Assembly: GCA_034432855.1 (NCBI GenBank)
Contig: DAOUBA010000147.1
Location: 1-61,854, forward strand
Direction of reading: 5' to 3'
Length of the DNA stretch: 61,854 bases
Source of the DNA: Anaerolineae bacterium
Lineage (GTDB): Bacteria > Chloroflexota > Anaerolineae > B4-G1
Part shown: positions 1 to 61,854 of the stretch, piece by piece
How positions within the stretch are numbered: position 1 is the stretch's first letter
How the letters are laid out: each line of letters starts with the position of its first letter
Position numbers and translations under genes: made by a program
Notes under the pieces: generated by a model
Told to the model about the DNA's origin: nothing
The model's input: only the letters and a program-made list of their open reading frames with translations
The model's database searches: none

Positions 1-16
1 ATTGGGCAAGGATTTT

Positions 17-90
17 GCCACAAAGGACACGACGGTCACACGAAGGACACAAAGGTATCCTTAGTGTCCTTTGTGTATCCTTTTTGTCCC
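17..90. repeat. AAGGACAC-unit phased repeat with inverted partner, 3' of the aminotransferase gene
   Basis: gccacaaaggacacgacggtcacacgaaggacacaaagg followed by gtgtcctttgtgtatcc. The 14-mer cacaaaggacacga (19-32) recurs at 54593-54606. Confidence 0.5.
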
Positions 91-121
91 TGGTGGTTTT
101 ATTGGTTCCGGCTTGTCCGGG

Positions 122-1390
122 TTAGGGATTAGGAAAGGATTGTTTGAAGATTGTGATCGCGGTTTCGATCTGCTCCTCCGTGACGATGAGGGGCGGCATC
201 CAGCGCACGACGTTATCATATGCGCCGCAGGTCAACAACAACAGGCGCCGCTCCAGACAGCGCCCGATCACCTCTTTGACGACGGCGGAAGCCGGCGTAC
301 GGTCGGCGGCGGTGAACTCGGTGGCGACCATCAGCCCCAGCCCACGCACGTCGCCGATGACCGGGAACTCACGTTGCAGTTCGCGCAGCCGTTCCAGCAA
401 GAGCGCGCCCTGGCGCTGCGCGTTCTCCAGCAGTCCCTCCTCGCGGATGACGCGCACGGTGGCGACCGCCGCAGCGCAGGCGACGGCGTTGCCGCCGTAG
501 GTGCCGCCGTGCGAGCCGGGCGTCCATCGCTCCATCAGCTCCCGCCGCGCCGCCACACACGAGAGCGGCAACCCGGAGGCCAGCCCCTTCGCCATCACCA
601 GAATATCCGGCGTGACGCCAAAGTGCTCTATGGCGAACCACCTGCCGGTGCGCCCGAATCCGCACTGAATCTCGTCGGCGATGAGCAGAATCCCGTGCTC
701 ATCGCAGATACGGCGCACGCCCTGCAGAAAGCCCGGCGGCGGCACGACGTAGCCCCCCTCGCCCAGCACCGGCTCGATCAGGATCGCCGCCGTCTCTGCG
801 GGCGCGGTCTGGGTCCTGAGCAGGAATTCCAATTCGCGCAGACAGAACGCCTCGGTCTGCTCGGGACTCCAGCCATAGCGGTAGGCGTACGGGTACGGCG
901 CGGTAAAGACGCCCGCCGGCAGGGGTTGATATCCGGCGCGGTAGATCGTCTTGGAGGTGGTCAATGCCATCGCCAACGCAGTGCGACCGTGGAAACTACC
1001 CTGGAAGACAATGACGTTGGGCCGTCCAGTCGCGTGACGGGCCAGTTTAATCGCGCCCTCGACCGCCTCTGCGCCGCTGTTGGAGAAGAAGAAGCAGTCA
1101 ATCGTCGGCGGCACGATCGTACGCAGTTCCCGCGCCAATTCCAGGAGCGGCCTGTGGTAGACGATGTTGACCTGCCCATGCAGGAGTCTGGTCGCCTGTT
1201 CCCGGATCGCCTGCACCACCCGGGGGTGGCAATGGCCGGTATTGGTCACGGCGATGCCACAGGTGAAATCCAGGTAGCGCGCGCCGTCTTCACCGTAGAT
1301 ATAAGCCCCCTCCGCCCGTTCCGCTACGATAGGGGTGTAGCGTTTCCAGACGGGAGAGATGAGAGATTCCGACGATAGTGATTTGCGCAT
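122..1390 (-). CDS. class-III PLP aminotransferase (4-aminobutyrate / omega-amino acid type)
   Basis: 422-aa ORF. Motifs: FSNSGAEAVEGAIKLAR, LIADEIQCGFGRTG, DILVMAKGLASG (PLP lysine), GGTYGGN. GGAGG RBS before the ATG at 1390. Confidence 0.85.
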   Translation of the reverse strand: MRKSLSSESLISPVWKRYTPIVAERAEGAYIYGEDGARYLDFTCGIAVTNTGHCHPRVVQAIREQATRLLHGQVNIVYHRPLLELARELRTIVPPTIDCFFFSNSGAEAVEGAIKLARHATGRPNVIVFQGSFHGRTALAMALTTSKTIYRAGYQPLPAGVFTAPYPYAYRYGWSPEQTEAFCLRELEFLLRTQTAPAETAAILIEPVLGEGGYVVPPPGFLQGVRRICDEHGILLIADEIQCGFGRTGRWFAIEHFGVTPDILVMAKGLASGLPLSCVAARRELMERWTPGSHGGTYGGNAVACAAAVATVRVIREEGLLENAQRQGALLLERLRELQREFPVIGDVRGLGLMVATEFTAADRTPASAVVKEVIGRCLERRLLLLTCGAYDNVVRWMPPLIVTEEQIETAITIFKQSFPNP

Positions 1391-1444
1391 AGAGCCTCCA
1401 CAGGTGATCGTTCAACGGGGTAGGGGCAGAGCGGCGCTCTACTC

Positions 1445-3253
1445 CTACCCCGTGTCCCACCCGCGCAGTTCGTAGTAGAGCGGCAGCAGCCGCTCCAGGT
1501 CGGGGAGGTTGCCGGCTGCGCCGCCGGAGGGCCGTGGCTCCGTCAGCAAGCGGCGGGGCAGCGTGTCGTCGGTGCGGGTGATGCCCAACCTCAGGTTGAT
1601 CTGCCGCTTCAGGTTGAACAGCCGCTCGCCGGTGCACAACAGGTCGTCGGCGCTCCAGTCCCAGCCGGTCGCCGCGTTGACCAGCGCCGCAGTCCGTGCC
1701 GGGGCCAGGCCGCCCTTGATCATGAATTTGCACAGCCCCAGCGGGTTGAAGACGCTCAGATAGTTCTGAAACGTGATCACCAGGCGCACGGTTTCCTCGT
1801 TAGAGGCCAGGCGGTCATAAGGGCCTTCCTGCCAGCCGGGCCACTCGATGCCATAGCCACGCCAGTAGGTGCCGCTCTCCAGGTGACAGGCGCCGCGGTT
1901 GGCGGTGGCATAGTTGAGTCCCATGTCCACAAAGGCGCGCGGGTCGTGATAGGCCACCTCCAGCCCTTTGACGTGGATGGCGAAGGATTCCGCTTCTGGC
2001 CCCAGCCGCGATGCCGCCGTGCGGACACCCTCGGCCAGTAACGCCCCCAGCCCTTCGCGGCGCGCGATCTGTTCGAGCAATGTCAGCACCGGCCCAGGCT
2101 CCCCCCACGCCAGGCGCAGACCACCCGCCTCTTCCGGCGCGATCAGGCCCCGCTCCATTGCCTCGGTGGCGAAGGCGATCACGCCGGAGGTGGAGATCGT
2201 ATCCAGCCCCAGGTCATTGCAGCGCGCGTTAATCGCCGCCAGCGCCTCCAGGTTATCAATCAACAGGTTGCTGCCAAAGCCGCACAGTGTCTCGTACTCC
2301 GGCCCCTCGCCCCAGGTTCCGGCGTAGGGGCCATCCTTGACTTCGATCACCTTGCCGCAGCCGAGCGGGCAGGCATGGCAAAAGGTATCCCGCACGCGCA
2401 GCTTCTCGCGGATGGACAGACCGGAGATGGCCTGCGCCCCGTCGGGCCAGGAGCCCTCCTGCCAGTTCTTGAGCGGCAGGCCGCCGAATTTCTCCGCGCC
2501 GGGGATACCGCCGGCCGTGCCTGTCAAAGACATCCCCTCGGAGCGCAAGCGGATGTAATTGTTGGCTTCCCTTACCAGGGCGCGGAGGCGCGCCGGGTCG
2601 GCATAGGTGGGACGCAGCGCTGCATCCTTACCTCCACCGTACACGACGATTGCCTTGAGGTTCTTCGACCCCAGCAATGCCCCCATCCCGCCGCGTCCCG
2701 CTGCCCGGTTATGCGCGTGACCGTCAACCATCACCCCGGCCAACGGGACGCCGTTCTCCCCTGCCGGGCCGATGCAGGCGGCGCGGGTGCCGGGAGCGGT
2801 ATCCTTTAACAGGCGCGCGTGCGTCTCGAACGTCCCGCGTCCCCACAGGTGACCAGCCTCCCGCACCTCGGCCTGCCCGTTGTGCACCCACAGATAGACC
2901 GGAACCGCTGCCCGCCCGGTGATCACCAGCCCATCCAGCCCGGCAAAGCGCAGTGCTGCTCCCCAGTGGCCGCCCACGTTCGACTCGTTCCAGATGCCGG
3001 TGAGGGGGGAACGCCCGCACCAGGACGTTCGCGCCGCGCCCGGGGCAAAGCTGCCGGTCAGCAGGCCGTTAAAGACGAGGAGAGGAGCCTCGGGGAGTGT
3101 GGGAGCCGGGAGGTGAGGGAGTTGAGAGAACAGGTGGGCTGCCAGACCACTGCCCAGCAACCATGTCGAGACATCCTCAGCAATGACCGGCTCCTGGGTG
3201 ACCGTCCCGCTGCTCAGGTCCACCCGCAGATACCACCCGGCGTGTACGCTCAT
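1445..3253 (-). CDS. aldehyde:ferredoxin oxidoreductase family (tungstopterin enzyme), copy 1
   Basis: 602-aa ORF. AOR-like N-terminus (YLRVDLSSGTV), GRGGMGALLGSKNLKAIVV and CHACPLGCG cluster motif. GAGGAGG RBS. Its start overlaps the stop of the upstream gene by 4 nt. Confidence 0.85.
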   Translation of the reverse strand: MSVHAGWYLRVDLSSGTVTQEPVIAEDVSTWLLGSGLAAHLFSQLPHLPAPTLPEAPLLVFNGLLTGSFAPGAARTSWCGRSPLTGIWNESNVGGHWGAALRFAGLDGLVITGRAAVPVYLWVHNGQAEVREAGHLWGRGTFETHARLLKDTAPGTRAACIGPAGENGVPLAGVMVDGHAHNRAAGRGGMGALLGSKNLKAIVVYGGGKDAALRPTYADPARLRALVREANNYIRLRSEGMSLTGTAGGIPGAEKFGGLPLKNWQEGSWPDGAQAISGLSIREKLRVRDTFCHACPLGCGKVIEVKDGPYAGTWGEGPEYETLCGFGSNLLIDNLEALAAINARCNDLGLDTISTSGVIAFATEAMERGLIAPEEAGGLRLAWGEPGPVLTLLEQIARREGLGALLAEGVRTAASRLGPEAESFAIHVKGLEVAYHDPRAFVDMGLNYATANRGACHLESGTYWRGYGIEWPGWQEGPYDRLASNEETVRLVITFQNYLSVFNPLGLCKFMIKGGLAPARTAALVNAATGWDWSADDLLCTGERLFNLKRQINLRLGITRTDDTLPRRLLTEPRPSGGAAGNLPDLERLLPLYYELRGWDTG

Positions 3254-3657
3254 GCCGCCTCCTCACTGACCTGCAGGCTCGCCGATTCATGTTCCTGCGC
3301 CAACCGCTGGAACAGCCGCGCCACCTCACGGATGGGCAGTCTGGCCGCCGCGTCGCGGTAGAAACGGGCCGCCGCCTCTTCCTGCTCCTGCGCCTGGGCC
3401 CGAAGCGCCGCCGCTTCGGCCTGGGGGTCGAGCGTCACGGCGTACGCGTTGCCATCCAGCCCGGTGATGGATTCCAGGATCATCTCGGCCACGCCCTCGC
3501 GGCGGGCCTGCTCCAGCCGCGCCAGCCGTTTACGGGCGGCCTGCTCCAGCTCCTGCAGGGAAGGCACAACCTCGCCCGCCGTCTCATAGAAAGCCGCGCT
3601 CTGTTCCTCCATCTGCATCGCAAAGCGCAAAATCGCGCCAAAAGTACCCAGCTCCAT
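3250..3657 (-). CDS. small ferritin/rubrerythrin-like helical protein (hypothetical)
   Basis: 135-aa ORF, two-fold A..ME..SAAFY / EE.AARFY helix pattern, translationally coupled to AOR copy 1. No metal-ligand ExxH motif was seen. Confidence 0.5.
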   Translation of the reverse strand: MELGTFGAILRFAMQMEEQSAAFYETAGEVVPSLQELEQAARKRLARLEQARREGVAEMILESITGLDGNAYAVTLDPQAEAAALRAQAQEQEEAAARFYRDAAARLPIREVARLFQRLAQEHESASLQVSEEAA

Positions 3658-3670
3658 ACCATACCCCCTC

Positions 3671-3756
3671 TGCGAATGTACGAATCTACGAATCCACGAA
3701 TATGCGAATGTGCCAGCGATGCGCCATTCGTCAGTTCGTCAATTCGCAAATTCGCT
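3671..3756. repeat. 8-nt-phased palindromic repeat (CGAAT arm / ATTCG arm)
   Basis: tgcgaatg tacgaatc tacgaatc cacgaata tgcgaatg, loop tgccagcgatgcg, then ccattcgt cagttcgt caattcgc aaattcgc. Lies between the mmsA stop and the ferritin-like gene start. Confidence 0.7.
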
Positions 3757-5209
3757 AGAACCACCGGCTGATGACCACTTTCCGGTCGGTGAAGAACTGG
3801 ATTGCATCGCGGCCCTGGCCGTGCAGATCGCCAAAGAAGGACTGCTTCATCCCGGCGAAGGGGAAAGTGGCGATGGGTGCGGCGACGCCGATGTTGACGC
3901 CGATATTGCCGCATTTGACCCGGTATTTGAACTCGCGCGCCCACTTTCCGCTGGAGGTGAAGATTGACGCTGCGTTGCCATAGGGAATGGCCTCGATGAT
4001 GGCGAGCGCCTCCTCGAAATCGGCCGCCGGGATGATACCCAGCACCGGGCCAAATATCTCGTCCTGTGCGATCGCCATCTCCAGGCGCACCCGGTCAAAG
4101 ATCGTCGGGCCGACAAAGTAGCCGTTGGGATTGCCGGCCACGGCGACTGTGCGCCCATCGAGCAACAACTCTGCGCCTTCCTGCACACCTTTTTCGATGT
4201 AACCCAACACGCGCTCCTTTGCCTTGCGCGAGACCACCGGCCCCATCTGCACGCTCTCGTCCAGCCCATCGCCGACCTTGATGCGCGCCGCCGCTTCTAC
4301 CAGGCGCTCCTTCAGCGGCTCATAGACCTTGCCGACGGCCAACACGAGCGCTCCGGCCAGGCAGCGCTGTCCGGCCGTACCGAAGGCCGAGGTGAGGATC
4401 GCCGCGACCGTCCCTTCCAGCGCAGCGTCGGGCATCACCACCAGCGCGTTCTTGGCTCCGGCCTGGCACTGCGCCCGTTTGCCGTTGGCCGCCGCCGTGG
4501 CGTAGATATACTTCCCCACCGGCGTCGAGCCGACAAAGGAGACGCCCGCCACGTCGGGGTGTGTGAGTAGCGCGTCCACCACGCCCTTTGCCCCATTGAC
4601 CAGGTTGATCACGCCAGGCGGGAATTCCGCCTCGTCCAGCAGTTCGAATATCTGGTTCTGGCTGACCGGGCAGACCTCGGAGGGCTTGACAATGTAGGTG
4701 TTGCCACAGGCGACAGCATAGGGCATGAACCAAAACGGCACCATTGCCGGGAAGTTGAAGGGCGCCACGCAGCAGAAAACACCGACCGGCTGGAGGACGC
4801 ACTCCTCGTCAATGCCGGCGGCGATGTCCTCGGCGTTGTAACCCATCATCAGCGAGGGAACGCCGGCCGCCACCTCGACGTTCTCGATGGCCCGGCGCAC
4901 CTCGCCCCGCGCCTCATCTATGATTTTGCCATGCTCGATAGTGATGGTGTGGGCCAGGTCCTCGAAATGCTCCTCCATCAACGCCTTGAGGCGGAACATA
5001 TAGCGCGAGCGCACCACGGCGGGCGTTTCGCGCCATTCCTGGAACGCCTCCTTCGCAGCGACTATGGCCCGATTAACCTCATCGGTCGTCGAAAGAGGGA
5101 CACGTGCGATCACTTCGTCGGTAGCAGGGTTGTGCACGTCCAGCAATTCACTCGAAGTCGAGGTTACCCATTCGCCGCCGATATAGTTCTTGAGTGTTCC
5201 GTAGCGCAT
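3755..5209 (-). CDS. mmsA: methylmalonate/malonate-semialdehyde dehydrogenase (CoA-acylating)
   Basis: Aldehyde dehydrogenase fold with MmsA-type motifs (GTLKNYIGGEW, FNFPAMVPFWFMPYAVACGNTYIVKPSE, QRCLA). ATG at 5209 follows a GGGAGGAAG RBS; the track ORF begins earlier at a TTG. Confidence 0.85.
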   Translation of the reverse strand: MRYGTLKNYIGGEWVTSTSSELLDVHNPATDEVIARVPLSTTDEVNRAIVAAKEAFQEWRETPAVVRSRYMFRLKALMEEHFEDLAHTITIEHGKIIDEARGEVRRAIENVEVAAGVPSLMMGYNAEDIAAGIDEECVLQPVGVFCCVAPFNFPAMVPFWFMPYAVACGNTYIVKPSEVCPVSQNQIFELLDEAEFPPGVINLVNGAKGVVDALLTHPDVAGVSFVGSTPVGKYIYATAAANGKRAQCQAGAKNALVVMPDAALEGTVAAILTSAFGTAGQRCLAGALVLAVGKVYEPLKERLVEAAARIKVGDGLDESVQMGPVVSRKAKERVLGYIEKGVQEGAELLLDGRTVAVAGNPNGYFVGPTIFDRVRLEMAIAQDEIFGPVLGIIPAADFEEALAIIEAIPYGNAASIFTSSGKWAREFKYRVKCGNIGVNIGVAAPIATFPFAGMKQSFFGDLHGQGRDAIQFFTDRKVVISRWF

Positions 5210-5517
5210 GACTTCCTCCCTTATTTCTGGTTCTCGGTACAAAACGCCGTAGGAGGGCTCCAGAGTCCGAAATCGGCGTCAGAGACGCCTCTTACCACAG
5301 TTTTGTACCGGAAACTATTTCTAAGCATTGGCGATGTCGGGCGCATATAAATCTTGGGGGGGACGAACGTTGGTTGAGCGCCGCCGTGTGCTCAAAGCAC
5401 ACGGCTGAGCCAAAAAGCCCTGTCGGGCTTATTTTCAGCCCCCGAAGGGGGCTTTTGCCTGTTCAGCCCGGTGCTTTAGCGCCGGGCACGAGACAGTCAG
5501 CACTTCCCCCCCAAGTG

Positions 5518-6843
5518 CTACATGCGCCCGGCGATGTCCGACAGCGCCCGCTCAATAATGTCAAGCCCCTCATCCAGTTGTGCCCGGTTGATGCACAACG
5601 GTGGGACGACGAAGAGCAAATGTCCGTTGATGAACGTAAACAGGCCATTCTCACGCAGGAACGCGCCGATTCGGTTCATCTCGGCGCTCTTGCCGCCCCA
5701 GGGGGCCAGTGGCTCTTTGGTGGCCCTATCCTTGACCAGTTCGATCACCGAGAACAGCCCGATGTAGCGCACGTCGCCCACCACGGCGTGGCGCGCCTTG
5801 ATCTCCTCCAGCCGCTGTCCCAGGACTTGCCCCAGCGTAGCGGCGTTCTCGATCAGGCCGTCCTCCTGGTAGACCTGCAACGTGGCAATGGCAGCGGCGC
5901 AGGCCAGCGGATGGCCGCTGTAGGTCAGCCCGCACCAGAACATTCTATCCTCGAAGAACTGTGCGATCGGTTCCGAGACGATCACCGCGCCAAGCGGCAC
6001 GTAGCCGGAGGTGAGGCCCTTGGCGCAGGTGATAATGTCGGGCACGACGCCCCAATGATCCACGGCAAACCACTTTCCCGTGCGCCCAAAGCCGCTCATC
6101 ACCTCGTCGGAGACGAGCAGGATGCCATACTTGTCGCACATCTCGCGCATGCGCGGCCAATAATCGTCGGGCGGGACGAGCAACCCGTTGGAGCCAGTCA
6201 CTCCTTCCAGGAAAATCGCCGCGATATTCTGCGCCCCCTCGAAGCGGATGACGTCCTCGACGTGGGTGATGCACTCGCGATGACAGGTCTCGCGCGTCCA
6301 GCCGAAATGGCAGCGGTAACAATACGGGTCGAAGACGTGCACGACGCCCGGGATGGCCGGCTCCGCTGGCCAGCGGCGCTGGTCGCCGGTGAGCGCCATC
6401 GCGCCGTGGGTGGCGCCGTGGTAGGAGCGGTAGCGGGCGATGATCTTGTGTCGCCCGGTATAAGCGCGGGCGATCTTGATCGCGTTCTCGTTCGCCTCCG
6501 CACCGCCCAGGCAGAAGAAGGTCTTCTTGAGATTGCCGGGAGCAAATTGCGCCAGTAACTCGCCCATCCGCCCGCGCGGCTCCGTCGCCAGCGCCGGCTG
6601 GACGAAGCAGAGTTGGGCAGCCTGCTCCTGAATGGCGCGCACCACCCTGGGATGCTGGTGGCCGATGTTCAGATTCATCAGTTGGGAGGAAAAGTCAAGG
6701 TAGCGTTTGCCATCGGCATCCCAGAAGTAGACGCCTTCACCGCGCACAGCGGCGATGGGGTTGACGGCAGACTGGACGGACCAGGAGAAGAATGTGTACT
6801 CCCGATTCAGGCGGACGATCTCCTGCGCACTCAGTGAAGTCAT
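5518..6843 (-). CDS. class-III PLP aminotransferase (omega-amino acid:pyruvate type)
   Basis: 441-aa ORF: CLGGAEANENAIKIAR, LVSDEVMSGFGRTG, DIITCAKGLTSGY. GAGGAG RBS. Confidence 0.85.
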   Translation of the reverse strand: MTSLSAQEIVRLNREYTFFSWSVQSAVNPIAAVRGEGVYFWDADGKRYLDFSSQLMNLNIGHQHPRVVRAIQEQAAQLCFVQPALATEPRGRMGELLAQFAPGNLKKTFFCLGGAEANENAIKIARAYTGRHKIIARYRSYHGATHGAMALTGDQRRWPAEPAIPGVVHVFDPYCYRCHFGWTRETCHRECITHVEDVIRFEGAQNIAAIFLEGVTGSNGLLVPPDDYWPRMREMCDKYGILLVSDEVMSGFGRTGKWFAVDHWGVVPDIITCAKGLTSGYVPLGAVIVSEPIAQFFEDRMFWCGLTYSGHPLACAAAIATLQVYQEDGLIENAATLGQVLGQRLEEIKARHAVVGDVRYIGLFSVIELVKDRATKEPLAPWGGKSAEMNRIGAFLRENGLFTFINGHLLFVVPPLCINRAQLDEGLDIIERALSDIAGRM

Positions 6844-6885
6844 CAGGCCGCTCCTCTCTGGAAATCCGCACGCCTGCCGGCGGTA

Positions 6886-8208
6886 TCAGCGTTTCACCGC
6901 CCGCACCACGTCCTCCATCACGTTGAGCGTCTCGTCCACAACGGCGTCGGAGTGGGAGTAGGACATGAACCACGGCTCACGCGGGTCATAGTCGGGCATG
7001 ACGCCACGTGCATAGGCGGCCTGGATCAGCCGCAGGTAGTAATCATGATCGCTGCGTGTCCAGCCCCGTTGGTCAGTCGGCTTTTCCGCAAGGCCGATGA
7101 CGAGCGAGAACATGGCCGGGTGGCCGCAGATGGTCGCCGGGATGCCGGCATCGTCGAAGATGCGCTTCAGTCCGGTCTGGAGGCGGCGTCCGCGTTCGGC
7201 GATGGTTTCCAGGATCGGCTGGTTCGCCAGCAGTTCCAGCGTCGCGGCCGCTGCAGTCACCCCCACGACGTTACCGGCGTAGGTGCCGCCGCAGGCCACC
7301 CCCACACCGACCACTTCCATGATCTCCCGTCTGCCGCCGAACGCCGCCACAGGATAGCCGTTGCCGAGGGCCTTCGCGTAGGTCGCCAGGTCGGGCAACA
7401 CGCCGTAGACCTCCTGCGCCCCGCCACGCGCGATGCGGAAGCCGGTCTTTACCTCGTCGAAGATGAGCACGATGCCATACTCGCTGCACTTTGCGCGCAA
7501 CAGTTCCAGCCAGCCCGGCAGCGGCTCGATGGCGGCGCAGTTGCCCAACATTGGCTCGACCAGGATCGCCGCCACCTCGTGCCACGTGCGGCGGACGGTC
7601 GCCTCGAGCACTTCAAAGTCGTTGAAAGGCAGCGTGATGATCAGGTCGTGCAGGACCCGGGGGATACCTGAGGTAGAGGGCACCGGGATAGGGCTGCGAC
7701 GGTTGCCGTACGATTTCGGATCGGTGTAGGTAGAGAAGAGGACATAGTCGCACATGCCATTGTACTGGCCCTCGAATTTGATGATCTTTTCGCGGCCGGT
7801 GTAGGCGCGGGCGACGCGCAACGCGTGCATCACCGCCTCGCTGCCGGTGTTGGTGAGGCGCACCATCTCAACCGCCGGGCACATCTCCACGATTTTCTCG
7901 GCGACGCTGACTTCCAGCGGCTGGGTGAAGGCGTAGACGACACCGTTCGCCAGCGCCTCCCGCACCCGGGTATCCACCTCGTCGTAGGCATGCCCCAGGA
8001 TGATCGGCCCGAAGCCCAGCCGGTAATCAATGAAACGATTGCCGTCTATGTCCCACAGGTAAGGCCCCTTTGCCCGTTCGACGAAGAGGGTATCCTCACT
8101 CCCCCAGTAGCGGAAGTTGGAACTGACGCCCAAGGGCATCACTTTAGCAGCGCGTGGCCACATGGCCCGGCTTTTTTCATGGTTAAAGTCCATGTCTGCC
8201 TCCCTCAA
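6886..8208 (-). CDS. class-III aminotransferase, glutamate-1-semialdehyde aminomutase-like
   Basis: 440-aa ORF: LTNTGSEAVMHALRVARAYTGR, LIFDEVKTGFR, DLATYAKALGNGYP. A 4-nt overlap couples it to the ferredoxin gene. Confidence 0.8.
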   Translation of the reverse strand: MREADMDFNHEKSRAMWPRAAKVMPLGVSSNFRYWGSEDTLFVERAKGPYLWDIDGNRFIDYRLGFGPIILGHAYDEVDTRVREALANGVVYAFTQPLEVSVAEKIVEMCPAVEMVRLTNTGSEAVMHALRVARAYTGREKIIKFEGQYNGMCDYVLFSTYTDPKSYGNRRSPIPVPSTSGIPRVLHDLIITLPFNDFEVLEATVRRTWHEVAAILVEPMLGNCAAIEPLPGWLELLRAKCSEYGIVLIFDEVKTGFRIARGGAQEVYGVLPDLATYAKALGNGYPVAAFGGRREIMEVVGVGVACGGTYAGNVVGVTAAAATLELLANQPILETIAERGRRLQTGLKRIFDDAGIPATICGHPAMFSLVIGLAEKPTDQRGWTRSDHDYYLRLIQAAYARGVMPDYDPREPWFMSYSHSDAVVDETLNVMEDVVRAVKR

Positions 8209-8630
8209 TCATTGCTCTCTGCCCCGGCCAGACTTACCGCCTGGGGATAACAATACTTTACACACTGCGGATCGCCACCACACAGGTCGCATGCCAGCGC
8301 CCGCTGAGTGGGTAGGTCAAAATACATTGCTCCATAGGGACAGGCCGGCACGCAGGCCGGGTCACCCCCACAGCCATCGCATTTCTGGAGGTCAATGGCC
8401 AGGGGTTGCCGCGCTCCGGCGCGTGAGATCGCCCCGCGCGGACAGGTCTCGATGCAGGGGGCCTTGGGGCACGAGAAGCAGGCCATCACCGCGCTCTTGC
8501 CCTCCAGCGGGTTGTTGGTGACGCGGATGCGCGCCCTGGTCGGGGCGAACTCGTCGAAATGCGTCGCTGAGCAGATCAATTCGCACAGACGGCAGCCAGT
8601 GCATAACTTGCTTGCAAACTTGAGTGGCAT
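8205..8630 (-). CDS. 4Fe-4S dicluster ferredoxin-domain protein
   Basis: Cys clusters CTGCRLCELIC, CFSCPKAPCIETCP, CDGCGGDPACVPACP, CDLCGGDPQCVKYC. ATG at 8630 follows GGGAGGAAG. Confidence 0.8.
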   Translation of the reverse strand: MPLKFASKLCTGCRLCELICSATHFDEFAPTRARIRVTNNPLEGKSAVMACFSCPKAPCIETCPRGAISRAGARQPLAIDLQKCDGCGGDPACVPACPYGAMYFDLPTQRALACDLCGGDPQCVKYCYPQAVSLAGAESND

Positions 8631-8642
8631 CGCTTCCTCCCT

Positions 8643-8677
8643 CACGTGCTACGCCTTACGTTTCACGTTTCACGCAT
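8643..8677. repeat. 7-nt-phased nACGnnn repeat (single arm)
   Basis: cacgtgc tacgcct tacgttt cacgttt cacgcat. Spans the last codons of AOR copy 2 and the ferredoxin 5' UTR, and resembles the right arms at 32320-32364 and 48940-48978. Confidence 0.5.
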
Positions 8678-10456
8678 CATATCGGCCAATCCCAACTCGG
8701 CCAACTTTTCCGGCGTCGGGACGCCATCCTCGTCCCAGCCGCGCAGCCGGTAGTATTCGCTCAGCACGGCATCGTATTCCTCGCGTGTGAAATTCTTACC
8801 CGCAGTAGCGCCTTCGGGCAACGGGCGGTCGAAGATGGCCGGCGGTGGGATGTCGTCCTTGCGATGAAAGCCCTCGCGCACATTGAAGATGCGGCCCAGG
8901 TTCCAGATACGCTCGCCGATCTTGTAGATATCGGCCTCGGTATAGGGCTGGCCGGTGCCGGCGGCAAGCAGTCGCGTGAGCGTAACTCCGTCTATGGCCC
9001 AAAAGTCGCAAAAGATACCGGTCCACTTGACGGAATTAAAGTTTTGCAGCGCCATGGTCATCTCGGCCCTGCCCTCCAGCGTGAAGGGGTCTGCGCCGGC
9101 GAAGGCATCGTTCGCCACAGTCCAGGCGCGCATGTGGCAGCCGCCCCGGTCGGAGGTACAGTAGGCCAGCGCCATGCCGTAGGAGCCGCGCGGATCGTAG
9201 GCCGGGAACTCCAGCCCTTTGTTTTCCATCACCAGATGGCCTGCGCCATACTTCTGAGCGATGTAGCGTGCTCCTCTGGAGAGTTCCTCCCCTACCCCAC
9301 GCCGGTAAGCGATGCTCTCGGTCGCTTCCAGGAATTCTTCCGCATCACCAAAGTGGACGCCGAAATCATGGATGCCCTCCTGCGCCATCAACATTGCCAG
9401 GCCCAGCACATTGCCGGTGGAGATGGTATCCAGGCCCAGGTTGTCGCAGAGCCGGTTGAAGGCCGTGACGGTGTCCAGGTCATCCATCGCGCAGTTCGAG
9501 CCACCCATGCCCAGCGTCTCGTACTCCGGCCCCTCCATGGGACCGGCGGCGCTATGGGTAAACTGGCCACAGGCCAGTGGGCAGGTCGCGCAGGCGCGGC
9601 TGGCGCGTTTGCGCTCCTGAAGCGCGTCTGAGTTGATCATCCCGGCCCTCTCGAAGACGCCCTGGCTAAAGCCGCGCGTGGGCAGCAGCCCCGCGCCCTG
9701 CGAGAGGCCGACGATCATTGGAGTGCCTGTGGCGTTGGCCCAAAGGTTGGCCTCGGTCAGCAGATTGGTGCGAAGTATTTCCTCATACAATGCCAGAAAC
9801 GCGCGCATATCCGGCACATGCACCGCTCCTGTGCCATGCACCCCGACGGCCTTGAGGTTCTTGCTGCCAAAGACCGCCCCAACCCCGCCACGCCCGGCCT
9901 GGCGATACGCCTCCGAGGTCAGGCAGGCGAAGGGCACCAGGTTCTCCCCGGCCGGCCCGATCGCGAGCGTGATGAGGTCATTATCACCGGCCTGCGCTTT
10001 CATCCATGCATCCGTCTCCCAGATACCCCGGCCCCACATCGCTGTGGCATCGCGCAGTTCCACCCGCTCGTCCTGGATCAGCAGCGCCGTTGGCTGCGGC
10101 GCCTTTCCGGTGATGATGACGCCGTCATAGCCGGCCAGTTTGAGCTGCAGTGCAAACGCTCCACCGACATAGGAATCGAGGATTGTGCCGGTGGCAGGGG
10201 AGCGGGTGCAGACGACCGTGCGGGCGGTGGTGGCCACGCACGTGCCTGCCAGCGCCCCCGTGAAGATGACGATGGCGTTGGCGGGAGAGAGGGGATCGGT
10301 GTGAGGAGGAAGCAGATCAAAAAGGTAGCGGAAACCCAGTCCTTTGCCGCCGATCAAGTCCCGCGTCCAGGTTTCGTTGAGCGGCTCGGTGAGGATCGTA
10401 CCATTGGCAAGGTCAACACGCAAGACCTTGCCGGCGTAGCAGGTTGTTTGTGTCAT
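8663..10456 (-). CDS. aldehyde:ferredoxin oxidoreductase family, copy 2
   Basis: 597-aa ORF, paralogous to 1445-3253 (YAGKVLRVDLANGT, GRGGVGAVFGSKNLKAVGV, CATCPLACG). GGAGG RBS. Confidence 0.85.
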   Translation of the reverse strand: MTQTTCYAGKVLRVDLANGTILTEPLNETWTRDLIGGKGLGFRYLFDLLPPHTDPLSPANAIVIFTGALAGTCVATTARTVVCTRSPATGTILDSYVGGAFALQLKLAGYDGVIITGKAPQPTALLIQDERVELRDATAMWGRGIWETDAWMKAQAGDNDLITLAIGPAGENLVPFACLTSEAYRQAGRGGVGAVFGSKNLKAVGVHGTGAVHVPDMRAFLALYEEILRTNLLTEANLWANATGTPMIVGLSQGAGLLPTRGFSQGVFERAGMINSDALQERKRASRACATCPLACGQFTHSAAGPMEGPEYETLGMGGSNCAMDDLDTVTAFNRLCDNLGLDTISTGNVLGLAMLMAQEGIHDFGVHFGDAEEFLEATESIAYRRGVGEELSRGARYIAQKYGAGHLVMENKGLEFPAYDPRGSYGMALAYCTSDRGGCHMRAWTVANDAFAGADPFTLEGRAEMTMALQNFNSVKWTGIFCDFWAIDGVTLTRLLAAGTGQPYTEADIYKIGERIWNLGRIFNVREGFHRKDDIPPPAIFDRPLPEGATAGKNFTREEYDAVLSEYYRLRGWDEDGVPTPEKLAELGLADMMRET

Positions 10457-10503
10457 ACGCGACCTCCATCTTGATTAGTGAATAGGGAGCAGTTTTCTTG
10501 CTC

Positions 10504-11325
10504 TCATACCCAGTCCGATACTTCGTTGTACCATCGCTTTTTGGGGCCCACTTTGGCCCGGCGTCTCCATTTCCCGGATTTGGGAGCGGTCTCGATGGCC
10601 TGAAACAGATGGTCGGCCTGGGTTATGATCCGCGCCCGCTGCTCGTCGCTCAGCGCTGCCACGCCGGTCAGCGCCGCCTTGACCCGCTCCAGGTTGGTCG
10701 TCGCGGTGTAGTAGAAACCCCAATCATCGGCCAGCAGTCCGGCGACGTACCCGGCATTGATCCCTGCGTCATCACTCATACCGATCGGGGCGGCCAGCAA
10801 CAAGAGCATCGTGTCTTTGAGGTCCTTGTCGTTGATGTGGACGATCTGCAGTTTTTGCAGCAGCAGGTCAGTCAGCGAGACGCAATGTGGGTGCAGTTCC
10901 AACCGTCCTTTGTAACTGATGCGGTGATTCATGTCGAGCTGATCGTAGAATACGTCAATCATAGGGATACGGTCGCCAAAGTAGATGTGACGGGTCTGCC
11001 CGAAGAGCATCATCATGCGCGGATCATAACTGTAGCCCTGAGCCTCGAAGAAAGCGACCAGTCTTCCCCTGTGCTTGCCGTACGCGGCATAGTCAATGTC
11101 GGTGAAGACGCGCTCGCCCAGCCGCTCCATGCGCCGGTATAGCTCCACATAGTTGGGGAAGTAGAAGTGGAGCGCGATCGGCCCCATCATCCGCAAGATC
11201 AGGCCCTGCTTCCACGCCTCGTCAATCAACCGACGCGCCTCTTCCAGGTAGGTTTCCGGGCTGGGGTATTCCTCCAGGGGAATGTCTTTTGGTAAACGGA
11301 ATTTTCTCTCAGCGACCATTTTCAC
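10504..11325 (-). CDS. hypothetical protein, possibly nucleotidyltransferase-fold
   Basis: 273-aa ORF with natural composition and a GTGA overlap with the upstream gene. FTDIDYAAYG resembles an NTase acidic motif (weak). Confidence 0.55.
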   Translation of the reverse strand: MKMVAERKFRLPKDIPLEEYPSPETYLEEARRLIDEAWKQGLILRMMGPIALHFYFPNYVELYRRMERLGERVFTDIDYAAYGKHRGRLVAFFEAQGYSYDPRMMMLFGQTRHIYFGDRIPMIDVFYDQLDMNHRISYKGRLELHPHCVSLTDLLLQKLQIVHINDKDLKDTMLLLLAAPIGMSDDAGINAGYVAGLLADDWGFYYTATTNLERVKAALTGVAALSDEQRARIITQADHLFQAIETAPKSGKWRRRAKVGPKKRWYNEVSDWV

Positions 11326-12251
11326 CCCGACGTGAAGATATAGTCCTTGAGTTTCCCCTTCTGCAGGATCAGCACCACACCTTTCAGGATGCCTTCGGAA
11401 TACTCGCTGCCGGGGTTGATGATCGTCGTGCGCCTGATCTTCTGTACTCCGCGCGACTCGTGGATGTGGCCGTGCAGCCCCAGGAGCGGCTGGTACTTCT
11501 CGATCATCTTCGCCACCGCGCGGCTGCCCACGTGGACGCGGCGGTCGGCTGCCTGCACCAGGTCCTTCGTCAACTCAGGCGCCAGGTCAAGCGCGTAGCC
11601 GTAGGGCGGGGCGTGAAAGTTGAAAATAGAAGTGGACACATTCTGGATTCGACCGATCAGCGACTCCAGCATCGGCTCAAGTTCCTCGTCCGGCTTCTCG
11701 CGCGGCGTCTCCCATGGCGTCGGGTTCGTCCAGGCGAACGTCGCCATCTCATGCTCACCGACCATCACCACCCGGTCATTGCAGTTGACGATCACATCTG
11801 AGCCTTCGATCACTTCGTCTACTTCGAGATGATCGTCGTTGCCAGGCGACATGTAGACCTTGTACGGGGTGCCGGCCAACCGTTCGTCGGCCAGGGCGAT
11901 CCATTCCCTCAGCCGGTCGAGCATCAATCGCTTGAACAGGGCCTCCTGAGCCGCCCGATCGGCCTTCAGTTCGGCGAACTGCTCAGGAGTCAGATGGGTC
12001 CAGTAGTACCCGATGTTCTCGATGGTTTTCTTGAGTCTTTCCAACTCCTCCGGGATGTCCACTATGACATGGCGCCCCATGAACGTGGTTTCCCATCCCT
12101 CACCCACCCGCTCCACCAGCGGGATCAGCATCTTGCCGGTCAAGTCGCCCAGCAGAATGCCGACGTCTACATTGTAGACTTTCAAGGCATTCAGGAATTT
12201 GCGGTAGCAGATGTTGGAGCCGTGGATATCGGTGACGAAAAAAATTCTCAT
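11322..12251 (-). CDS. metallophosphoesterase (calcineurin-like)
   Basis: MRIFFVTDIHGS, LLGDLTGK, SPGNDD, GLHGHIHES motifs. Confidence 0.75.
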   Translation of the reverse strand: MRIFFVTDIHGSNICYRKFLNALKVYNVDVGILLGDLTGKMLIPLVERVGEGWETTFMGRHVIVDIPEELERLKKTIENIGYYWTHLTPEQFAELKADRAAQEALFKRLMLDRLREWIALADERLAGTPYKVYMSPGNDDHLEVDEVIEGSDVIVNCNDRVVMVGEHEMATFAWTNPTPWETPREKPDEELEPMLESLIGRIQNVSTSIFNFHAPPYGYALDLAPELTKDLVQAADRRVHVGSRAVAKMIEKYQPLLGLHGHIHESRGVQKIRRTTIINPGSEYSEGILKGVVLILQKGKLKDYIFTSG

Positions 12252-12286
12252 CGCGACTCCCCCCTACTCTCCGCTCCCTGCTCCTC

Positions 12287-13900
12287 TTACTCAGGCGGCA
12301 ACTCACCGTAGGCCATGCTGACGTCAATACCGACCCGTTTATTCCGCGCGACCCAGAAGTAGTACCAGGCGATGCCCAGTCCCCAGATGATGACGTAAAA
12401 GATCAGGGAGGCAATGGTCAACTCCTCCAGGCCGGGCATGACGATGAAGAAATAGAACAGGATCGCCAGGTAGATCAGGTTGACAATCCCGCCGATGGTG
12501 ACAACCGGGATGTTCGCGATCTTCCAGTGGCTGTACGGCGAGGCCTCCCAGATATGGCGCGCTTTCTTCACGAATGGGAAGATGGTCGCGGCCAACGCGG
12601 TCACGCCGAACACAGAGACAATCTCCAGGCCGGTCACGGAGAGGCCGCTCATCTGCTCCTGCCACACCGCGTAGAGCGCGATACCGATCTCACCCAGGAT
12701 GAAACAGAGGATGTGGTTCTTGACCGGCGTGGCCCAGCGCGGATTAATATCGGTGAACCACTTGGGCCCGATGCGATCCATGCCCCAGGCGAAGAGGATG
12801 CGCGGGAATGCCAGATAGGAGAGCGCTACCCACCAAAAGTTGAATAAGACGAACGAAAGGGCCATCAGGAACAAGAGTATGGGACTGCGGGTGACGACGG
12901 CGGCCAGCCCGACGAAATGCGGTGCCCATGGCATGGTATATCCGGCCAACTCGCCGCCCAGCGTTTCGTCCACGAAGGCCGCCGCGCTGAGGAACTGGAA
13001 GCCGACCGTGCGGTACAGGACAATGGACAGCCAGAGCATAAAGAAAGCCGGCACGAGGATGGCGAACAGGTTGCCCAGGATGATGGATTTGTCGGGTCGC
13101 TTGACTTCACCGGCGATGAAGGTGATGCAGTAGCTGTAGGCAAACAGCCACGAACCGGCCACCATCACGCCCAGCGTATCGAACCAGTTCCAGGTGACCG
13201 GCAGCGTCTTGCCGGCTGCCTCCATCTCGGCCTGCGCGGCAACCAGGAATTGGTCGTAACTTAACGACCCATATTCAGCCGCCAGGTCGTTCCACGCCCG
13301 GACGAACGCTTCGCGCGAGGTGAAGGTGAAGACCAGCAGGATGACGAGCGCGCCCAGGATACCCAATGCCATAACGACTTTCTGGGCTTGGGCGAAAACC
13401 TTGATCCCGAAGACAAGGAAGAAGAGCGCGATCAGGTTCACCAGGCTGGCGATCAGGAACAGAGCCAACGGTTGGGAGAGGAAATCGGCGACTTGCGGCA
13501 TGCCGAGGAACTGGAATAACATCACCAGGCCCGGATCCACCGTCCAGGGGGCCAGGACGTAGATCCACATAATCCAGACGAAAGCATTGCCGAAACTTTC
13601 CGCAATGCCGATCAGGGGACTGAGAATACGGGAGTTATAGATGTACTCACCGCCGCTGCGGGGCATACTGCCGCCCAAGATACCCCACACCAGCGAGAAG
13701 CCAATGCCACACATAACAGCAGACAGAATGGTGGCGATGATCAGATTGCCACCGGTGTAGACCGAAAGCCCCAGGCTGATCATCACCCACATACTGGGCG
13801 TCAGGCCCTGGTTCATGAACCCGACCCCAAACGCATCGAGCAGCGAAAGGCCGCGCACCAGCCCGCTGGCCTTCCTGGCAAACACTTTTTCTTCGGCCAT
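12287..13900 (-). CDS. APC-superfamily amino acid/amine permease
   Basis: 537-aa ORF that is hydrophobic throughout (about 12 or more TM segments), N-terminal FARKASGLVR motif, AGGAGGAGG RBS. Confidence 0.8.
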   Translation of the reverse strand: MAEEKVFARKASGLVRGLSLLDAFGVGFMNQGLTPSMWVMISLGLSVYTGGNLIIATILSAVMCGIGFSLVWGILGGSMPRSGGEYIYNSRILSPLIGIAESFGNAFVWIMWIYVLAPWTVDPGLVMLFQFLGMPQVADFLSQPLALFLIASLVNLIALFFLVFGIKVFAQAQKVVMALGILGALVILLVFTFTSREAFVRAWNDLAAEYGSLSYDQFLVAAQAEMEAAGKTLPVTWNWFDTLGVMVAGSWLFAYSYCITFIAGEVKRPDKSIILGNLFAILVPAFFMLWLSIVLYRTVGFQFLSAAAFVDETLGGELAGYTMPWAPHFVGLAAVVTRSPILLFLMALSFVLFNFWWVALSYLAFPRILFAWGMDRIGPKWFTDINPRWATPVKNHILCFILGEIGIALYAVWQEQMSGLSVTGLEIVSVFGVTALAATIFPFVKKARHIWEASPYSHWKIANIPVVTIGGIVNLIYLAILFYFFIVMPGLEELTIASLIFYVIIWGLGIAWYYFWVARNKRVGIDVSMAYGELPPE

Positions 13901-13973
13901 TTTCCTCCTCCTATTTAGCTATACTTGGGCCATTGAGGGCTCGTGTCACACTGGCGAGGTTTATCAATCCATC

Positions 13974-14465
13974 TCATTCCTCCTCACTCTCCACAGCACA
14001 TACGGAACTGGGAATATCCCAGTCGTAAACGTCCTTCAGGATCAGCGGCACCAGGATCGTGCTTGTCTTCCTGACTCCCGGCACATTGCCGACGACTTCG
14101 GTCACGAAGTGGTAGAGTTCCTCGTTATCGCGGGCACAGACCTGGATGCTCAGGTCCCGATCGCCTGTTGAGCAGGCAACATAACTCACCTGTTCAAACT
14201 CGGCCATCTTGTGGGCCACTTCGAGCACATGCCCGGGCTCGATTTCCAGCCAGACATCGGCCGTAACGGGGAAACCGATGGCTTTGGGGTTCACGATGGC
14301 GCTGACGCGGATGACGCCGGACTGGATCAACCGGTCAATGCGCCGGCTGACAGCCCGTTCGGAGACGTTGCCTATACGTCGCGCGATCTCGGCGCCGGAC
14401 ATGCGGCCATCCTCGATCAGGAGATGCACAATCGCGCGATCAAGCGGGTCAATTCTGCGGCTCAT
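13974..14465 (-). CDS. Lrp/AsnC-family transcriptional regulator
   Basis: 163 aa; HTH segment LDRAIVHLLIEDGRMSGAEIARRIGNVSERAVSRRIDRL followed by a RAM-like C-terminal domain. Confidence 0.85.
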   Translation of the reverse strand: MSRRIDPLDRAIVHLLIEDGRMSGAEIARRIGNVSERAVSRRIDRLIQSGVIRVSAIVNPKAIGFPVTADVWLEIEPGHVLEVAHKMAEFEQVSYVACSTGDRDLSIQVCARDNEELYHFVTEVVGNVPGVRKTSTILVPLILKDVYDWDIPSSVCAVESEEE

Positions 14466-14772
14466 TGTACGGGGAAAGAAAAGTGTTACCCTTTTGTACA
14501 GTCATTATACGCAATATGTCCGAAAAAGTCAAGTTTTGTCAGATTACTGTCTATTTTGGACATAAGCCGCTCCATCGTGCCGGCACCTGGCATGGCAGAA
14601 GCGGGCTGAACGTGCTCTGGCGGGTTGAGTGTTGGGCTATTTGGTGTTATCATTGGACCGGCAGTGCCGTTGCCGGTGGAGGAGCGAGAGACGGAGGTCG
14701 TCACCGTTCTGGCCGATTGGCAGAATGTGGAAAGCGCTGCCTACGGCACTGGCGCTGCCCGCGCAACCTGCG

Positions 14773-15303
14773 ATGCACAGGAGTTCCTACGTGGCGCACT
14801 CCGTTGACCTGAACTATTGCCCCGTCTGCGGCCACCCGCTCGAGGACCGTGAGGCCTTCGGGCGGATGCGGCGCGCCTGCCCGGCCTGCAATCGCATCAT
14901 CTTCCGCGATCTCAAGGTCGCCGCTGGGGTGCTGGTCGAGCACGAAGGTAAGGTGCTCCTGGTGCGCCGGAGTGGGGGCTTGCGCCAGGGGCTGTGGAGT
15001 TTCCCCGCCGGCTTTGTCGAGTGCGACGAACATCCCGCCGAGACTGCCGTGCGCGAGTGCCGCGAGGAAACCGGACTGGAAGTGGAACTCACCGGCATCC
15101 TCGACGTCATCGGGCCGGAGCCGGAAGGCGTGGCCAACATCGTCATCGTCTATCGGGCGCGCATCGTGGGCGGCGCACTGCGGGCCGGCGACGACGCCGA
15201 CCAGGTAGCCTTCTTCGCGCCCGGGGAACTACCTCCGCTGGCCTTTCGCGCCACCGAGACCGCTCTCGGCAAGTGGCACGATTCCCAACTGCGCTATCTC
15301 TAG
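14773..15303 (+). CDS. NUDIX hydrolase with N-terminal zinc ribbon (NudC-like)
   Basis: CPVCGHPL...CPACN ribbon plus Nudix box GFVECDEHPAETAVRECREETGLEV. The track ORF starts at GTG 14629; ATG 14773 is more plausible. Confidence 0.75.
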   Translation: MHRSSYVAHSVDLNYCPVCGHPLEDREAFGRMRRACPACNRIIFRDLKVAAGVLVEHEGKVLLVRRSGGLRQGLWSFPAGFVECDEHPAETAVRECREETGLEVELTGILDVIGPEPEGVANIVIVYRARIVGGALRAGDDADQVAFFAPGELPPLAFRATETALGKWHDSQLRYL

Positions 15304-15924
15304 GCCCGCCGGCACGTCGTGCGCGTGAAATCCACAACCGCTGAGCCTGATCTCGCGCCCCAATTGCTCCCGCGAGTTATTGAACAGGATATGCAACAGA
15401 TTGGTCCCACCGAGGAAGGAGACGCCTATCAAGTCGGCCCGACCGCGCAGGACGAGGCCTTCGAACTCGGCCCAGCCGACAAAGACGGTGTTATGGATCA
15501 CGACGCGCCCGTCGTTCTGAATGCCCCGCCCGTGAAAGTCACCTTCAAAGATGCAATCCTCGATCAACAAGGAGGAATAGAAATAGGCCTGCGCAAAGTG
15601 AGCGGCGGCGATGCGACAGCCGACCAGTTCTATCATCTCATAGAACGTGCGCGCCTCCAGGTCAATCTCATCCAGAAGGCAATTGTGCAAGATGATCGGC
15701 TGGTAGATGCCGCGCATATCCTCGCCGCAAAGCCAGCGACCCATAACCAACGGGTCGAGATCGAGTAAGCCCTCTACCCGCGCGTCTTGAATTGGCTCAC
15801 CGATGCTCAGGTGTTCGAGCACCTGGGTAGGTGACATCACCTCGTACTGGTCTGCCCTTTCCATCTCCGGTAGAAGTATACAACAAGATGTGATTTCCGC
15901 ACGCGCCGCCTCCACCGGGCTCAT
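15229..15924 (-). CDS. hypothetical repeat-containing (beta-helix-like) protein
   Basis: More protein-like than the opposing + ORF. Start is uncertain (15924, 15864 or 15837). Its 3' end overlaps the NUDIX 3' end by 75 nt. Confidence 0.45.
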   Translation of the reverse strand: MSPVEAARAEITSCCILLPEMERADQYEVMSPTQVLEHLSIGEPIQDARVEGLLDLDPLVMGRWLCGEDMRGIYQPIILHNCLLDEIDLEARTFYEMIELVGCRIAAAHFAQAYFYSSLLIEDCIFEGDFHGRGIQNDGRVVIHNTVFVGWAEFEGLVLRGRADLIGVSFLGGTNLLHILFNNSREQLGREIRLSGCGFHAHDVPAGLEIAQLGIVPLAESGLGGAKGQRR

Positions 15925-16027
15925 AGGCCTGGCTGCCCACTTGACAGATCGCTCCACCTGGGGTATCCTTTTGCCCGCTATGCCCGCACGACCTCGTCTC
16001 TCTCCCCGTTCCACATCCGGGCTCGGG

Positions 16028-16888
16028 ATGACGCGGCAGGCACTTTGTGCGCCGATGCTGGCCGTCATCCTGAGCCTGCTTTTCGTTCGGCCAGTGTGGA
16101 GCGGGTGGGAGGTCCCTCAGACGGTCGAGCCGACCCCCAACCTTCACTCGTCGTCCAGGCAGTCGGCCGCTGCGAGCCCCACTCCCACGCCGGCAGCCCT
16201 GGAGGAGCAGGTGCGAGTGCCCATTCTGATGTACCACTACGTCTCCGAACTCCCGCCTGACCCTGACCGCTACCGCCGTGACCTCACCGTCTTGCCGGAG
16301 AATTTTGCCGCCCAACTCCGTTATCTGGATGACGCCGGCTACCACACCATCACCCTGGCCGACCTGTACCTGTATTGGACGCAGGGCTATCCCTTGCCGG
16401 AGAAACCGATCGTCCTCACCTTCGACGATGGCTACCGCGACGCCTACGAGATCGTGTTTCCCATGTTGCTCGAATATGGCTTCACCGGCACCTTCTTTGT
16501 GCTCGCCACTCCCGCCCACTTTGAGCAGCCGGAGTACCTGACCTGGGCGCAGATGAAGGAGATGTCGGATGCGGGGATGGACATCCAGGCTCACGGACGG
16601 GATCACGTGGACTTGCGTGAGCAGTCCTACGATTACCTCGTCTACCAGATCGTGGGCATCCAGGAAGCAATCCAGTACCACACCGGTCGGCTGCCGCGTT
16701 TCTTCTGCTACCCCTCGGGCCGGTACGATGCCAGCGCGATCGCCGTCCTCGAGGCGGCCGGCTACTGGGGCGCGGTGACGACCCGGTGGGGAAACAGCGA
16801 GACCTTCGCCGAGCGCTACGAGATGCCGCGCATCCGCATCCGGGGCAGCGACACGCTGCAGAGTTTCATCGAGAAGTTGGAGGATTAG
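16028..16888 (+). CDS. polysaccharide deacetylase (NodB-type), secreted or membrane-anchored
   Basis: VLTFDDGYRD, HGRDHVDL, FCYPSGRYD motifs. ATG 16028 gives an N-terminal hydrophobic anchor (MTRQALCAPMLAVILSLLFV). Confidence 0.8.
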   Translation: MTRQALCAPMLAVILSLLFVRPVWSGWEVPQTVEPTPNLHSSSRQSAAASPTPTPAALEEQVRVPILMYHYVSELPPDPDRYRRDLTVLPENFAAQLRYLDDAGYHTITLADLYLYWTQGYPLPEKPIVLTFDDGYRDAYEIVFPMLLEYGFTGTFFVLATPAHFEQPEYLTWAQMKEMSDAGMDIQAHGRDHVDLREQSYDYLVYQIVGIQEAIQYHTGRLPRFFCYPSGRYDASAIAVLEAAGYWGAVTTRWGNSETFAERYEMPRIRIRGSDTLQSFIEKLED

Positions 16889-16893
16889 CCGAT

Positions 16894-16921
16894 TTGACAT
16901 TCCTCTACGACGTGATAGAAT
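16894..16921 (+). promoter_or_regulatory. sigma70-type promoter candidate upstream of rpsA
   Basis: TTGACA-16 nt-TAGAAT. Would give a 5' UTR of about 220 nt. Confidence 0.4.
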
Positions 16922-17148
16922 ACACGTGTACGTACATTTTGGAGACACCGCCCCTTTCACCGTGCGGGCTGCGAAGCCGAACCGCCTTTGACAGACTGGC
17001 CTTTGCATGAGGTAGGCAGGGTAGGACAAGACGATTCGCCAATCCGTCCGATGTCAATACAGGTTGTGGACCGGCATTGCCCGCACCAGTGCAGGTGATG
17101 CCGGTTTCCTTGCCGGAGGGCGGTGTCCGACGAGGAGCAGCCTGGTTT

Positions 17149-18546
17149 ATGGATATGAACACCCCAACCGACCCAAGCCCGATCGAACAGACGCCTGCCG
17201 AGCCGGATCTGGGCGAATACCTGACTCAGCAGTATGGCTATCAGGCGCCACGTTACGGGGACATCCGCACGGGCGTCGTGGTAGAGATCAACGACCAGGG
17301 CGTCGTCATGGACGTTGGCTTCAAGCGCGAGGGCTTTGTCCCTGCCGAAGACCTGACCCACCTCGATGCGGCGACCTGTGCGCAGGTTCAGGTGGGCGCC
17401 GCGATCCCGGTGTTCGTAGTGCGTGCAGAGGACAGAGAGGGTCGGCCTGTCCTCTCGATCTACCAGGCTCACCTGTACGAAGATTGGCTCAAGGCCGAGG
17501 AGATGATGGCCAGCGGCGCACTGTACGAAGGTGAGATTGCCGGCTATAACCGCGGCGGCCTCATCGTCAAGTTCGGCAAGATCCGCGGTTTCGTCCCCGC
17601 CTCGCAGATCGTGGGGCTGCCCAGACGGATGAAGGAAGAGCAGCGTCAGCAACGGCTGGCAGCCATGGTCGGGCAGAAAACGGGGTTCAAGGTCATCGAA
17701 GTGGATCGCCAGCGTCGCCGCCTGATCTTTTCCCAGCGGCGGGCGCAGCGCGCCTGGCAGGAACTGCAACGCGAGCGCGTGATCGCCGGGCTGAACGAAG
17801 GCGAGATACGGCATGGCAGGGTGAGCAGCATCACCGATTTCGGCGCATTCGTGGATCTGGGCGGGGCCGATGGCCTGATCCACGTCTCGGAACTCTCGTG
17901 GGGGCGTGTGGATAACCCCCGGCAAGTGCTCAAGGTTGGCGATGAGGTGGATGCCTACGTCCTCAGCGTGGACCGGGAGCACAAGCGCATCGCACTCAGT
18001 CTCAAGAAACTACAGCCCGATCCCTGGACGTTGGTAGATGAACACTATCACGAAAACCAGTTGGTTGAAGGCCGCGTCACGCGTGTGCTTGATTTCGGCG
18101 CGTTCGTCGAACTGGACCTGGGGGTCGAGGGGTTGTTGCACGCCCGGGAGATGCTCGGCACGCCGGAACTCAGGCCTGCCGAGATCGTGCATCCCGGCGA
18201 GACGTTGCTGGTGAAGGTCGTCCGCATAGATAGCAAGAGGAAGCGGCTCGACCTGAGCGCCCGCCAGGTAAAGCAGGCTGAATGGGAGCGTTGGATGGCG
18301 GAACGCCAGGGACTGGTGCCTGTCGAGGCAGCACAGGTTGCCACGCCTGAACCCAAAGGGCCGCCCGTTGAGACAGAGCCAGTCGCTACGCTTGAGCCCG
18401 AAGCGGCATCCATCGAGACAGGACAGGACGTTGCGCCTGAGCCCGAAGAGCCGTCGGCCGAGACCGACACGACGGAAGCGGAAACACTGCCGTCTGCTGA
18501 TCTGCCTGTTGCTGCAGCGGTCGTCAAGGTGGAGGGCGCTTCCTGA
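17149..18546 (+). CDS. rpsA: 30S ribosomal protein S1
   Basis: Four S1-domain repeats (G.V..I..FGAFVDLG-type motifs) and an acidic P/E-rich tail. ATG at 17149. Confidence 0.9.
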   Translation: MDMNTPTDPSPIEQTPAEPDLGEYLTQQYGYQAPRYGDIRTGVVVEINDQGVVMDVGFKREGFVPAEDLTHLDAATCAQVQVGAAIPVFVVRAEDREGRPVLSIYQAHLYEDWLKAEEMMASGALYEGEIAGYNRGGLIVKFGKIRGFVPASQIVGLPRRMKEEQRQQRLAAMVGQKTGFKVIEVDRQRRRLIFSQRRAQRAWQELQRERVIAGLNEGEIRHGRVSSITDFGAFVDLGGADGLIHVSELSWGRVDNPRQVLKVGDEVDAYVLSVDREHKRIALSLKKLQPDPWTLVDEHYHENQLVEGRVTRVLDFGAFVELDLGVEGLLHAREMLGTPELRPAEIVHPGETLLVKVVRIDSKRKRLDLSARQVKQAEWERWMAERQGLVPVEAAQVATPEPKGPPVETEPVATLEPEAASIETGQDVAPEPEEPSAETDTTEAETLPSADLPVAAAVVKVEGAS

Positions 18547-18590
18547 TGCCAGCAGGGGCGTTGTGGCCGGCCTGAAGGGGAAGAGCACAG

Positions 18591-18836
18591 ATGGGTAAGA
18601 AAGAGGAAAAGATAGACGTCGAAGGTACGGTCGTCGAGGCGCTGCCGGGCACCCAGTTCCGCGTGCGGTTGGATAGCGGCCACGAGGTCCTGGCTTACCT
18701 CTCCGGCAAAATGCGCAAGTACTACATCCGCATCCTGCTCGGCGACCGGGTGCGGGTGGAACTTTCCCCTTACGATCTCTCTCGTGGGCGCATCGTCTAC
18801 CGGCACAAGCGGCCTAGTGAAGTTGAGGAGGAATGA
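18591..18836 (+). CDS. infA: translation initiation factor IF-1
   Basis: [71 protein letters not shown]. Confidence 0.95.
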
Positions 18837-18871
18837 TTCCAGAGCCCGTCTTTCCCCAGAAGACGGGCTCT

Positions 18872-19747
18872 TTACTGTGCCAGCCGGGCCAACAGACAGA
18901 CCCAATCTTCGATGCGCCGCTGCTCTGCCAGAGTTAGCCCTTCCCGCTCCAATGTCTCGATGACCTCTTTCTCCTGGCCGTCGAGGATGCCGGTGGCAAT
19001 CAGAGTGCCCCCAGGACGTACCCGCTTCGCCAGTCCTTCCCGTGCCATCTCCACGATAACCGCGGCCAGGATGTTGGCTGCCACCAGGTCGTAACTCCCT
19101 TCTGCTTCGGCGAGGGAACCGTGAATCACGCACACGGTCTCCTGAACGCCGTTGGCAACCACATTCTCTTGCGCCGTCTTGACCGCGATGGGGTCGTTAT
19201 CCACTGCCAGCACACGTCCGGCGCCCAGCCTGGCCGCCGCGATCGCCAGGATTCCGGAGCCGCTGCCCAGGTCAAGCACGTGCGTCCCCGGCTTCGCCAA
19301 CTCCTCCAGTACCATCAGGCACATCTGCGTCGTGGGGTGCAAGCCGGTGCCGAACGCCATGCCGGGGTCCAGCTGGATGACGATGTCGCCGGGCGCAGGG
19401 GCATATTCCAACCACGAGGGCCGGATAACGAGGTGTTGACCGATGTGCATCACGGTCAGTCGTTCCTTCCACGTCTCCGCCCAATCCTCCTCGGCGAGGG
19501 TGCGGAAGGCAGGGGCAGGGATAGGCCGGATCTGTCCCATGTGCCAGAGTGCTTCCTCGACTTGACGTTTCTTGGTCGGGAGATCGTCATCGGCCGGCAG
19601 GTAGGCACGCACGATAACCGGGCCCGCGTTCCATCCGTCAGGCCCGGCTTCGATGGCGATCCCGCGCGGGGCGTAGTACGAGAGCACTCCGGCTATTGCC
19701 TCGGCGATTTCACCTTCTACAGTGAGGCTGATTTCGAGCCACTCCAT
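18872..19747 (-). CDS. prmA: ribosomal protein L11 methyltransferase
   Basis: GMAFGTGLHPTTQMCL, VLDLGSGSGILAIAAARLGA, AVDNDPIAV. Confidence 0.9.
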   Translation of the reverse strand: MEWLEISLTVEGEIAEAIAGVLSYYAPRGIAIEAGPDGWNAGPVIVRAYLPADDDLPTKKRQVEEALWHMGQIRPIPAPAFRTLAEEDWAETWKERLTVMHIGQHLVIRPSWLEYAPAPGDIVIQLDPGMAFGTGLHPTTQMCLMVLEELAKPGTHVLDLGSGSGILAIAAARLGAGRVLAVDNDPIAVKTAQENVVANGVQETVCVIHGSLAEAEGSYDLVAANILAAVIVEMAREGLAKRVRPGGTLIATGILDGQEKEVIETLEREGLTLAEQRRIEDWVCLLARLAQ

Positions 19748-19752
19748 AGCCC

Positions 19753-20874
19753 CTACAGGCCGAACAACTCTCTCAATTCGTCCGCAAAACTGCGCTTCTC
19801 CTGCCAGACCGTCTCCGGCTCCAGCGTCTGGCCCAGTTCCTGGAGCAAGCGCTTCTGTTCGCGTGAGAGTTTGGTCGGAACGGCGACGCGTACCACCACC
19901 AGTTGGTCGCCGCGGCCGTTTCGCTGCAGGTGGGGCACTCCCTTGCCCTTGAGCCGCAATACGGTATCGCTTTGCGTCCCCGGAGGAATGGAGATGGTCT
20001 CTTCCCCCTCCAGAGTGGGCACCGTCACATCGGCTCCCAATGCTGCCTGAGCAACGTTGATCTGCAAGGCCACGAGGACATCGTCGCCGCGCCGCTCGAA
20101 GATGGGGTGTGGTTCGACGTCAAGGACGACGTACAGGTTGCCCGGCGAGCCACCCCGCTCGCCCATCTCCCCCTCGCCGCTCAAACGGATCTGCGTGCCG
20201 TGATCCACGCCGGGAGGGATGGTGACGGAAAGGCGACGGGTGGTATAGACCCGCCCCTCACCGCGACACTTTTTGCAGGGGATGGGGATCGTCTGCCCCT
20301 CGCCCCGGCAGGTGGGACAAGAGGTGACGCTGACGAAGGAGCCCAGGATCGAGCGTTGCACCCGCCGCACCTGGCCGGTGCCGTTGCACTCCGAGCAGCG
20401 TACCGGCGTGGTGCCCGGCTCGGCGCGGCTGCCCTTGCACTCCGGGCAGACCTCGTAGCGTGTGACCTCGATCTCTTTCTCGCAGCCAAAGACCGCTTCC
20501 TCGAAGGTCAGGCGCAGGTCGTAACGCAGGTCTGCCCCGCGCCTGGGGCCACGACGCGTCGAGGTGCGGAAGCCGAAACTCTGCCCAAAGACCTCCTCGA
20601 AGATCTCGAACGGGTCGCGGAAGCCAAAGTCGAAGCCAAAGCCCCCTACGCCTGGCCCGATGTGCCCGAAGCGATCGTATGTGGCTCGCTTGTCCGGATC
20701 GGAGAGTACTTCGTAAGCCTCGTTGATCTCCTTGAAGCGGGCTTCGGCGTCTGGCAGGTCGCTGACGTCAGGATGATACTGGCGCGCCAGTTTGCGGTAG
20801 GCCTTCTTGATCTCTTCCGGCGCTGCCGACCGGCTGACGCCTAGTACGTCATAGTAATCGCGTTTCGATGACAT
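19753..20874 (-). CDS. dnaJ: chaperone DnaJ
   Basis: J-domain (DYYDVLGV...HPD), G/F region and four CxxCxGxG zinc motifs. Confidence 0.95.
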
Positions 20875-20876
20875 AG

Positions 20877-20958
20877 CAGGAAGAAAGATGCAAGAGACAA
20901 GATGCAGGAAGCAAGATGCACGACACCAACGATTTTTGCATCTTGCCTCTTGCTTCCT
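20877..20958. repeat. GCAAGAT/GCAGGAA phased repeat forming a hairpin in the dnaK-dnaJ spacer
   Basis: gcaggaagaaagatgcaagagacaagatgcaggaagcaagatgca. Perfect 10-bp stem: gcaagatgca (20911-20920) with tgcatcttgc (20937-20946). Confidence 0.65.
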
Positions 20959-22848
20959 TTACGCTTCGTGGAACTCGCCTTCGACGACCTCTTCACCACC
21001 TGTGGGAGGCTCCTCCCCTGGAGGAGGCGGGGTGCCGGGGCCGGCCCCCTGGTACATCGCGGCCCCTACCTGCTGCAAGACCTGGCTCAACTCGTCCGTG
21101 CGGCGACGGATGGCGGCAACATCGCTCCCCTCCATCGCCCTCCTGAGCGCCTCGATCTTGGCACTCACTTCAGAGCGGAGGTGGCCCGGCACTTTATCTC
21201 CCTGCTCACGCAAAAGTTTCTCGGCGGCATAGACCGCGTTATCGGCGATGTTACGCGCCTCTACCTCCTCCTTCTTCTTCTGGTCTTGCTCGCGGAACTG
21301 CTCGGCTTCGCGCACCATGCGCTCGACCTCGTCTTCGGCGAGGCCGCTGGAGGGAATGATCTGCATGGATTGCTCGCGCCCGGTGGCTTTGTCCTTGGCC
21401 GAGACGTTGAGGATGCCGTTGGCGTCAATGTCGAAGGTGACCTCGATCTGCGGGACACCGCGCGGCGCGGGCGGGATGCCGTCGAGAATAAAACGCCCCA
21501 GACTCTTGTTGTCATAGGCCATGGGGCGCTCGCCCTGCACGACGTGGATCTCTACCTCCGTCTGGCCGTCGGTGGCGGTGGAAAAGATCTGGCTCTTGCG
21601 CGTCGGGATGGTGGTGTTGCGCTCGATGAGCGGGGTCGCCACATGGCCCAGCGTCTCGATGCTCAGCGTGAGCGGGGTCACGTCCAGGAGCAGGATGTCC
21701 TTGACCTCGCCTCCGAGGACGGCGGCCTGGATCGCTGCGCCCAGCCCCACGACTTCGTCGGGGTTGACGCCCTTGTGAGGCTCCTTACCGAAGAACTCGG
21801 CCACCTTCTTCTGAACGGCGGGCATCCGCGTCATGCCGCCCACCAGGATAACCTCATCAATCTCGGAGGGTTTGAGTTTGGCATCGGCCAGCGCCTGCCT
21901 GCAGGGCCCGATGGTGCGCTCGATCAGGTCCTCGGTCAGTTGCTCCAGTTTGGCGCGGGTGAGTCTCATCTGCAGGTGCTTGGGGCCAGAAGCGTCGGCA
22001 GTGATGAAAGGTAGGTTGATCTCGGTCTCCATCACGGTGGAGAGTTCGATCTTGGCCTTCTCGCAGGCCTCGCGCAGCCGCTGGAGCGCCTGACGGTCGT
22101 CGCGCAGGTCAATGCCCTGGTCCTTCTTGAACTCGTCGGCCACGTAGTCAATGATCCGGCGGTCCCAGTCATCGCCGCCCAGGAAAGTGTCGCCGTTGGT
22201 GGCGCGCACCTCAAAGACGCCCTCGCCGACGTCGAGGATGGAGATGTCGAACGTGCCGCCGCCCAGGTCGAAGACGGCGATGGTCTCATCCTTCTTTCTG
22301 TCGAGGCCGTAGGCCAGGCTGGAGGCCGTCGGCTCGTTGATGATGCGCAACACTTCGAGACCGGCGATGCGACCGGCGTCTTTGGTTGCCTGGCGCTGGC
22401 TGTCGTTGAAGTAGGCGGGGACGGTGATGACTGCCTGGGTGATCGGCTCGCCCAGGTAGGCCTCGGTGTCGGTCTTGATCTTTTGCAGGATCATGGCCGA
22501 GATCTCTGGCGGGCTGTATTCCTTGCCGCCCATCCAGACGCGCACATCACCGTTAGGCGCTGCGGTGACCTTGTAGGGGACGAGTTTGATCGCCCGCTGC
22601 ACCTCAGGATCGTCGAACTTGCGGCCCATGAAACGCTTGATCGAAAAGATGGTGTTCTCGGGGTTGACGACGGCCTGACGTTTGGCGACCTGCCCGACCA
22701 TGCGTTCTCCTGTGCTGGGGTTGATTGCCACGACCGAAGGCACCAATCGCCCGCCTTCGGCGCTGGGGATGACGGTGGGCTCGCCGCCCAACATGATCCC
22801 ACAGACAGAGTTCGTCGTACCCAAATCAATGCCGATGATTTTGCCCAT
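20959..22848 (-). CDS. dnaK: chaperone DnaK (Hsp70)
   Basis: [28 protein letters not shown] signatures. Confidence 0.97.
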
Positions 22849-22851
22849 TGT

Positions 22852-23451
22852 TTACTCCTTTGCGATACCTACCTCCGGGGCCTTGGCCACGCGCACCATC
22901 GCGGGGCGCAGCACCCGCTCGCCCATCATATACCCCCGCTGCACTTCGCTGATGATTTGGCCGTCCTCGTAGCCGGTGACTTCTTCGTACGTGACCGCTT
23001 CGTGATACAGCGGATCGAACGTTTTGCCGGCGGTCTCGATGGGCTTGACCCCCTCGGATTCCAGGACTGCATCCAGTTTATGCTTGATCAGCAGGATGCC
23101 CTCGCACCAACTGAGCCGGCTCAGGTTATCCGGCAGGGTGGCGATGGCCCGCTCAAAGTCGTCCATTACCGGCAGCAGTTTGCGCAGCAGGCCCATGCTG
23201 GCGAATTGCACCATCTGCGTGCGTTCGGCCTCTTGTCGCTTCCTGTAATTCGAGAACTCGGCCTGCGCCCGCTGCCAGCCATCGAGATACTCGGCGGCTT
23301 GGGCTTTCGCCTGCTCCAACTCCTTCTGTAGACGTTCCAATTCCTCTTTTTCCGCTTCTGCCTTTGCTTCTTCTGCCTTCGCTTGCTCTACTTGCTCCTC
23401 TTGTCGTTCTTCGATGCTCTCCGTAGTTGCGGTTTTCTTCTTCGGTGACAC
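22852..23451 (-). CDS. grpE: nucleotide exchange factor GrpE
   Basis: Charged coiled-coil N-terminus and GrpE core (DNFRKR-like NYRKRQEAE, FDPLYHEAV). GTG start after GAGGAGG. Confidence 0.9.
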   Translation of the reverse strand: MSPKKKTATTESIEERQEEQVEQAKAEEAKAEAEKEELERLQKELEQAKAQAAEYLDGWQRAQAEFSNYRKRQEAERTQMVQFASMGLLRKLLPVMDDFERAIATLPDNLSRLSWCEGILLIKHKLDAVLESEGVKPIETAGKTFDPLYHEAVTYEEVTGYEDGQIISEVQRGYMMGERVLRPAMVRVAKAPEVGIAKE

Positions 23452-23478
23452 CTCAACCTCCTCATCAAGCCACGTTGA

Positions 23479-24513
23479 TTATTCGGCGTACATTTCATAC
23501 ACCAGGTCCGAGAGCAACCCGGCGACGAAGCGCACGGTAGAGATGGCGCGGCCATAGAGCATGCGGGTGGGGCCCACCACGCCCAGCGCCCCGGTGACAT
23601 AGTCAGGGACGCCATAGCGCGCCAGCACCAGACTGCAGGCACGCAGTTCGTCCCAACGCCCTTCACCGCCGATGAGCACGCGCACGCTACCAATCTCTGG
23701 ACTGAGGGCATCGGCCAGCACCGCTTCGAGGAAACTGTGCTCTTCCATCACTCGCACCAGCCCCTGCGCCTTGTCTCCCTCGGCGAACTCGGGCTCTTGC
23801 AGTACTTCGCTCAATCCATCGCGGTAGACAGCCTCGGCCTGGCGCTCGTCGGCGCGGTTCATGATTTCGACCACGATGTGGGCAATATCGGCCTCGAACG
23901 ACGGCAGGCCGCCAATACGCGCCTCGATCTCGGCGGCGCTCAGCCCGGCGCATACCTGGTTGAGCCGGTCACTGGCCTCGCTCAATGCCGCCTGGTCGAG
24001 CGGCTGGGCCAGGGTCAGCACCTGCTGCTTGACCATGCCTCCAACCAGGACGAGGATCAGCAAGACCGTCCGGCCCTGGGTCGAGATGAGTTGCAGATGC
24101 TTGTAGTGCGATTGGTACGCCTGAGGGGCGGTGACCAGAGCGGCGCTGCGAGCCGTGCGCGCCAGGACGGAGGCCGCCAGCGGCATCCATTGTTCCATGT
24201 CCTGGCGTGCCTGATGGAACTGATGTGCAATAGTCAGGCGTTCCTGCACGGGCAGTTCCACTTCACCCAACAGCCGCTCGACGAAGTGGCGATAGCCTTT
24301 GTGGGTGGGCACACGCCCGGCCGAGGTATGCGGGTGGGTCAAGTAGCCCAATTCCTCCAGGCGAGCCAGTTCATTACGCACAGTGGCCGGACTCACCTGG
24401 AGGCCGTAGTGCTCGACCAGCGCGCGGGAGCCTACGGGAGCAGCGGACTTGACGTACTCCCGCATCACCAGGCTCAGGATCATCTGCTGGCGTGGCGTCA
24501 GTTCTTCTTCCAT
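23479..24513 (-). CDS. hrcA: heat-inducible transcription repressor HrcA
   Basis: LTPRQQMILSLVMREYVKSAAPVGSRAL, RNELARLEELGYLTHPHTSAGRVPT. Confidence 0.92.
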   Translation of the reverse strand: MEEELTPRQQMILSLVMREYVKSAAPVGSRALVEHYGLQVSPATVRNELARLEELGYLTHPHTSAGRVPTHKGYRHFVERLLGEVELPVQERLTIAHQFHQARQDMEQWMPLAASVLARTARSAALVTAPQAYQSHYKHLQLISTQGRTVLLILVLVGGMVKQQVLTLAQPLDQAALSEASDRLNQVCAGLSAAEIEARIGGLPSFEADIAHIVVEIMNRADERQAEAVYRDGLSEVLQEPEFAEGDKAQGLVRVMEEHSFLEAVLADALSPEIGSVRVLIGGEGRWDELRACSLVLARYGVPDYVTGALGVVGPTRMLYGRAISTVRFVAGLLSDLVYEMYAE

Positions 24514-24525
24514 CCCACCTGCCTC

Positions 24526-24552
24526 TTAGCACTCTCGCTTATCGAGTGCTAA
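24526..24552 (-). promoter_or_regulatory. CIRCE operator (HrcA binding site)
   Basis: TTAGCACTC-tcgcttatc-GAGTGCTAA: a perfect 9-N9-9 inverted repeat, 13 nt upstream of the hrcA start. Confidence 0.9.
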
Positions 24553-24565
24553 ATCACGGTCTAAA

Positions 24566-24594
24566 ATCATACCACAGGGCAAACGATCTGTCAA
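24566..24594 (-). promoter_or_regulatory. sigma70-type promoter of the hrcA-grpE-dnaK-dnaJ operon
   Basis: On the minus strand TTGACA-17 nt-TATGAT, immediately upstream of CIRCE. Confidence 0.55.
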
Positions 24595-24789
24595 ACAAGC
24601 CGCTGCTTGATCCAATTGCCGGGCCCAGTAGATGAAGAAAGCCGGCGATTACCCACATATTTTGCCCATTAACAATTTACCCCTTCACTCTCCACCCGCG
24701 GGATGGTTCTCCGAGAGACAAGAGCCAGGGCATACCCTATCCACGCTTGTCAAACATCGGCGTTTGGGGTATGCTTCGAGGGTGAAACG

Positions 24790-25293
24790 ATGTCGCCGAT
24801 TCCTGTGATCGCCTTTGTGGGCCGCTCGAAAAGCGGCAAGACCACGCTGCTGGAGAAATTGATCCGCGAACTTGCACGGCGCGGGTATCATGTCGCTGCC
24901 GTCAAGCACACCGCTCACCCCATTGAACCCGACGCGCCGGGGAAGGACACCTACCGCTTCGTACAGGCCGGCGCCGTTGAGGCCATCCTGGCTGCGCCGG
25001 AGATGACGCTGGAAGAAGCACTGGCCGGCGTGCGGGACGTTGACCTCGTGTTGGTCGAGGGCTACAAGCGGGCGGACGTGCCCAAGATCGAGGTGAGCAG
25101 GGGGCAGGAAGCAGGAAGCAAGATGCAAGATGCGGGAGGTTTGGTGTGCGCAGAAGATGAAAGATTGTTAGCCATAGTCTCTGACCGGCGGTTCGACGTG
25201 GATGTGCCGCAGTTTGATGTGCACGATGTGGTGCGGCTGGCCGATTGGATTGAGGAGCGGTTTTTGGGGCGAATCAGCAAGTTGGCGAAGTAG
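24790..25293 (+). CDS. mobB: molybdopterin-guanine dinucleotide biosynthesis adapter MobB
   Basis: VIAFVGRSKSGKTTLLEKLI P-loop, VAAVKHTAH, DLVLVEGYK. ATG at 24790. Confidence 0.85.
   Translation: MSPIPVIAFVGRSKSGKTTLLEKLIRELARRGYHVAAVKHTAHPIEPDAPGKDTYRFVQAGAVEAILAAPEMTLEEALAGVRDVDLVLVEGYKRADVPKIEVSRGQEAGSKMQDAGGLVCAEDERLLAIVSDRRFDVDVPQFDVHDVVRLADWIEERFLGRISKLAK
25104..25133. repeat. GCAGGAA/GCAAGAT phased repeat inside the mobB CDS
   Basis: gcaggaagcaggaagcaagatgcaagatgc. The 17-mer 25111-25127 is identical to 20904-20920. It encodes QEAGSKMQDA. Confidence 0.65.
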
Positions 25294-25328
25294 CGGGGCG
25301 GCAGGTCGGCAAATCAGAGGCGGATGGG

Positions 25329-26858
25329 ATGTGCATCAATCGCAAGGAATGGCGCTGGGTACTTTGGCTAACGCTGGCACTGGTGATCGCCAGTTGTGTG
25401 CCCTATCTCATCGCCTGGGCTGTGACGCCACAGGGCGCGCATTTCACCGGCATTCTCTTCAACCCGCAGGACGGCCATTCGTATCTCGCCAAGATGCGCC
25501 AGGGGCTTGCCGGATCGTGGTTGCTCCGCCTGCCCCATACGCCGGAGCCGCAGCGGGGCGCGCCGGTGTATCTCTTTTATCTGCTGCTGGGGCACATCGC
25601 GCGCTGGACGGGCTCATCGCTTATCCCGATGTACCACGCAGCGCGGGTGCTGGGCGGCGCGCTGATGCTGGTGACGCTCTACGCGTTAGCCTCACATCTG
25701 AGCACGGATGTCGGTGAGCGCCGGGCGATGTTCCTTCTGGCAGCGGTAGGGTCAGGTATGGGGTGGCTGGCAGGATCGTTGGGCCTGATGACAGCCGACT
25801 TGTGGGTGCCGGAAGCATTCCCCATCTATGCGCTGCTGGCAAATGCACACTTTCCGCTGGCGACCGGATTGATGGCTGGTATTGCGTATTGCGTATTGCG
25901 TGTTACGTATGGCGGTAGGCGTTCTGGGCTGTGGGGATTGGGCATAACCATCCTGGCCGCGACGTTGGGCGTGGTGCAGCCATTCGGGCTGGTCTCTGTG
26001 TTCGGCGGGGTAGGGGTGATGCTGGTAGCGCAGGCTGTGCGCGAGCGGCGAATGCCGTGGCGGGGGACTTTCTGGACTGTGACGGCCATAGCGGCGGCGC
26101 TTCCATATCCACTATACATGCAATGGGCGCTGAACCGCGATCCGGTGTTGGCGGTGTGGAATGCTCAGAATGTGACCCCCTCTCCGCCGCTGTGGGATTG
26201 GACGCTGAGTTACGGGCTGGTGCTGGTGCTGGCCGTGTTGGGAAGCGTCGTCGCAGCGCGGCGCGGCGCCGGCGGCTGGTTGCTCCTGGGCTGGGGCGCC
26301 GCGACGCTGGTGGGGATGTATCTGCCGTTGCCCTTGCAGCGCCGCCTGAGCCTGGGGTTGGGTGTGCCACTGGGATTGCTGGCGGGCCTGGGGTGGTGGC
26401 GGCTGCGCGCCCGACTCCGGCCACGTAGCAGAGGCCTGGCGCATGGGCTGGTGGTAGCCTTTTGTGCGCTGACGCCGCTCTTTCTCGTGCTGATGGCGGT
26501 GCTGGCTGCGTCCGGCGGCTCGTCGTGGTTCTACCTGAGCGGCGACGAATGGGCTGCGCTCGCCTGGCTACGTGAGGAGGGCCATCCTGACGCGGTTGTG
26601 TTGTGCGAACCGCGACTGGGGCTATTCGTGCCTGCGTGGGCCGGGCAGCCGGTCGTTTACGGCCACCCATTCGAGACGGTGAACGCGGCTCAGCGCAAGG
26701 CGCAGGTGGAGGCGTTCTTTCGTGGGGAGATGACCGGCGAGGAACAGGAGCGCTTTTTGCGGGAGAACGACGTTGGGTATGTGGTGGGAGACGGTGGGGT
26801 AGGAGTTTGGGGATTGGTGTTCAGGTCAGGGAGTGTGAGGGTGTATGAGGTGAGGTAG
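25329..26858 (+). CDS. polytopic membrane protein, putative GT-C-fold glycosyltransferase (paralog A)
   Basis: 509 aa with many TM segments. Shares SYLAKMRQG, NAQN.T.SPP and YLP..LQRRL with the next gene. Confidence 0.7.
   Translation: MCINRKEWRWVLWLTLALVIASCVPYLIAWAVTPQGAHFTGILFNPQDGHSYLAKMRQGLAGSWLLRLPHTPEPQRGAPVYLFYLLLGHIARWTGSSLIPMYHAARVLGGALMLVTLYALASHLSTDVGERRAMFLLAAVGSGMGWLAGSLGLMTADLWVPEAFPIYALLANAHFPLATGLMAGIAYCVLRVTYGGRRSGLWGLGITILAATLGVVQPFGLVSVFGGVGVMLVAQAVRERRMPWRGTFWTVTAIAAALPYPLYMQWALNRDPVLAVWNAQNVTPSPPLWDWTLSYGLVLVLAVLGSVVAARRGAGGWLLLGWGAATLVGMYLPLPLQRRLSLGLGVPLGLLAGLGWWRLRARLRPRSRGLAHGLVVAFCALTPLFLVLMAVLAASGGSSWFYLSGDEWAALAWLREEGHPDAVVLCEPRLGLFVPAWAGQPVVYGHPFETVNAAQRKAQVEAFFRGEMTGEEQERFLRENDVGYVVGDGGVGVWGLVFRSGSVRVYEVR
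25881..25910. repeat. ATTGCGT heptamer repeat inside a CDS
   Basis: attgcgt attgcgt attgcgt gttacgt at. Encodes IAYCVLRVTY. Confidence 0.6.
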
Positions 26859-26935
26859 GAGGGAGCAGGAGGCAGGAGGCAAGAGGCAGGGGGTGTTGAG
26901 GGATGGGGGATAGGCAATATGCGATATGCGAAAGA
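26855..26935. repeat. GCAGGAG(G) and ATATGCG phased repeats in an intergenic spacer
   Basis: ggagggagcaggaggcaggaggcaagaggcaggggg ... gataggcaatatgcgatatgcgaaagacg. Confidence 0.55.
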
Positions 26936-26950
26936 CGCGAGTGGGGTTTT

Positions 26951-28573
26951 ATGCTCGTATGGAGTGTGTTTGCTCTCGCCATCACGTCTGTCCCTTACGT
27001 TCTGGGCGCGATTTGGGCGACAGAGAACCGCGTCTTTGGCGGGTTTGTGTTTGCGCTGGAGGATTGCTACTCCTACTTAGCCAAGATGCGCCAGGGGGCC
27101 GAGGGGGCCTGGCTGTTTCACATTGCTTACACTGCTGAACCCCATATCGGCACACTGTTCTTCCCGTTCCATTTGCTGTTGGGGAAAATTGCAGCGCTTT
27201 TGCCGGGCAGAGATCTCACGCTGCGGCTGGTGTGGGTCTATCACATCGCGCGCTGGATTTTCGGGATGGGCCTGCTGCTGACCGTGTACCGCTTCCTGGC
27301 CGAATTCACGGCACGTGTGGCGGTGCGGCGGTTGGCCTGGCTGATGGTTACATTCGGCGGGGGACTCGGCTGGCTGTTGGTCACGCTGGGACAGCCCGGA
27401 TGGTTGGGCAGCCAGCCGCTCGACTTTATCCTCCCCGAAGGATTTACCTTTCTCGTCCTCTATGCTTTCCCCCACATCGCCCTTGCGCGGACCCTGCTCC
27501 TGTGGGGGGTGCTGTTTTTGCTTCGAGCCTGGGAATGCGATGACGGAATACGCAATACGCAATACGTATTTCGTATTCCGTGTTCCGTTTTGGCGGGTGT
27601 TGTATGGTTGCTGATGGGCTTCATCGTGCCGTTCTACATCGCCGTCGCGTGGGCAGTGACCGGCGCGGCGTGGATTGTGCTAGGGATCCGTAAACGGCGG
27701 GCGATGTGGCGCGAGGCGGCACAGGCAGGGATTGTGGCGCTCATCTCTTGTCCGATCGTGCTCTACAGCGCGTGGGTATTCAGAACTCAGCCGGTGTATA
27801 CGGTTTGGGCTGCGCAGAATACAATCCGGTCGCCGCACCCGTTGCACTACCTGGCGGCCTATGGCGTACCCCTGATGCTGGCCGTCTTTGCGTTGCGCGA
27901 CGCCTGGCACGAGAAGCGGCCCGTGTGGCTGGCGATCGCGTGGGTGGGCGTTGTGCCTCTCCTAGTCTACCTGCCGTTCAACCTGCAACGGCGGCTGGTG
28001 GAGGGCATGCAGGTACCGTTGAGCCTGCTGGCAGCGATGGGTCTCTGGAAGATCGCAGGTGAAGTCGGCAAGTTGAGCCCGCTATCCCGAATCTCGAATC
28101 TCAGGTCTGTACTGGTGATGATTGTTGGCATCGCCGTGTTGTTGCTGACGAACGTCATACTGGTCGCAGGGAACTGCCTGGCGTTGCGCGGATTGCCTGC
28201 GCCGGTCTACCGTGACGCCGGTGAGATCGCGGCGCTGGACTGGCTCGGCGGGCAGGTTGGGCCGACTGACGTCGTGCTCTCGGCTTACGAGACGGGGAAC
28301 TATCTTCCTGCGCGGATACGGGCGCGTTCGTTCCTGGGCCACGGGCCGGAGACCGTTTACTTTGCGGAGAAGAAACTGCTCGTGGCCCGCTTCTTCGATG
28401 AGGCGACAGGCGAAAGGTGGCGCTACGAGTTGCTGGACTATTATGGTGTGAACTATGTTTTTTGGGGCCCGGCGGAGCGGCGTCTGGGCAACTATGACCC
28501 GCACGTGTCGTCATATTACCTGTTGCCCGTCTACGAAGCAGGAGAATACTCCATTTTCAGGGTTGTGCAATAG
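26951..28573 (+). CDS. polytopic membrane protein, putative GT-C-fold glycosyltransferase (paralog B)
   Basis: Paralog of 25329-26858. ATG 26951 is preferred because the earlier ORF start (26903) lies in repeat DNA. Confidence 0.7.
   Translation: MLVWSVFALAITSVPYVLGAIWATENRVFGGFVFALEDCYSYLAKMRQGAEGAWLFHIAYTAEPHIGTLFFPFHLLLGKIAALLPGRDLTLRLVWVYHIARWIFGMGLLLTVYRFLAEFTARVAVRRLAWLMVTFGGGLGWLLVTLGQPGWLGSQPLDFILPEGFTFLVLYAFPHIALARTLLLWGVLFLLRAWECDDGIRNTQYVFRIPCSVLAGVVWLLMGFIVPFYIAVAWAVTGAAWIVLGIRKRRAMWREAAQAGIVALISCPIVLYSAWVFRTQPVYTVWAAQNTIRSPHPLHYLAAYGVPLMLAVFALRDAWHEKRPVWLAIAWVGVVPLLVYLPFNLQRRLVEGMQVPLSLLAAMGLWKIAGEVGKLSPLSRISNLRSVLVMIVGIAVLLLTNVILVAGNCLALRGLPAPVYRDAGEIAALDWLGGQVGPTDVVLSAYETGNYLPARIRARSFLGHGPETVYFAEKKLLVARFFDEATGERWRYELLDYYGVNYVFWGPAERRLGNYDPHVSSYYLLPVYEAGEYSIFRVVQ
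27545..27587. repeat. palindromic AATACGC-unit repeat inside a CDS
   Basis: ggaatacg caatacg caatacg tatttcg tattccg tgttccg. ggaatacg (27545-27552) pairs with cgtattcc (27572-27579). Encodes GIRNTQYVFRIPCSV. Confidence 0.65.
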
Positions 28574-28582
28574 GGGATGCGG

Positions 28583-28640
28583 CATTGGTAATTAGGGATT
28601 GGGGAACGGGTAAACTGCAAACTTGCAAACTTGCAAACTG
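28583..28640. repeat. ATTGGGGA-like and CTTGCAAA phased repeats
   Basis: cattggtaattagggattggggaacggg taaactgcaaacttgcaaacttgcaaactgg. Overlaps the annotated N-terminus of the YfhO-like ORF. Confidence 0.6.
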
Positions 28641-31140
28641 GCCGGCCGTTGCATGCTGCTCGTTGTTTGCCCTTTGCCTTTTGTGGCGGCCGCTTTTTGC
28701 CGGCGAAGCCTTCTATTGGGGCGCGCCGCTCTTGCAGTTTATCCCCTGGCAGCGTTTTGCCGCCGAAATGTGGCGATCGGGCCACGTGCCGTTGTGGAAT
28801 CCGCTGGTCGGATGTGGGGCCCCCCTGGCAGCCAACTACCAGTCAGCCGTGTTCTACCCGCTGAACGCGCTCTACCTGCTGCTCCCGGCCGAGATGGCAC
28901 TCGGTTGGACGGTCGCTCTGCACCTGGCGCTCGCCGGGGTGGGGATGTACGCCTGGGGGCGCGCGGTTGGCCTGGAGCGATTCCCGGCGCTCATTGCCGG
29001 GCTGGCGCTGGAAGGGAGCGGCTTTCTGGTGGCGCGCGCGGCGCTCTTCCCCAGCATCGCGCTCACCTTCCCCTGGGTCGCCGTCTGGCTATGGCGCGGC
29101 GAGATGCTCGTGCAGCGCTGTCGGCTTCAAGATGCGCTCTGGCTGGGATTGGCGCTGGGGATGGGGCTGCTGGCGGGGCATGCACAAACTGCCTTCTACG
29201 GTGGCTTGCTGTTGGCGGCATATTGCGTGTTTCGTGTTGCATGCTCCGTTTCCCGGAATTGGCGACCGTTCATTGTTCATTGTTCGTTGTTCATTGTCTC
29301 ATTGCTGATCGGCGTTGGTCTGGCAGCGGTGCAGTTGTTGCTTACTGCGGAGTTGATGTTGCAATCCCAACGTGCTAGTGGCGTGGATTATGACTTTGCG
29401 ATGACCTATTCGTTCTGGCCGTGGCGGCTGTTCACATTCCTCGCGCCGGATTTCTTCGGCAACCCTGGCCGGGGCGACTATTGGGGGTATGCCACATATT
29501 GGGAAGACGCGGGGTACGTAGGGGTGTTACCGTTGTTGCTGGCGGTGTGGGCAGTGGTGCGGAAGGGCAGGGGAGCAGGGGAGCGGAGGAGCAGGGGTGC
29601 AAGGGCGCAGGTTGGGTTTTGGGCAGGGTGTGTTGTGGCGGGGTTGGTGCTGGCGTTGGGCAAGAATACGCCGCTGTTCTCGTTCCTGTTCCGCCACATC
29701 CCTACCTTCGACCTGTTCCAGGCCCCGGCGCGCTGGCTGGCCGTGACGACCGTGGCGCTGGCGGCGCTGGCCGGGATTGGCGCGCAGGTGTGGCCTGTGG
29801 GACGAGCAGGTCAACGGCAGGGAACGTTATGGCTGGTTATCGGCGTGGCGCTGGCTGTCGGGGGGTGGGCCGCGCCACACCTGATCGCCGGGGAGCGACT
29901 GGCGACCTTTGGCGCGGCCACGCTGCGATTTGGCGTCACGTTGGCTGTGGCAGGCGCGCTCGTGCTATGGCGAACGAGTACCAGGCTTCAGCCCAATGCT
30001 ACTAACATTCCATCTGGGCAGTGCGTGGGACAGGCTTTCCAGCCTGTCGGCGTGGGAGAGGCTTTCCAGCCTGTCGGCAGCCTGGAAAGGCTGCCCCATA
30101 CCCGCTTTGCGCCCGTCGAAAAGCCTCCAACAAGGCAGCGAACGCGAAAAGCTAGTGCCATGGGGCTCCGGCCTGCTTGGGTACGTGTTGTTCTCCTATG
30201 GCAGGTCGCCGTCCTTATCTGCGTTGGGCTTGACCTGCTTTTGTTCGGCTGGCCGCTCGTGCCGTCGGTGGATCGCACACTGTACCAGGGTAATGCGCAC
30301 GCGGTTTTGAGCCAGTTGCGGAACGGGCGTATCTACTGGCCCACCGATCCGGCCCACCCCGGAAGCGAGTACGATGCTGAATACCGCCTCAAGTTCGGCT
30401 ATTTGACCTTTCGCAGTTTCGGGCCGCGTGATGTGGCGTATTGGCGCGGCATGCGCGAGATGCTTATCCCCAATATCGGCATGCTCGACGGCATTGCAAC
30501 CGCCAACGATTTTGATCCTCTGCTGGTGAGCCGTTACGCCGAGATGATGGCAGCAATCCCTGCTTCGCCGAATCTCCTGCGTGTGATGGGCGTGACGCAC
30601 ATCGCCAGCGACCGAACCCGGCCAACCGGGGAGCCGGTCTATACGAGTACCGACATCACACTCTACCATCTTTCCAACGCTCTGGGCCGCGCCTGGATCG
30701 TCCCTGCCGCGCGCCAGGTTCCTGCCGACCAGATGCTCGCTGCCCTTACCAGCCCCACCTTCGACCCTGCCACCCACGTGCTGATCGAGGCTTCACCCCC
30801 TTACCCCAATCCCTATTCCCTAATCCCTAATCCCTATACCCTCTCCTTGCACGATACCCCCAACGGCGTTACAATACGCGCCGCACTGGATGCGCCTGGC
30901 TACCTGGTGTTGGCCGATACCTGGTACCCAGGCTGGCAGGCAAAAGTAGACGGCAAACCTGTCGAGATCCTGCGCGCGAATCATGCCTTTCGAGCGGTGT
31001 ATCTGGACGCCGGAGGGCATACGGTGGAAATGGTCTATCGGCCCTGGTCATTCATTGCTGGGATGGGTGTGTCGGGCATGATGGGGGCTGGTTGGTTGGT
31101 TAGTTGGTTAGTTGGTAGGCTGAGGAGACGAGGTGCATAA
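28585..31140 (+). CDS. YfhO-family membrane glycosyltransferase-like protein
   Basis: 851 aa. YfhO-like N-terminal motif (LLQFIPWQRFAAEMWRSGHVPLWNPLVGCGAPLAANYQSAVFYPLN), many TM segments and a C-terminal extracytoplasmic domain. The start (TTG 28585) is uncertain. Confidence 0.7.
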   Translation: MVIRDWGTGKLQTCKLANWPAVACCSLFALCLLWRPLFAGEAFYWGAPLLQFIPWQRFAAEMWRSGHVPLWNPLVGCGAPLAANYQSAVFYPLNALYLLLPAEMALGWTVALHLALAGVGMYAWGRAVGLERFPALIAGLALEGSGFLVARAALFPSIALTFPWVAVWLWRGEMLVQRCRLQDALWLGLALGMGLLAGHAQTAFYGGLLLAAYCVFRVACSVSRNWRPFIVHCSLFIVSLLIGVGLAAVQLLLTAELMLQSQRASGVDYDFAMTYSFWPWRLFTFLAPDFFGNPGRGDYWGYATYWEDAGYVGVLPLLLAVWAVVRKGRGAGERRSRGARAQVGFWAGCVVAGLVLALGKNTPLFSFLFRHIPTFDLFQAPARWLAVTTVALAALAGIGAQVWPVGRAGQRQGTLWLVIGVALAVGGWAAPHLIAGERLATFGAATLRFGVTLAVAGALVLWRTSTRLQPNATNIPSGQCVGQAFQPVGVGEAFQPVGSLERLPHTRFAPVEKPPTRQRTRKASAMGLRPAWVRVVLLWQVAVLICVGLDLLLFGWPLVPSVDRTLYQGNAHAVLSQLRNGRIYWPTDPAHPGSEYDAEYRLKFGYLTFRSFGPRDVAYWRGMREMLIPNIGMLDGIATANDFDPLLVSRYAEMMAAIPASPNLLRVMGVTHIASDRTRPTGEPVYTSTDITLYHLSNALGRAWIVPAARQVPADQMLAALTSPTFDPATHVLIEASPPYPNPYSLIPNPYTLSLHDTPNGVTIRAALDAPGYLVLADTWYPGWQAKVDGKPVEILRANHAFRAVYLDAGGHTVEMVYRPWSFIAGMGVSGMMGAGWLVSWLVGRLRRRGA
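29221..29305. repeat. phased TTCGTGT / CATTGTT repeats inside a CDS
   Basis: tattgcgtgtttcgtgttgcatgctccg ... ttcattgttcattgttcgttgttcattgtctcattgc. Encodes YCVFRVACSV...FIVHCSLFIVSLLI. Confidence 0.55.
29566..29610. repeat. GCAGGGGA purine-rich phased repeat inside a CDS
   Basis: ggcaggggagcaggggagcggaggagcaggggtgcaagggcgcag. Positions 29574-29597 match 31639-31662 at 22/24. Confidence 0.65.
30033..30095. repeat. 27-nt-period direct repeat plus inverted copy inside a CDS
   Basis: ggctttccagcctgtcggc at 30033-30051 and 30060-30078, then agcctggaaaggctgcc. Encodes GQAFQPVGV GEAFQPVGS. Confidence 0.7.
30796..30843. repeat. AATCCCT phased repeat inside a CDS
   Basis: ccccttaccccaatccctattccctaatccctaatccctataccc. 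30804-30815 is the exact reverse complement of 28593-28604. Confidence 0.65.
31089..31118. repeat. GTTGGTTA 8-mer repeat at the CDS 3' end
   Basis: tggttggttggttagttggttagttggtag. Encodes GWLVSWLVGR. Confidence 0.6.
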
Positions 31141-32281
31141 CCGCCATTGGTTTCGCCCCTGGGTCGTCGTGTTGGCGCTGGCGTTGAGCTATGTGGCGCT
31201 GACCCTGGTTCGCTATGATGGCGACCCGATGATGTTCGTCCTCGCGGGCACACGCTATAGCCGGGGTGAACCTGAGGGCACACCGGGCTATGACGGCCAG
31301 TTCGCCTATTTTATCGCGCGCGATCCGTTGAACGGTTGGCGGTATTGTGATGCGCCATCCTACCGTTATCAGCGCATCCTCTATCCCATCCTGGCGTGGG
31401 CGGTGGCGTTGGGACGGCCCGGTGTTGTGCCCTGGACGCTGATCGTGATCAACATAGCGGCACTTGCCGGGGGAACGTACTTTACCGAGCGCCTGCTCGC
31501 TGAGCACCGCGTGAGCCGCTGGTATGCGCTGGCCTACGGTCTCTACGGCGGCCTGGTCGCCGGTCTGCGCCTCGACCTGACCGAGCCGTTGGCGTATGGG
31601 TTGGTGCAGACGGGGCTATGGGCGTGGGGGCGGAGGGAAGCAGGGGAGCGGAGAAGCGGGGGAGCGGAGGGGCGACACGCAATATGCAATACGGAATACG
31701 TCTTACTGGCCCTTGCCGCACTCGCAAAAGAGACTGCACTACTCGCCACGTTCGGCCTGCTCCTGTACCTGGTGCTGGCGCGGCGCTGGCGCGAGGCTCT
31801 GACCTTGGGCTTGATCGTTGGGCTTCCCTTTGTCGCCTGGCAAGTGATCCTGCGTGTCTGGCTGGGCGAATGGGGTATCGGTTCCGGCGGCGATATGGCA
31901 ACTCGCTTCGAGGTCATCCCTTTCGCGGGATTGTGGCGCGTGGCGACGACCAGCCTGCCGGCATTTTGGCTCCTGTTCGTTATTGAGGGACCGTTGTTCA
32001 TGCTGCCTACCCTCTGGGCGCTCTATGCCTCGATCCGAGATCTGATGAGGGGGCAAGGGCATCCTTGGGTTGCGGTGTTGTTTGTTCAAGCCGCTGCGTT
32101 GCCCTTTTTGCCCTTTTCGACTTGGCGGGAGCCGCTGGCGATGGCCCGGTTGGCCGTGGGCCTGGTTGCTGCAACCCTGCTGTATGGTGCACAGAGACGC
32201 TCACGACGAGTGCTGAACTATAGCCTGCTGTGGCTGGTAACCCTGGCACTGCTCGTCAACGAAAGCACGTTGCCCATCTAG
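31133..32281 (+). CDS. polytopic membrane protein, putative surface-glycopolymer glycosyltransferase (GT-C-like)
   Basis: 382 aa, about 9-10 TM segments, GYDGQFAYFIARDP motif. GTG start overlaps the stop of the preceding gene. Confidence 0.65.
   Translation: MHNRHWFRPWVVVLALALSYVALTLVRYDGDPMMFVLAGTRYSRGEPEGTPGYDGQFAYFIARDPLNGWRYCDAPSYRYQRILYPILAWAVALGRPGVVPWTLIVINIAALAGGTYFTERLLAEHRVSRWYALAYGLYGGLVAGLRLDLTEPLAYGLVQTGLWAWGRREAGERRSGGAEGRHAICNTEYVLLALAALAKETALLATFGLLLYLVLARRWREALTLGLIVGLPFVAWQVILRVWLGEWGIGSGGDMATRFEVIPFAGLWRVATTSLPAFWLLFVIEGPLFMLPTLWALYASIRDLMRGQGHPWVAVLFVQAAALPFLPFSTWREPLAMARLAVGLVAATLLYGAQRRSRRVLNYSLLWLVTLALLVNESTLPI
31625..31705. repeat. composite purine-rich plus AATACG phased repeat inside a CDS
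   Basis: gggggcggagggaagcaggggagcggagaagcgggggagcggagggg then cacgcaatatgcaatacggaatacg. Encodes GRREAGERRSGGAEGRHAICNTEY. Confidence 0.65.
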
Positions 32282-32282
32282 A

Positions 32283-32364
32283 ACGTAATGCGTAACACGT
32301 AAGGTGTAATCACGTTTTACGTCTTGCGCTTTACGTTTTACGTGTTACGCCTTACGCCTCACGG
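32283..32364. repeat. CGTAA/TTACG phased palindromic element
   Basis: acgtaatgcgtaacacgtaaggtgtaat / cacgttttacgtcttgcgctttacgttttacgtgttacgccttacgcctcacg. Homologous to 48903-48978. Confidence 0.7.
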
Positions 32365-32373
32365 AGGTCATCC

Positions 32374-33093
32374 TTGCAAGTCACCATCATCATCCCCACT
32401 TATAATGAGAAAGACAACATCGAGACTCTGGTCGCTCAGCTGCTTGCTCTACCGCTGGGAGCCCACGTCATCGTCGTAGATGACAACTCGCCCGATGGCA
32501 CCGGCGCCATTGCCGACCGCCTGGCGACCGAGAGCGATGGACGTGTGGGCGTCATCCATCGCCCTGGGAAACTGGGGCTTGGCACGGCCTACATCGCCGG
32601 TTTCAAAAAGGCGCTGGCCGAAGGCGCAGATCTCATCTGCACGATGGACGCCGACTTTTCCCATAATCCCTCTTACGTCCCGGCCCTCGTGTCCAAGATC
32701 CAGGAAGGGTACGACCTCGTCATCGGCTCCCGTTACGTGAGGGGCGGCGGCTCCAATCAGACGCTGGATCGCAAAGTGTTGAGTTGGGGCGCTAACACTA
32801 TCACGCGCCTCCTTCTGGGGTTGCACATACACGATACGACGGCGGGCTTTCGCTGTTATCGTCGCCAGGTTCTGGAAAGTCTGGACCTGGATGCGATCCG
32901 CTCGAGCGGCTATTCTTTCCTGTTCGAGATGCTCTTCCGGGTTGAGCGGCATGGATGGAAGGCAGGAGAGGTGCCAATCTGTTTCCAGGATCGGCGTCTT
33001 GGTGCTTCCAAGGTTTCCAAGAACGAAATTGTCCGGGCGCTAAAGACGGCTGCCCGATTGGCCTGGAAACGTCTGCTGAGGAAGCCGGTTTGA
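32374..33093 (+). CDS. polyprenyl-phosphate mannose synthase (GT2, Dpm1/Ppm1-like)
   Basis: IIIPTYNEKDNI, VVDDNSPDGT, MDADFSHNP, GSRY. TTG start 6 nt after GGAGG. Confidence 0.85.
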   Translation: MQVTIIIPTYNEKDNIETLVAQLLALPLGAHVIVVDDNSPDGTGAIADRLATESDGRVGVIHRPGKLGLGTAYIAGFKKALAEGADLICTMDADFSHNPSYVPALVSKIQEGYDLVIGSRYVRGGGSNQTLDRKVLSWGANTITRLLLGLHIHDTTAGFRCYRRQVLESLDLDAIRSSGYSFLFEMLFRVERHGWKAGEVPICFQDRRLGASKVSKNEIVRALKTAARLAWKRLLRKPV

Positions 33094-34007
33094 TGGAGAA
33101 GGTGCGCTGCAATCTGTGCGGTGCCGATGATGTCGCTGTGTTATATCCATCCACCGTAACCGATGGGCATACCAGCGACTGGTCAGCCTATGCCTGCACA
33201 CACGCTGGTTATGGGCGACATTACACCATCGCGCGATGTCAGAGGTGCGGGCTGGTCTATACCAACCCACGTCTCGACCGCCAAGACATCGCAAACACAT
33301 ACGAGGCCGTGCAGGATCCCCTCTACCTGGAAGAACGCGAGGGGCGTGTGCTGACCTTTGAGCATCACCTGAAACCGTTAGAACGTATCACCGGACCCCC
33401 TAACGGCCGCCCGTTGTTGGATGTGGGGTGCTATACGGGAATATTCGTCGAAATCGCCGTGCGCCACGGCTGGGATGCCTGGGGGCTGGAGCCCTCTCAT
33501 TGGGCGGTCGAGGAAGCGCGAAAACGGGGCCTGCACGTAGTGCAGGGGACGTTGGACACAGCGGACTTGCCGGAATCGTTCTTTGACGTGATCACGTTGT
33601 GGGACGTGATTGAGCACCTGACCGACCCGCGCAGTGCCCTGCGCCATGCATATCGCCTGCTCAAACCAGACGGGCTGCTGGTGGTGCACACCATTGACAT
33701 CGAGAGCCTCTTTGCCCGACTGATGGGGGCATACTGGCCGTGGCTGATGGAGATGCACATCTACTACTTCTCACGGCGTACGCTGAGGGCCATGCTGCAG
33801 GACTGTGGCTTTCGCGTGCTCAGTGACCGGCCACAGGGCCGATACCTGCGGCTCGGCTATCTGATGAATCGGGTGGGAGCGTTGATGCCCTGGGTAGGGC
33901 GACCAGCCGAGCGGCTGGTGACAAGACTGGGGCTACGAGGTGTGGCCGTGCCGGTCAATCTGGGCGACCTGTTCACGGCGTATGCGCGTAAAGTTAGGAC
34001 GGATTAG
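33093..34007 (+). CDS. class I SAM-dependent methyltransferase with N-terminal Cys4 ribbon
   Basis: CNLCG...CQRCG ribbon, LLDVGCYTGIF SAM motif, LLKPDGLLVV. ATG overlaps the upstream TGA (TGATG). Confidence 0.8.
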   Translation: MEKVRCNLCGADDVAVLYPSTVTDGHTSDWSAYACTHAGYGRHYTIARCQRCGLVYTNPRLDRQDIANTYEAVQDPLYLEEREGRVLTFEHHLKPLERITGPPNGRPLLDVGCYTGIFVEIAVRHGWDAWGLEPSHWAVEEARKRGLHVVQGTLDTADLPESFFDVITLWDVIEHLTDPRSALRHAYRLLKPDGLLVVHTIDIESLFARLMGAYWPWLMEMHIYYFSRRTLRAMLQDCGFRVLSDRPQGRYLRLGYLMNRVGALMPWVGRPAERLVTRLGLRGVAVPVNLGDLFTAYARKVRTD

Positions 34008-34015
34008 CAATCGTT

Positions 34016-35245
34016 CTACTCACTCCTCACAATCCCTCCTCGCACTTCCCATAGCGCCGCGTGCTCGCGGAATCCGGCGTCGAACATCTCCAGATCCGTC
34101 GCGGTGAGCAGCGCCTGTTCGACGTTGTCCACCTGCGCCAGTAGATAACGCCGTCGCACCGCATCCAGTTCGGCCAGCACTTCGTCGAGCAGAAGCACCG
34201 GCGTCTCGCGGGTATGCTCCTTCATCCATTCCAGTTCCGCGAGTTTGAGCGCCAGCACTGCCGTGCGCTGCTGTCCCCGTGAACCATAATCGCCCAGGTC
34301 CACCTCGTGCGTGCCCTGGGCCGGGGAGCCGGCGATGAAACGCACCTCGTCGCGGTGGGGCCCTAAGAGCGTCATCCCTCGTGCGATCTCCTCTCCCCGT
34401 CCACTTATGAGTGCCTGCCGCAGGGCTTCCACCAATTCCTCTTGACCGACCTCCGGTGGCGGGCCTTCGTAGCGCAGGCTCAACCCCATCTGATACTTGA
34501 GCATAGGCGGGGCTGCCGGGTCGAGGTTGGGGCGGTACTCTAACCGCAGCCACTCGGCGCTGCCGGTAAGCCGCTGGTGAATGTGGCCGGCGTGCTGTGA
34601 GAGCGCTGCCACCAATTCACGGCGCTTCCGGGCAATGACGACTCCCTCGCAGGCCAATACTTCTTCGAAGGGCGCCAGTTGGGCGGGATCACCGCCTTCG
34701 TCGCGCAGGTAGCGCAGCGCGGCGTTACGCTGGCGTAGTGCCTCCTCGTAGCGTTCCAGCGCCGTACAATAGTTCTTGTCCACCTGCGAGAGCGTATCGT
34801 CGAGATAGCGACGCCGTCCGGCCGGCGGCCCTGACACTAACTCCACGTCCTGCGGCATGAAGAGTACCACGTTCAGGTGTCCGGCCAGATCGGCGCGGCG
34901 TTTGCGGACGCGGTCAATACGGATCGTCTTTTGCAGCCGCTCTGTCCCGTTCTCCAGGGGTTGCTTCTCCAGAACGATTTCCACTTCCCGGACACGCTCG
35001 CGGCGCACGATTTCGGCCCACACGCGCGCGTAAGGCAACCCCTCCACTTCGGCATCCCACTTGACGAGTTGGCGGTCAACGGACGTGATCGGCGAGGAAG
35101 CCGTAGCGAGCAGGTAGATCGCTTCCAGAAGGCTGGTCTTGCCCTGGGCATTTGCGCCGTAGAGCAAGAGCGGCCGCTCTGGCAACGCCAGTTCCAGGCG
35201 GGCATAGTTGCGAAAGTTAGTCAGGCTTAGGTACCGGATGCGCAT
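34016..35245 (-). CDS. recF: DNA replication and repair protein RecF
   Basis: LSLTNFRNY, YGANAQGKTSLLEAI Walker A, LLLDEVLAELD Walker B. Confidence 0.92.
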   Translation of the reverse strand: MRIRYLSLTNFRNYARLELALPERPLLLYGANAQGKTSLLEAIYLLATASSPITSVDRQLVKWDAEVEGLPYARVWAEIVRRERVREVEIVLEKQPLENGTERLQKTIRIDRVRKRRADLAGHLNVVLFMPQDVELVSGPPAGRRRYLDDTLSQVDKNYCTALERYEEALRQRNAALRYLRDEGGDPAQLAPFEEVLACEGVVIARKRRELVAALSQHAGHIHQRLTGSAEWLRLEYRPNLDPAAPPMLKYQMGLSLRYEGPPPEVGQEELVEALRQALISGRGEEIARGMTLLGPHRDEVRFIAGSPAQGTHEVDLGDYGSRGQQRTAVLALKLAELEWMKEHTRETPVLLLDEVLAELDAVRRRYLLAQVDNVEQALLTATDLEMFDAGFREHAALWEVRGGIVRSE

Positions 35246-35492
35246 GCCCCCCCTTTGCTCAAAGCGAATGGCAATCTGGCGGGGTCTTGATCTCCACTCG
35301 ATAACGGCTCTTCCGCGTTACCCAGATCAGGTCAATATCCACGCGCCGAGACTTGGCGTCGCCCTCGACGTTCCGCACGCTCACCGTCTGCTCCAGCCCG
35401 CGCAACCAGGCTTCAATGTCCGCTGCGGCTTGGTAACGGAGACGCCGTCTTCCATCGTGATCGTCCGCGTCATCGTTCGCTCATAGCGTGTC

Positions 35493-35849
35493 TTAAAATT
35501 GATCGGCGATAGACTTCCGAAGTCTTGATGAGCACCTGACCTGGCTAGACGCCCATCGAAAGCACCACAATGTACTGCCCGGAACCACTCTGCCAGACTT
35601 CGGAAGTCTGCCCCTGTATTTTTCAGACACGCTCTCAGACTGCGCGAGTTCTGCGGGCAATGGGACGCGCACCTGTGCCAGCCGCGCCCGGGTGACCGTG
35701 ATCTCGTACAGCCGCCTCACCGTGGCCTCATCCCACGGCAACGCCGCCACACCGTAGAGGGCATCGGTGGGGAAGGCGACCGGGCCGCCGGCCCGCAGCG
35801 CCTCGACGGCGCGGGCGATGTCAGCATGGTCAGCGGGTAGAATCTCAGT
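35493..35849 (-). pseudogene. remnant of a YrdC/Sua5 (TsaC)-family gene
   Basis: The frame reads TEILPADHADIARAVEALRAGGPVAFPTDALYGVAALPWDEATVRRLYEI (YrdC-type N-terminal motif). There is no in-frame start upstream, and the downstream part loses similarity and is interrupted by two 15-nt palindromes. Confidence 0.4.
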
Positions 35850-36345
35850 CCTTCGTCGGTAACCAGGCAGCGGAGATCGGCCTTTCCACGCACGCGAAAT
35901 CCGCCAGTGACCAGGAGGGAATGTGATGCCGCCACCTCAACTTGCATGCTATGCTGTACGAGAGCATTCGGTGATTCATTGCTGCGCGGCCCCGCCGTGC
36001 GCTGGAAGCGCACGGCTGAACCAGGTGCAAGCCCGCAGGGCCTTTGCCTGCTGAGCCGGGCGATTTTTGCACTTTGACAAATTGTTCTGCCAATAACACT
36101 GCTCTCATCTTTTGCCCTTCTCCCCCGCTGCGGGGAAAAATAGGGGAAAGGGGTTTGGGGCGGAAAAGCCCCAGAACGAACCGCCCCGTTGAGGGCGGCC
36201 TATTGGCGGGATAATTTGTTAAGATGCAATGATCGCCCGGCGGCTGGCGGGCTATAGCTATCCCCAGTTCAGACAGGCGGCTACACGCCAAATACCGAAT
36301 GGTCTCTGTACGCCAATAATATAACACGATTGAAGGGGTGTCAAC

Positions 36346-36374
36346 TTGCCAATCTGCCCGCTTTCTGGTACGAT
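36346..36374 (+). promoter_or_regulatory. sigma70-type promoter of the PBP1A gene
   Basis: TTGCCA-17 nt-TACGAT, followed by a GGAGGTGAGG RBS and ATG 36397. Confidence 0.5.
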
Positions 36375-36396
36375 GTATTTCCGGAGGTGAGGAACG

Positions 36397-39300
36397 ATGG
36401 TACCCGAGCGAATCGTACGGCATGTCGTCGTGCAGACTCGTCAGCGTCGCCGCACCTATGAGCGTAGCGGGGCGCGCAAGGTGCTGCGCATCGCCGGCGT
36501 TCTACTGCTGGCAATGGTATTGGTGAACGTCAGCGTCATCGTCGGCGGGGTCAGCGGCATCATCAGCGCCTATGCCTACTTCACCCGCGACCTGCCTGAG
36601 CCGGAAGCCATCGAGGCTGCCAACGAGAATTTCGAGACGACCAAAATCTACGATCGCACCGGCCAGGTGTTGCTCTATGAAGTGATCGATCCCACCGGCG
36701 GCGACCGCACCTGGGTTACGCTGGATCAGATGCCAGAGCACCTCATCTGCGCGACCGTCGCATTGGAGGATCGTACCTTCTGGACTAACCCCGGCTTTAA
36801 CCCGCGTGGCATGGCGCGCGCTTTCTGGGGCAACCTGCGCGGCCAACGGATCCAGGGCGGTTCCTCGATCACTCAGCAGTTGATCAAGAACATCGTCATC
36901 GAACGCGGTCGGCGTTACGTGAGCGCCGAAGGTCCCCAGTGGAAGGACTATGAACGCAAGATCACCGAGGTGCTTCTGGCCTATCGGATCACGCAAAAGT
37001 ACAGCAAGACACAGATTCTGGAGTGGTATTTGAATACCAACTTCTACGGCAACCTGGCCTACGGGATCGAAGCGGCAGCGCGGGTATACTTTGGCAAGAG
37101 TGCCCACGACCTGACGTTGAGCGAAGCAGCCACACTGGCTGCTATCCCGCAGTTCCCAATGATGAATCCTTTCGATAACCCGGAGGCCGCCCGCGAGCGT
37201 CAGGCCCTGGTGCTCGACGCAATGGTACATCAGGGTTGCATTACCGCCGAGGAGGCTGGGAGAGCCAAGGTCGAGCCCTGGAACCTGGCGCGCTTTACCG
37301 AACGTTACGACATACTTGCTCCCCATTTTTCGATCTATGTGCGCAAGCAACTGGAACAGATGTTCAACCCTGAGATGGTGTACCGCGGTGGTCTGCGGGT
37401 CTATACCACGCTCGATCTCGATCTCCAGAAGCAGGCCGAGTGTGTCCTGCAGGCACAGGTGCGCCGGCTCTCCGGCGCCGGGGATGCCGCGGTAATCCAG
37501 GAAGCAGTTGCCAATGGCTGCACAGCGGCGCAATTCATGCCGGCGCTGCGCGCTAGCGTTGTGGGAGTAGACCAACATGTGAGCAATGGTGCCGTCATTG
37601 CCATCCGCCCCGCAACCGGCGAGATCCTGGCTATGGTCGGTAGCCTCGACTACTGGAACGAGAAGATTGACGGTCAGTTCAACGTGGCCGTAGACGGGCC
37701 CGGCCGCCAGCCCGGCTCCTCGTTCAAGCCGTTCACCTACCTCACGCTGCTCGCGCAGGGCCACAACGCCGCCGAGATGTTCCTCGACGTGCGTACCGCC
37801 TTCGAACAGCCCAACGGCGTTCCCTATGTGCCGGAGAACTATGACCGCAAGTACCATGGGCCGCAGCGCATGCGCCTGGCGCTGGCCCGCTCGCTCAACA
37901 TCCCCGCCGTCGCTGCGCTGCAGGAGGCCGGGGTGGATAACGTCCTGCGCACCGCCCACGCGATGGGCATCAACACACTCGACCGTGGGCTGGATTATTA
38001 TGGCCTCAGCCTGACGCTGGGCGGCGGCGAAGTACACCTGCTCGACATGGTCTATGCCTTCAGCGTCTTTGCCAACGGCGGGGTGATGAACGGCGCGCCG
38101 GTGCCGGCCGATCGGCGGCGCGAGGGCTTTCGCGAACTCGACCCGGTCGCCATCCTGCGCGTCGAGGACCGTAATGGCCGCGTGCTCTACCAGTACGATC
38201 ACCCCGAAAGCCGCGTCATCATCTCGCCGCAACTGGCCTATCTGATGAACAGCATCCTCGCCGACCGGCAGGCGCGCTGGGCGATCTTTGGCCGCCCCAA
38301 CTCGCTGGAACTGGAGAACGACCGACCCGCAGCAGCCAAGACCGGCACTACCAACAACTACAAGGACGCCTGGACGCTCGGTTACACGCCCCAACTGGCT
38401 GTCGGTGTCTGGCTGGGCAACACGGATAACAGCGACATGCTCTCTACCGCCGGGCTCATCGGCGCGGCGCCGATATGGAAGGCGATCATGGAGTATGGGT
38501 TGCAGGACGAGCCCATCGTCCCCTTCGAGCGGCCGGATGGCCTAGTCGAACGGGCCGTCTGTGCCGTTTCGGGCGACCGGCCCGGGCCGCACTGTCCCAC
38601 AGCGACCGAACTGTTCATCCCTGGCACCGAGCCGACCGAAACCTGTACCACGCATCAACTCTATCGCGTCAACCGCGAGACCGGCAAACTGTGCACCGTC
38701 TATACGCCGCCGGAACTGTGCGAGGAGCGCGTCTTTGAGGTCTACCCGCCGCAGGCCGCCGACTGGATCGCCAGCCTGCCGGAAGAGAAGCGCCCGCCCA
38801 TCCCGCCCATCGAGTACGATACCATCTACGGCCCCACGCGCGCCGACGCCGAGGTTGCTATCATTGACCCTGCTCCCTACTCCTACGTCCGCGGTGTCGT
38901 GCAGATCATCGGCAATGCCAGGGGCGGCGATTTCAACTTCTACCGCGTGCTCTTTGGTCAGGGACTCAATCCTACCTCGTGGATGCAGATCGGCCCCGAT
39001 CACGGCAACCAGGTGGACCGCAACGTCCTGGAATTCTGGGACACGACGGGGCTGGATGGCCTCTACAGCCTGCGCCTGAGCGTGGTAGATCACTCGATGG
39101 CATTGCGCGAGGCGACCATCCAGGTGACCGTGGACAACATCTCTCCCACACTCAACCTGACCTATCCGGAAGATGGCGCGGAATACCAACTGGGCTACGA
39201 CGAGTGGGCCAACGTCAACGCCGAGGTGCGGGATTATTCCATCGCGCGGGTGGAATACTACGTCTATCCAGGCAGAAAGGATACCGAGCCGCCACCGGAC

Positions 39301-39480
39301 TTGCAGCCGTTCAAAGTGCGCACTGTCCCACCCTTTAACGTCAATTGGACGATTTCGCGTGACCTGGCGCTGGGGCAATACACCTTCTACATCATCGCCG
39401 TGGACGCGGCAGGCAACATCAGCGTCAGCGACCGGGTGACGATCAGACTCGTGCCGCGCCGGCCGACGCCCACGCCGTAA
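36397..39480 (+). CDS. bifunctional class A penicillin-binding protein (transglycosylase/transpeptidase) with long C-terminal extension
   Basis: GT51 motifs (EDRTFWTNPGFNPRG, GGSSITQQLIKN), transpeptidase SSFKP, KTGTTN, N-terminal TM anchor. Confidence 0.9.
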   Translation: MVPERIVRHVVVQTRQRRRTYERSGARKVLRIAGVLLLAMVLVNVSVIVGGVSGIISAYAYFTRDLPEPEAIEAANENFETTKIYDRTGQVLLYEVIDPTGGDRTWVTLDQMPEHLICATVALEDRTFWTNPGFNPRGMARAFWGNLRGQRIQGGSSITQQLIKNIVIERGRRYVSAEGPQWKDYERKITEVLLAYRITQKYSKTQILEWYLNTNFYGNLAYGIEAAARVYFGKSAHDLTLSEAATLAAIPQFPMMNPFDNPEAARERQALVLDAMVHQGCITAEEAGRAKVEPWNLARFTERYDILAPHFSIYVRKQLEQMFNPEMVYRGGLRVYTTLDLDLQKQAECVLQAQVRRLSGAGDAAVIQEAVANGCTAAQFMPALRASVVGVDQHVSNGAVIAIRPATGEILAMVGSLDYWNEKIDGQFNVAVDGPGRQPGSSFKPFTYLTLLAQGHNAAEMFLDVRTAFEQPNGVPYVPENYDRKYHGPQRMRLALARSLNIPAVAALQEAGVDNVLRTAHAMGINTLDRGLDYYGLSLTLGGGEVHLLDMVYAFSVFANGGVMNGAPVPADRRREGFRELDPVAILRVEDRNGRVLYQYDHPESRVIISPQLAYLMNSILADRQARWAIFGRPNSLELENDRPAAAKTGTTNNYKDAWTLGYTPQLAVGVWLGNTDNSDMLSTAGLIGAAPIWKAIMEYGLQDEPIVPFERPDGLVERAVCAVSGDRPGPHCPTATELFIPGTEPTETCTTHQLYRVNRETGKLCTVYTPPELCEERVFEVYPPQAADWIASLPEEKRPPIPPIEYDTIYGPTRADAEVAIIDPAPYSYVRGVVQIIGNARGGDFNFYRVLFGQGLNPTSWMQIGPDHGNQVDRNVLEFWDTTGLDGLYSLRLSVVDHSMALREATIQVTVDNISPTLNLTYPEDGAEYQLGYDEWANVNAEVRDYSIARVEYYVYPGRKDTEPPPDLQPFKVRTVPPFNVNWTISRDLALGQYTFYIIAVDAAGNISVSDRVTIRLVPRRPTPTP

Positions 39481-39564
39481 TCATAAGAACCATCCGACCC
39501 TGCACAGGAATCTTGCTGTACGCGAGGCCATCACCAATGACCCTGACCGGTGAATACCCACTTG

Positions 39565-39593
39565 TTGACAGGATGGATGTTTCGAGGTATAAG
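39565..39593 (+). promoter_or_regulatory. sigma70-type promoter candidate
   Basis: TTGACA-17 nt-TATAAG, then a ccttgcgg...ccgcaagg hairpin and an AGGAGG RBS. Confidence 0.4.
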
Positions 39594-39634
39594 TGACCTT
39601 GCGGTACGATATGGTGCCCGCAAGGAGGCGAGAG

Positions 39635-39868
39635 ATGGCAGTGGGGCCGCAGCAGACAAGCAGATCATTATGCAAGCCCTTCCGGCCCTGTTGCAGCAGG
39701 ATCGGGAGATACAAGAGTTCATCCTGCGGCTTTCAGGGAGAGGTATTTGGCCGCCCTGACCAGGTGGAATTGGACGTGCTCATCAAGGACGGTATGCTGA
39801 TCCTGTGCGAGATCAGATCCCCGATTTGGGGATTGAGGTTTACTCCTACGCAGAGGAGGTGCCGTTGA
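39635..39868 (+). pseudogene. frameshifted/truncated PD-(D/E)XK-like small gene remnant
   Basis: One frame gives MQALPALLQQDREIQEFILRLSGR. The next frame gives RPDQVELDVLIKDGMLILCEIRS (a D...E.K nuclease-like core) and then stops early. Confidence 0.35.
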
Positions 39869-39976
39869 CAGGAGATATTGAGGAGAGAGCATCTGCCTGA
39901 GCGGTTTAGCGAGGGTCAAGCGTTATGGAGGCGCAGTTGAAAACTGCGCCTTTTTGTTTCTGCGGCAGCGTGGAGA

Positions 39977-40702
39977 CTACGAGCAGGTACAGATCCCTTC
40001 ACCCGCGAACTCGCGCGCGCCGGTGTCCACGTAGCCGGTCGTCTCCGCCAAAGCAATGCTGGCTGCATTCCCCTCGTCGGCCACGTAGAGCGGCTGACGG
40101 GCCGAGCGCACGACCCATAGCGTGCAGGCCGTCAGCACCGCCCGTCCCCAGCCGCGTCGCTGGGCCTCCGGCACGGTGCGCACGAATACCTCGGCGAAAT
40201 GAGACGAGGCCCAATTGAGCCCCGCCTCGGCAGCGAGTTCCCCCTGCGAGCGGATGACGAAACGCGGCAGGTCCCCCAACCCCGGCTCGGCCACGACCAG
40301 CACGTTGATGCTGATCTGGAAGCGGGAAAGGTCGAGACGGTAGATGCGGTTGACCTCCGGCTGCTCGATGGATACGACCTCGGTGACGGCTTGGCGCAGG
40401 TCCGGCGTGGTGACCAGGTAGTAGGGGCGGCCTGGGGCGAGCGCCTGGCGCAGCAGTTCGACGGCCACGTGATCGTCTGCCGCACGTAGCACGACCGTCG
40501 GCGCGAACAGCCGTTGCCCGGTATGGCAGACGGCGACAAAGCCGTCGGCGTAGCCAGTGGCATCCTGGTGGACGTACAGGGCGGTGCGCTGGGGATCGTG
40601 GTAGAGTGCATAATAGACGGCCAGCGCGTCGGCCGGCTCGGTCAGGCGCAGCAGCGGGCGCACCTGCAGGCGCAGGCTCTCCAGGTCTTGTTCAATCGCC
40701 AT
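39977..40702 (-). CDS. GNAT-family N-acetyltransferase
   Basis: C-terminal acetyl-CoA motif RRGWGRAVLTACTLWV, NAASIALAETTGY. ATG at 40702. Confidence 0.7.
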   Translation of the reverse strand: MAIEQDLESLRLQVRPLLRLTEPADALAVYYALYHDPQRTALYVHQDATGYADGFVAVCHTGQRLFAPTVVLRAADDHVAVELLRQALAPGRPYYLVTTPDLRQAVTEVVSIEQPEVNRIYRLDLSRFQISINVLVVAEPGLGDLPRFVIRSQGELAAEAGLNWASSHFAEVFVRTVPEAQRRGWGRAVLTACTLWVVRSARQPLYVADEGNAASIALAETTGYVDTGAREFAGEGICTCS

Positions 40703-42692
40703 CGTTCTCTTTCGTCCCTTCCGCGTTATTCGTCCCTTTCGCGTTATGACCGGCCCAGTCCTTGAAGATGGGAAACAGCAAGATACGCCAGGGGACAATG
40801 GCCTCTACCGGCGTACCCATTGTAGGGCTGGATAATTCGGCGGCGCGCACCCCGTATGCCGCGTTGACCACACATGTGCCCGGCAATGAATGTTCCACCG
40901 TGACCTCCAGCGTCGCTGTCATCGTCGCCTGGCTCGCCAAACTCGCCGCCGTCCAGGTGATCACCCCATCCGCGTAGGTATAGTCGCCGCTGGCCCAGGC
41001 GAAGGTCGTGCTCAGGGGAATCGTGTCGGTCAGGACGATCTGGGTGAGGGTGAAGGCAGTCGTGTTCGTGACCCGGATCGTATAGACGAGCCGTCGCGCC
41101 GGCAGGCCCCGCGGGAAGGTCGCCTGCTTGGTGATCGCCGGCCCCGGGTTGGCTGCCCTCACCGCTGCCAGCGCGTCCACCATGCCCCAGCCGTAGGTGT
41201 TGTTGGGTTGCCCGCTTGGTGCGCCGCCGCAACTGGTATCCACACGCGGTCGGGCTGTCGTTGCAATGATCTGCTCGGTCGTGTCCACATCGCCAATGAG
41301 CGCGGGCTGCGCCGACCAAAGGAGCGCGATCGTTCCGGCGACGTGCGGCCCGGCCATTGAGGTGCCGTTCATAGAGCCGTATCTACCATCGGGGAGGCTG
41401 GAGCGCACTCCCACCCCGGGCGCGCTCACGTCCGGCTTGAGCCGCCTGGAACCATCTACCATCACCGGCCCGCGGCTGCTGAAAGAGGCGATATTGTCGT
41501 TGCTATTGGTCGCGCCTACGGAGAAGGCCGCATCGTAGAGCGCGATCGGTTCGGCCACCGTGCTGCAGGCGGGGCCGTCGTTGCCCGCCGAGGCGACGAT
41601 GGCGATTCCCGCCGCACGTACGTTCTCGACGATCATCTGCAACGTGTTCCAGTCGCACCCCTCCTCGATGGGGCAGGTCCACGAGTTGTTGATCACGTGC
41701 GGGGCCAGGTCGGGCACGCCGTCGGTGAACGGATCGCCGCCGATCGGATAGGGGGCCAGAAAGAACTCGAAGCACTCGGCGTAGGAGGCGGGCGTGCCCC
41801 AGCCCTGCTCCATGTTACGGCAGCCGATCCAGCGCGCGCCAGGGGCCACGCCGATCTGATTGCCCGCGCCGTCGCCGCCGACGATGGTGCCCATCGTGTG
41901 CGTGCCATGGCCGTGGTCGTCGCAGGGGACGGGGGAATCGAAGCCACAGGGATTCCCCGCCGGGGTGTGGGGATCATCTTCGTGGATCGCGTCGTGCCAG
42001 TTATAGTCGTGGGTGGGGTGACCCGGCGGGTCGCCCGTACTGATGCCGTTATAGCCCCGGTACTGGCGCACGAGCGCGGGATGAGTCCAGTCGTAGCCAG
42101 TATCCTGTCCGGCGACGACGATGCCCTGACCGGTGTATCCCAGCGCCCACACGTCGTCGGCGTTGATGCGCGCCACGTTCCATTCGATGCCTTGGGGAGT
42201 GAGCAGTCCCGCGCCGGCAGAGAATGGGCGATCCGCCGGATCGCCCGTACTCTTCGGCAACGCTTGGCGGACATGCGGGTTGGCGACGATGCGGGCCACG
42301 TCGGGCCGCGCTGCCAGGCGCAGGGCGAGTGCGCGGTCCCCTTTCACCGCCAGCATATTGACGATGTAGAATGGGCGGTACTTCACGCCGCGCTCGTCTA
42401 GTTCGGCGCGCAGGCCCGCCCGGGTACGTAGCGCCGTCTCGCGCAGGGCATCGTAGACGGCGTGCAGGCGTGCCGCGCGGTCCGGTAGGATCGCTGCTCC
42501 ACTCAGGTCAGCCTGCTCGGCGAGCACCACCAGGAACTCGGTGTTGCCTGTCATCGTGGTTTCCCACACCTGCGGCGCGACGTTGGCGGGGCATGCGGCA
42601 GAGTCGGCGTGGGTGGCAGCGAGCAAGATCGCGAATAAGAGGCCAGCCAGGCCCGATGCCAGCGCGACGCGCAAGATACAGTGATCGTTCAT
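40692..42692 (-). CDS. secreted subtilisin-like (S8) serine protease with propeptide and C-terminal domain
   Basis: Signal peptide and the Asp/His/Ser triad motifs VAGQDTGYD, HGHGTHTMGTIVG, NGTSMAGPHVAG. Confidence 0.85.
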   Translation of the reverse strand: MNDHCILRVALASGLAGLLFAILLAATHADSAACPANVAPQVWETTMTGNTEFLVVLAEQADLSGAAILPDRAARLHAVYDALRETALRTRAGLRAELDERGVKYRPFYIVNMLAVKGDRALALRLAARPDVARIVANPHVRQALPKSTGDPADRPFSAGAGLLTPQGIEWNVARINADDVWALGYTGQGIVVAGQDTGYDWTHPALVRQYRGYNGISTGDPPGHPTHDYNWHDAIHEDDPHTPAGNPCGFDSPVPCDDHGHGTHTMGTIVGGDGAGNQIGVAPGARWIGCRNMEQGWGTPASYAECFEFFLAPYPIGGDPFTDGVPDLAPHVINNSWTCPIEEGCDWNTLQMIVENVRAAGIAIVASAGNDGPACSTVAEPIALYDAAFSVGATNSNDNIASFSSRGPVMVDGSRRLKPDVSAPGVGVRSSLPDGRYGSMNGTSMAGPHVAGTIALLWSAQPALIGDVDTTEQIIATTARPRVDTSCGGAPSGQPNNTYGWGMVDALAAVRAANPGPAITKQATFPRGLPARRLVYTIRVTNTTAFTLTQIVLTDTIPLSTTFAWASGDYTYADGVITWTAASLASQATMTATLEVTVEHSLPGTCVVNAAYGVRAAELSSPTMGTPVEAIVPWRILLFPIFKDWAGHNAKGTNNAEGTKENDGD
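40711..40746. repeat. 18-nt tandem direct repeat (2 units, 17/18 identical)
   Basis: ttcgtcccttccgcgtta ttcgtccctttcgcgtta. Encodes NAKGTN/NAEGTK at the protease C-terminus, just upstream of the GNAT start. Confidence 0.7.
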
Positions 42693-42739
42693 CGTGGAGG
42701 ATTATAGCAGATTTCAGGCCCGGAATCCAGTTCCGGGTC

Positions 42740-42767
42740 TTGACAAAAGTCCCTTCGCGGATATAAT
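42740..42767 (+). promoter_or_regulatory. consensus sigma70-type promoter of trxA
   Basis: TTGACA-16 nt-TATAAT. AAGGAGG RBS before ATG 42800. Confidence 0.55.
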
Positions 42768-42799
42768 CCAGGCCGTCATCACCCAAGGAGGCAAGACGA

Positions 42800-43126
42800 A
42801 TGGCGAACGTGCTCGAAGTGACCGACGAGACATTCGAGAGCAAGGTGCTCAAGGCCGCGCAACCGACGCTGGTGGATTTCTGGGCCGCATGGTGTGGGCC
42901 GTGCCGTATGGTCGCGCCGGTGGTCGAGGAGGTCGCCAGGGAGTACGGCGACCGGATGCAGGTGCTCAAGATGGACGTGGATGCCAATCCCAATACCCCG
43001 CAGAGTTTTGGCATCATGGGCATACCCACGCTGATCCTGTTCAAGAATGGAGCAGAGGCCACCCGCGTCGTTGGCTATCGTCCGAAAGAGGCATTGGTGG
43101 AAGAGTTGCTCCCCCACCTCGAATGA
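42800..43126 (+). CDS. trxA: thioredoxin
   Basis: 108 aa; WCGPC active site (DFWAAWCGPCRMVAP). Confidence 0.95.
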   Translation: MANVLEVTDETFESKVLKAAQPTLVDFWAAWCGPCRMVAPVVEEVAREYGDRMQVLKMDVDANPNTPQSFGIMGIPTLILFKNGAEATRVVGYRPKEALVEELLPHLE

Positions 43127-43127
43127 C

Positions 43128-43156
43128 TTGACGCCGCAGCCTCTGTGTGATATACT
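43128..43156 (+). promoter_or_regulatory. sigma70-type promoter of the T-box leader
   Basis: TTGACG-17 nt-TATACT. Confidence 0.55.
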
Positions 43157-43183
43157 GTAAACACAATCTGGAATTGAAAGACC

Positions 43184-43588
43184 GCGATTGGGAAGAGTAG
43201 GCCCCGAAGCGAGGTTCAGAGAGTCGGGCCGCAGGCTGAGTCAATCGTAGCCGCGGGTGTAAGCCCGATACCGGCGCCGGTGCCAAATGGGCCCAGGAGT
43301 CGCCCGCCGAAAGAACAACGGATCACAGGACAGCAGCGGATTGTTCGAGTAGTCCGGGCCGGAGCCGCCACCGTTATCCAGGCGGAGGGTATCATCCTGA
43401 ACCTGTCGAGGGATCGTACCCACAACGAGTGAGGCTGGCACTTCACACTCCACGCGCCGTCATCGGCGCGTTTTTCGTTCCGCTGAAGGACCGCCTAACC
43501 GGGGTGGCACCACGGGCATCGTCACGACGCTCGTCCCCGATAGGGCGAATGGACCATTCGCCCTGTTGGGACGGGCGTCTTTTGTTTC
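43184..43588 (+). promoter_or_regulatory. T-box riboswitch leader (Trp specifier inferred)
   Basis: S-turn AGAGTA 43194-43199; AG bulge AGAGAG 43218-43223; distal-loop GGTGTAA 43256-43262; specifier context AAA-TGG-G 43285-43291; F-box CCGTTA 43371-43376; T-box GGGGTGGCACCACGGG 43501-43516; terminator with T-tract. Confidence 0.75.
43526..43588 (+). terminator. intrinsic terminator of the T-box leader
   Basis: gacgctcgtccc (43526-43537) pairs with gggacgggcgtc (43568-43579), with an inner agggcgaat/attcgccct helix and then TTTTGTTT. Confidence 0.7.
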
Positions 43589-43604
43589 ACGGTGGAGGTG
43601 TGCG

Positions 43605-44321
43605 ATGCACCTGCTCAAGGTGAGAATCCTGAGCGAGAACTATCCCAACTCTCGCTACTATCCGTTCAACATCCCGGTACTCCGCGCGACGCCGGAACTG
43701 GTCTTCAGGAGGCCCATCGCCTTCTTTGTGGGCGAGAATGGTTCCGGCAAGTCCACGCTGTTGGAGGCAATCTCGCGCAGGTGTGGCGTCTATGTTTGGG
43801 ACAGACCCCGACGGCACCTGGCTCACAACAACCCTTACGAGGACCGGCTGGCGGACTATATCCGCGTGACGTGGGCCAACGGCCGTGCGCCGGGCTCGAT
43901 CTTCCGCGCCGAGACGTTCCGCGACCTGGCCGATTTTCTCGACGACGTGGCGCTGTGCGATCCGGGCCGGCTCAAGTATCACGGCGGGCGTGTGCTCAAT
44001 ACGCTCTCGCACGGCGAGGGCATCTTGAGTTATTTCAGCACCCGTTATCGTCTCAAGGGTATCTATTTCCTCGACGAGCCCGAATCTGCGCTTTCGCCCG
44101 CCAGCCAGATCGAGTTCCTGAAGATCCTGCAGCAGGCCGAAGCGGCCGGCCACGCCCAGTTCATCATCGCCACTCACTCGCCGATCCTTCTGGCCTATCC
44201 CGGCGCGCAGATTCTCAGTTTCGACGGCGATCGCATCGAGGAGGTCTCGTACGAAGAGACCGCGCACTACAAGATTTACCGGCAATTCCTGACCGACCGG
44301 AGCGCATTTTTTGAGACTTGA
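43605..44321 (+). CDS. stand-alone ABC/SMC-like P-loop ATPase (COG3910-like), function unknown
   Basis: Walker A GENGSGKSTLLEAI, signature-like LSHGEG, Walker B IYFLDEPESALSP, H-loop ATHSP. ATG 43605 follows a GGTGGAGG RBS. Confidence 0.8.
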   Translation: MHLLKVRILSENYPNSRYYPFNIPVLRATPELVFRRPIAFFVGENGSGKSTLLEAISRRCGVYVWDRPRRHLAHNNPYEDRLADYIRVTWANGRAPGSIFRAETFRDLADFLDDVALCDPGRLKYHGGRVLNTLSHGEGILSYFSTRYRLKGIYFLDEPESALSPASQIEFLKILQQAEAAGHAQFIIATHSPILLAYPGAQILSFDGDRIEEVSYEETAHYKIYRQFLTDRSAFFET

Positions 44322-44405
44322 GGCTGCAAGGAGGTATGGTATCGAGGAAGACAGAAGAATATCCCATCCATCATTTGAGAATCTAATTCACAGGAGGAAC
44401 TGGAA

Positions 44406-45770
44406 ATGACGCAGTACAAGTACATCTTGCAAGAGAAGGACATGCCCACACATTGGTACAACATCATCGCGGACATGAAGACGCCGCCACCCCCCTACCG
44501 CCACCCGGCGACGCTGGAGGTGATGGGCCCCGATGACCTGAAGCCGGTCTTTCCCTGGGAGTTGATCCTGCAGGAGGCCAGCCAGGAGCGGTGGATCGAG
44601 ATCCCCGACGAGGTGCTGGACGTGCTCAAACGCTGGCGGCCCTCGCCTCTCATCCGCGCCCATCGCTGGGAGAAGGCGCTGGATACGCCTGCCCGCATCT
44701 ACTACAAGTGGGAAGGCGTGAGCCCCGTGGGTAGTCACAAGGCCAACACCGCCGTCGCACAGTGTTACTATGGCAAGAAGGAGGGCCTGGAGGGCTTTGC
44801 CACCGAGACCGGTGCTGGTCAATGGGGCAGTGCGTTGTGCTTCGCAACCCAGCAGTTCGGCCTCAAGTGCAAGGTCTTTATGGTCGCCGCCAGTTTCCAG
44901 CAAAAGCCCTACCGGCGCATCGCTATGGAAACGTGGGGCGGCACCGTCGTGCCCAGCCCCAGTTCGGAGACCAATGCCGGGCGGAACGTCCTGGCTTCCG
45001 ATCCCGAATGTCCCGGCAGTCTGGGCATCGCCATCAGCGAGGCCATCGAGTACGCCGTGACCCATCCCGGCTACAAGTACTCGTTGGGCAGCGTGGTCAA
45101 CTTTGTGCTTATGCATCAGACCATCATCGGATTGGAAGCGCGCAAGCAGATGGAGATGGCGGGCGATTATCCTGACATCCTGATCGGCTGCGCGGGCGGT
45201 GGCAGCAACGCTGCTGGCCTGATCTATCCTTTCCTGAAGGACAAGTTGACCGGCGAAAAGCCCAACCTGCGCGCCATGTTCGTCGAATCCGCCGCCTGTC
45301 CCAGCATGACACGCGGCCCGTATGCCTACGACTGGGGCGATACGGCCAAGACCGGCCCGATCGCGATGATGCACACCCTGGGCCACGGCTTCATCCCCGC
45401 GCCCGTCCACGCCGGCGGCCTGCGCTACCACGGCATGGCGCCCACCGTCTCGCGGCTGATCGAGGACAAGTTCGCCGAGGCCCGCGCCTATCAGCAGAAC
45501 GCGGTCTTTGAGGCTGCCGAGAGTTTCATCCGCGCCGAGGGTATCATCATCGCCCCCGAAACCGCCCACGCCGTGCGCGCTGCCTACGACGAGGCGCTGG
45601 CCTGCAAAGAGTCGGGTGAGGCCAGGGTCATCCTCTTCAACTGCAGCGGCCACGGTCACTTTGACCTTGCGGCCTATGACGCCTACCATCGCAAGGAACT
45701 GCCGGATTACGAACTCGACGACGCGCAGATCAAGAAGGCACTGGAGGAATTGCCCCAAGTCGCGGCCTGA
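44406..45770 (+). CDS. trpB2: TrpB2-type tryptophan synthase beta-like PLP enzyme
   Basis: 454 aa (long form). PLP lysine context VGSHKANTA, GAGQWGSAL, GCAGGGSNAAG. The N-terminal extension is typical of TrpB2. Confidence 0.88.
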   Translation: MTQYKYILQEKDMPTHWYNIIADMKTPPPPYRHPATLEVMGPDDLKPVFPWELILQEASQERWIEIPDEVLDVLKRWRPSPLIRAHRWEKALDTPARIYYKWEGVSPVGSHKANTAVAQCYYGKKEGLEGFATETGAGQWGSALCFATQQFGLKCKVFMVAASFQQKPYRRIAMETWGGTVVPSPSSETNAGRNVLASDPECPGSLGIAISEAIEYAVTHPGYKYSLGSVVNFVLMHQTIIGLEARKQMEMAGDYPDILIGCAGGGSNAAGLIYPFLKDKLTGEKPNLRAMFVESAACPSMTRGPYAYDWGDTAKTGPIAMMHTLGHGFIPAPVHAGGLRYHGMAPTVSRLIEDKFAEARAYQQNAVFEAAESFIRAEGIIIAPETAHAVRAAYDEALACKESGEARVILFNCSGHGHFDLAAYDAYHRKELPDYELDDAQIKKALEELPQVAA

Positions 45771-45790
45771 ATCAAAGTAGCGAGTAGACA

Positions 45791-45828
45791 AGTAGACAAG
45801 GGGCGAATGACCCCTTGTCTACTTTTTA
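45791..45828 (+). terminator. intrinsic terminator built from GTAGACA phased repeat
   Basis: Perfect 13-bp stem agtagacaagggg / ccccttgtctact, 7-nt loop, T-tract. The flanks repeat gtagaca / tgtctac units (45776-45848). Confidence 0.75.
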
Positions 45829-45867
45829 CTTGTCTACTTACCTACTTCCGGGTACAATCTAGGCGGC

Positions 45868-46056
45868 ATGAAGATCATCTACCGCGACCAGGAGTGGGAG
45901 TTGCACGGGCAGCGTCGGGTGCGCGAGGCGATCCAGGAGGTCGGGCTGAACCCGCACACTGTTCTGGCCGTGCGCGAGGGCCGGCTGCTCACCGAGGACG
46001 TGATGCTGGAGGAGGATGACGAGGTCAAACTCGTCGCCGTGATCTCGGGCGGGTGA
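45868..46056 (+). CDS. ThiS/MoaD-family ubiquitin-like sulfur carrier (TtuB-like)
   Basis: 62 aa ending in VISGG, the C-terminal Gly-Gly of sulfur-carrier proteins. Confidence 0.75.
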   Translation: MKIIYRDQEWELHGQRRVREAIQEVGLNPHTVLAVREGRLLTEDVMLEEDDEVKLVAVISGG

Positions 46057-46068
46057 TGGAGGTGCGCG

Positions 46069-46644
46069 ATGCCGACACAGGCCTGGGCCGTGCTGTTGGG
46101 CGCTTACCTGTTGGGCTCGATCCCCTCTGCCTACCTGGTGGCCCGTCTCGTCGCCGGGGTGGACATCCGGCGCGTGGGCGACGGCAACATGGGGGCCAAG
46201 AACACCTTCGAGTCGGTGGGGCGGCTGGCGGGCGTCGTCGTCGGTGCTGCCGACATCGGCAAGGGAGCACTGGCCGTGGCGATGGCGCGCTACTTTGACC
46301 TGTCGGAGAACCTCGTCCTGTGGGCGGGCTTTCTCGTCGTGCTGGGCCACGATTTTCCGCTCTTTCTCCGTTTTCGCGGTGGGCAGGGGATGGCGGCGAT
46401 GGTCGGCGTTTTTGGCGTACTCTTCCCGTATGAGATGGGGATCGTACTCTTGACGCTGGCCGTCGCTCTGGCGCTCACCCACAACTGGGACCTCAGTTGC
46501 GGGATCGCCTTCGGGATGCTGCCTGTCTTGTTGATCCTCTTCGGCCATCCGACCAGGCAGGTGCTCTATCCGGTGCTGATGCTGCCCACCATCGGGGCCA
46601 AGAAACTGTTGGCGGTCTGGCAGGCGCGGCATGCGGCGGTGTGA
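46069..46644 (+). CDS. plsY: glycerol-3-phosphate acyltransferase PlsY
   Basis: YLLGSIPSAYLV, GDGNMGAKN, DIGKGALAV, LGHDFPLFLRFRGGQG. Confidence 0.9.
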   Translation: MPTQAWAVLLGAYLLGSIPSAYLVARLVAGVDIRRVGDGNMGAKNTFESVGRLAGVVVGAADIGKGALAVAMARYFDLSENLVLWAGFLVVLGHDFPLFLRFRGGQGMAAMVGVFGVLFPYEMGIVLLTLAVALALTHNWDLSCGIAFGMLPVLLILFGHPTRQVLYPVLMLPTIGAKKLLAVWQARHAAV

Positions 46645-47018
46645 TGGAGCAAGGTGAAATGGCGAAAGACACTCAGTCTACCTGTTATTGGTGGCCGATT
46701 ACAGAGACCAGGATTCGCCAGGCTGTCCAGAAGATCGCCGATGCGGTACAGCCCGAAAAAATCATCCTGTTTGGCTCCTTCGCCTATGGTCAACCGGGAC
46801 CGGATAGCGATGTAGATCTGCTAGTGATCATGGAAAGCGAGAAAAGCATTCACGCCCGCTCGGTACAGATCTCGGAGATTCTCTACCCCCGCCCATTTCC
46901 GGTGGACATCATCGTGCGCACGCCGGCAGAAGTGGCGGAACGTATTGCACTGGGCGATACTTTCTTCCGCGAGGTTATGGCGAAAGGCAAGGTGCTCTAT
47001 GAACGCCAGGGTGATTGA
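46644..47018 (+). CDS. minimal nucleotidyltransferase (MNT) of an MNT-HEPN pair
   Basis: ILFGSFAYGQPGPDSDVDLLV (GS-x10-DxD). ATG overlaps the plsY TGA. Confidence 0.8.
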   Translation: MEQGEMAKDTQSTCYWWPITETRIRQAVQKIADAVQPEKIILFGSFAYGQPGPDSDVDLLVIMESEKSIHARSVQISEILYPRPFPVDIIVRTPAEVAERIALGDTFFREVMAKGKVLYERQGD

Positions 47019-47391
47019 GGAATGGGTCAAAGAGGCAGAAGACAATTACCTCAGTGCCCTTACCCTGGCGCGTCGGCGTCGCAGGCCTGTGCCGGATGTC
47101 GTCTGCAATCAATGCCAGCAATGCGCCGAGAAGTATTTGAAAGCGTTGCTGGTCCGGCATCAGTTGGATTTTCCGAAGGTGCACGATCTGGTGCAACTCG
47201 AAGAGTTGGTCGCGCAGGCGGAGCCAGATATTCGGCTGATCCATGCAGATCTGGCGATGCTCAATCCGTATGGGATTGACATCCGCTATCCGGGCCTCGA
47301 GGCCACACTCGAAGAAGCGCGAGAAGCCATACGGGCAGTCAAACAAGTTCGCCGATTCGTGCGCGCCAGGCTGGGATTGGGTGCGAGATGA
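46999..47391 (+). CDS. HEPN-domain protein
   Basis: About 130 aa, helical, with an R-x4-6-H-type motif context (LLVRHQLDFPKVHDL). Overlaps the MNT gene by 20 nt, and its stop overlaps the ttuA ATG. Confidence 0.75.
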   Translation: MNARVIEEWVKEAEDNYLSALTLARRRRRPVPDVVCNQCQQCAEKYLKALLVRHQLDFPKVHDLVQLEELVAQAEPDIRLIHADLAMLNPYGIDIRYPGLEATLEEAREAIRAVKQVRRFVRARLGLGAR

Positions 47392-48293
47392 AATGTCGTC
47401 ACTGTGCTCGCCCTGCCGTGCTCAACATGCGCCAGCACAGGCTGGCGCTCTGCGAAATCCACTACCCCGAGTGGTTCGTCGCCCGCACCCAGCGCACTAT
47501 CCAGAAATACGCCATGTTCGGCTACGAGGAGCGCGTGCTGGTGGCGGTCTCCGGCGGCAAAGATAGCCTCAGCCTGTGGGATGTGCTCCTGCGCCTGGGC
47601 CACCGTGCCGACGGCCTCTACATTGACCTGGGGATCACCGACTATTCCGCCATCTCGCGCCAGAAGGTCGAGCAGTTTGCAGCGCAGCGTGCCGGGGCGG
47701 GCCTCACCATCGTAGACCTCAAAGCTGAGTATGGCGAGACGCTGCCGGAGACAACACGGCGGATACGGCATGGGCGCGAGAGGCCCTGTTCCGTCTGTGG
47801 CACGATCAAACGGCACGTGATGAATCGTGTGGCCCGTGACGGGGGGTATACGACACTGGCCACCGGCCACAATCTGGACGACGAGGCGGCGGTGCTTTTC
47901 GGCAACGTCCTCCATTGGCAGACGGGCTATATTGCCCGTCAGGCGCCGGTGTTGCCTGCCGAACATGAGGGATTCGTCCGCAAGGTCAAGCCTTTTTGCC
48001 GCCTGTACGAGCGCGAGACCGCCGCATACGCCCTCATCACCGGCATTGACTACATCTACGACGAGTGCCCCTACGCCGTCGGCGCTTCCAGCATCTATTA
48101 CAAGGGTATCCTCGACCGGATGGAGGAGGAAGCGCCGGGTACCAAGTTACAGTTCTACCTGGGCTTTCTGCGGGCGCGGGAAGCGGGGTTTTTCCGCCAG
48201 GAGGTCGAACAGGTGGAACTGCACCCCTGCACCAACTGCGGCCAGCCGACGAGCGCGCCGGGGCTGTGCGCGTTCTGCCGGCTGTGGGTATGA
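47388..48293 (+). CDS. ttuA: PP-loop tRNA 2-thiolation enzyme, TtuA-like (tRNA-5-methyluridine54 2-sulfurtransferase)
   Basis: N-terminal CxxC...C..H and C-terminal CTNCG...CAFC zinc fingers, PP-loop VAVSGGKDS, ATGHNLDDEAAVLFGN. Confidence 0.78.
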   Translation: MKCRHCARPAVLNMRQHRLALCEIHYPEWFVARTQRTIQKYAMFGYEERVLVAVSGGKDSLSLWDVLLRLGHRADGLYIDLGITDYSAISRQKVEQFAAQRAGAGLTIVDLKAEYGETLPETTRRIRHGRERPCSVCGTIKRHVMNRVARDGGYTTLATGHNLDDEAAVLFGNVLHWQTGYIARQAPVLPAEHEGFVRKVKPFCRLYERETAAYALITGIDYIYDECPYAVGASSIYYKGILDRMEEEAPGTKLQFYLGFLRAREAGFFRQEVEQVELHPCTNCGQPTSAPGLCAFCRLWV

Positions 48294-48367
48294 AGTATCT
48301 ACTCGGTCTGCATCTGCCTCGCTTCCCGTCGGATCACAATCCGGCGGACGAGATAATCTCAAACGCG

Positions 48368-48835
48368 TTACTCTCTCCCCCTGCTCTCGAATATCCTGAG
48401 CCACTCTTCGACTTCGCGCGGCGAAAGGTCTTCGTCAGGCTTGGGCGCGACCGCCGGGGGCGGCGCGCTCAACTGCGCGGCGAACTCTTCCGACCGCACC
48501 ACGCGCGCCCCGCGCGCCCGCGCCTCCGCCCCAATCGCCTGGTCGGAGGTGACCACGATCAGCCCGCGTGGGTCACGCGCCCGGCGGATGCGCTCGCGCA
48601 GGATGCCGTCGGCGCTGCGCCCGGTTGGGGCAAAGACGACTTCTACACCGCCGCCGGAGAGTTCCCGCGAGCGCCCGCCGGGCAGCCCCTGGTCGAAGAC
48701 GACGGTGAGGCAGCGTCCGGTGCGCGCGGCAAAAGTGCGTAGCCGCGCCACCAACTTGGCCTCGTCTTCGGGGTCGCCCAGGTGTAGGTCGGCCATCCGG
48801 CCAATGAGATTGTGACCGTCTATCAGCAGAGGCAT
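48368..48835 (-). CDS. NYN/PIN-like YacP (Rae1)-family RNA-binding/nuclease protein
   Basis: MPLLIDGHNLIG, VVFD, VVTSD motifs typical of YacP-like NYN domains. Confidence 0.7.
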   Translation of the reverse strand: MPLLIDGHNLIGRMADLHLGDPEDEAKLVARLRTFAARTGRCLTVVFDQGLPGGRSRELSGGGVEVVFAPTGRSADGILRERIRRARDPRGLIVVTSDQAIGAEARARGARVVRSEEFAAQLSAPPPAVAPKPDEDLSPREVEEWLRIFESRGRE

Positions 48836-48854
48836 GGCGGATTATGAATGCCGG

Positions 48855-48883
48855 TTGACTAATTGGGTGAATCGGGTTATGAT
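48855..48883 (+). promoter_or_regulatory. sigma70-type promoter candidate upstream of tRNA-Sec
   Basis: TTGACT-17 nt-TATGAT, about 100 nt upstream of the tRNA. Confidence 0.45.
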
Positions 48884-48902
48884 GTAAACCGTACTTGAGC
48901 AA

Positions 48903-48978
48903 AAGCGTAATGCGTAAAACGTAAGGCGTGACCGGCGACTACGTTTTACGAGTTACGCTTTACGAGTTACGTTTTACT
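48903..48978. repeat. CGTAA/TTACG phased palindromic element
   Basis: aagcgtaatgcgtaaaacgtaaggcgtg / ctacgttttacgagttacgctttacgagttacgttttac. 48906-48929 matches 32284-32307 at 22/24. Confidence 0.7.
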
Positions 48979-48982
48979 CCCC

Positions 48983-49081
48983 GGGGGTGGTTGGGGCCCG
49001 GTGGCCTCCTCGGTCTTCAAAACCGCTGGCGGGCCGCGCCGAGCGGGCCGCGGTGGGTTCGACTCCCATCCACTCCCGCCA
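48983..49081 (+). tRNA. selC: tRNA-Sec (anticodon TCA)
   Basis: 99 nt. 8-bp acceptor stem (GGGGGTGG/CCACTCCC), 6-bp D-stem with CGGT loop, anticodon loop CTTCAAA, long variable arm, 5-bp T-stem with GGTTCGACTCC, discriminator G and an encoded CCA. The anticodon stem has only 4 clean pairs. Confidence 0.78.
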
Positions 49082-49083
49082 AA

Positions 49084-49111
49084 GTAAGGGCGTTCAATTG
49101 AACGCCCTTAC
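49084..49111. terminator. bidirectional hairpin between selC and prsW
   Basis: Perfect 28-nt palindrome gtaagggcgttcaattgaacgcccttac. No strong T-tract. Confidence 0.5.
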
Positions 49112-49115
49112 CCGC

Positions 49116-50117
49116 TTATAGCCGCTGTGCCAACGCTACCACCTGCCCGCGCAGCCGCACGATGCGTGCCTGCGTATCTTGCTCGTGAGGGAACCGGGTC
49201 AGGCGGCGTTTCTCGAAAGCCAGTTCGGTGGCTTGTTGATAGAACCGGCCCAACTCCCACCAGCGTCTGAAATCCCCCGTGAACAGCACACCCCAGCGCG
49301 CCGCCACCCGTCTCCAGTAGGAGCACACAGTCTCGTACTGCTCCTGGCTCAAACTGCCCTGTTGGACCTCGTCGGCCAGGAAGCGGACGATCCATTGGCG
49401 TTCGCGCAACGAGGCCCAGATAATGGCGCCGAACATGAACAGCACGCCGCTATAATCGGAAATAACCGTGAGCAGGCAGGGCCAGTATAACTCGGCGGCA
49501 AACATCACGGTGCCATTGTGGATGGCATGGGCGATGATCCCTGCCGCAAGGCCCACGATGGGTGCGCCGATCTTGATCAGCCAGTTAGGCGATGTGCGCG
49601 CCAGTGCGATCCCCAGCCCGGTCAGGCCAGTGAACAGCGCGTGGTTGAGGCCGAAGACGAAAGCGCGCAATATTGCCAGGAAGACGACGCCCCCCAGGCC
49701 CCCTTCTAACAGGGCATTGGCGAAATACAGCACGTTCTCGACGGCAGCGAAACCGAATCCCACCAGCCCTCCATAGATGATGCCGTCGAGCAGGCTATCA
49801 ATCTCTCTGCGGAACAGTAGCAGCAATAGCACTAACGCTCCTGCCTTGATACCTTCCTCCACAACCGGCGCGACCACCGCTGCCCCGATCAGGCTGGCAG
49901 TAGCCGGCTCGACGAAGTAGGAGATGGGGATATCCAGTAAAAGTTCGACGATGATGGCAAAGATGATCGCCGGCACCGCGCCCCACAGGAAGGCAGCGAT
50001 CACCAACCCGACCGGCTCTTTCTCGTAGCGGTCGAACCACCACAGAATAAGCGCGTAGACGATCATCGGCACGAGGCCGAAAACGAGTGCGGCCAGGATA
50101 CCCAGTAGAATGACCAT
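49116..50117 (-). CDS. PrsW-family intramembrane metalloprotease
   Basis: WWFDRYEKEP, VEEGIKAG, GFGFAAVEN, HALFTG motifs. ATG 50117 follows AAGGAAGGA. Confidence 0.8.
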   Translation of the reverse strand: MVILLGILAALVFGLVPMIVYALILWWFDRYEKEPVGLVIAAFLWGAVPAIIFAIIVELLLDIPISYFVEPATASLIGAAVVAPVVEEGIKAGALVLLLLLFRREIDSLLDGIIYGGLVGFGFAAVENVLYFANALLEGGLGGVVFLAILRAFVFGLNHALFTGLTGLGIALARTSPNWLIKIGAPIVGLAAGIIAHAIHNGTVMFAAELYWPCLLTVISDYSGVLFMFGAIIWASLRERQWIVRFLADEVQQGSLSQEQYETVCSYWRRVAARWGVLFTGDFRRWWELGRFYQQATELAFEKRRLTRFPHEQDTQARIVRLRGQVVALAQRL

Positions 50118-50121
50118 AGAT

Positions 50122-50742
50122 TTATCCTTCCTTGAATCCCCTGCATACCAGGAACACCTCCCGGCTCTCCTGGCGCGTCGCTCGGGGGCAATGTGGTTTG
50201 ACGATCGCAAAATGCTGCCGCAGGCGAGCAAGCAACTGCGGCACGTCTTCTCCTTCGAACACCTTGGCGACGAAAACCCCGCCCGGTTTCAGCAAACGTC
50301 GCGCCACGTCGAATGCTGCGCCTACCAATTCGACCGAGAGCGCGTGATCGCGCTCGCGGACGCCCGACGTGTTCGGCGCGGCATCGCTCAGCACCACGTC
50401 TGCCAGACCACCGGCTACGCTGACGATGCGTTCCTGTACGTCCGGCGCGGTGATATCGCCCTGAAGGGCCATCACGCCGGGGATCGGCTCGATGGGCTGC
50501 AGGTCCACGGCGATCACCCGACCTGCACTGCCCACGATCCCGGCGGCGACCTGCGACCAACTGCCTGGGGCAGCGCCCAGGTCCACGACCACCTGTCCTT
50601 TGTGCAGGATGTCGAATTTCTCCTGGATTTGCAGCAACTTGTACGCCGAACGGGCGCGATACGCTTCGGCTTTGGCCTGCTGAAAGTAACGGTCCCGGCT
50701 CTGGCGTTTGCGCCAGTGCGTTTCGCCTTTTCGTTTCGTCAC
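50122..50742 (-). CDS. rlmE: 23S rRNA (uridine-2'-O)-methyltransferase RlmE/FtsJ
   Basis: RSAYKLLQIQEKF, VVDLGAAPGSWSQV, VLSDAAPN, FVAKVFEG. GTG start. Confidence 0.9.
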   Translation of the reverse strand: MTKRKGETHWRKRQSRDRYFQQAKAEAYRARSAYKLLQIQEKFDILHKGQVVVDLGAAPGSWSQVAAGIVGSAGRVIAVDLQPIEPIPGVMALQGDITAPDVQERIVSVAGGLADVVLSDAAPNTSGVRERDHALSVELVGAAFDVARRLLKPGGVFVAKVFEGEDVPQLLARLRQHFAIVKPHCPRATRQESREVFLVCRGFKEG

Positions 50743-50963
50743 GACGACCGTCCCTCAAATTCCGGCTGGACGTTCCATACCTCGGTAGCCTCGTCGTAGG
50801 CCAGGGTGAAGCGACGACCATCGCTCGCGCGCACGCGGAAGGCCGGGCCGGACGGCGTGCGCCACTCTCGCTCGATCTCGACCACCTCCAGCCGCTCCCC
50901 TTCCCACAGAAACGCCCGTGGGCGTTCGGGGTGGCGAAAGCCGGCGTAACACTCTACCATCAA
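50739..50963 (-). CDS. small hypothetical protein
   Basis: 74 aa, with a GTGA overlap coupling it to rlmE. No recognisable motif. Confidence 0.45.
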   Translation of the reverse strand: MMVECYAGFRHPERPRAFLWEGERLEVVEIEREWRTPSGPAFRVRASDGRRFTLAYDEATEVWNVQPEFEGRSS

Positions 50964-50970
50964 ATGCCCC

Positions 50971-51831
50971 TCACAATTCCAGCGAGCGCAGATAAGCGAT
51001 CAACTCGTCGCGCATGTCCGGCCGTCGCAGGCTGGCGGCGATGCATGCTTTCAGTTGGCGCAGCGGATCGCCGGCTGCCATCCATTGGCCTTCGATGGGC
51101 TGGGCGATCACGGTCGCACGGGCCGCCAATCGCGTGACCGCATCGGCCAGCCACAGTTCGCCGCCCCTTCCCGGTTCCAGTGTGTCGAGCACGTCGAATA
51201 TCTCTGGCGTGAAGACAAAGTGGCCGATCTGTACCCAGTTGGAAGGGGCCGTACCCGGCGCGGGCTTTTCAGCGATGCCGGCCATCTCGTGGTCGGAGCC
51301 GGGCTTGAATCTGACGCAGCCGTACAGGTGCGTCTCCTCGTCCGCCACACGCTGCACGGCGACGACGGCCGCCGGCCTGAGCCGGTCGAAGGCATTGAGC
51401 AATTGCCGTGACACTGGCAGGTCGCCGATCACGATGTCGTCGCCGAAGACGTAGTAGAACGGTTCGCCGGGAGTGAGCCAGGGACGGGCCGCCAGCGCAG
51501 GCGAGGCGTTGCCATAAGGCAGGGATTCGGGCTGGCGCACAAAGATGATGTTGGCAAGCCCGGAGATACGGCGCACTTCTTCGAGCAGCGCCGTCTTTCC
51601 CTGCGCCGCCAGGTGCTCCTCCAGTTCGGGGACGGGCGCAAAGTGACGCTGGATCACGCCGCTGCCGCCGCGCACGACGATGATGATTTCGGTGATCCCG
51701 CCCGCTACCAGATTTTCCACGTGGTACTGGATCAGTGGGACACCGGCAATGGGAAAGAGTTCTTTGGGGATGGCTTTGGAGGCCGGCAGGAAGCGCGTGC
51801 CATAGCCGGCGATGGTGATGATGCCTTTCAT
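50971..51831 (-). CDS. UTP-glucose-1-phosphate uridylyltransferase-like sugar nucleotidyltransferase
   Basis: IAGYGTRFLPASKAIPKELFPI N-terminal signature. Confidence 0.8.
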   Translation of the reverse strand: MKGIITIAGYGTRFLPASKAIPKELFPIAGVPLIQYHVENLVAGGITEIIIVVRGGSGVIQRHFAPVPELEEHLAAQGKTALLEEVRRISGLANIIFVRQPESLPYGNASPALAARPWLTPGEPFYYVFGDDIVIGDLPVSRQLLNAFDRLRPAAVVAVQRVADEETHLYGCVRFKPGSDHEMAGIAEKPAPGTAPSNWVQIGHFVFTPEIFDVLDTLEPGRGGELWLADAVTRLAARATVIAQPIEGQWMAAGDPLRQLKACIAASLRRPDMRDELIAYLRSLEL

Positions 51832-51897
51832 TCAGTCAATGCTCCGTGTGGGGTGAATGGCGTGATACGTGAGACGCGGTGCACAAGCATACTTTGC

Positions 51898-52530
51898 TCA
51901 TAGCAATTCCTTTATCAATCGTTTTACTTCGCACTCAAAGAACTGCTTGATCTCGGCCCAATCGAAGGGGACGAGCATCGAGGGCGTCGGATCCGCCTCG
52001 GCGTCTGTGAAGTAGGCCAACGAGCGCAGCAGATGATACGAAGGGTACGTGACTTGGGGGAATTTTTCCGGCATTCGTGACAGGAGGTCATGCAGTGCAT
52101 ACCCGCTGTGGCAAATATGATACAGGTCTACAAAGTCTCGCTTCCGTCCGCGTTGGCCGATGGCAGCCAGTTTCATCAGGGCCAGGTCTGGCAGTCCGGC
52201 TACCTGGACTTCCCATAGGGTATGTAGTGCTTCCAGCAACGGGTATGGATAAACGAAGAAACTGACGTGCGTATCCTCTAGCGTCGCGTTCAGCGTTCCT
52301 GGGTCTTGCTGGCGGACGACCAGGTGCCCCACACTTTGCAGGTCTCGGAGCAGTGATTGCGCCTCATAGTCATCCTGCGCGGTGAAAAAGTCCAGATCGA
52401 CCGAGATACGATGACCGAGGTGGAGGGCCACGGCGCTACCGCCGGCCAGGTAGAACGACGCGACGTTGGGAAGCCTGCCCAACCGCTTCAAAAGATGCCG
52501 GACGTGCTCCGGCAGCGCTTCGAGAAACAC
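51898..52530 (-). CDS. AbiEii/AbiGii-family nucleotidyltransferase (type IV toxin-like)
   Basis: YLAGGSAVALHLGHRISVDLDFF, KLAAIGQRGRKRDFVDLY. GTG start. Confidence 0.78.
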   Translation of the reverse strand: MFLEALPEHVRHLLKRLGRLPNVASFYLAGGSAVALHLGHRISVDLDFFTAQDDYEAQSLLRDLQSVGHLVVRQQDPGTLNATLEDTHVSFFVYPYPLLEALHTLWEVQVAGLPDLALMKLAAIGQRGRKRDFVDLYHICHSGYALHDLLSRMPEKFPQVTYPSYHLLRSLAYFTDAEADPTPSMLVPFDWAEIKQFFECEVKRLIKELL

Positions 52531-52826
52531 TGCACCTCCTCATCGGGGATGTCCAGCACTAATACCCAGAGGTTAGCCGTGTTCGGGGAGAGGGCCCGGC
52601 TCTGTCGGACAACGTCGGCGATGGTGTTGGGGCCGAAGGTGCGCCACAGCCAGCGGATGGCCGCATCGTCTCCGAATTCCAGCACCCGCTCGACGATGTA
52701 CCGCTCATGCCCGGCCACTTCCAACCGGTCAAAGTCTGTGTCCCAGAAGATGGGGCGGAGAAATTCCGGTAATCTTGTGGATGGTTCCAAAGTCCTCCTT
52801 ACAGTCCGGGCTTCCACGTGTGCCAC
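52488..52826 (-). CDS. small partner protein of the AbiEii-like gene (putative antitoxin)
   Basis: 112-aa ORF with [27 protein letters not shown]. Overlaps the toxin start by 43 nt. The start is uncertain: GTG 52826 overlaps the gatA end; TTG 52790 sits only 3 nt after GGAGG. Confidence 0.5.
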
Positions 52827-54262
52827 TCCGTCGCCTGCTCGTAGGCGTAGGCCACACGCAGCACCTGCTCCTCGCCCAGCGGCGGGCCCATAATCTGCAT
52901 GCCGATGGGCAAGCCGTTGCCGTCAAAGCCGCAAGGCAGGCTCAGGCCGCAATTGCCTGCCAGGTTCATCGAGAGCGTAAAGACGTCGGAGAGGTACATC
53001 TTGAGCGGATCGTCCACTTTCTCGCCGATGCGGAAGGCAGTGGTCGGGCTGGTGGGGGCGACGATCACGTCCACCTGCGCGAACGCGGCGTCGAAATCGG
53101 CCTTGATCAGCGTGCGCACTTTTTGCGCCTTGAGATAGTAGGCGTCGTAGTAGCCGGCGGAGAGCGCGTAGCTGCCGAGCATGATGCGCCGTTTGACCTC
53201 TGCCCCGAACCCTTGTCCCCGCGTAGCCTTGTACATCTCGATCATTCCGCCGCCCTCGTCCACGCGCAGACCGTAGCGCACGCCGTCGTAGCGGGCCAAA
53301 TTGGCGCTGGCCTCTGCTGGCGCGATCAGGTAGTAGACCGGCAAAGCATAGTCGGTATGCGGTAGGCTCACCTCGCGCACCTCTGCGCCCAGGTCGGCGA
53401 GCGTGTCCACCGCCGCGCGCACTGCTGCCTCCACCTCCGGCTGCATGCCCTCGATGAAGTATTCCTTCGGCACGCCGACCCGTATCCCATGTATGTGGGC
53501 CGGGTTGCCAATCCGCCCCACGTAATCCGGGAACAGCGTGTCGAGCGAGGTCGAGTCACGCGGGTCGTGCCCGGCGATAGCCTGGAGCAGAATGGCGGCG
53601 TCAGTCACATCCTTCGCCAACACGCCGACCTGATCGAGCGAGGAGGCATAGGCGACGAGGCCATAGCGGCTCACCAGCCCGTAGGTGGGTTTGAGGCCGA
53701 CGACGCCGCACAGCGCCGCCGGCTGGCGCACGCTCCCACCGGTATCGGTGCCCAGCGCGCCCAGGCATCCGTCGGCGGCGAGAGCAGCGGCGCTCCCGCC
53801 GCTGGAGCCCCCTGGCACGCGCGTGAGGTCCCAGGGGTTGTGCGTGGGGAAGAAGGCCGAGTTCTCGGTGCTCGAGCCCATGGCGAACTCGTCGGTGTTG
53901 GTCTTGCCCAGCAGGATGGCACCCGCAGCCTTCAGCCGCGCTACAGCGGTGGCATCGTAGGGGGGGATGAAATCTTCCAGGATGCGGGAGCCACAGGTGG
54001 TAGGAACGCCCCTGGTGCAGAGCACGTCCTTGATCGCCAGGGGGATGCCCAAGAGCGGCCCTCGTTCGCCGGCAGCGTAGCGTGCGTCCACCTGACGGGC
54101 CTGTTCCAGTGCATCTTCCGGCGTCAGTGTCAGATAAGCCTTGACCTCGTTATCTACTGCCAGGATGCGCTTCAGCACCGCCTCGGTCAGTTCGGTCGCC
54201 GTGATTTCCCCGGAGCCCAGTTTTTCGCTTGCTTCGTGGATGGTCAGTTCGTACAGGTTCAC
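52799..54262 (-). CDS. gatA: Glu-tRNA(Gln)/Asp-tRNA(Asn) amidotransferase subunit A
   Basis: Amidase signature [13 protein letters not shown] and KDV.CT. GTG 54262 lies 7 nt after the gatC stop. Confidence 0.93.
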
Positions 54263-54269
54263 GGCACAC

Positions 54270-54560
54270 CTATTCTTCGAGCACGGCGGGGACACGAAAG
54301 CACCCCTCCTCGGCAGCGGGAGCGTTGGCGAGAAGGTCCTCACGCGGGAAAGGGGCCTTGACCTCGTCGGCGCGCATCACGCTGGAGAGCGGCAGCACGC
54401 TGGCCGTGGGAGGAATCGCCTCGGTGTCCAACTGCCGTAGTCGCTCGAAGTATTCCAGGATCGCGGATAGTTGCTCCTGGTAGAGCGCCTTTTCCTCTTC
54501 GGTCAGCGCCAGGCGGGCCAGTTCGGCGATGTGTTCGACCTGTTCTCGGCTCAGTTTCAT
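54270..54560 (-). CDS. gatC: amidotransferase subunit C
   Basis: [26 protein letters not shown] at 54560. Confidence 0.9.
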
Positions 54561-54580
54561 CGCACGCTCCTCAAGGATTT

Positions 54581-54720
54581 TACCACGACGGACACAAAGG
54601 ACACGAAGTGATCTGAAGGACGCAGATGCCACAACCCTTTCGGTCACTCGTTCCAGTTTTACCTGACTCTGCGTCTCTTCAATACCTTCAACCTTTGTGT
54701 CCTTCGTGTCCTTTGTGGTA
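54581..54720. repeat. AAGGACAC-family inverted repeat pair upstream of gatC
   Basis: Left arm taccacgacggacacaaaggacacgaag; right arm acctttgtgtccttcgtgtcctttgtggta, about 80 nt apart. Same family as 17-90. Confidence 0.65.
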
Positions 54721-54840
54721 GAAAAACAATCTGACCGGATAGCACGATTATAGCATCATCGGGACAGAGGGGCAACTATGTTCGCCCCTTTCTGCCAACC
54801 ATGTTATAATGAGTATCCAACTCACCACGCGAAGGCAACT

Positions 54841-55476
54841 ATGACGAATCTGTTCGATCCCGATTGGCTGATTACGATGGGCATTCTGTTCCTGACCAGC
54901 ATGCCCATTCACGAATGGGCGCATGCCTGGGTCGCCTACCGGCTGGGCGATGACACGGCGGCCCTGCACGGGCGGTTGACGCTCAATCCGCTGGCCCACC
55001 TTGATCCCATCGGCGTCATCACGCTGGTGTTGTTTGGCTACGGCTGGGGAAAGCCCGTGCCGGTCAGCCCCTACCGGCTGCGGGGGAACATGCGCGCCAG
55101 CCGGGCGCTGGTCAGTGCCGCCGGCCCGTTCTCGAACCTGGTGCTGGCCATGCTCGCCGCGATCCCGTTTCGGATGGGATGGCTGGATTTTTCTACAAGA
55201 GGCGGTTCTATCAGCCTGCCGAACATTTTGAGCACCTTCATTCTGATCAACCTGAGCCTGATGATCTTCAATCTGATCCCTTTCCCCCCGCTCGACGGCT
55301 CGCGCATCCTATCCTGGCTGCTGCCGCGGCGCTGGGCCGAGACGATGGATCAGTTCGAGCGCTATGGCGGGTTGGGACTAATGCTGACCCTGTTCCTGCT
55401 CTCGCGGTCGGGCATCCTCAGCCGGGTCATTTACCCGGCGATGCTGTTCATGCTCCGCCTGTTGTTGTTCTACTGA
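54841..55476 (+). CDS. M50-family (site-2 protease-like) membrane metalloprotease
   Basis: HEWAHAWVAY (HExxH) and NLIPFPPLDGSRIL motifs. Confidence 0.8.
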   Translation: MTNLFDPDWLITMGILFLTSMPIHEWAHAWVAYRLGDDTAALHGRLTLNPLAHLDPIGVITLVLFGYGWGKPVPVSPYRLRGNMRASRALVSAAGPFSNLVLAMLAAIPFRMGWLDFSTRGGSISLPNILSTFILINLSLMIFNLIPFPPLDGSRILSWLLPRRWAETMDQFERYGGLGLMLTLFLLSRSGILSRVIYPAMLFMLRLLLFY

Positions 55477-55482
55477 AACGCG

Positions 55483-56004
55483 ATGGTGGGTACAATCTGC
55501 TATCGCGCCGGGCAGTTCTTTCGGGCGCTGACCGCGCGAGTGTCGGAAGAGGAGATCGTACGGACGATGGGCATCCTGACGCCGGAAGCGCAGGTGCTCT
55601 TTCGCCGTCAATCTGCTCAGGATCAGCACCACGCGCTGACGGTGTATCGTGTGCTGAACGCGGGCGGCCACACGAACCAGCACCTGCTGGCGGCGGCGCT
55701 TCTACACGATGTGGGCAAGGCGGCCGCCCGGCTCTCGGTATGGCATCGTGTGGTCATCGTGCTCCTGGGACGCCTCGCGCCGCGCATGTTGGAGCGGTTG
55801 GGGCAAGGAGAGGAGGGTGGGTGGCGTCAACCGTTCGTCGTTCACGCCCGGCACGCCGAAACCGGTGCGCGTTGGGCCGAGGAGGCTGGCTGCACCTTGC
55901 TCACCGTTGCTCTCATCCGGCGGCATCATGAGCGGCCAGCGGCCTGTTCGACTGAGGCAGATCGCCTGTTGCTCGCCCTGCAAACAGCGGACAACCAGAA
56001 CTAG
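55483..56004 (+). CDS. HD-domain phosphohydrolase-like protein
   Basis: H...HD pattern (HHALTV...ALLHDVGK) and a distal RRHHE. Confidence 0.65.
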   Translation: MVGTICYRAGQFFRALTARVSEEEIVRTMGILTPEAQVLFRRQSAQDQHHALTVYRVLNAGGHTNQHLLAAALLHDVGKAAARLSVWHRVVIVLLGRLAPRMLERLGQGEEGGWRQPFVVHARHAETGARWAEEAGCTLLTVALIRRHHERPAACSTEADRLLLALQTADNQN

Positions 56005-56043
56005 CCACGAGATGGTTCATAATCGGTTTCAGGAGGTCGCACT

Positions 56044-57060
56044 ATGGGGTTCAAACGGGTCGCCATCATCGGCGCTAATCGTATCAGCGTCTCTCTTGCC
56101 CTGGCGTTGAAGGCGCAAACCGAGCCGCCCGAGATCGTCGGCAGCGATGCTGACGTTGCGCTGGCACGCAAAGCGCATGGCATGGGTGCCTTCGACCGGC
56201 AGGAGCACCGGGCTGACCGGGTGTGCCGGGACGCGGACCTGGTCATCGTCTCCACGCCGCTCTCCGCGGTCCGCGAAACCTTCGCGGCGATCTCGCCGTA
56301 CCTCCAACCCGGCTGCCTGGTCACCGACACGGCGCCCCTCAAGACCCCGGTACTGCGCTGGGCCGCGGAACTGCTGCCGGCGAACGTCCCCTTCGTCGGC
56401 GGGCATGTCATTCCCAACCCGGCTATCGTCGGCTTCGATCAGCCGGAAGGGCTGGACGACGCCAGTGCCGGGCTGCTGAAGAACGCGCTCTATTGCCTTA
56501 CCACCTCGCCCCAGACCTCCGGCGCAGCGGTGAATCGGCTCGTCGCGCTGGCCGGGATGCTCGAGGCCCAGCCGCTTCTTATAGATGCCACCGAGCATGA
56601 CGGCCTGCAGGCCGGGGTCGAAGGGCTGCCCGAACTGCTGGCTGTTGCGCTCCTGCGGGCGACTGTGGATACGCCGGGCTGGCGGGAGATGCGCAAATTC
56701 GCCGATCTCCGCTTTGCCGTCGCCACCCACAACGCCGCCGACGCTTACGAGCGCTACGGCGACCTTTATCTCAACCGCGAGAACGTGCTCCTGCGCCTCG
56801 ACGGTCTCCTCAACGAGTTGATCCGCCTGCGCAATCTGCTGGCCGATGGGGATGAGGAGGCACTGGCGGGCATGTTTACCGCTGCTGCCGAGGGGCGGGT
56901 GCGCTGGATTGCGGAGCGCGAGCAGGGAATGTGGGTCAAGGAACTCGGAATCGCCGACACGAGCCGCCTCCCTTCTCCGGGCGATCGCTTCCTGCAGATG
57001 CTCTTTGGCGGCACAGCCGGCCGGCGGGACAGAAAGTCGGGACGCTCGCCTGACAAATAG
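56044..57060 (+). CDS. prephenate/arogenate dehydrogenase-family protein (divergent)
   Basis: DLVIVSTPL, VTDTAPLK, FVGGHVIP, ATEHD resemble TyrA. The N-terminal dinucleotide motif reads IIGANRIS rather than GxGxxG. Confidence 0.55.
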   Translation: MGFKRVAIIGANRISVSLALALKAQTEPPEIVGSDADVALARKAHGMGAFDRQEHRADRVCRDADLVIVSTPLSAVRETFAAISPYLQPGCLVTDTAPLKTPVLRWAAELLPANVPFVGGHVIPNPAIVGFDQPEGLDDASAGLLKNALYCLTTSPQTSGAAVNRLVALAGMLEAQPLLIDATEHDGLQAGVEGLPELLAVALLRATVDTPGWREMRKFADLRFAVATHNAADAYERYGDLYLNRENVLLRLDGLLNELIRLRNLLADGDEEALAGMFTAAAEGRVRWIAEREQGMWVKELGIADTSRLPSPGDRFLQMLFGGTAGRRDRKSGRSPDK

Positions 57061-57094
57061 CCCGAGAACTTATCATAATCCCCGAGTTTTGAGC

Positions 57095-58333
57095 GTGTCG
57101 CACGAAACCCTGCGTATCCTGATGATCGTTCCCAGTTCGTTCTTCTCCGACTACGGCGCTCATGTGCGCGTCGTTGAGGAGGTGCGGGCGCTGCAAAAAC
57201 TGGGCCAGCGCGTGACCATCATTACCTACTACCTGGGACGCGACCTGCCGGATATGGAGATTATCCGCACCCGGCCCACGCCATGGCGCGCCGATTACGA
57301 GATCGGCTCCTCACGGCACAAGTTTGCCTTCGACATCTTCCTGGGCTGGACCGGGTTGAAGGTCGCGCTGACCCGTCGCTTCGACATCATTCACGGCCAC
57401 CTGCACGAAGGTGCGCTCATTGGCTACTTTTTGAGCCGCATCCAGCGCGTGCCGCTCATAGCCGACTATCAGGGCAGCATGACCAGCGAAATGGTGGATC
57501 ACAAGTTTCTCGATCCCAACGGGCCGTGGTACTATTGGGCGCGGCGGCTTGAAATGCGCATCAACACCCTTCCCGATCTGATCCTGACCAGCACGAATCA
57601 GGCCGCGATAGTTATGGTGAAAGAGTTTGGCTCTGATCCCGCCCGCGTCCGCCCGCTGCCCGATAGCGTCAACGTACGCTTCTTCAACCCTGCTGTACTC
57701 TCTCCCGCCGAGCGGGCGGCCCGGCGAGCTGCTTTGGGCATCCCCGACAGCCGGCCTGTCATCGTCTACCTGGGACTGCTGACTGACTACCAGGGCATTC
57801 CTCAACTGCTTGAAGCGACACGCATCCTCAAGGAGCGCGGCAAAACGTTTCACGTGCTGATCGGCGGCTTCCCCACGCCGCGTTATGAGAAGATGGCGGC
57901 AGAGTTAGGCGTGAGCGACCGGGTGACTTTTCGCGGCAAAATCCCGCTGGAGGAGGCGCCGGCCCACTTGGCGCTGGGCGATATTGCCGTGGCGCCCAAA
58001 CTCTCCGCCACCGAGGGCTGCGGCAAGATCCTGGATTACATGGCGATGGGCCTGCCCACCGTGGCGTTCGATACGCCGCAGAGCCGGGAATACATGGGGG
58101 CGCTGGGTTCGTACGCGGGCAAGGCCGGGGACCCGCTTGCACTGGCGGATGCCCTCGCTGTATTCCTGGACGATCCTCAAAAGCGAGCCGAGGCGGGTCA
58201 GCGCCTGCGCGAGCGGGCCGAACATCATTTCTCCTGGGAACGCACCGGACGGCAGTTGCTCCAAATCTACCGCGCCGTCCTTGCGTCCAGAGATCCTCGG
58301 GGGTTACATGGCGATCCTGAAACATCTGCGTGA
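57095..58333 (+). CDS. GT4-family (GT-B) glycosyltransferase
   Basis: RILMIVPS N-terminus; C-terminal E-x7-E region (GKILDYMAMGLPTVAFD). GTG 57095 or ATG 57122. Confidence 0.78.
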   Translation: MSHETLRILMIVPSSFFSDYGAHVRVVEEVRALQKLGQRVTIITYYLGRDLPDMEIIRTRPTPWRADYEIGSSRHKFAFDIFLGWTGLKVALTRRFDIIHGHLHEGALIGYFLSRIQRVPLIADYQGSMTSEMVDHKFLDPNGPWYYWARRLEMRINTLPDLILTSTNQAAIVMVKEFGSDPARVRPLPDSVNVRFFNPAVLSPAERAARRAALGIPDSRPVIVYLGLLTDYQGIPQLLEATRILKERGKTFHVLIGGFPTPRYEKMAAELGVSDRVTFRGKIPLEEAPAHLALGDIAVAPKLSATEGCGKILDYMAMGLPTVAFDTPQSREYMGALGSYAGKAGDPLALADALAVFLDDPQKRAEAGQRLRERAEHHFSWERTGRQLLQIYRAVLASRDPRGLHGDPETSA

Positions 58334-59123
58334 GTTCTGGCAATACCGTGAGTTGTTGCGCAATCTAGTCGTGCGCGACGTCAAGGTGCGCTATAAGAAT
58401 TCGATCCTGGGCGTCGCTTGGTCGTGGCTCAACCCGTTGCTGATGATGATCGTCTATACCATATTCTTCACGATTCTGATGCGCAACACTAACTTTCCTC
58501 ACTACCCCGTCTTCCTCCTGAGCGGGCTTTTGCCCTGGAACTTCTTCAGCGAATCGGTCACGTCGGCCACCGGCGCCATCGTCAACAATGCTCATCTCAT
58601 CAAAAAGGTCTACTTCCCCCGCGAGATCCTGCCCATCTCCATCGTGTTTTCGGGGCTGATCAACTTCATCATCGCTTTGCCGGTTCTTTTTGCTATGACG
58701 CTCATCTTCGGTGTACACCTGACGCCGTGGGTGTTGCTGCTACCGATCACTATCCTGATTCAGGTGATCTTTACCATCGGATTGACGCTGGTCCTCTCGA
58801 CGCTGAACGTCTTTTACCGCGATACCCAATTCATCCTCAGCGTGCTCATGTTGGCGTGGTTCTTCCTGACGCCTGTGTTCTATCCCATCGAGACGGTGCC
58901 GCAAAGCGCCACCCTATTGGGCGTCACGTTCAATGCCCGTCTATGGCTGTACCGGCTGAACCCGATGGCCTCCATCATCGCCTCGTACCGCGATCTGCTT
59001 TATTGGGGCGCGCCGACAGGGTGGGATTTCCTGTTGCGTACCGCCGTTACGTCCCTATTCGTGCTCGTCGTAGGTTGTACCGTGTTCCTGCACTATGGCC
59101 CGCGCTTTGGCGAGGAGGTATAA
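58308..59123 (+). CDS. ABC-2 type (Wzm/TagG-like) polysaccharide export permease
   Basis: RELLRNLVVRDVKVRYKNSILGVAWSWLNPLLMM signature and six TM segments. Overlaps the GT4 gene by 26 nt. Confidence 0.8.
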   Translation: MAILKHLREFWQYRELLRNLVVRDVKVRYKNSILGVAWSWLNPLLMMIVYTIFFTILMRNTNFPHYPVFLLSGLLPWNFFSESVTSATGAIVNNAHLIKKVYFPREILPISIVFSGLINFIIALPVLFAMTLIFGVHLTPWVLLLPITILIQVIFTIGLTLVLSTLNVFYRDTQFILSVLMLAWFFLTPVFYPIETVPQSATLLGVTFNARLWLYRLNPMASIIASYRDLLYWGAPTGWDFLLRTAVTSLFVLVVGCTVFLHYGPRFGEEV

Positions 59124-59126
59124 CCC

Positions 59127-59189
59127 TCCTAACCCCTCCCCCTTTATCCCCCTCCCCTTCCCCCCGCTATGCGAGGGGAAGGGGAGGGG
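59127..59189. repeat. C-rich/G-rich hairpin element (TCCTAACCCCTCCC family)
   Basis: tcctaacccctccc then a perfect 15-bp stem cccctccccttcccc (59149-59163) / ggggaaggggagggg (59175-59189). Confidence 0.75.
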
Positions 59190-59214
59190 GCAGGGGGTGA
59201 GGTTGGGGGTACCG

Positions 59215-61719
59215 ATGACCGACCAACCGTTTGCTGAAATCGCGGTCCTGGCGCCAGGCGTGGAAATGCCGGCCTTTACCTACGAGGTGCCCCCGGCGCT
59301 GCAGGGCCGCCTGAAGGAGGGTTCACTCGTCATCGTTCCCTTCGGCCCGCGGCGGCTCTATGGCGTCGTCCTCACGCTCGCGTCTGTATCCCCCGTCGCC
59401 GGGACGCGCCCGGTCGAGTCGCTGGTGGACCCCGAGCCGGTGCTGCTGCCGGCGCAGATCGCGCTGGCGCGCTGGTTGAGCCGCGAATACCTCGCGCCAC
59501 TCCACGAGTGTCTTGCCCTGATGCTGCCGCCGGGGGTGGTGGGTTACGCCGACGTCGTGCTCTCGCTGGCAGGCGAGATGCCCGCGAGGGTAACACCCGC
59601 CCAGCGCCGGTTGATTGCCCTGCTCCAGGAGCGCGGCCCGCTGCGCGGCGCCCAACTCGACGGACTTTTGTGCGGCGTGGACTGGCGCACGGCTGCCGGG
59701 CAACTCGTGCGCCGCGGCGTTATTGCCCGCGAGTCCTTCCTCGCCCCACCGCGCGCTCGCCCCAGACAGGTGCGCACTGTGCAATTCGTCCCCCTCGCTG
59801 ACGTGGAGGCGGCGCTGAAAGGACTCCGCAGCGAGGTCTATCGGGACATTATCGGTTTCTTGCAGGCGGAGGACGGCCCGGTGGACGTCAGTTGGGTCTA
59901 TGCCGAGACCGGCTGTGAGCGCCGTCACCTCGATACATTGGCCGAGCGCGGCCTGGTCGCCTTCGATACCGAAGCGGCCTGGCGCGATCCTCTGGCCGGG
60001 CAGGTCTTTATCCCCACCACGCCGCCGCCCCTCACAGCCGACCAACAGGCTGCCTGGACCCCCATAGAATCCGCAATCTGCAATCTGCAATCTGCAATCT
60101 TCTTACTCCACGGCGTCACCGGCTCTGGCAAGACCGAGATCTATTTGCGCGCGGTGGCAGAGGTGTTGAGGCAAGGCCGGCGTGCGTTCGTCCTTGTCCC
60201 CGAGATCTCGCTCACCCCGCAGACGGTTGCCCGTTTTGCCGCGCGCTTCCCCGGCCGCGTCGCCGTCCTCCACAGTGCGCTCACCGAGGGCGAGCGGTAC
60301 GACGTCTGGCGGCGCGCCCGTGCCGGGCTGGTGGACGTCGTCGTAGGGCCGCGCTCGGCGCTCTTTGCGCCGCTGATGCCGCTGGGGTTGATCGTGCTGG
60401 ACGAGGAACACGACGAGAGTTACAAGCAGGAGGCCCCGCGCCCGCGTTACCGCGCCCGCGACGCCGCAGTGGAACTGGCCCGCCTGACCGGAGCGACACT
60501 CATCCTCGGTTCCGCCACGCCCAGCCTGGAATCGTACCTGCGGGCGCAGCGCGGCGAATTCACCCTGCTGGAGATGCCCCATCGCATCATGGGCCACGCC
60601 CGCCGCCTGCGCGACCTTCAGGCCCACTACCGCGTCTCCGGCAGCGGCTACCACACGCTACGCGACGGCCCCGCCGAAGCGCGTTACCGGCCCCTGCCGC
60701 CGGTGCAAGTGGTGGACCTGCGCGCCGAACTGCGCGCGGGCAACGTCTCCATCTTTAGCCGTGCCCTCCAGCAGGCGCTGGACGAGGCGCTGGGACGTGG
60801 CGAGCAGGCGATCCTTTTTCTCAACCGACGCGGGACGGCCACCTTTGTCCTCTGCCGGGATTGCGGCCACGTCCTCCGTTGCCCGCATTGCGATACCCCT
60901 CTGACTTATCACGGCCCGCGCGCCCACCTGGTCTGCCATCACTGCAATCACCGTGAACCGCAAACCGACGAATGCCCCCGCTGCGGCAGCCAGCGCATCC
61001 GCTACTTTGGCCTGGGCACCGAACGGGTCGAGCAGGCGGTACGGGAGCGCTGGCCGGACGCGCGTCTCCTGCGCTGGGATCGCGACACCGCCCGCCCGCA
61101 CGAGGCCCACGCGGGCATCCTCCAGCGCTTCGCCGATGGCAAGGCCGACATCCTCATTGGCACGCAGATGATCGCCAAAGGGCTGGACCTGCCACTGGTG
61201 ACCGTTGTCGGCGTGATCTCGGCCGATACCGCGCTCAACCTACCCGACTTTCGCGCCGCCGAGCGCACCTTCCAGTTGCTCGCTCAGGTGGCCGGGCGCG
61301 CCGGACGGGGGCTGTTGGGCGGACGGGTCATTCTTCAGACCTACCACCCCGACCACTATGCCATTGTGGCCGCCGCCGCCCACGATTACGCCGGCTTCAC
61401 CCTGCGGGAACTATCCTTCCGCCGTGAGCAGGGCTATCCGCCCTATTGTCGCCTGACTAGACTGGTCTATGAAGACGCCAGTCCCTCCCGCGCCCAACGG
61501 GAGGCCGAAGTGTTGGCCGGGACCCTGCGCGATGCGCTGGCGCGGCGCGAGTTGCCGCCAACCGACCTGATCGGCCCGGCTCCGGCCTTCTTCAGCCGGC
61601 TGCGCGACCGTTACCGCTGGCAACTGCTCCTGCGCCATCCCGACCCTGCCGAATTCCTGCGCGCTGTCCAAGTTCCTGCCGGCTGGCGGGTGGATATAGA
61701 CCCGGTTAGCGTGTTGTAG
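59215..61719 (+). CDS. priA: primosomal protein N' (replication restart helicase PriA)
   Basis: Walker A GVTGSGKTE, DEEHD, Cys-rich zinc region CRDCGHVLRCPHCD...CHHCN...CPRCGS. ATG at 59215. Confidence 0.92.
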   Translation: MTDQPFAEIAVLAPGVEMPAFTYEVPPALQGRLKEGSLVIVPFGPRRLYGVVLTLASVSPVAGTRPVESLVDPEPVLLPAQIALARWLSREYLAPLHECLALMLPPGVVGYADVVLSLAGEMPARVTPAQRRLIALLQERGPLRGAQLDGLLCGVDWRTAAGQLVRRGVIARESFLAPPRARPRQVRTVQFVPLADVEAALKGLRSEVYRDIIGFLQAEDGPVDVSWVYAETGCERRHLDTLAERGLVAFDTEAAWRDPLAGQVFIPTTPPPLTADQQAAWTPIESAICNLQSAIFLLHGVTGSGKTEIYLRAVAEVLRQGRRAFVLVPEISLTPQTVARFAARFPGRVAVLHSALTEGERYDVWRRARAGLVDVVVGPRSALFAPLMPLGLIVLDEEHDESYKQEAPRPRYRARDAAVELARLTGATLILGSATPSLESYLRAQRGEFTLLEMPHRIMGHARRLRDLQAHYRVSGSGYHTLRDGPAEARYRPLPPVQVVDLRAELRAGNVSIFSRALQQALDEALGRGEQAILFLNRRGTATFVLCRDCGHVLRCPHCDTPLTYHGPRAHLVCHHCNHREPQTDECPRCGSQRIRYFGLGTERVEQAVRERWPDARLLRWDRDTARPHEAHAGILQRFADGKADILIGTQMIAKGLDLPLVTVVGVISADTALNLPDFRAAERTFQLLAQVAGRAGRGLLGGRVILQTYHPDHYAIVAAAAHDYAGFTLRELSFRREQGYPPYCRLTRLVYEDASPSRAQREAEVLAGTLRDALARRELPPTDLIGPAPAFFSRLRDRYRWQLLLRHPDPAEFLRAVQVPAGWRVDIDPVSVL
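60073..60100. repeat. GCAATCT heptamer x4 inside priA
   Basis: gcaatct gcaatct gcaatct gcaatct. Encodes AICNLQSAI, four codons upstream of the Walker A motif. Confidence 0.8.
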
Positions 61720-61793
61720 GAGGTGACTCCACCGCGAAGATTTTGCTCTTGGCCGCACCGGCCTGAAAGAGTCGGCGCTGGCGGGGTGACCTC

Positions 61794-61851
61794 TCCTAAC
61801 CCCTCCCGCACCCTCCCCTTCCCTCTCCGCAACGGAGAGGGAAGGGGAGGG
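61794..61851. repeat. C-rich/G-rich hairpin element (TCCTAACCCCTCCC family)
   Basis: tcctaacccctccc (identical to 59127-59140) then a perfect 19-bp stem ccctccccttccctctccg / cggagagggaaggggaggg with a 3-nt loop. Confidence 0.75.
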
Positions 61852-61854
61852 CTG

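Follow-up and report, generated by a model that had tools for sequence, protein, structure and literature searches.

The window, a stretch of 61,854 nucleotides from an Anaerolineae bacterium (contig DAOUBA010000147.1), carries on its forward strand a promoter, a T-box leader, structural genes for an ATPase and for TrpB2, and an intrinsic terminator. The promoter is of the sigma-70 type (43128-43156; TTGACG-17-TATACT with an extended -10 TG, 10 of 12 consensus positions) and begins 2 nt past the stop codon of a thioredoxin gene; its hexamers recur identically, at the equal relative position, in the related loci L001 and L061. It is followed by the leader (43175-43541), the ATPase gene (43605-44321, 238 aa, RBS GGAGG at 43594-43598), a spacer of 84 nt (44322-44405, RBS AGGAGG at 44392-44397), the trpB2 gene for a TrpB-like PLP enzyme (44406-45770, 454 aa) and the operon terminator, a 14-bp stem and T-run (45790-45833, or 45790-45824 in the narrower delimitation).

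The Rfam covariance model RF00230 matches positions 43175-43541 across the full model (1-219) with 53.5 bits (E=6e-11), though this is under the curated gathering score of 93 bits. The match contains large insertions, and because of these the default Rfam scan at gathering score 93 reported no T-box at 43175-43541. Orthologous leaders from related loci scored between 65.7 and 120.1 bits, making the value for the window the lowest in the set. The leaders of L038 (120.1 bits) and L059 (107.1 bits) exceed the gathering score, and those of L050 (91.7), L051 (90.6), L058, L001, L061 and L003 fall under it, again due to insertions. An insertion-rich T-box variant is therefore missed at the curated threshold and automated annotation of Anaerolineae probably overlooks such leaders.

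Stem I (43180-43301) comprises helices 1-5, whose 26 pairs include 13 with compensatory changes, and contains the S-turn GGGAAGAGUAGG (43190-43201), the AG bulge CAGAGAG (43217-43223) and the distal loop GGGUGUAAG (43255-43263); a 19-nt insertion in its distal part is peculiar to the window leader. Stem II (43303-43358, with GAGUAG at 43347-43352), the Stem IIA/B region and the invariant F-box CCGUUA (43371-43376) take up 43303-43376, where 7 of the 9 pairs of helices 6-7 show compensatory changes. Between the F-box and the Stem III region lies an extra conserved hairpin (43387-43421, helix 8; 10 pairs, 5 compensatory, 99% paired) which is absent from the Rfam consensus. The T-box sequence GGGGUGGCACCACGGG (43501-43516) has its UGGC bulge at 43505-43508, and GGUGGCACC is invariant across the 11 leaders compared. 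An intrinsic terminator (43526-43587) is built from a 12-bp outer helix (43526-43537 / 43568-43579) and an inner palindrome, followed by UUUUGUUU; it forms in the minimum free energy fold and its helix 10 is 96% paired. The S-turn, AG bulge, distal loop, F-box, T-box sequence and terminator were all located as a preliminary description of this DNA had stated. In the test set of 11 orthologous leaders and 65 pairs, 95.6% of cells pair; shuffles give 86.4%, and sliding the partners lowers the share to about 40%. Of the 65 pairs, 30 show double (compensatory) changes against 11.8 expected, a number reached by none of 500 shuffles. The window leader by itself folds better than 100 of 100 shuffled versions (z = -3.7).

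The covariance-model alignment puts AAA-UGG-G (43285-43291, 7 nt) on the 3' side of the specifier loop, with the tryptophan codon UGG at 43288-43290, one purine and then the closing helix (AAA-UGG-G-CCCAG, 43285-43296). This helix (43188-43192 / 43292-43296) covaries, having U-A in the window and C-G in most relatives, and supports the same codon that the preliminary description had read. RAA-UGG-R-CC is found in 11/11 leaders, in all of which UGG and UGGC are invariant. As the loop AAAUGGG also holds an overlapping AUG (43287-43289), another codon might be the specifier and another tRNA be sensed, but this is highly improbable: the canonical geometry of codon, single purine and closing helix gives UGG, as do both the covariance model and the helix that covaries, relatives read GAAUGGR, and the genes of the operon are trpS, in relatives, and trpB2. 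Furthermore, the UGGC bulge implies a discriminator G, and bacterial tRNA-Trp has G73 whereas initiator and elongator tRNA-Met have A73. Neither the window nor any of 14 related loci contained a tRNA-Trp gene. Judged from its sequence, the element at 43175-43541 is a T-box leader of the transcription-termination type with a UGG (Trp) specifier.

The antiterminator (43500-43539) was placed by the covariance-model alignment, and its pairing, read from the sequence, consists of CGGGG/CCCCG, a 7-nt bulge UGGCACC and ACGGG/CUCGU. Its 3' arm (43530-43539) overlaps the 5' arm of the terminator (43526-43537) and antiterminator and terminator are therefore mutually exclusive. We infer tRNA-dependent read-through, in which transcription would start from the promoter at 43128-43156 and the CCA anticodon of tRNA-Trp would be met by UGG (43288-43290) in Stem I. 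An uncharged tRNA would then also pair through its 3' NCCA end with UGGC (43505-43508), stabilising the antiterminator and blocking the terminator, and RNA polymerase would then enter the two-gene operon of ATPase and TrpB2 and stop at the 45790 terminator. What counts against such a switch is a GC-rich 8-bp hairpin, ACGCGCCGUCAUCGGCGCGU, followed by UUUUU (43452-43476, helix 9), which lies in the Stem III insertion some 25 nt before the T-box sequence. In the window and in L061 this hairpin was marked as resembling a terminator and, were it an efficient one, it would pre-empt the switch. It is kept in 11/11 leaders, with 3 compensatory pairs, and we propose that it is a pause element.

From the end of the leader U-tract to the ATG of the ATPase there are 17 nt, which carry only the RBS, and no terminator was found in the 84-nt spacer between ATPase and trpB2, as had been described before. 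A promoter in front of either gene, which the preliminary description had named as an objection, is at most suggested by a weak promoter-like site (9/12) at 44311-44340; it is not conserved, and no promoter or terminator site lies on the + strand of the corresponding spacers in L001 and L061. ATPase and trpB2 are thus likely to form a single transcription unit served by the leader promoter.

In the window the first gene behind the T-box is indeed the ATPase gene, and the preliminary description had stressed that this gene encodes no synthetase, biosynthetic enzyme or transporter. Comparison with relatives did not support a new kind of regulon head, since trpS, or its 3' end, stands between T-box and ATPase in 9 related loci and debris of it in two further lineages. 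The usual operon of related Anaerolineae is T-box-trpS-ATPase-trpB2, in which 12-61 nt separate trpS from the ATPase. A full tryptophanyl-tRNA synthetase gene (identified by TIGR00233, 282 bits, and PF00579) precedes the ATPase in L051, L053, L055, L058, L059 and L061, and in L046, L054 and L056 the 3' end of trpS, at the contig edge, abuts the ATPase. L055 is counted among the full-length cases, yet it has no T-box. In L058 trpS has been replaced by a 35%-identical TrpRS, L050 carries a frameshifted trpS pseudogene, and an N-terminal trpS stub of 40 aa is kept in L003, L004, L047 and L048. In a simple neighbor-joining tree of the ATPases (238 residues), loci that carry trpS are intermingled with loci that do not, and trpS is present in L059, the deepest branch. 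The stub in L003 and the pseudogene in L050 indicate that trpS was probably lost repeatedly, in the window lineage and independently in several others; the ancestral Anaerolineae operon and the direction of the change would accordingly be T-box-trpS-ATPase-trpB2 followed by loss of trpS. Since relatives hold trpS or its debris, the layout without synthetase appears to be a derived deletion state, in which deletion of trpS moved the ATPase to the head of the regulated genes.

The window leader would then be an orthologue of a classical trpS T-box which now controls the two downstream genes. Like the trpS T-boxes of Bacillus subtilis and of Herpetosiphon aurantiacus, the latter listed as a Trp T-box in the Chloroflexi regulon table (PMC3766115), it combines a UGG specifier and a UGGN bulge with competition between antiterminator and terminator, and most relatives of the locus likewise have trpS first. 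It differs from them in that trpS is missing in the window and in lineage-specific insertions, namely the hairpin 43387-43421 and the long Stem III region with its terminator-like hairpin, which are responsible for the score under the Rfam gathering value. The RNA switch itself is textbook. The loci form a series in which full trpS, replaced trpS, pseudogene, 40-aa stub and clean deletion are all seen, a stepwise passage of a synthetase T-box to non-synthetase genes, and they caution that the first gene behind a T-box need not be its primary target.

As the usual target is gone, the T-box in the window might also be a decaying relic, with ATPase and trpB2 transcribed from a promoter of their own and independent of tRNA-Trp. 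The lowest Rfam score of the set, the 19-nt insertion in distal Stem I and the weak site at 44311-44340 fit such decay. However, the functional elements are all intact, from specifier and bulge to the alternative helices of antiterminator and terminator, changes in the window leader are compensatory, as with U-A in the closing helix of the specifier loop, and the full leader is retained in five independent lineages without trpS, L038 with its 120 bits included. The 17 nt in front of the ATPase ATG leave no room for a promoter and the internal site is not conserved, which makes a relic very improbable. We favour, with a probability of roughly 75%, the explanation that a tRNA-Trp T-box of trpS origin now governs the ATPase-trpB2 operon.

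The assignment of TrpB2 is clear from its scores against NF009057 (689.3 bits, cutoff 366) and TIGR01415 (602.4, cutoff 518.85); canonical TrpB TIGR00263 gave 136.5 bits, under its cutoff of 392, and PALP gave 118.6 bits. The PALP fold and the length of about 450 aa with an N-terminal extension agree with membership in this equivalog.

The ATPase contains the motifs GENGSGKST, LSHGEG and DEPESALSP noted previously and was matched by the Pfam models AAA_21 (62.5 bits, cutoff 27) and AAA_15 (47.9 bits, cutoff 32.1). Walker A, a signature-like motif, the Walker B DEPE, an H-loop and the fold of AAA_21/AAA_15 ABC-type ATPases are all present, and the family-invariant residues are N45, K49, S50, S135, D157, E158, P159, E160, Q185 and H191. 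With its AF2 model (pLDDT 92.6) a PDB search returned a generic ABC-ATPase fold only, the best match by E-value being the OLD nuclease 6p74. Fold and motifs say only that it is probably a soluble ABC/OLD-like ATPase, and no fold or motif clue tying it to tryptophan was found. With the OLD and defence ATPases of the AAA_21/AAA_15 type (GajA, PtuA, AriA, MADS3) it shares the Walker A GxNGSGKS, the Walker B DEPE, the THSP H-loop and the ABC-ATPase fold. In contrast to these, it lacks a Toprim or other nuclease domain, a partner gene and a coiled-coil insertion, it lies in a housekeeping operon, and it is 70-90% identical across many Anaerolineae. Matches to the OLD and defence ATPases span only about 50-75 residues round Walker B and H-loop, and in the assignment to a defence system (GajA, PtuA, AriA, MADS3, OLD), which was rejected, only motif-level matches of 45-75 residues were obtained, the NCBIfam defence models scoring far under their cutoffs (35.8 vs 300; 33.4 vs 500).

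A nucleotide-binding subunit of an ABC/ECF-type tryptophan or indole importer, with membrane parts encoded elsewhere and co-induced with TrpB2, has the size of the ATPase and a similar core fold (TMq 0.45-0.56), ECF and ABC transporter subunits being among the best structural matches. Some source records name relatives 'ABC transporter ATP-binding protein', and Trp T-boxes are known over transporters, e.g. trpXYZ (PMC3766115 supplement). We nevertheless consider an importer subunit improbable and did not class the ATPase as such. ABC_tran (PF00005), aligned over the P-loop alone, stayed at 23.4 bits short of its cutoff (25), whereas AAA_21 and AAA_15 exceed theirs, the signature is the atypical LSHGE and not LSGGQ, the top fold match by E-value is an OLD nuclease ATPase domain, and no permease or S-component gene recurs beside the ATPase across about 70 loci. 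Our best guess is that the protein is an accessory factor that is driven by ATP, dimerises and has a protein or a nucleic acid as its partner, rather than a transporter subunit or defence ATPase.

The wider ATPase family is broad, with members in Desulfobacterota, Firmicutes, Bacteroidota and archaea, and the earlier claim that it is linked as a family to tryptophan limitation was not upheld: at about 40 family loci outside the two linked lineages neither a trp gene nor a T-box was found, and no neighbour recurred. The proposed neighbourhood survey did reveal a link within an Anaerolineae sub-clade and a Spirochaete sub-lineage, to which the ATPase-Trp association appears to be limited. In the sub-clade the ATPase is preceded by trpS or the T-box and followed by trpB2, and the ATPase-trpB2 pair is found in every locus reaching far enough downstream (ATPase identity 57-100%), while the flanking genes change. 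Synteny inside Anaerolineae may come partly from shared descent. In Spirochaetes (L040, L065, L066) the ATPase gene is divergent and adjoins a TrpR-like-TrpB2 operon, an adjacency kept between loci whose ATPases are just 68% identical. The linked Anaerolineae and Spirochaete groups were monophyletic together in 0/100 bootstraps of the neighbor-joining tree, and the Spirochaete linked pair grouped with an unlinked Spirochaete member in 85/100; by this tree the Spirochaete adjacency would have an independent origin. A conserved palindrome near the trpR-like gene of Spirochaetes does not overlap with the ATPase promoter and so lends no support to co-regulation there.

A functional link between ATPase and TrpB2 is therefore plausible but unproven. 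The ATPase could instead be a passenger, inserted once beside trpS/trpB2 in an Anaerolineae ancestor and co-inherited, its induction under tryptophan limitation being a by-product without a tryptophan role, and we give this somewhat less than an even chance. It accords with the lack of any clue to tryptophan in fold or motif, with neighbours in the wider family that belong to 117 Pfam families in 92 proteins, none occurring more than 3 times, and with the unrelated contexts of L041 (closest outgroup), L069 (other Anaerolineae), L067 (Spirochaetes) and L071 (archaea). On the other hand, the pair outlasts the repeated deletions of trpS, the replacement of TrpRS in L058, the loss of the T-box in L055 and the changes in flanking genes; gaps of 12-13 nt between trpS and ATPase suggest coupled expression; and Spirochaetes have an independent adjacency of ATPase and TrpB2. 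Because the pair survived repeated rearrangements and arose again, the odds are about even that the ATPase shares the physiological context of TrpB2, tryptophan salvage from indole under Trp limitation. It is a more doubtful suggestion that this sub-group is a dedicated TrpB2 partner, recruited at least twice (Anaerolineae T-box; Spirochaete TrpR-like operon) and required for TrpB2-based salvage or coping with uncharged tRNA-Trp, for example in TrpB2 activation or assembly, in O-phosphoserine or indole supply or handling, or in action with TrpRS. If true, it would give a physiological context to an orphan ATPase family and to the stand-alone TrpB2 enzymes, which have long been puzzling. For TrpB2, gene contexts analysed earlier had yielded no second conserved neighbourhood (PMC1854888). 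The trpS-ATPase-trpB2 and TrpR-trpB2/ATPase neighbourhoods are in any case a testable guilt-by-association lead for TrpB2 and for an ATPase family spread over many phyla.

Trp T-boxes before trpB-like or trpB2 genes have already been reported in Chloroflexi and streptococci, upstream of a trpB-like gene in Dehalococcoides (PMC2494555) and of Chloroflexus trpB and Streptococcus gordonii/sanguinis trpB2 (PMC3766115 supplement). There, as here, a stand-alone TrpB or TrpB2 is under the control of tRNA-Trp, Chloroflexota included, but those listings give a trpB-type gene alone behind the T-box, whereas in the present loci an ATPase gene invariably separates trpB2 from the T-box (or trpS). Sarsero et al., cited in PMC2494555, reportedly described in 2000 that the rtpA-ycbK (anti-TRAP) operon of B. 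subtilis has a Trp T-box before genes that were then uncharacterised. Anti-TRAP, a small zinc-binding regulator and not an ATPase, would have no sequence or fold relationship to the window ATPase, but by analogy the operon may serve as a precedent of a Trp T-box whose first gene, neither synthetase nor biosynthetic, was later placed in tryptophan physiology.

Scanning of the whole window with Rfam at the gathering threshold returned a tRNA-Sec as the sole match and did not report a T-box. The covariance model check proposed in the preliminary description was then performed as a permissive Rfam scan of positions 43100-43640, and a full-length match to the T-box model RF00230 was obtained at 43175-43541 with 53.5 bits (E=6e-11), below the gathering score of 93 for this model, while the runner-up family had E=0.054. 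The low score is caused by large insertions, which comprise 35 nt in the Stem I distal loop, 51 nt in Stem III, and about 30 and about 40 nt in Stem II and after the F-box, respectively. Direct reading of the sequence matches the leader anatomy described previously, from Stem I to the terminator. In the covariance model alignment, AAA-UGG-G forms the 3' side of the specifier loop and CCCA comes next, with UGG at 43288-43290. The T-box sequence GGGGUGGCACCACGGG (43501-43516, + strand) forms a canonical antiterminator with a CGGGG/CCCCG helix, a 7-nt UGGCACC bulge, and an ACGGG/CUCGU helix, and a long terminator (43526-43579, + strand, then UUUUGUUU) has a 5' arm that overlaps the 3' arm of this antiterminator. 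The terminator dominates the minimum free energy fold of the leader, which beats 100 of 100 shuffles (z = -3.7). A good promoter, TTGACG-17-TATACT with an extended -10 TG (43128-43156, + strand), begins 2 nt past the stop codon of the thioredoxin gene.

Conservation of the leader was analyzed in an alignment of 11 non-identical orthologous leaders (A3), in which pairs were counted on the helices predicted by RNAalifold. Standard pairs occupied 95.6% of the cells, compared to 86.4% in column shuffles and 35-43% with slid partners, and changes on both sides occurred in 30 of 65 pairs where 11.8 were expected; none of 500 shuffles attained any of these measures. The helix closing the specifier loop covaries, being U-A in the window and C-G in most relatives, and this fixes the register of the specifier loop and hence the codon, which is the same UGG that had been read from the sequence alone. 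The motif RAA-UGG-R-CC and the sequence GGUGGCACC are present in all 11 leaders, and two orthologous leaders score above the gathering score (L038, 120.1 bits; L059, 107.1 bits). From the covariation, the invariant motifs, and the orthologues over the gathering score it is evident that the T-box is genuine, specific for tryptophan, and of the transcription-termination type, as had been claimed. The leader belongs to a known RNA family, of which it is an ordinary if divergent member with a sub-threshold score in Rfam. Most leaders in this Anaerolineae T-box lineage (window, L001, L003, L050, L051, L058, and L061) score between 53 and 92 bits, so annotation at the curated Rfam threshold will miss them.

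Two further elements were seen in the leader. At 43452-43476, about 25 nt 5' of the T-box sequence, lies an 8-bp GC-rich hairpin with a run of U behind it, which was classified as terminator-like by the scan; counterparts that show compensatory changes exist at 1591-1610 of the related locus L061 and at equivalent positions in all 11 aligned leaders. Termination at this point would escape control by the antiterminator, and the hairpin may serve as a programmed pause site or form the distal portion of an extended Stem III. RNAalifold also pairs GCCACC in the Stem IIA/B region with GGUGGC in the T-box bulge (A3 columns 229-252 with 428-450; window 43364-43371 with 43503-43508), a predicted pairing that would mask the binding site of the tRNA acceptor end. 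As all of these columns are invariant, covariation speaks neither for nor against this long-range pairing and it was omitted from the model.

Behind the leader, the ATPase gene (43605-44321, + strand), preceded by GGAGG, encodes 238 amino acids matching Pfam AAA_21 (62.5 bits) and AAA_15 (47.9 bits); the product is sub-threshold for Pfam ABC_tran and SMC_N and no specific NCBIfam model matched. The gene trpB2 (44406-45770, + strand) is assigned by NF009057 (689 bits) and TIGR01415 (602 bits), and its product scores far under the cutoff of the canonical TrpB model in NCBIfam. In agreement with the preliminary description, trpB2 follows the ATPase gene after 84 nt, a spacer in which the terminator scan found no terminator, and the sole strong terminator downstream of the leader is located at 45790-45824. 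A single weak promoter-like match (9/12) in the spacer is not kept in relatives, no internal promoter or terminator is conserved when L001 and L061 are compared, and where relatives have long spacers, neither a second regulatory RNA nor a T-box was found before trpB2.

By the names of its homologues, the window belongs to Anaerolineae (Chloroflexota), where close homologues of the ATPase form more than 120 clusters at 76-88% identity. Among 30 loci of this clade, TrpB2 is encoded 3' of the ATPase wherever enough downstream sequence is available. In five loci (L051, L053, L058, L059, and L061) the T-box is followed by a full trpS, the gene for tryptophanyl-tRNA synthetase (TrpRS), then by the ATPase gene and trpB2, with gaps of 12-61 nt between trpS and the ATPase gene. 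The identity of TrpRS is backed by TIGR00233 at 282 bits, and in L058 (1455-2561) the gene in this slot has been replaced in place by one whose TrpRS is just 35% identical to the others. L055 shows the order trpS-ATPase-trpB2 and no detectable T-box; its region of about 600 nt upstream of trpS (1332-1928) is unrelated sequence. Three contigs (L046, L054, and L056) start within the 3' end of trpS immediately before the ATPase gene. Debris of trpS is present in L003, L004, L047, and L048, where T-box and terminator are followed by about 180 nt, a 40-amino acid TrpRS N-terminus (3849-3971 in L003) in which the HIGH motif is intact and which has a ribosome-binding site of its own, and the ATPase gene. 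L050 contains a frameshifted, N-terminally truncated trpS pseudogene (526-1192; residues 1-106 missing). Finally, the window, L045, L001, L002, L038, L039, and L049 have the T-box straight before the ATPase gene and no remnant. In a neighbor-joining tree of the ATPase, loci that have trpS are mixed with loci that lack it, and L059, the deepest branch, has trpS; this is most simply read as descent from a T-box-trpS-ATPase-trpB2 operon from which trpS was repeatedly lost. From these comparisons this history appears very probable, and the window would most simply be one of its clean-deletion descendants. Searches of the window with the 40-amino acid stub and two full TrpRS queries found no trpS remnant, so the deletion in the window itself is deduced from relatives and not directly seen. 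That the first regulated gene does not encode a synthetase holds true for the window but describes a secondary state, as relatives carry trpS at this position.

In the best-supported mechanism, the anticodon of uncharged tRNA-Trp would pair with the specifier codon in Stem I, whose distal platform would contact the tRNA as well, and the free 3' end of the tRNA would pair with UGGC, so that the antiterminator beats the terminator. The argument that UGGC pairs with GCCA, including the discriminator base, draws on textbook knowledge; no tRNA-Trp gene was found in the window or in 14 related loci. To this RNA mechanism we assign a probability of about 0.9. The ATPase gene and trpB2, together with trpS in relatives retaining it, would then be transcribed as a single unit, which we consider likely. 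TrpB2 enzymes bind indole with high affinity and use O-phospho-L-serine as substrate, according to PMC11917138, which cites Hettwer and Sterner (2002) and Busch et al. (2014), and the operon therefore looks like a response to tryptophan limitation. Such a response would raise charging capacity via TrpRS and salvage indole via TrpB2, and the ATPase would be expressed along with them as a further factor.

A confident AlphaFold2 model of the ATPase was obtained from a 40-sequence alignment (pLDDT 92.6, pTM 0.89). Comparison with the PDB by Foldseek retrieved only the generic ABC-ATPase fold, with the ATPase domain of an OLD nuclease on top by E-value and subunits of ECF and ABC transporters at TMq up to 0.56. 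Matches from the PDB sequence search, NCBIfam, and PADLOC covered no more than the P-loop or the Walker-B/H-loop segment, and none of these four approaches revealed a specific function or substrate. No nuclease domain, coiled coil, or membrane partner was found, and together these findings support an ABC-type ATPase of the AAA_21/OLD-like branch that is soluble and probably dimerises. A serine kinase making O-phosphoserine for TrpB2 was rejected as a leading idea, as the sequence has the full set of ABC signature, D-loop, and H-loop, which is typical of dimerising mechanical ATPases and not of small-molecule kinases.

The wider ATPase family comprises 208 clusters (50% identity) at E<=1e-30 and extends to Desulfobacterota, Firmicutes, Bacteroidota, Acidobacteriota, Gemmatimonadota, Proteobacteria, Planctomycetota, Spirochaetota, and methanogens. 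In 31 reference-genome loci outside the clade (22-52% identity), no TrpB2 was encoded within 5 kb and no T-box motif was found beside the gene, and the same applied to L041, L043, L044, L060, L062, L067, L069, and L071; the gene context of L071, an archaeal member, was uninformative. No recurrent partner emerged, since 92 neighbor proteins of 24 loci fell into 117 Pfam families, each occurring at most 3 times. Judged by gene context, the family as a whole is not tied to tryptophan, and the proposal that the orphan ATPase family is linked to tryptophan limitation does not hold at this level; the suggested neighborhood survey found a tryptophan context in the Anaerolineae clade and in Spirochaete loci and not in the other family loci surveyed.

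In L040, from a Spirochaetota metagenome-assembled genome, the ATPase gene (product 54% identical) is divergent from a two-gene operon whose products are a member of the Trp repressor family (PF01371, 68.7 bits) and a TrpB2 that shares 55% identity with the one in the window, and no T-box is present. L065 and L066 repeat this layout, with an ATPase that shares 68% identity with the L040 protein. Of 100 bootstrap replicates of the neighbor-joining tree, 92 recovered the Anaerolineae Trp-linked ATPase clade as monophyletic, 85 joined the Spirochaete pair to the unlinked Spirochaete member L067, and none placed the two Trp-linked groups together in a monophyletic group. These results suggest that adjacency of ATPase and TrpB2 arose twice, under two different tryptophan-responsive regulators, and this twofold origin is the best evidence for a functional connection. 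For a true link of the ATPase to TrpB2 or tryptophan we see roughly even odds. A conserved palindrome ATTCTATCAATAGAAT near the start codon of the trpR-like gene (intergenic regions L040 3842-4000 and L065 2106-2270) is a candidate operator, and the same region contains conserved back-to-back TTGACA boxes. A TrpR operator shared with the Spirochaete ATPase promoter is not supported, as the palindrome is situated towards trpR and without overlap with the -35 box of the ATPase gene; the Spirochaete loci provide evidence only of adjacency, not of co-regulation.

Trp T-boxes ahead of trpS are classical. PMC3766115 and its supplement list Trp T-boxes before trpS in Herpetosiphon (Chloroflexi), trpB in Chloroflexus, and trpB2 in Streptococcus gordonii and S. 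sanguinis, and in Dehalococcoides a Trp T-box precedes trpB/trpB-like genes (PMC2494555). An ATPase is not listed for the Herpetosiphon, Dehalococcoides, Chloroflexus, and Streptococcus cases, whereas one is present in the operon of the window. No connection of T-boxes with Anaerolineae or with COG3910-type ATPases was found in full-text searches of the literature, and a second conserved gene neighborhood for trpB2 was not detected by Merkl (2007; PMC1854888). The conserved trpS-ATPase-trpB2 operon, its decay series, and the apparently twice-evolved ATPase-TrpB2 neighborhood are new, and constitute a reasonable functional lead rather than a surprise. The initial observation is confirmed and its interpretation partly supported.

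In the window, the operon is flanked upstream by a thioredoxin gene and downstream by a ThiS-like gene, plsY, an MNT/HEPN pair, and ttuA. The ThiS/SAMP2-like small sulfur-carrier gene (45868-46056) is preceded by a promoter-like site in the window, L001, and L061 (TTGTCT/TTGCCA/TTGCCT ... TACAAT), and ttuA (47388-48293) encodes a TtuA-type tRNA 2-thiouridine synthetase. This synteny downstream of the operon is kept in L001 and L003, where both genes adjoin, and in the window they are separated by an insert of about 1.3 kb (46069-47391) carrying plsY (G3P_acyltransf) and a gene pair for an NTP_transf_2 nucleotidyltransferase and a HEPN protein, a combination typical of toxin-antitoxin modules. 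The tRNA-Sec gene is located at 48983-49081 (Rfam 66.3 bits; ARAGORN anticodon TCA), suggesting that the source organism probably uses selenocysteine.
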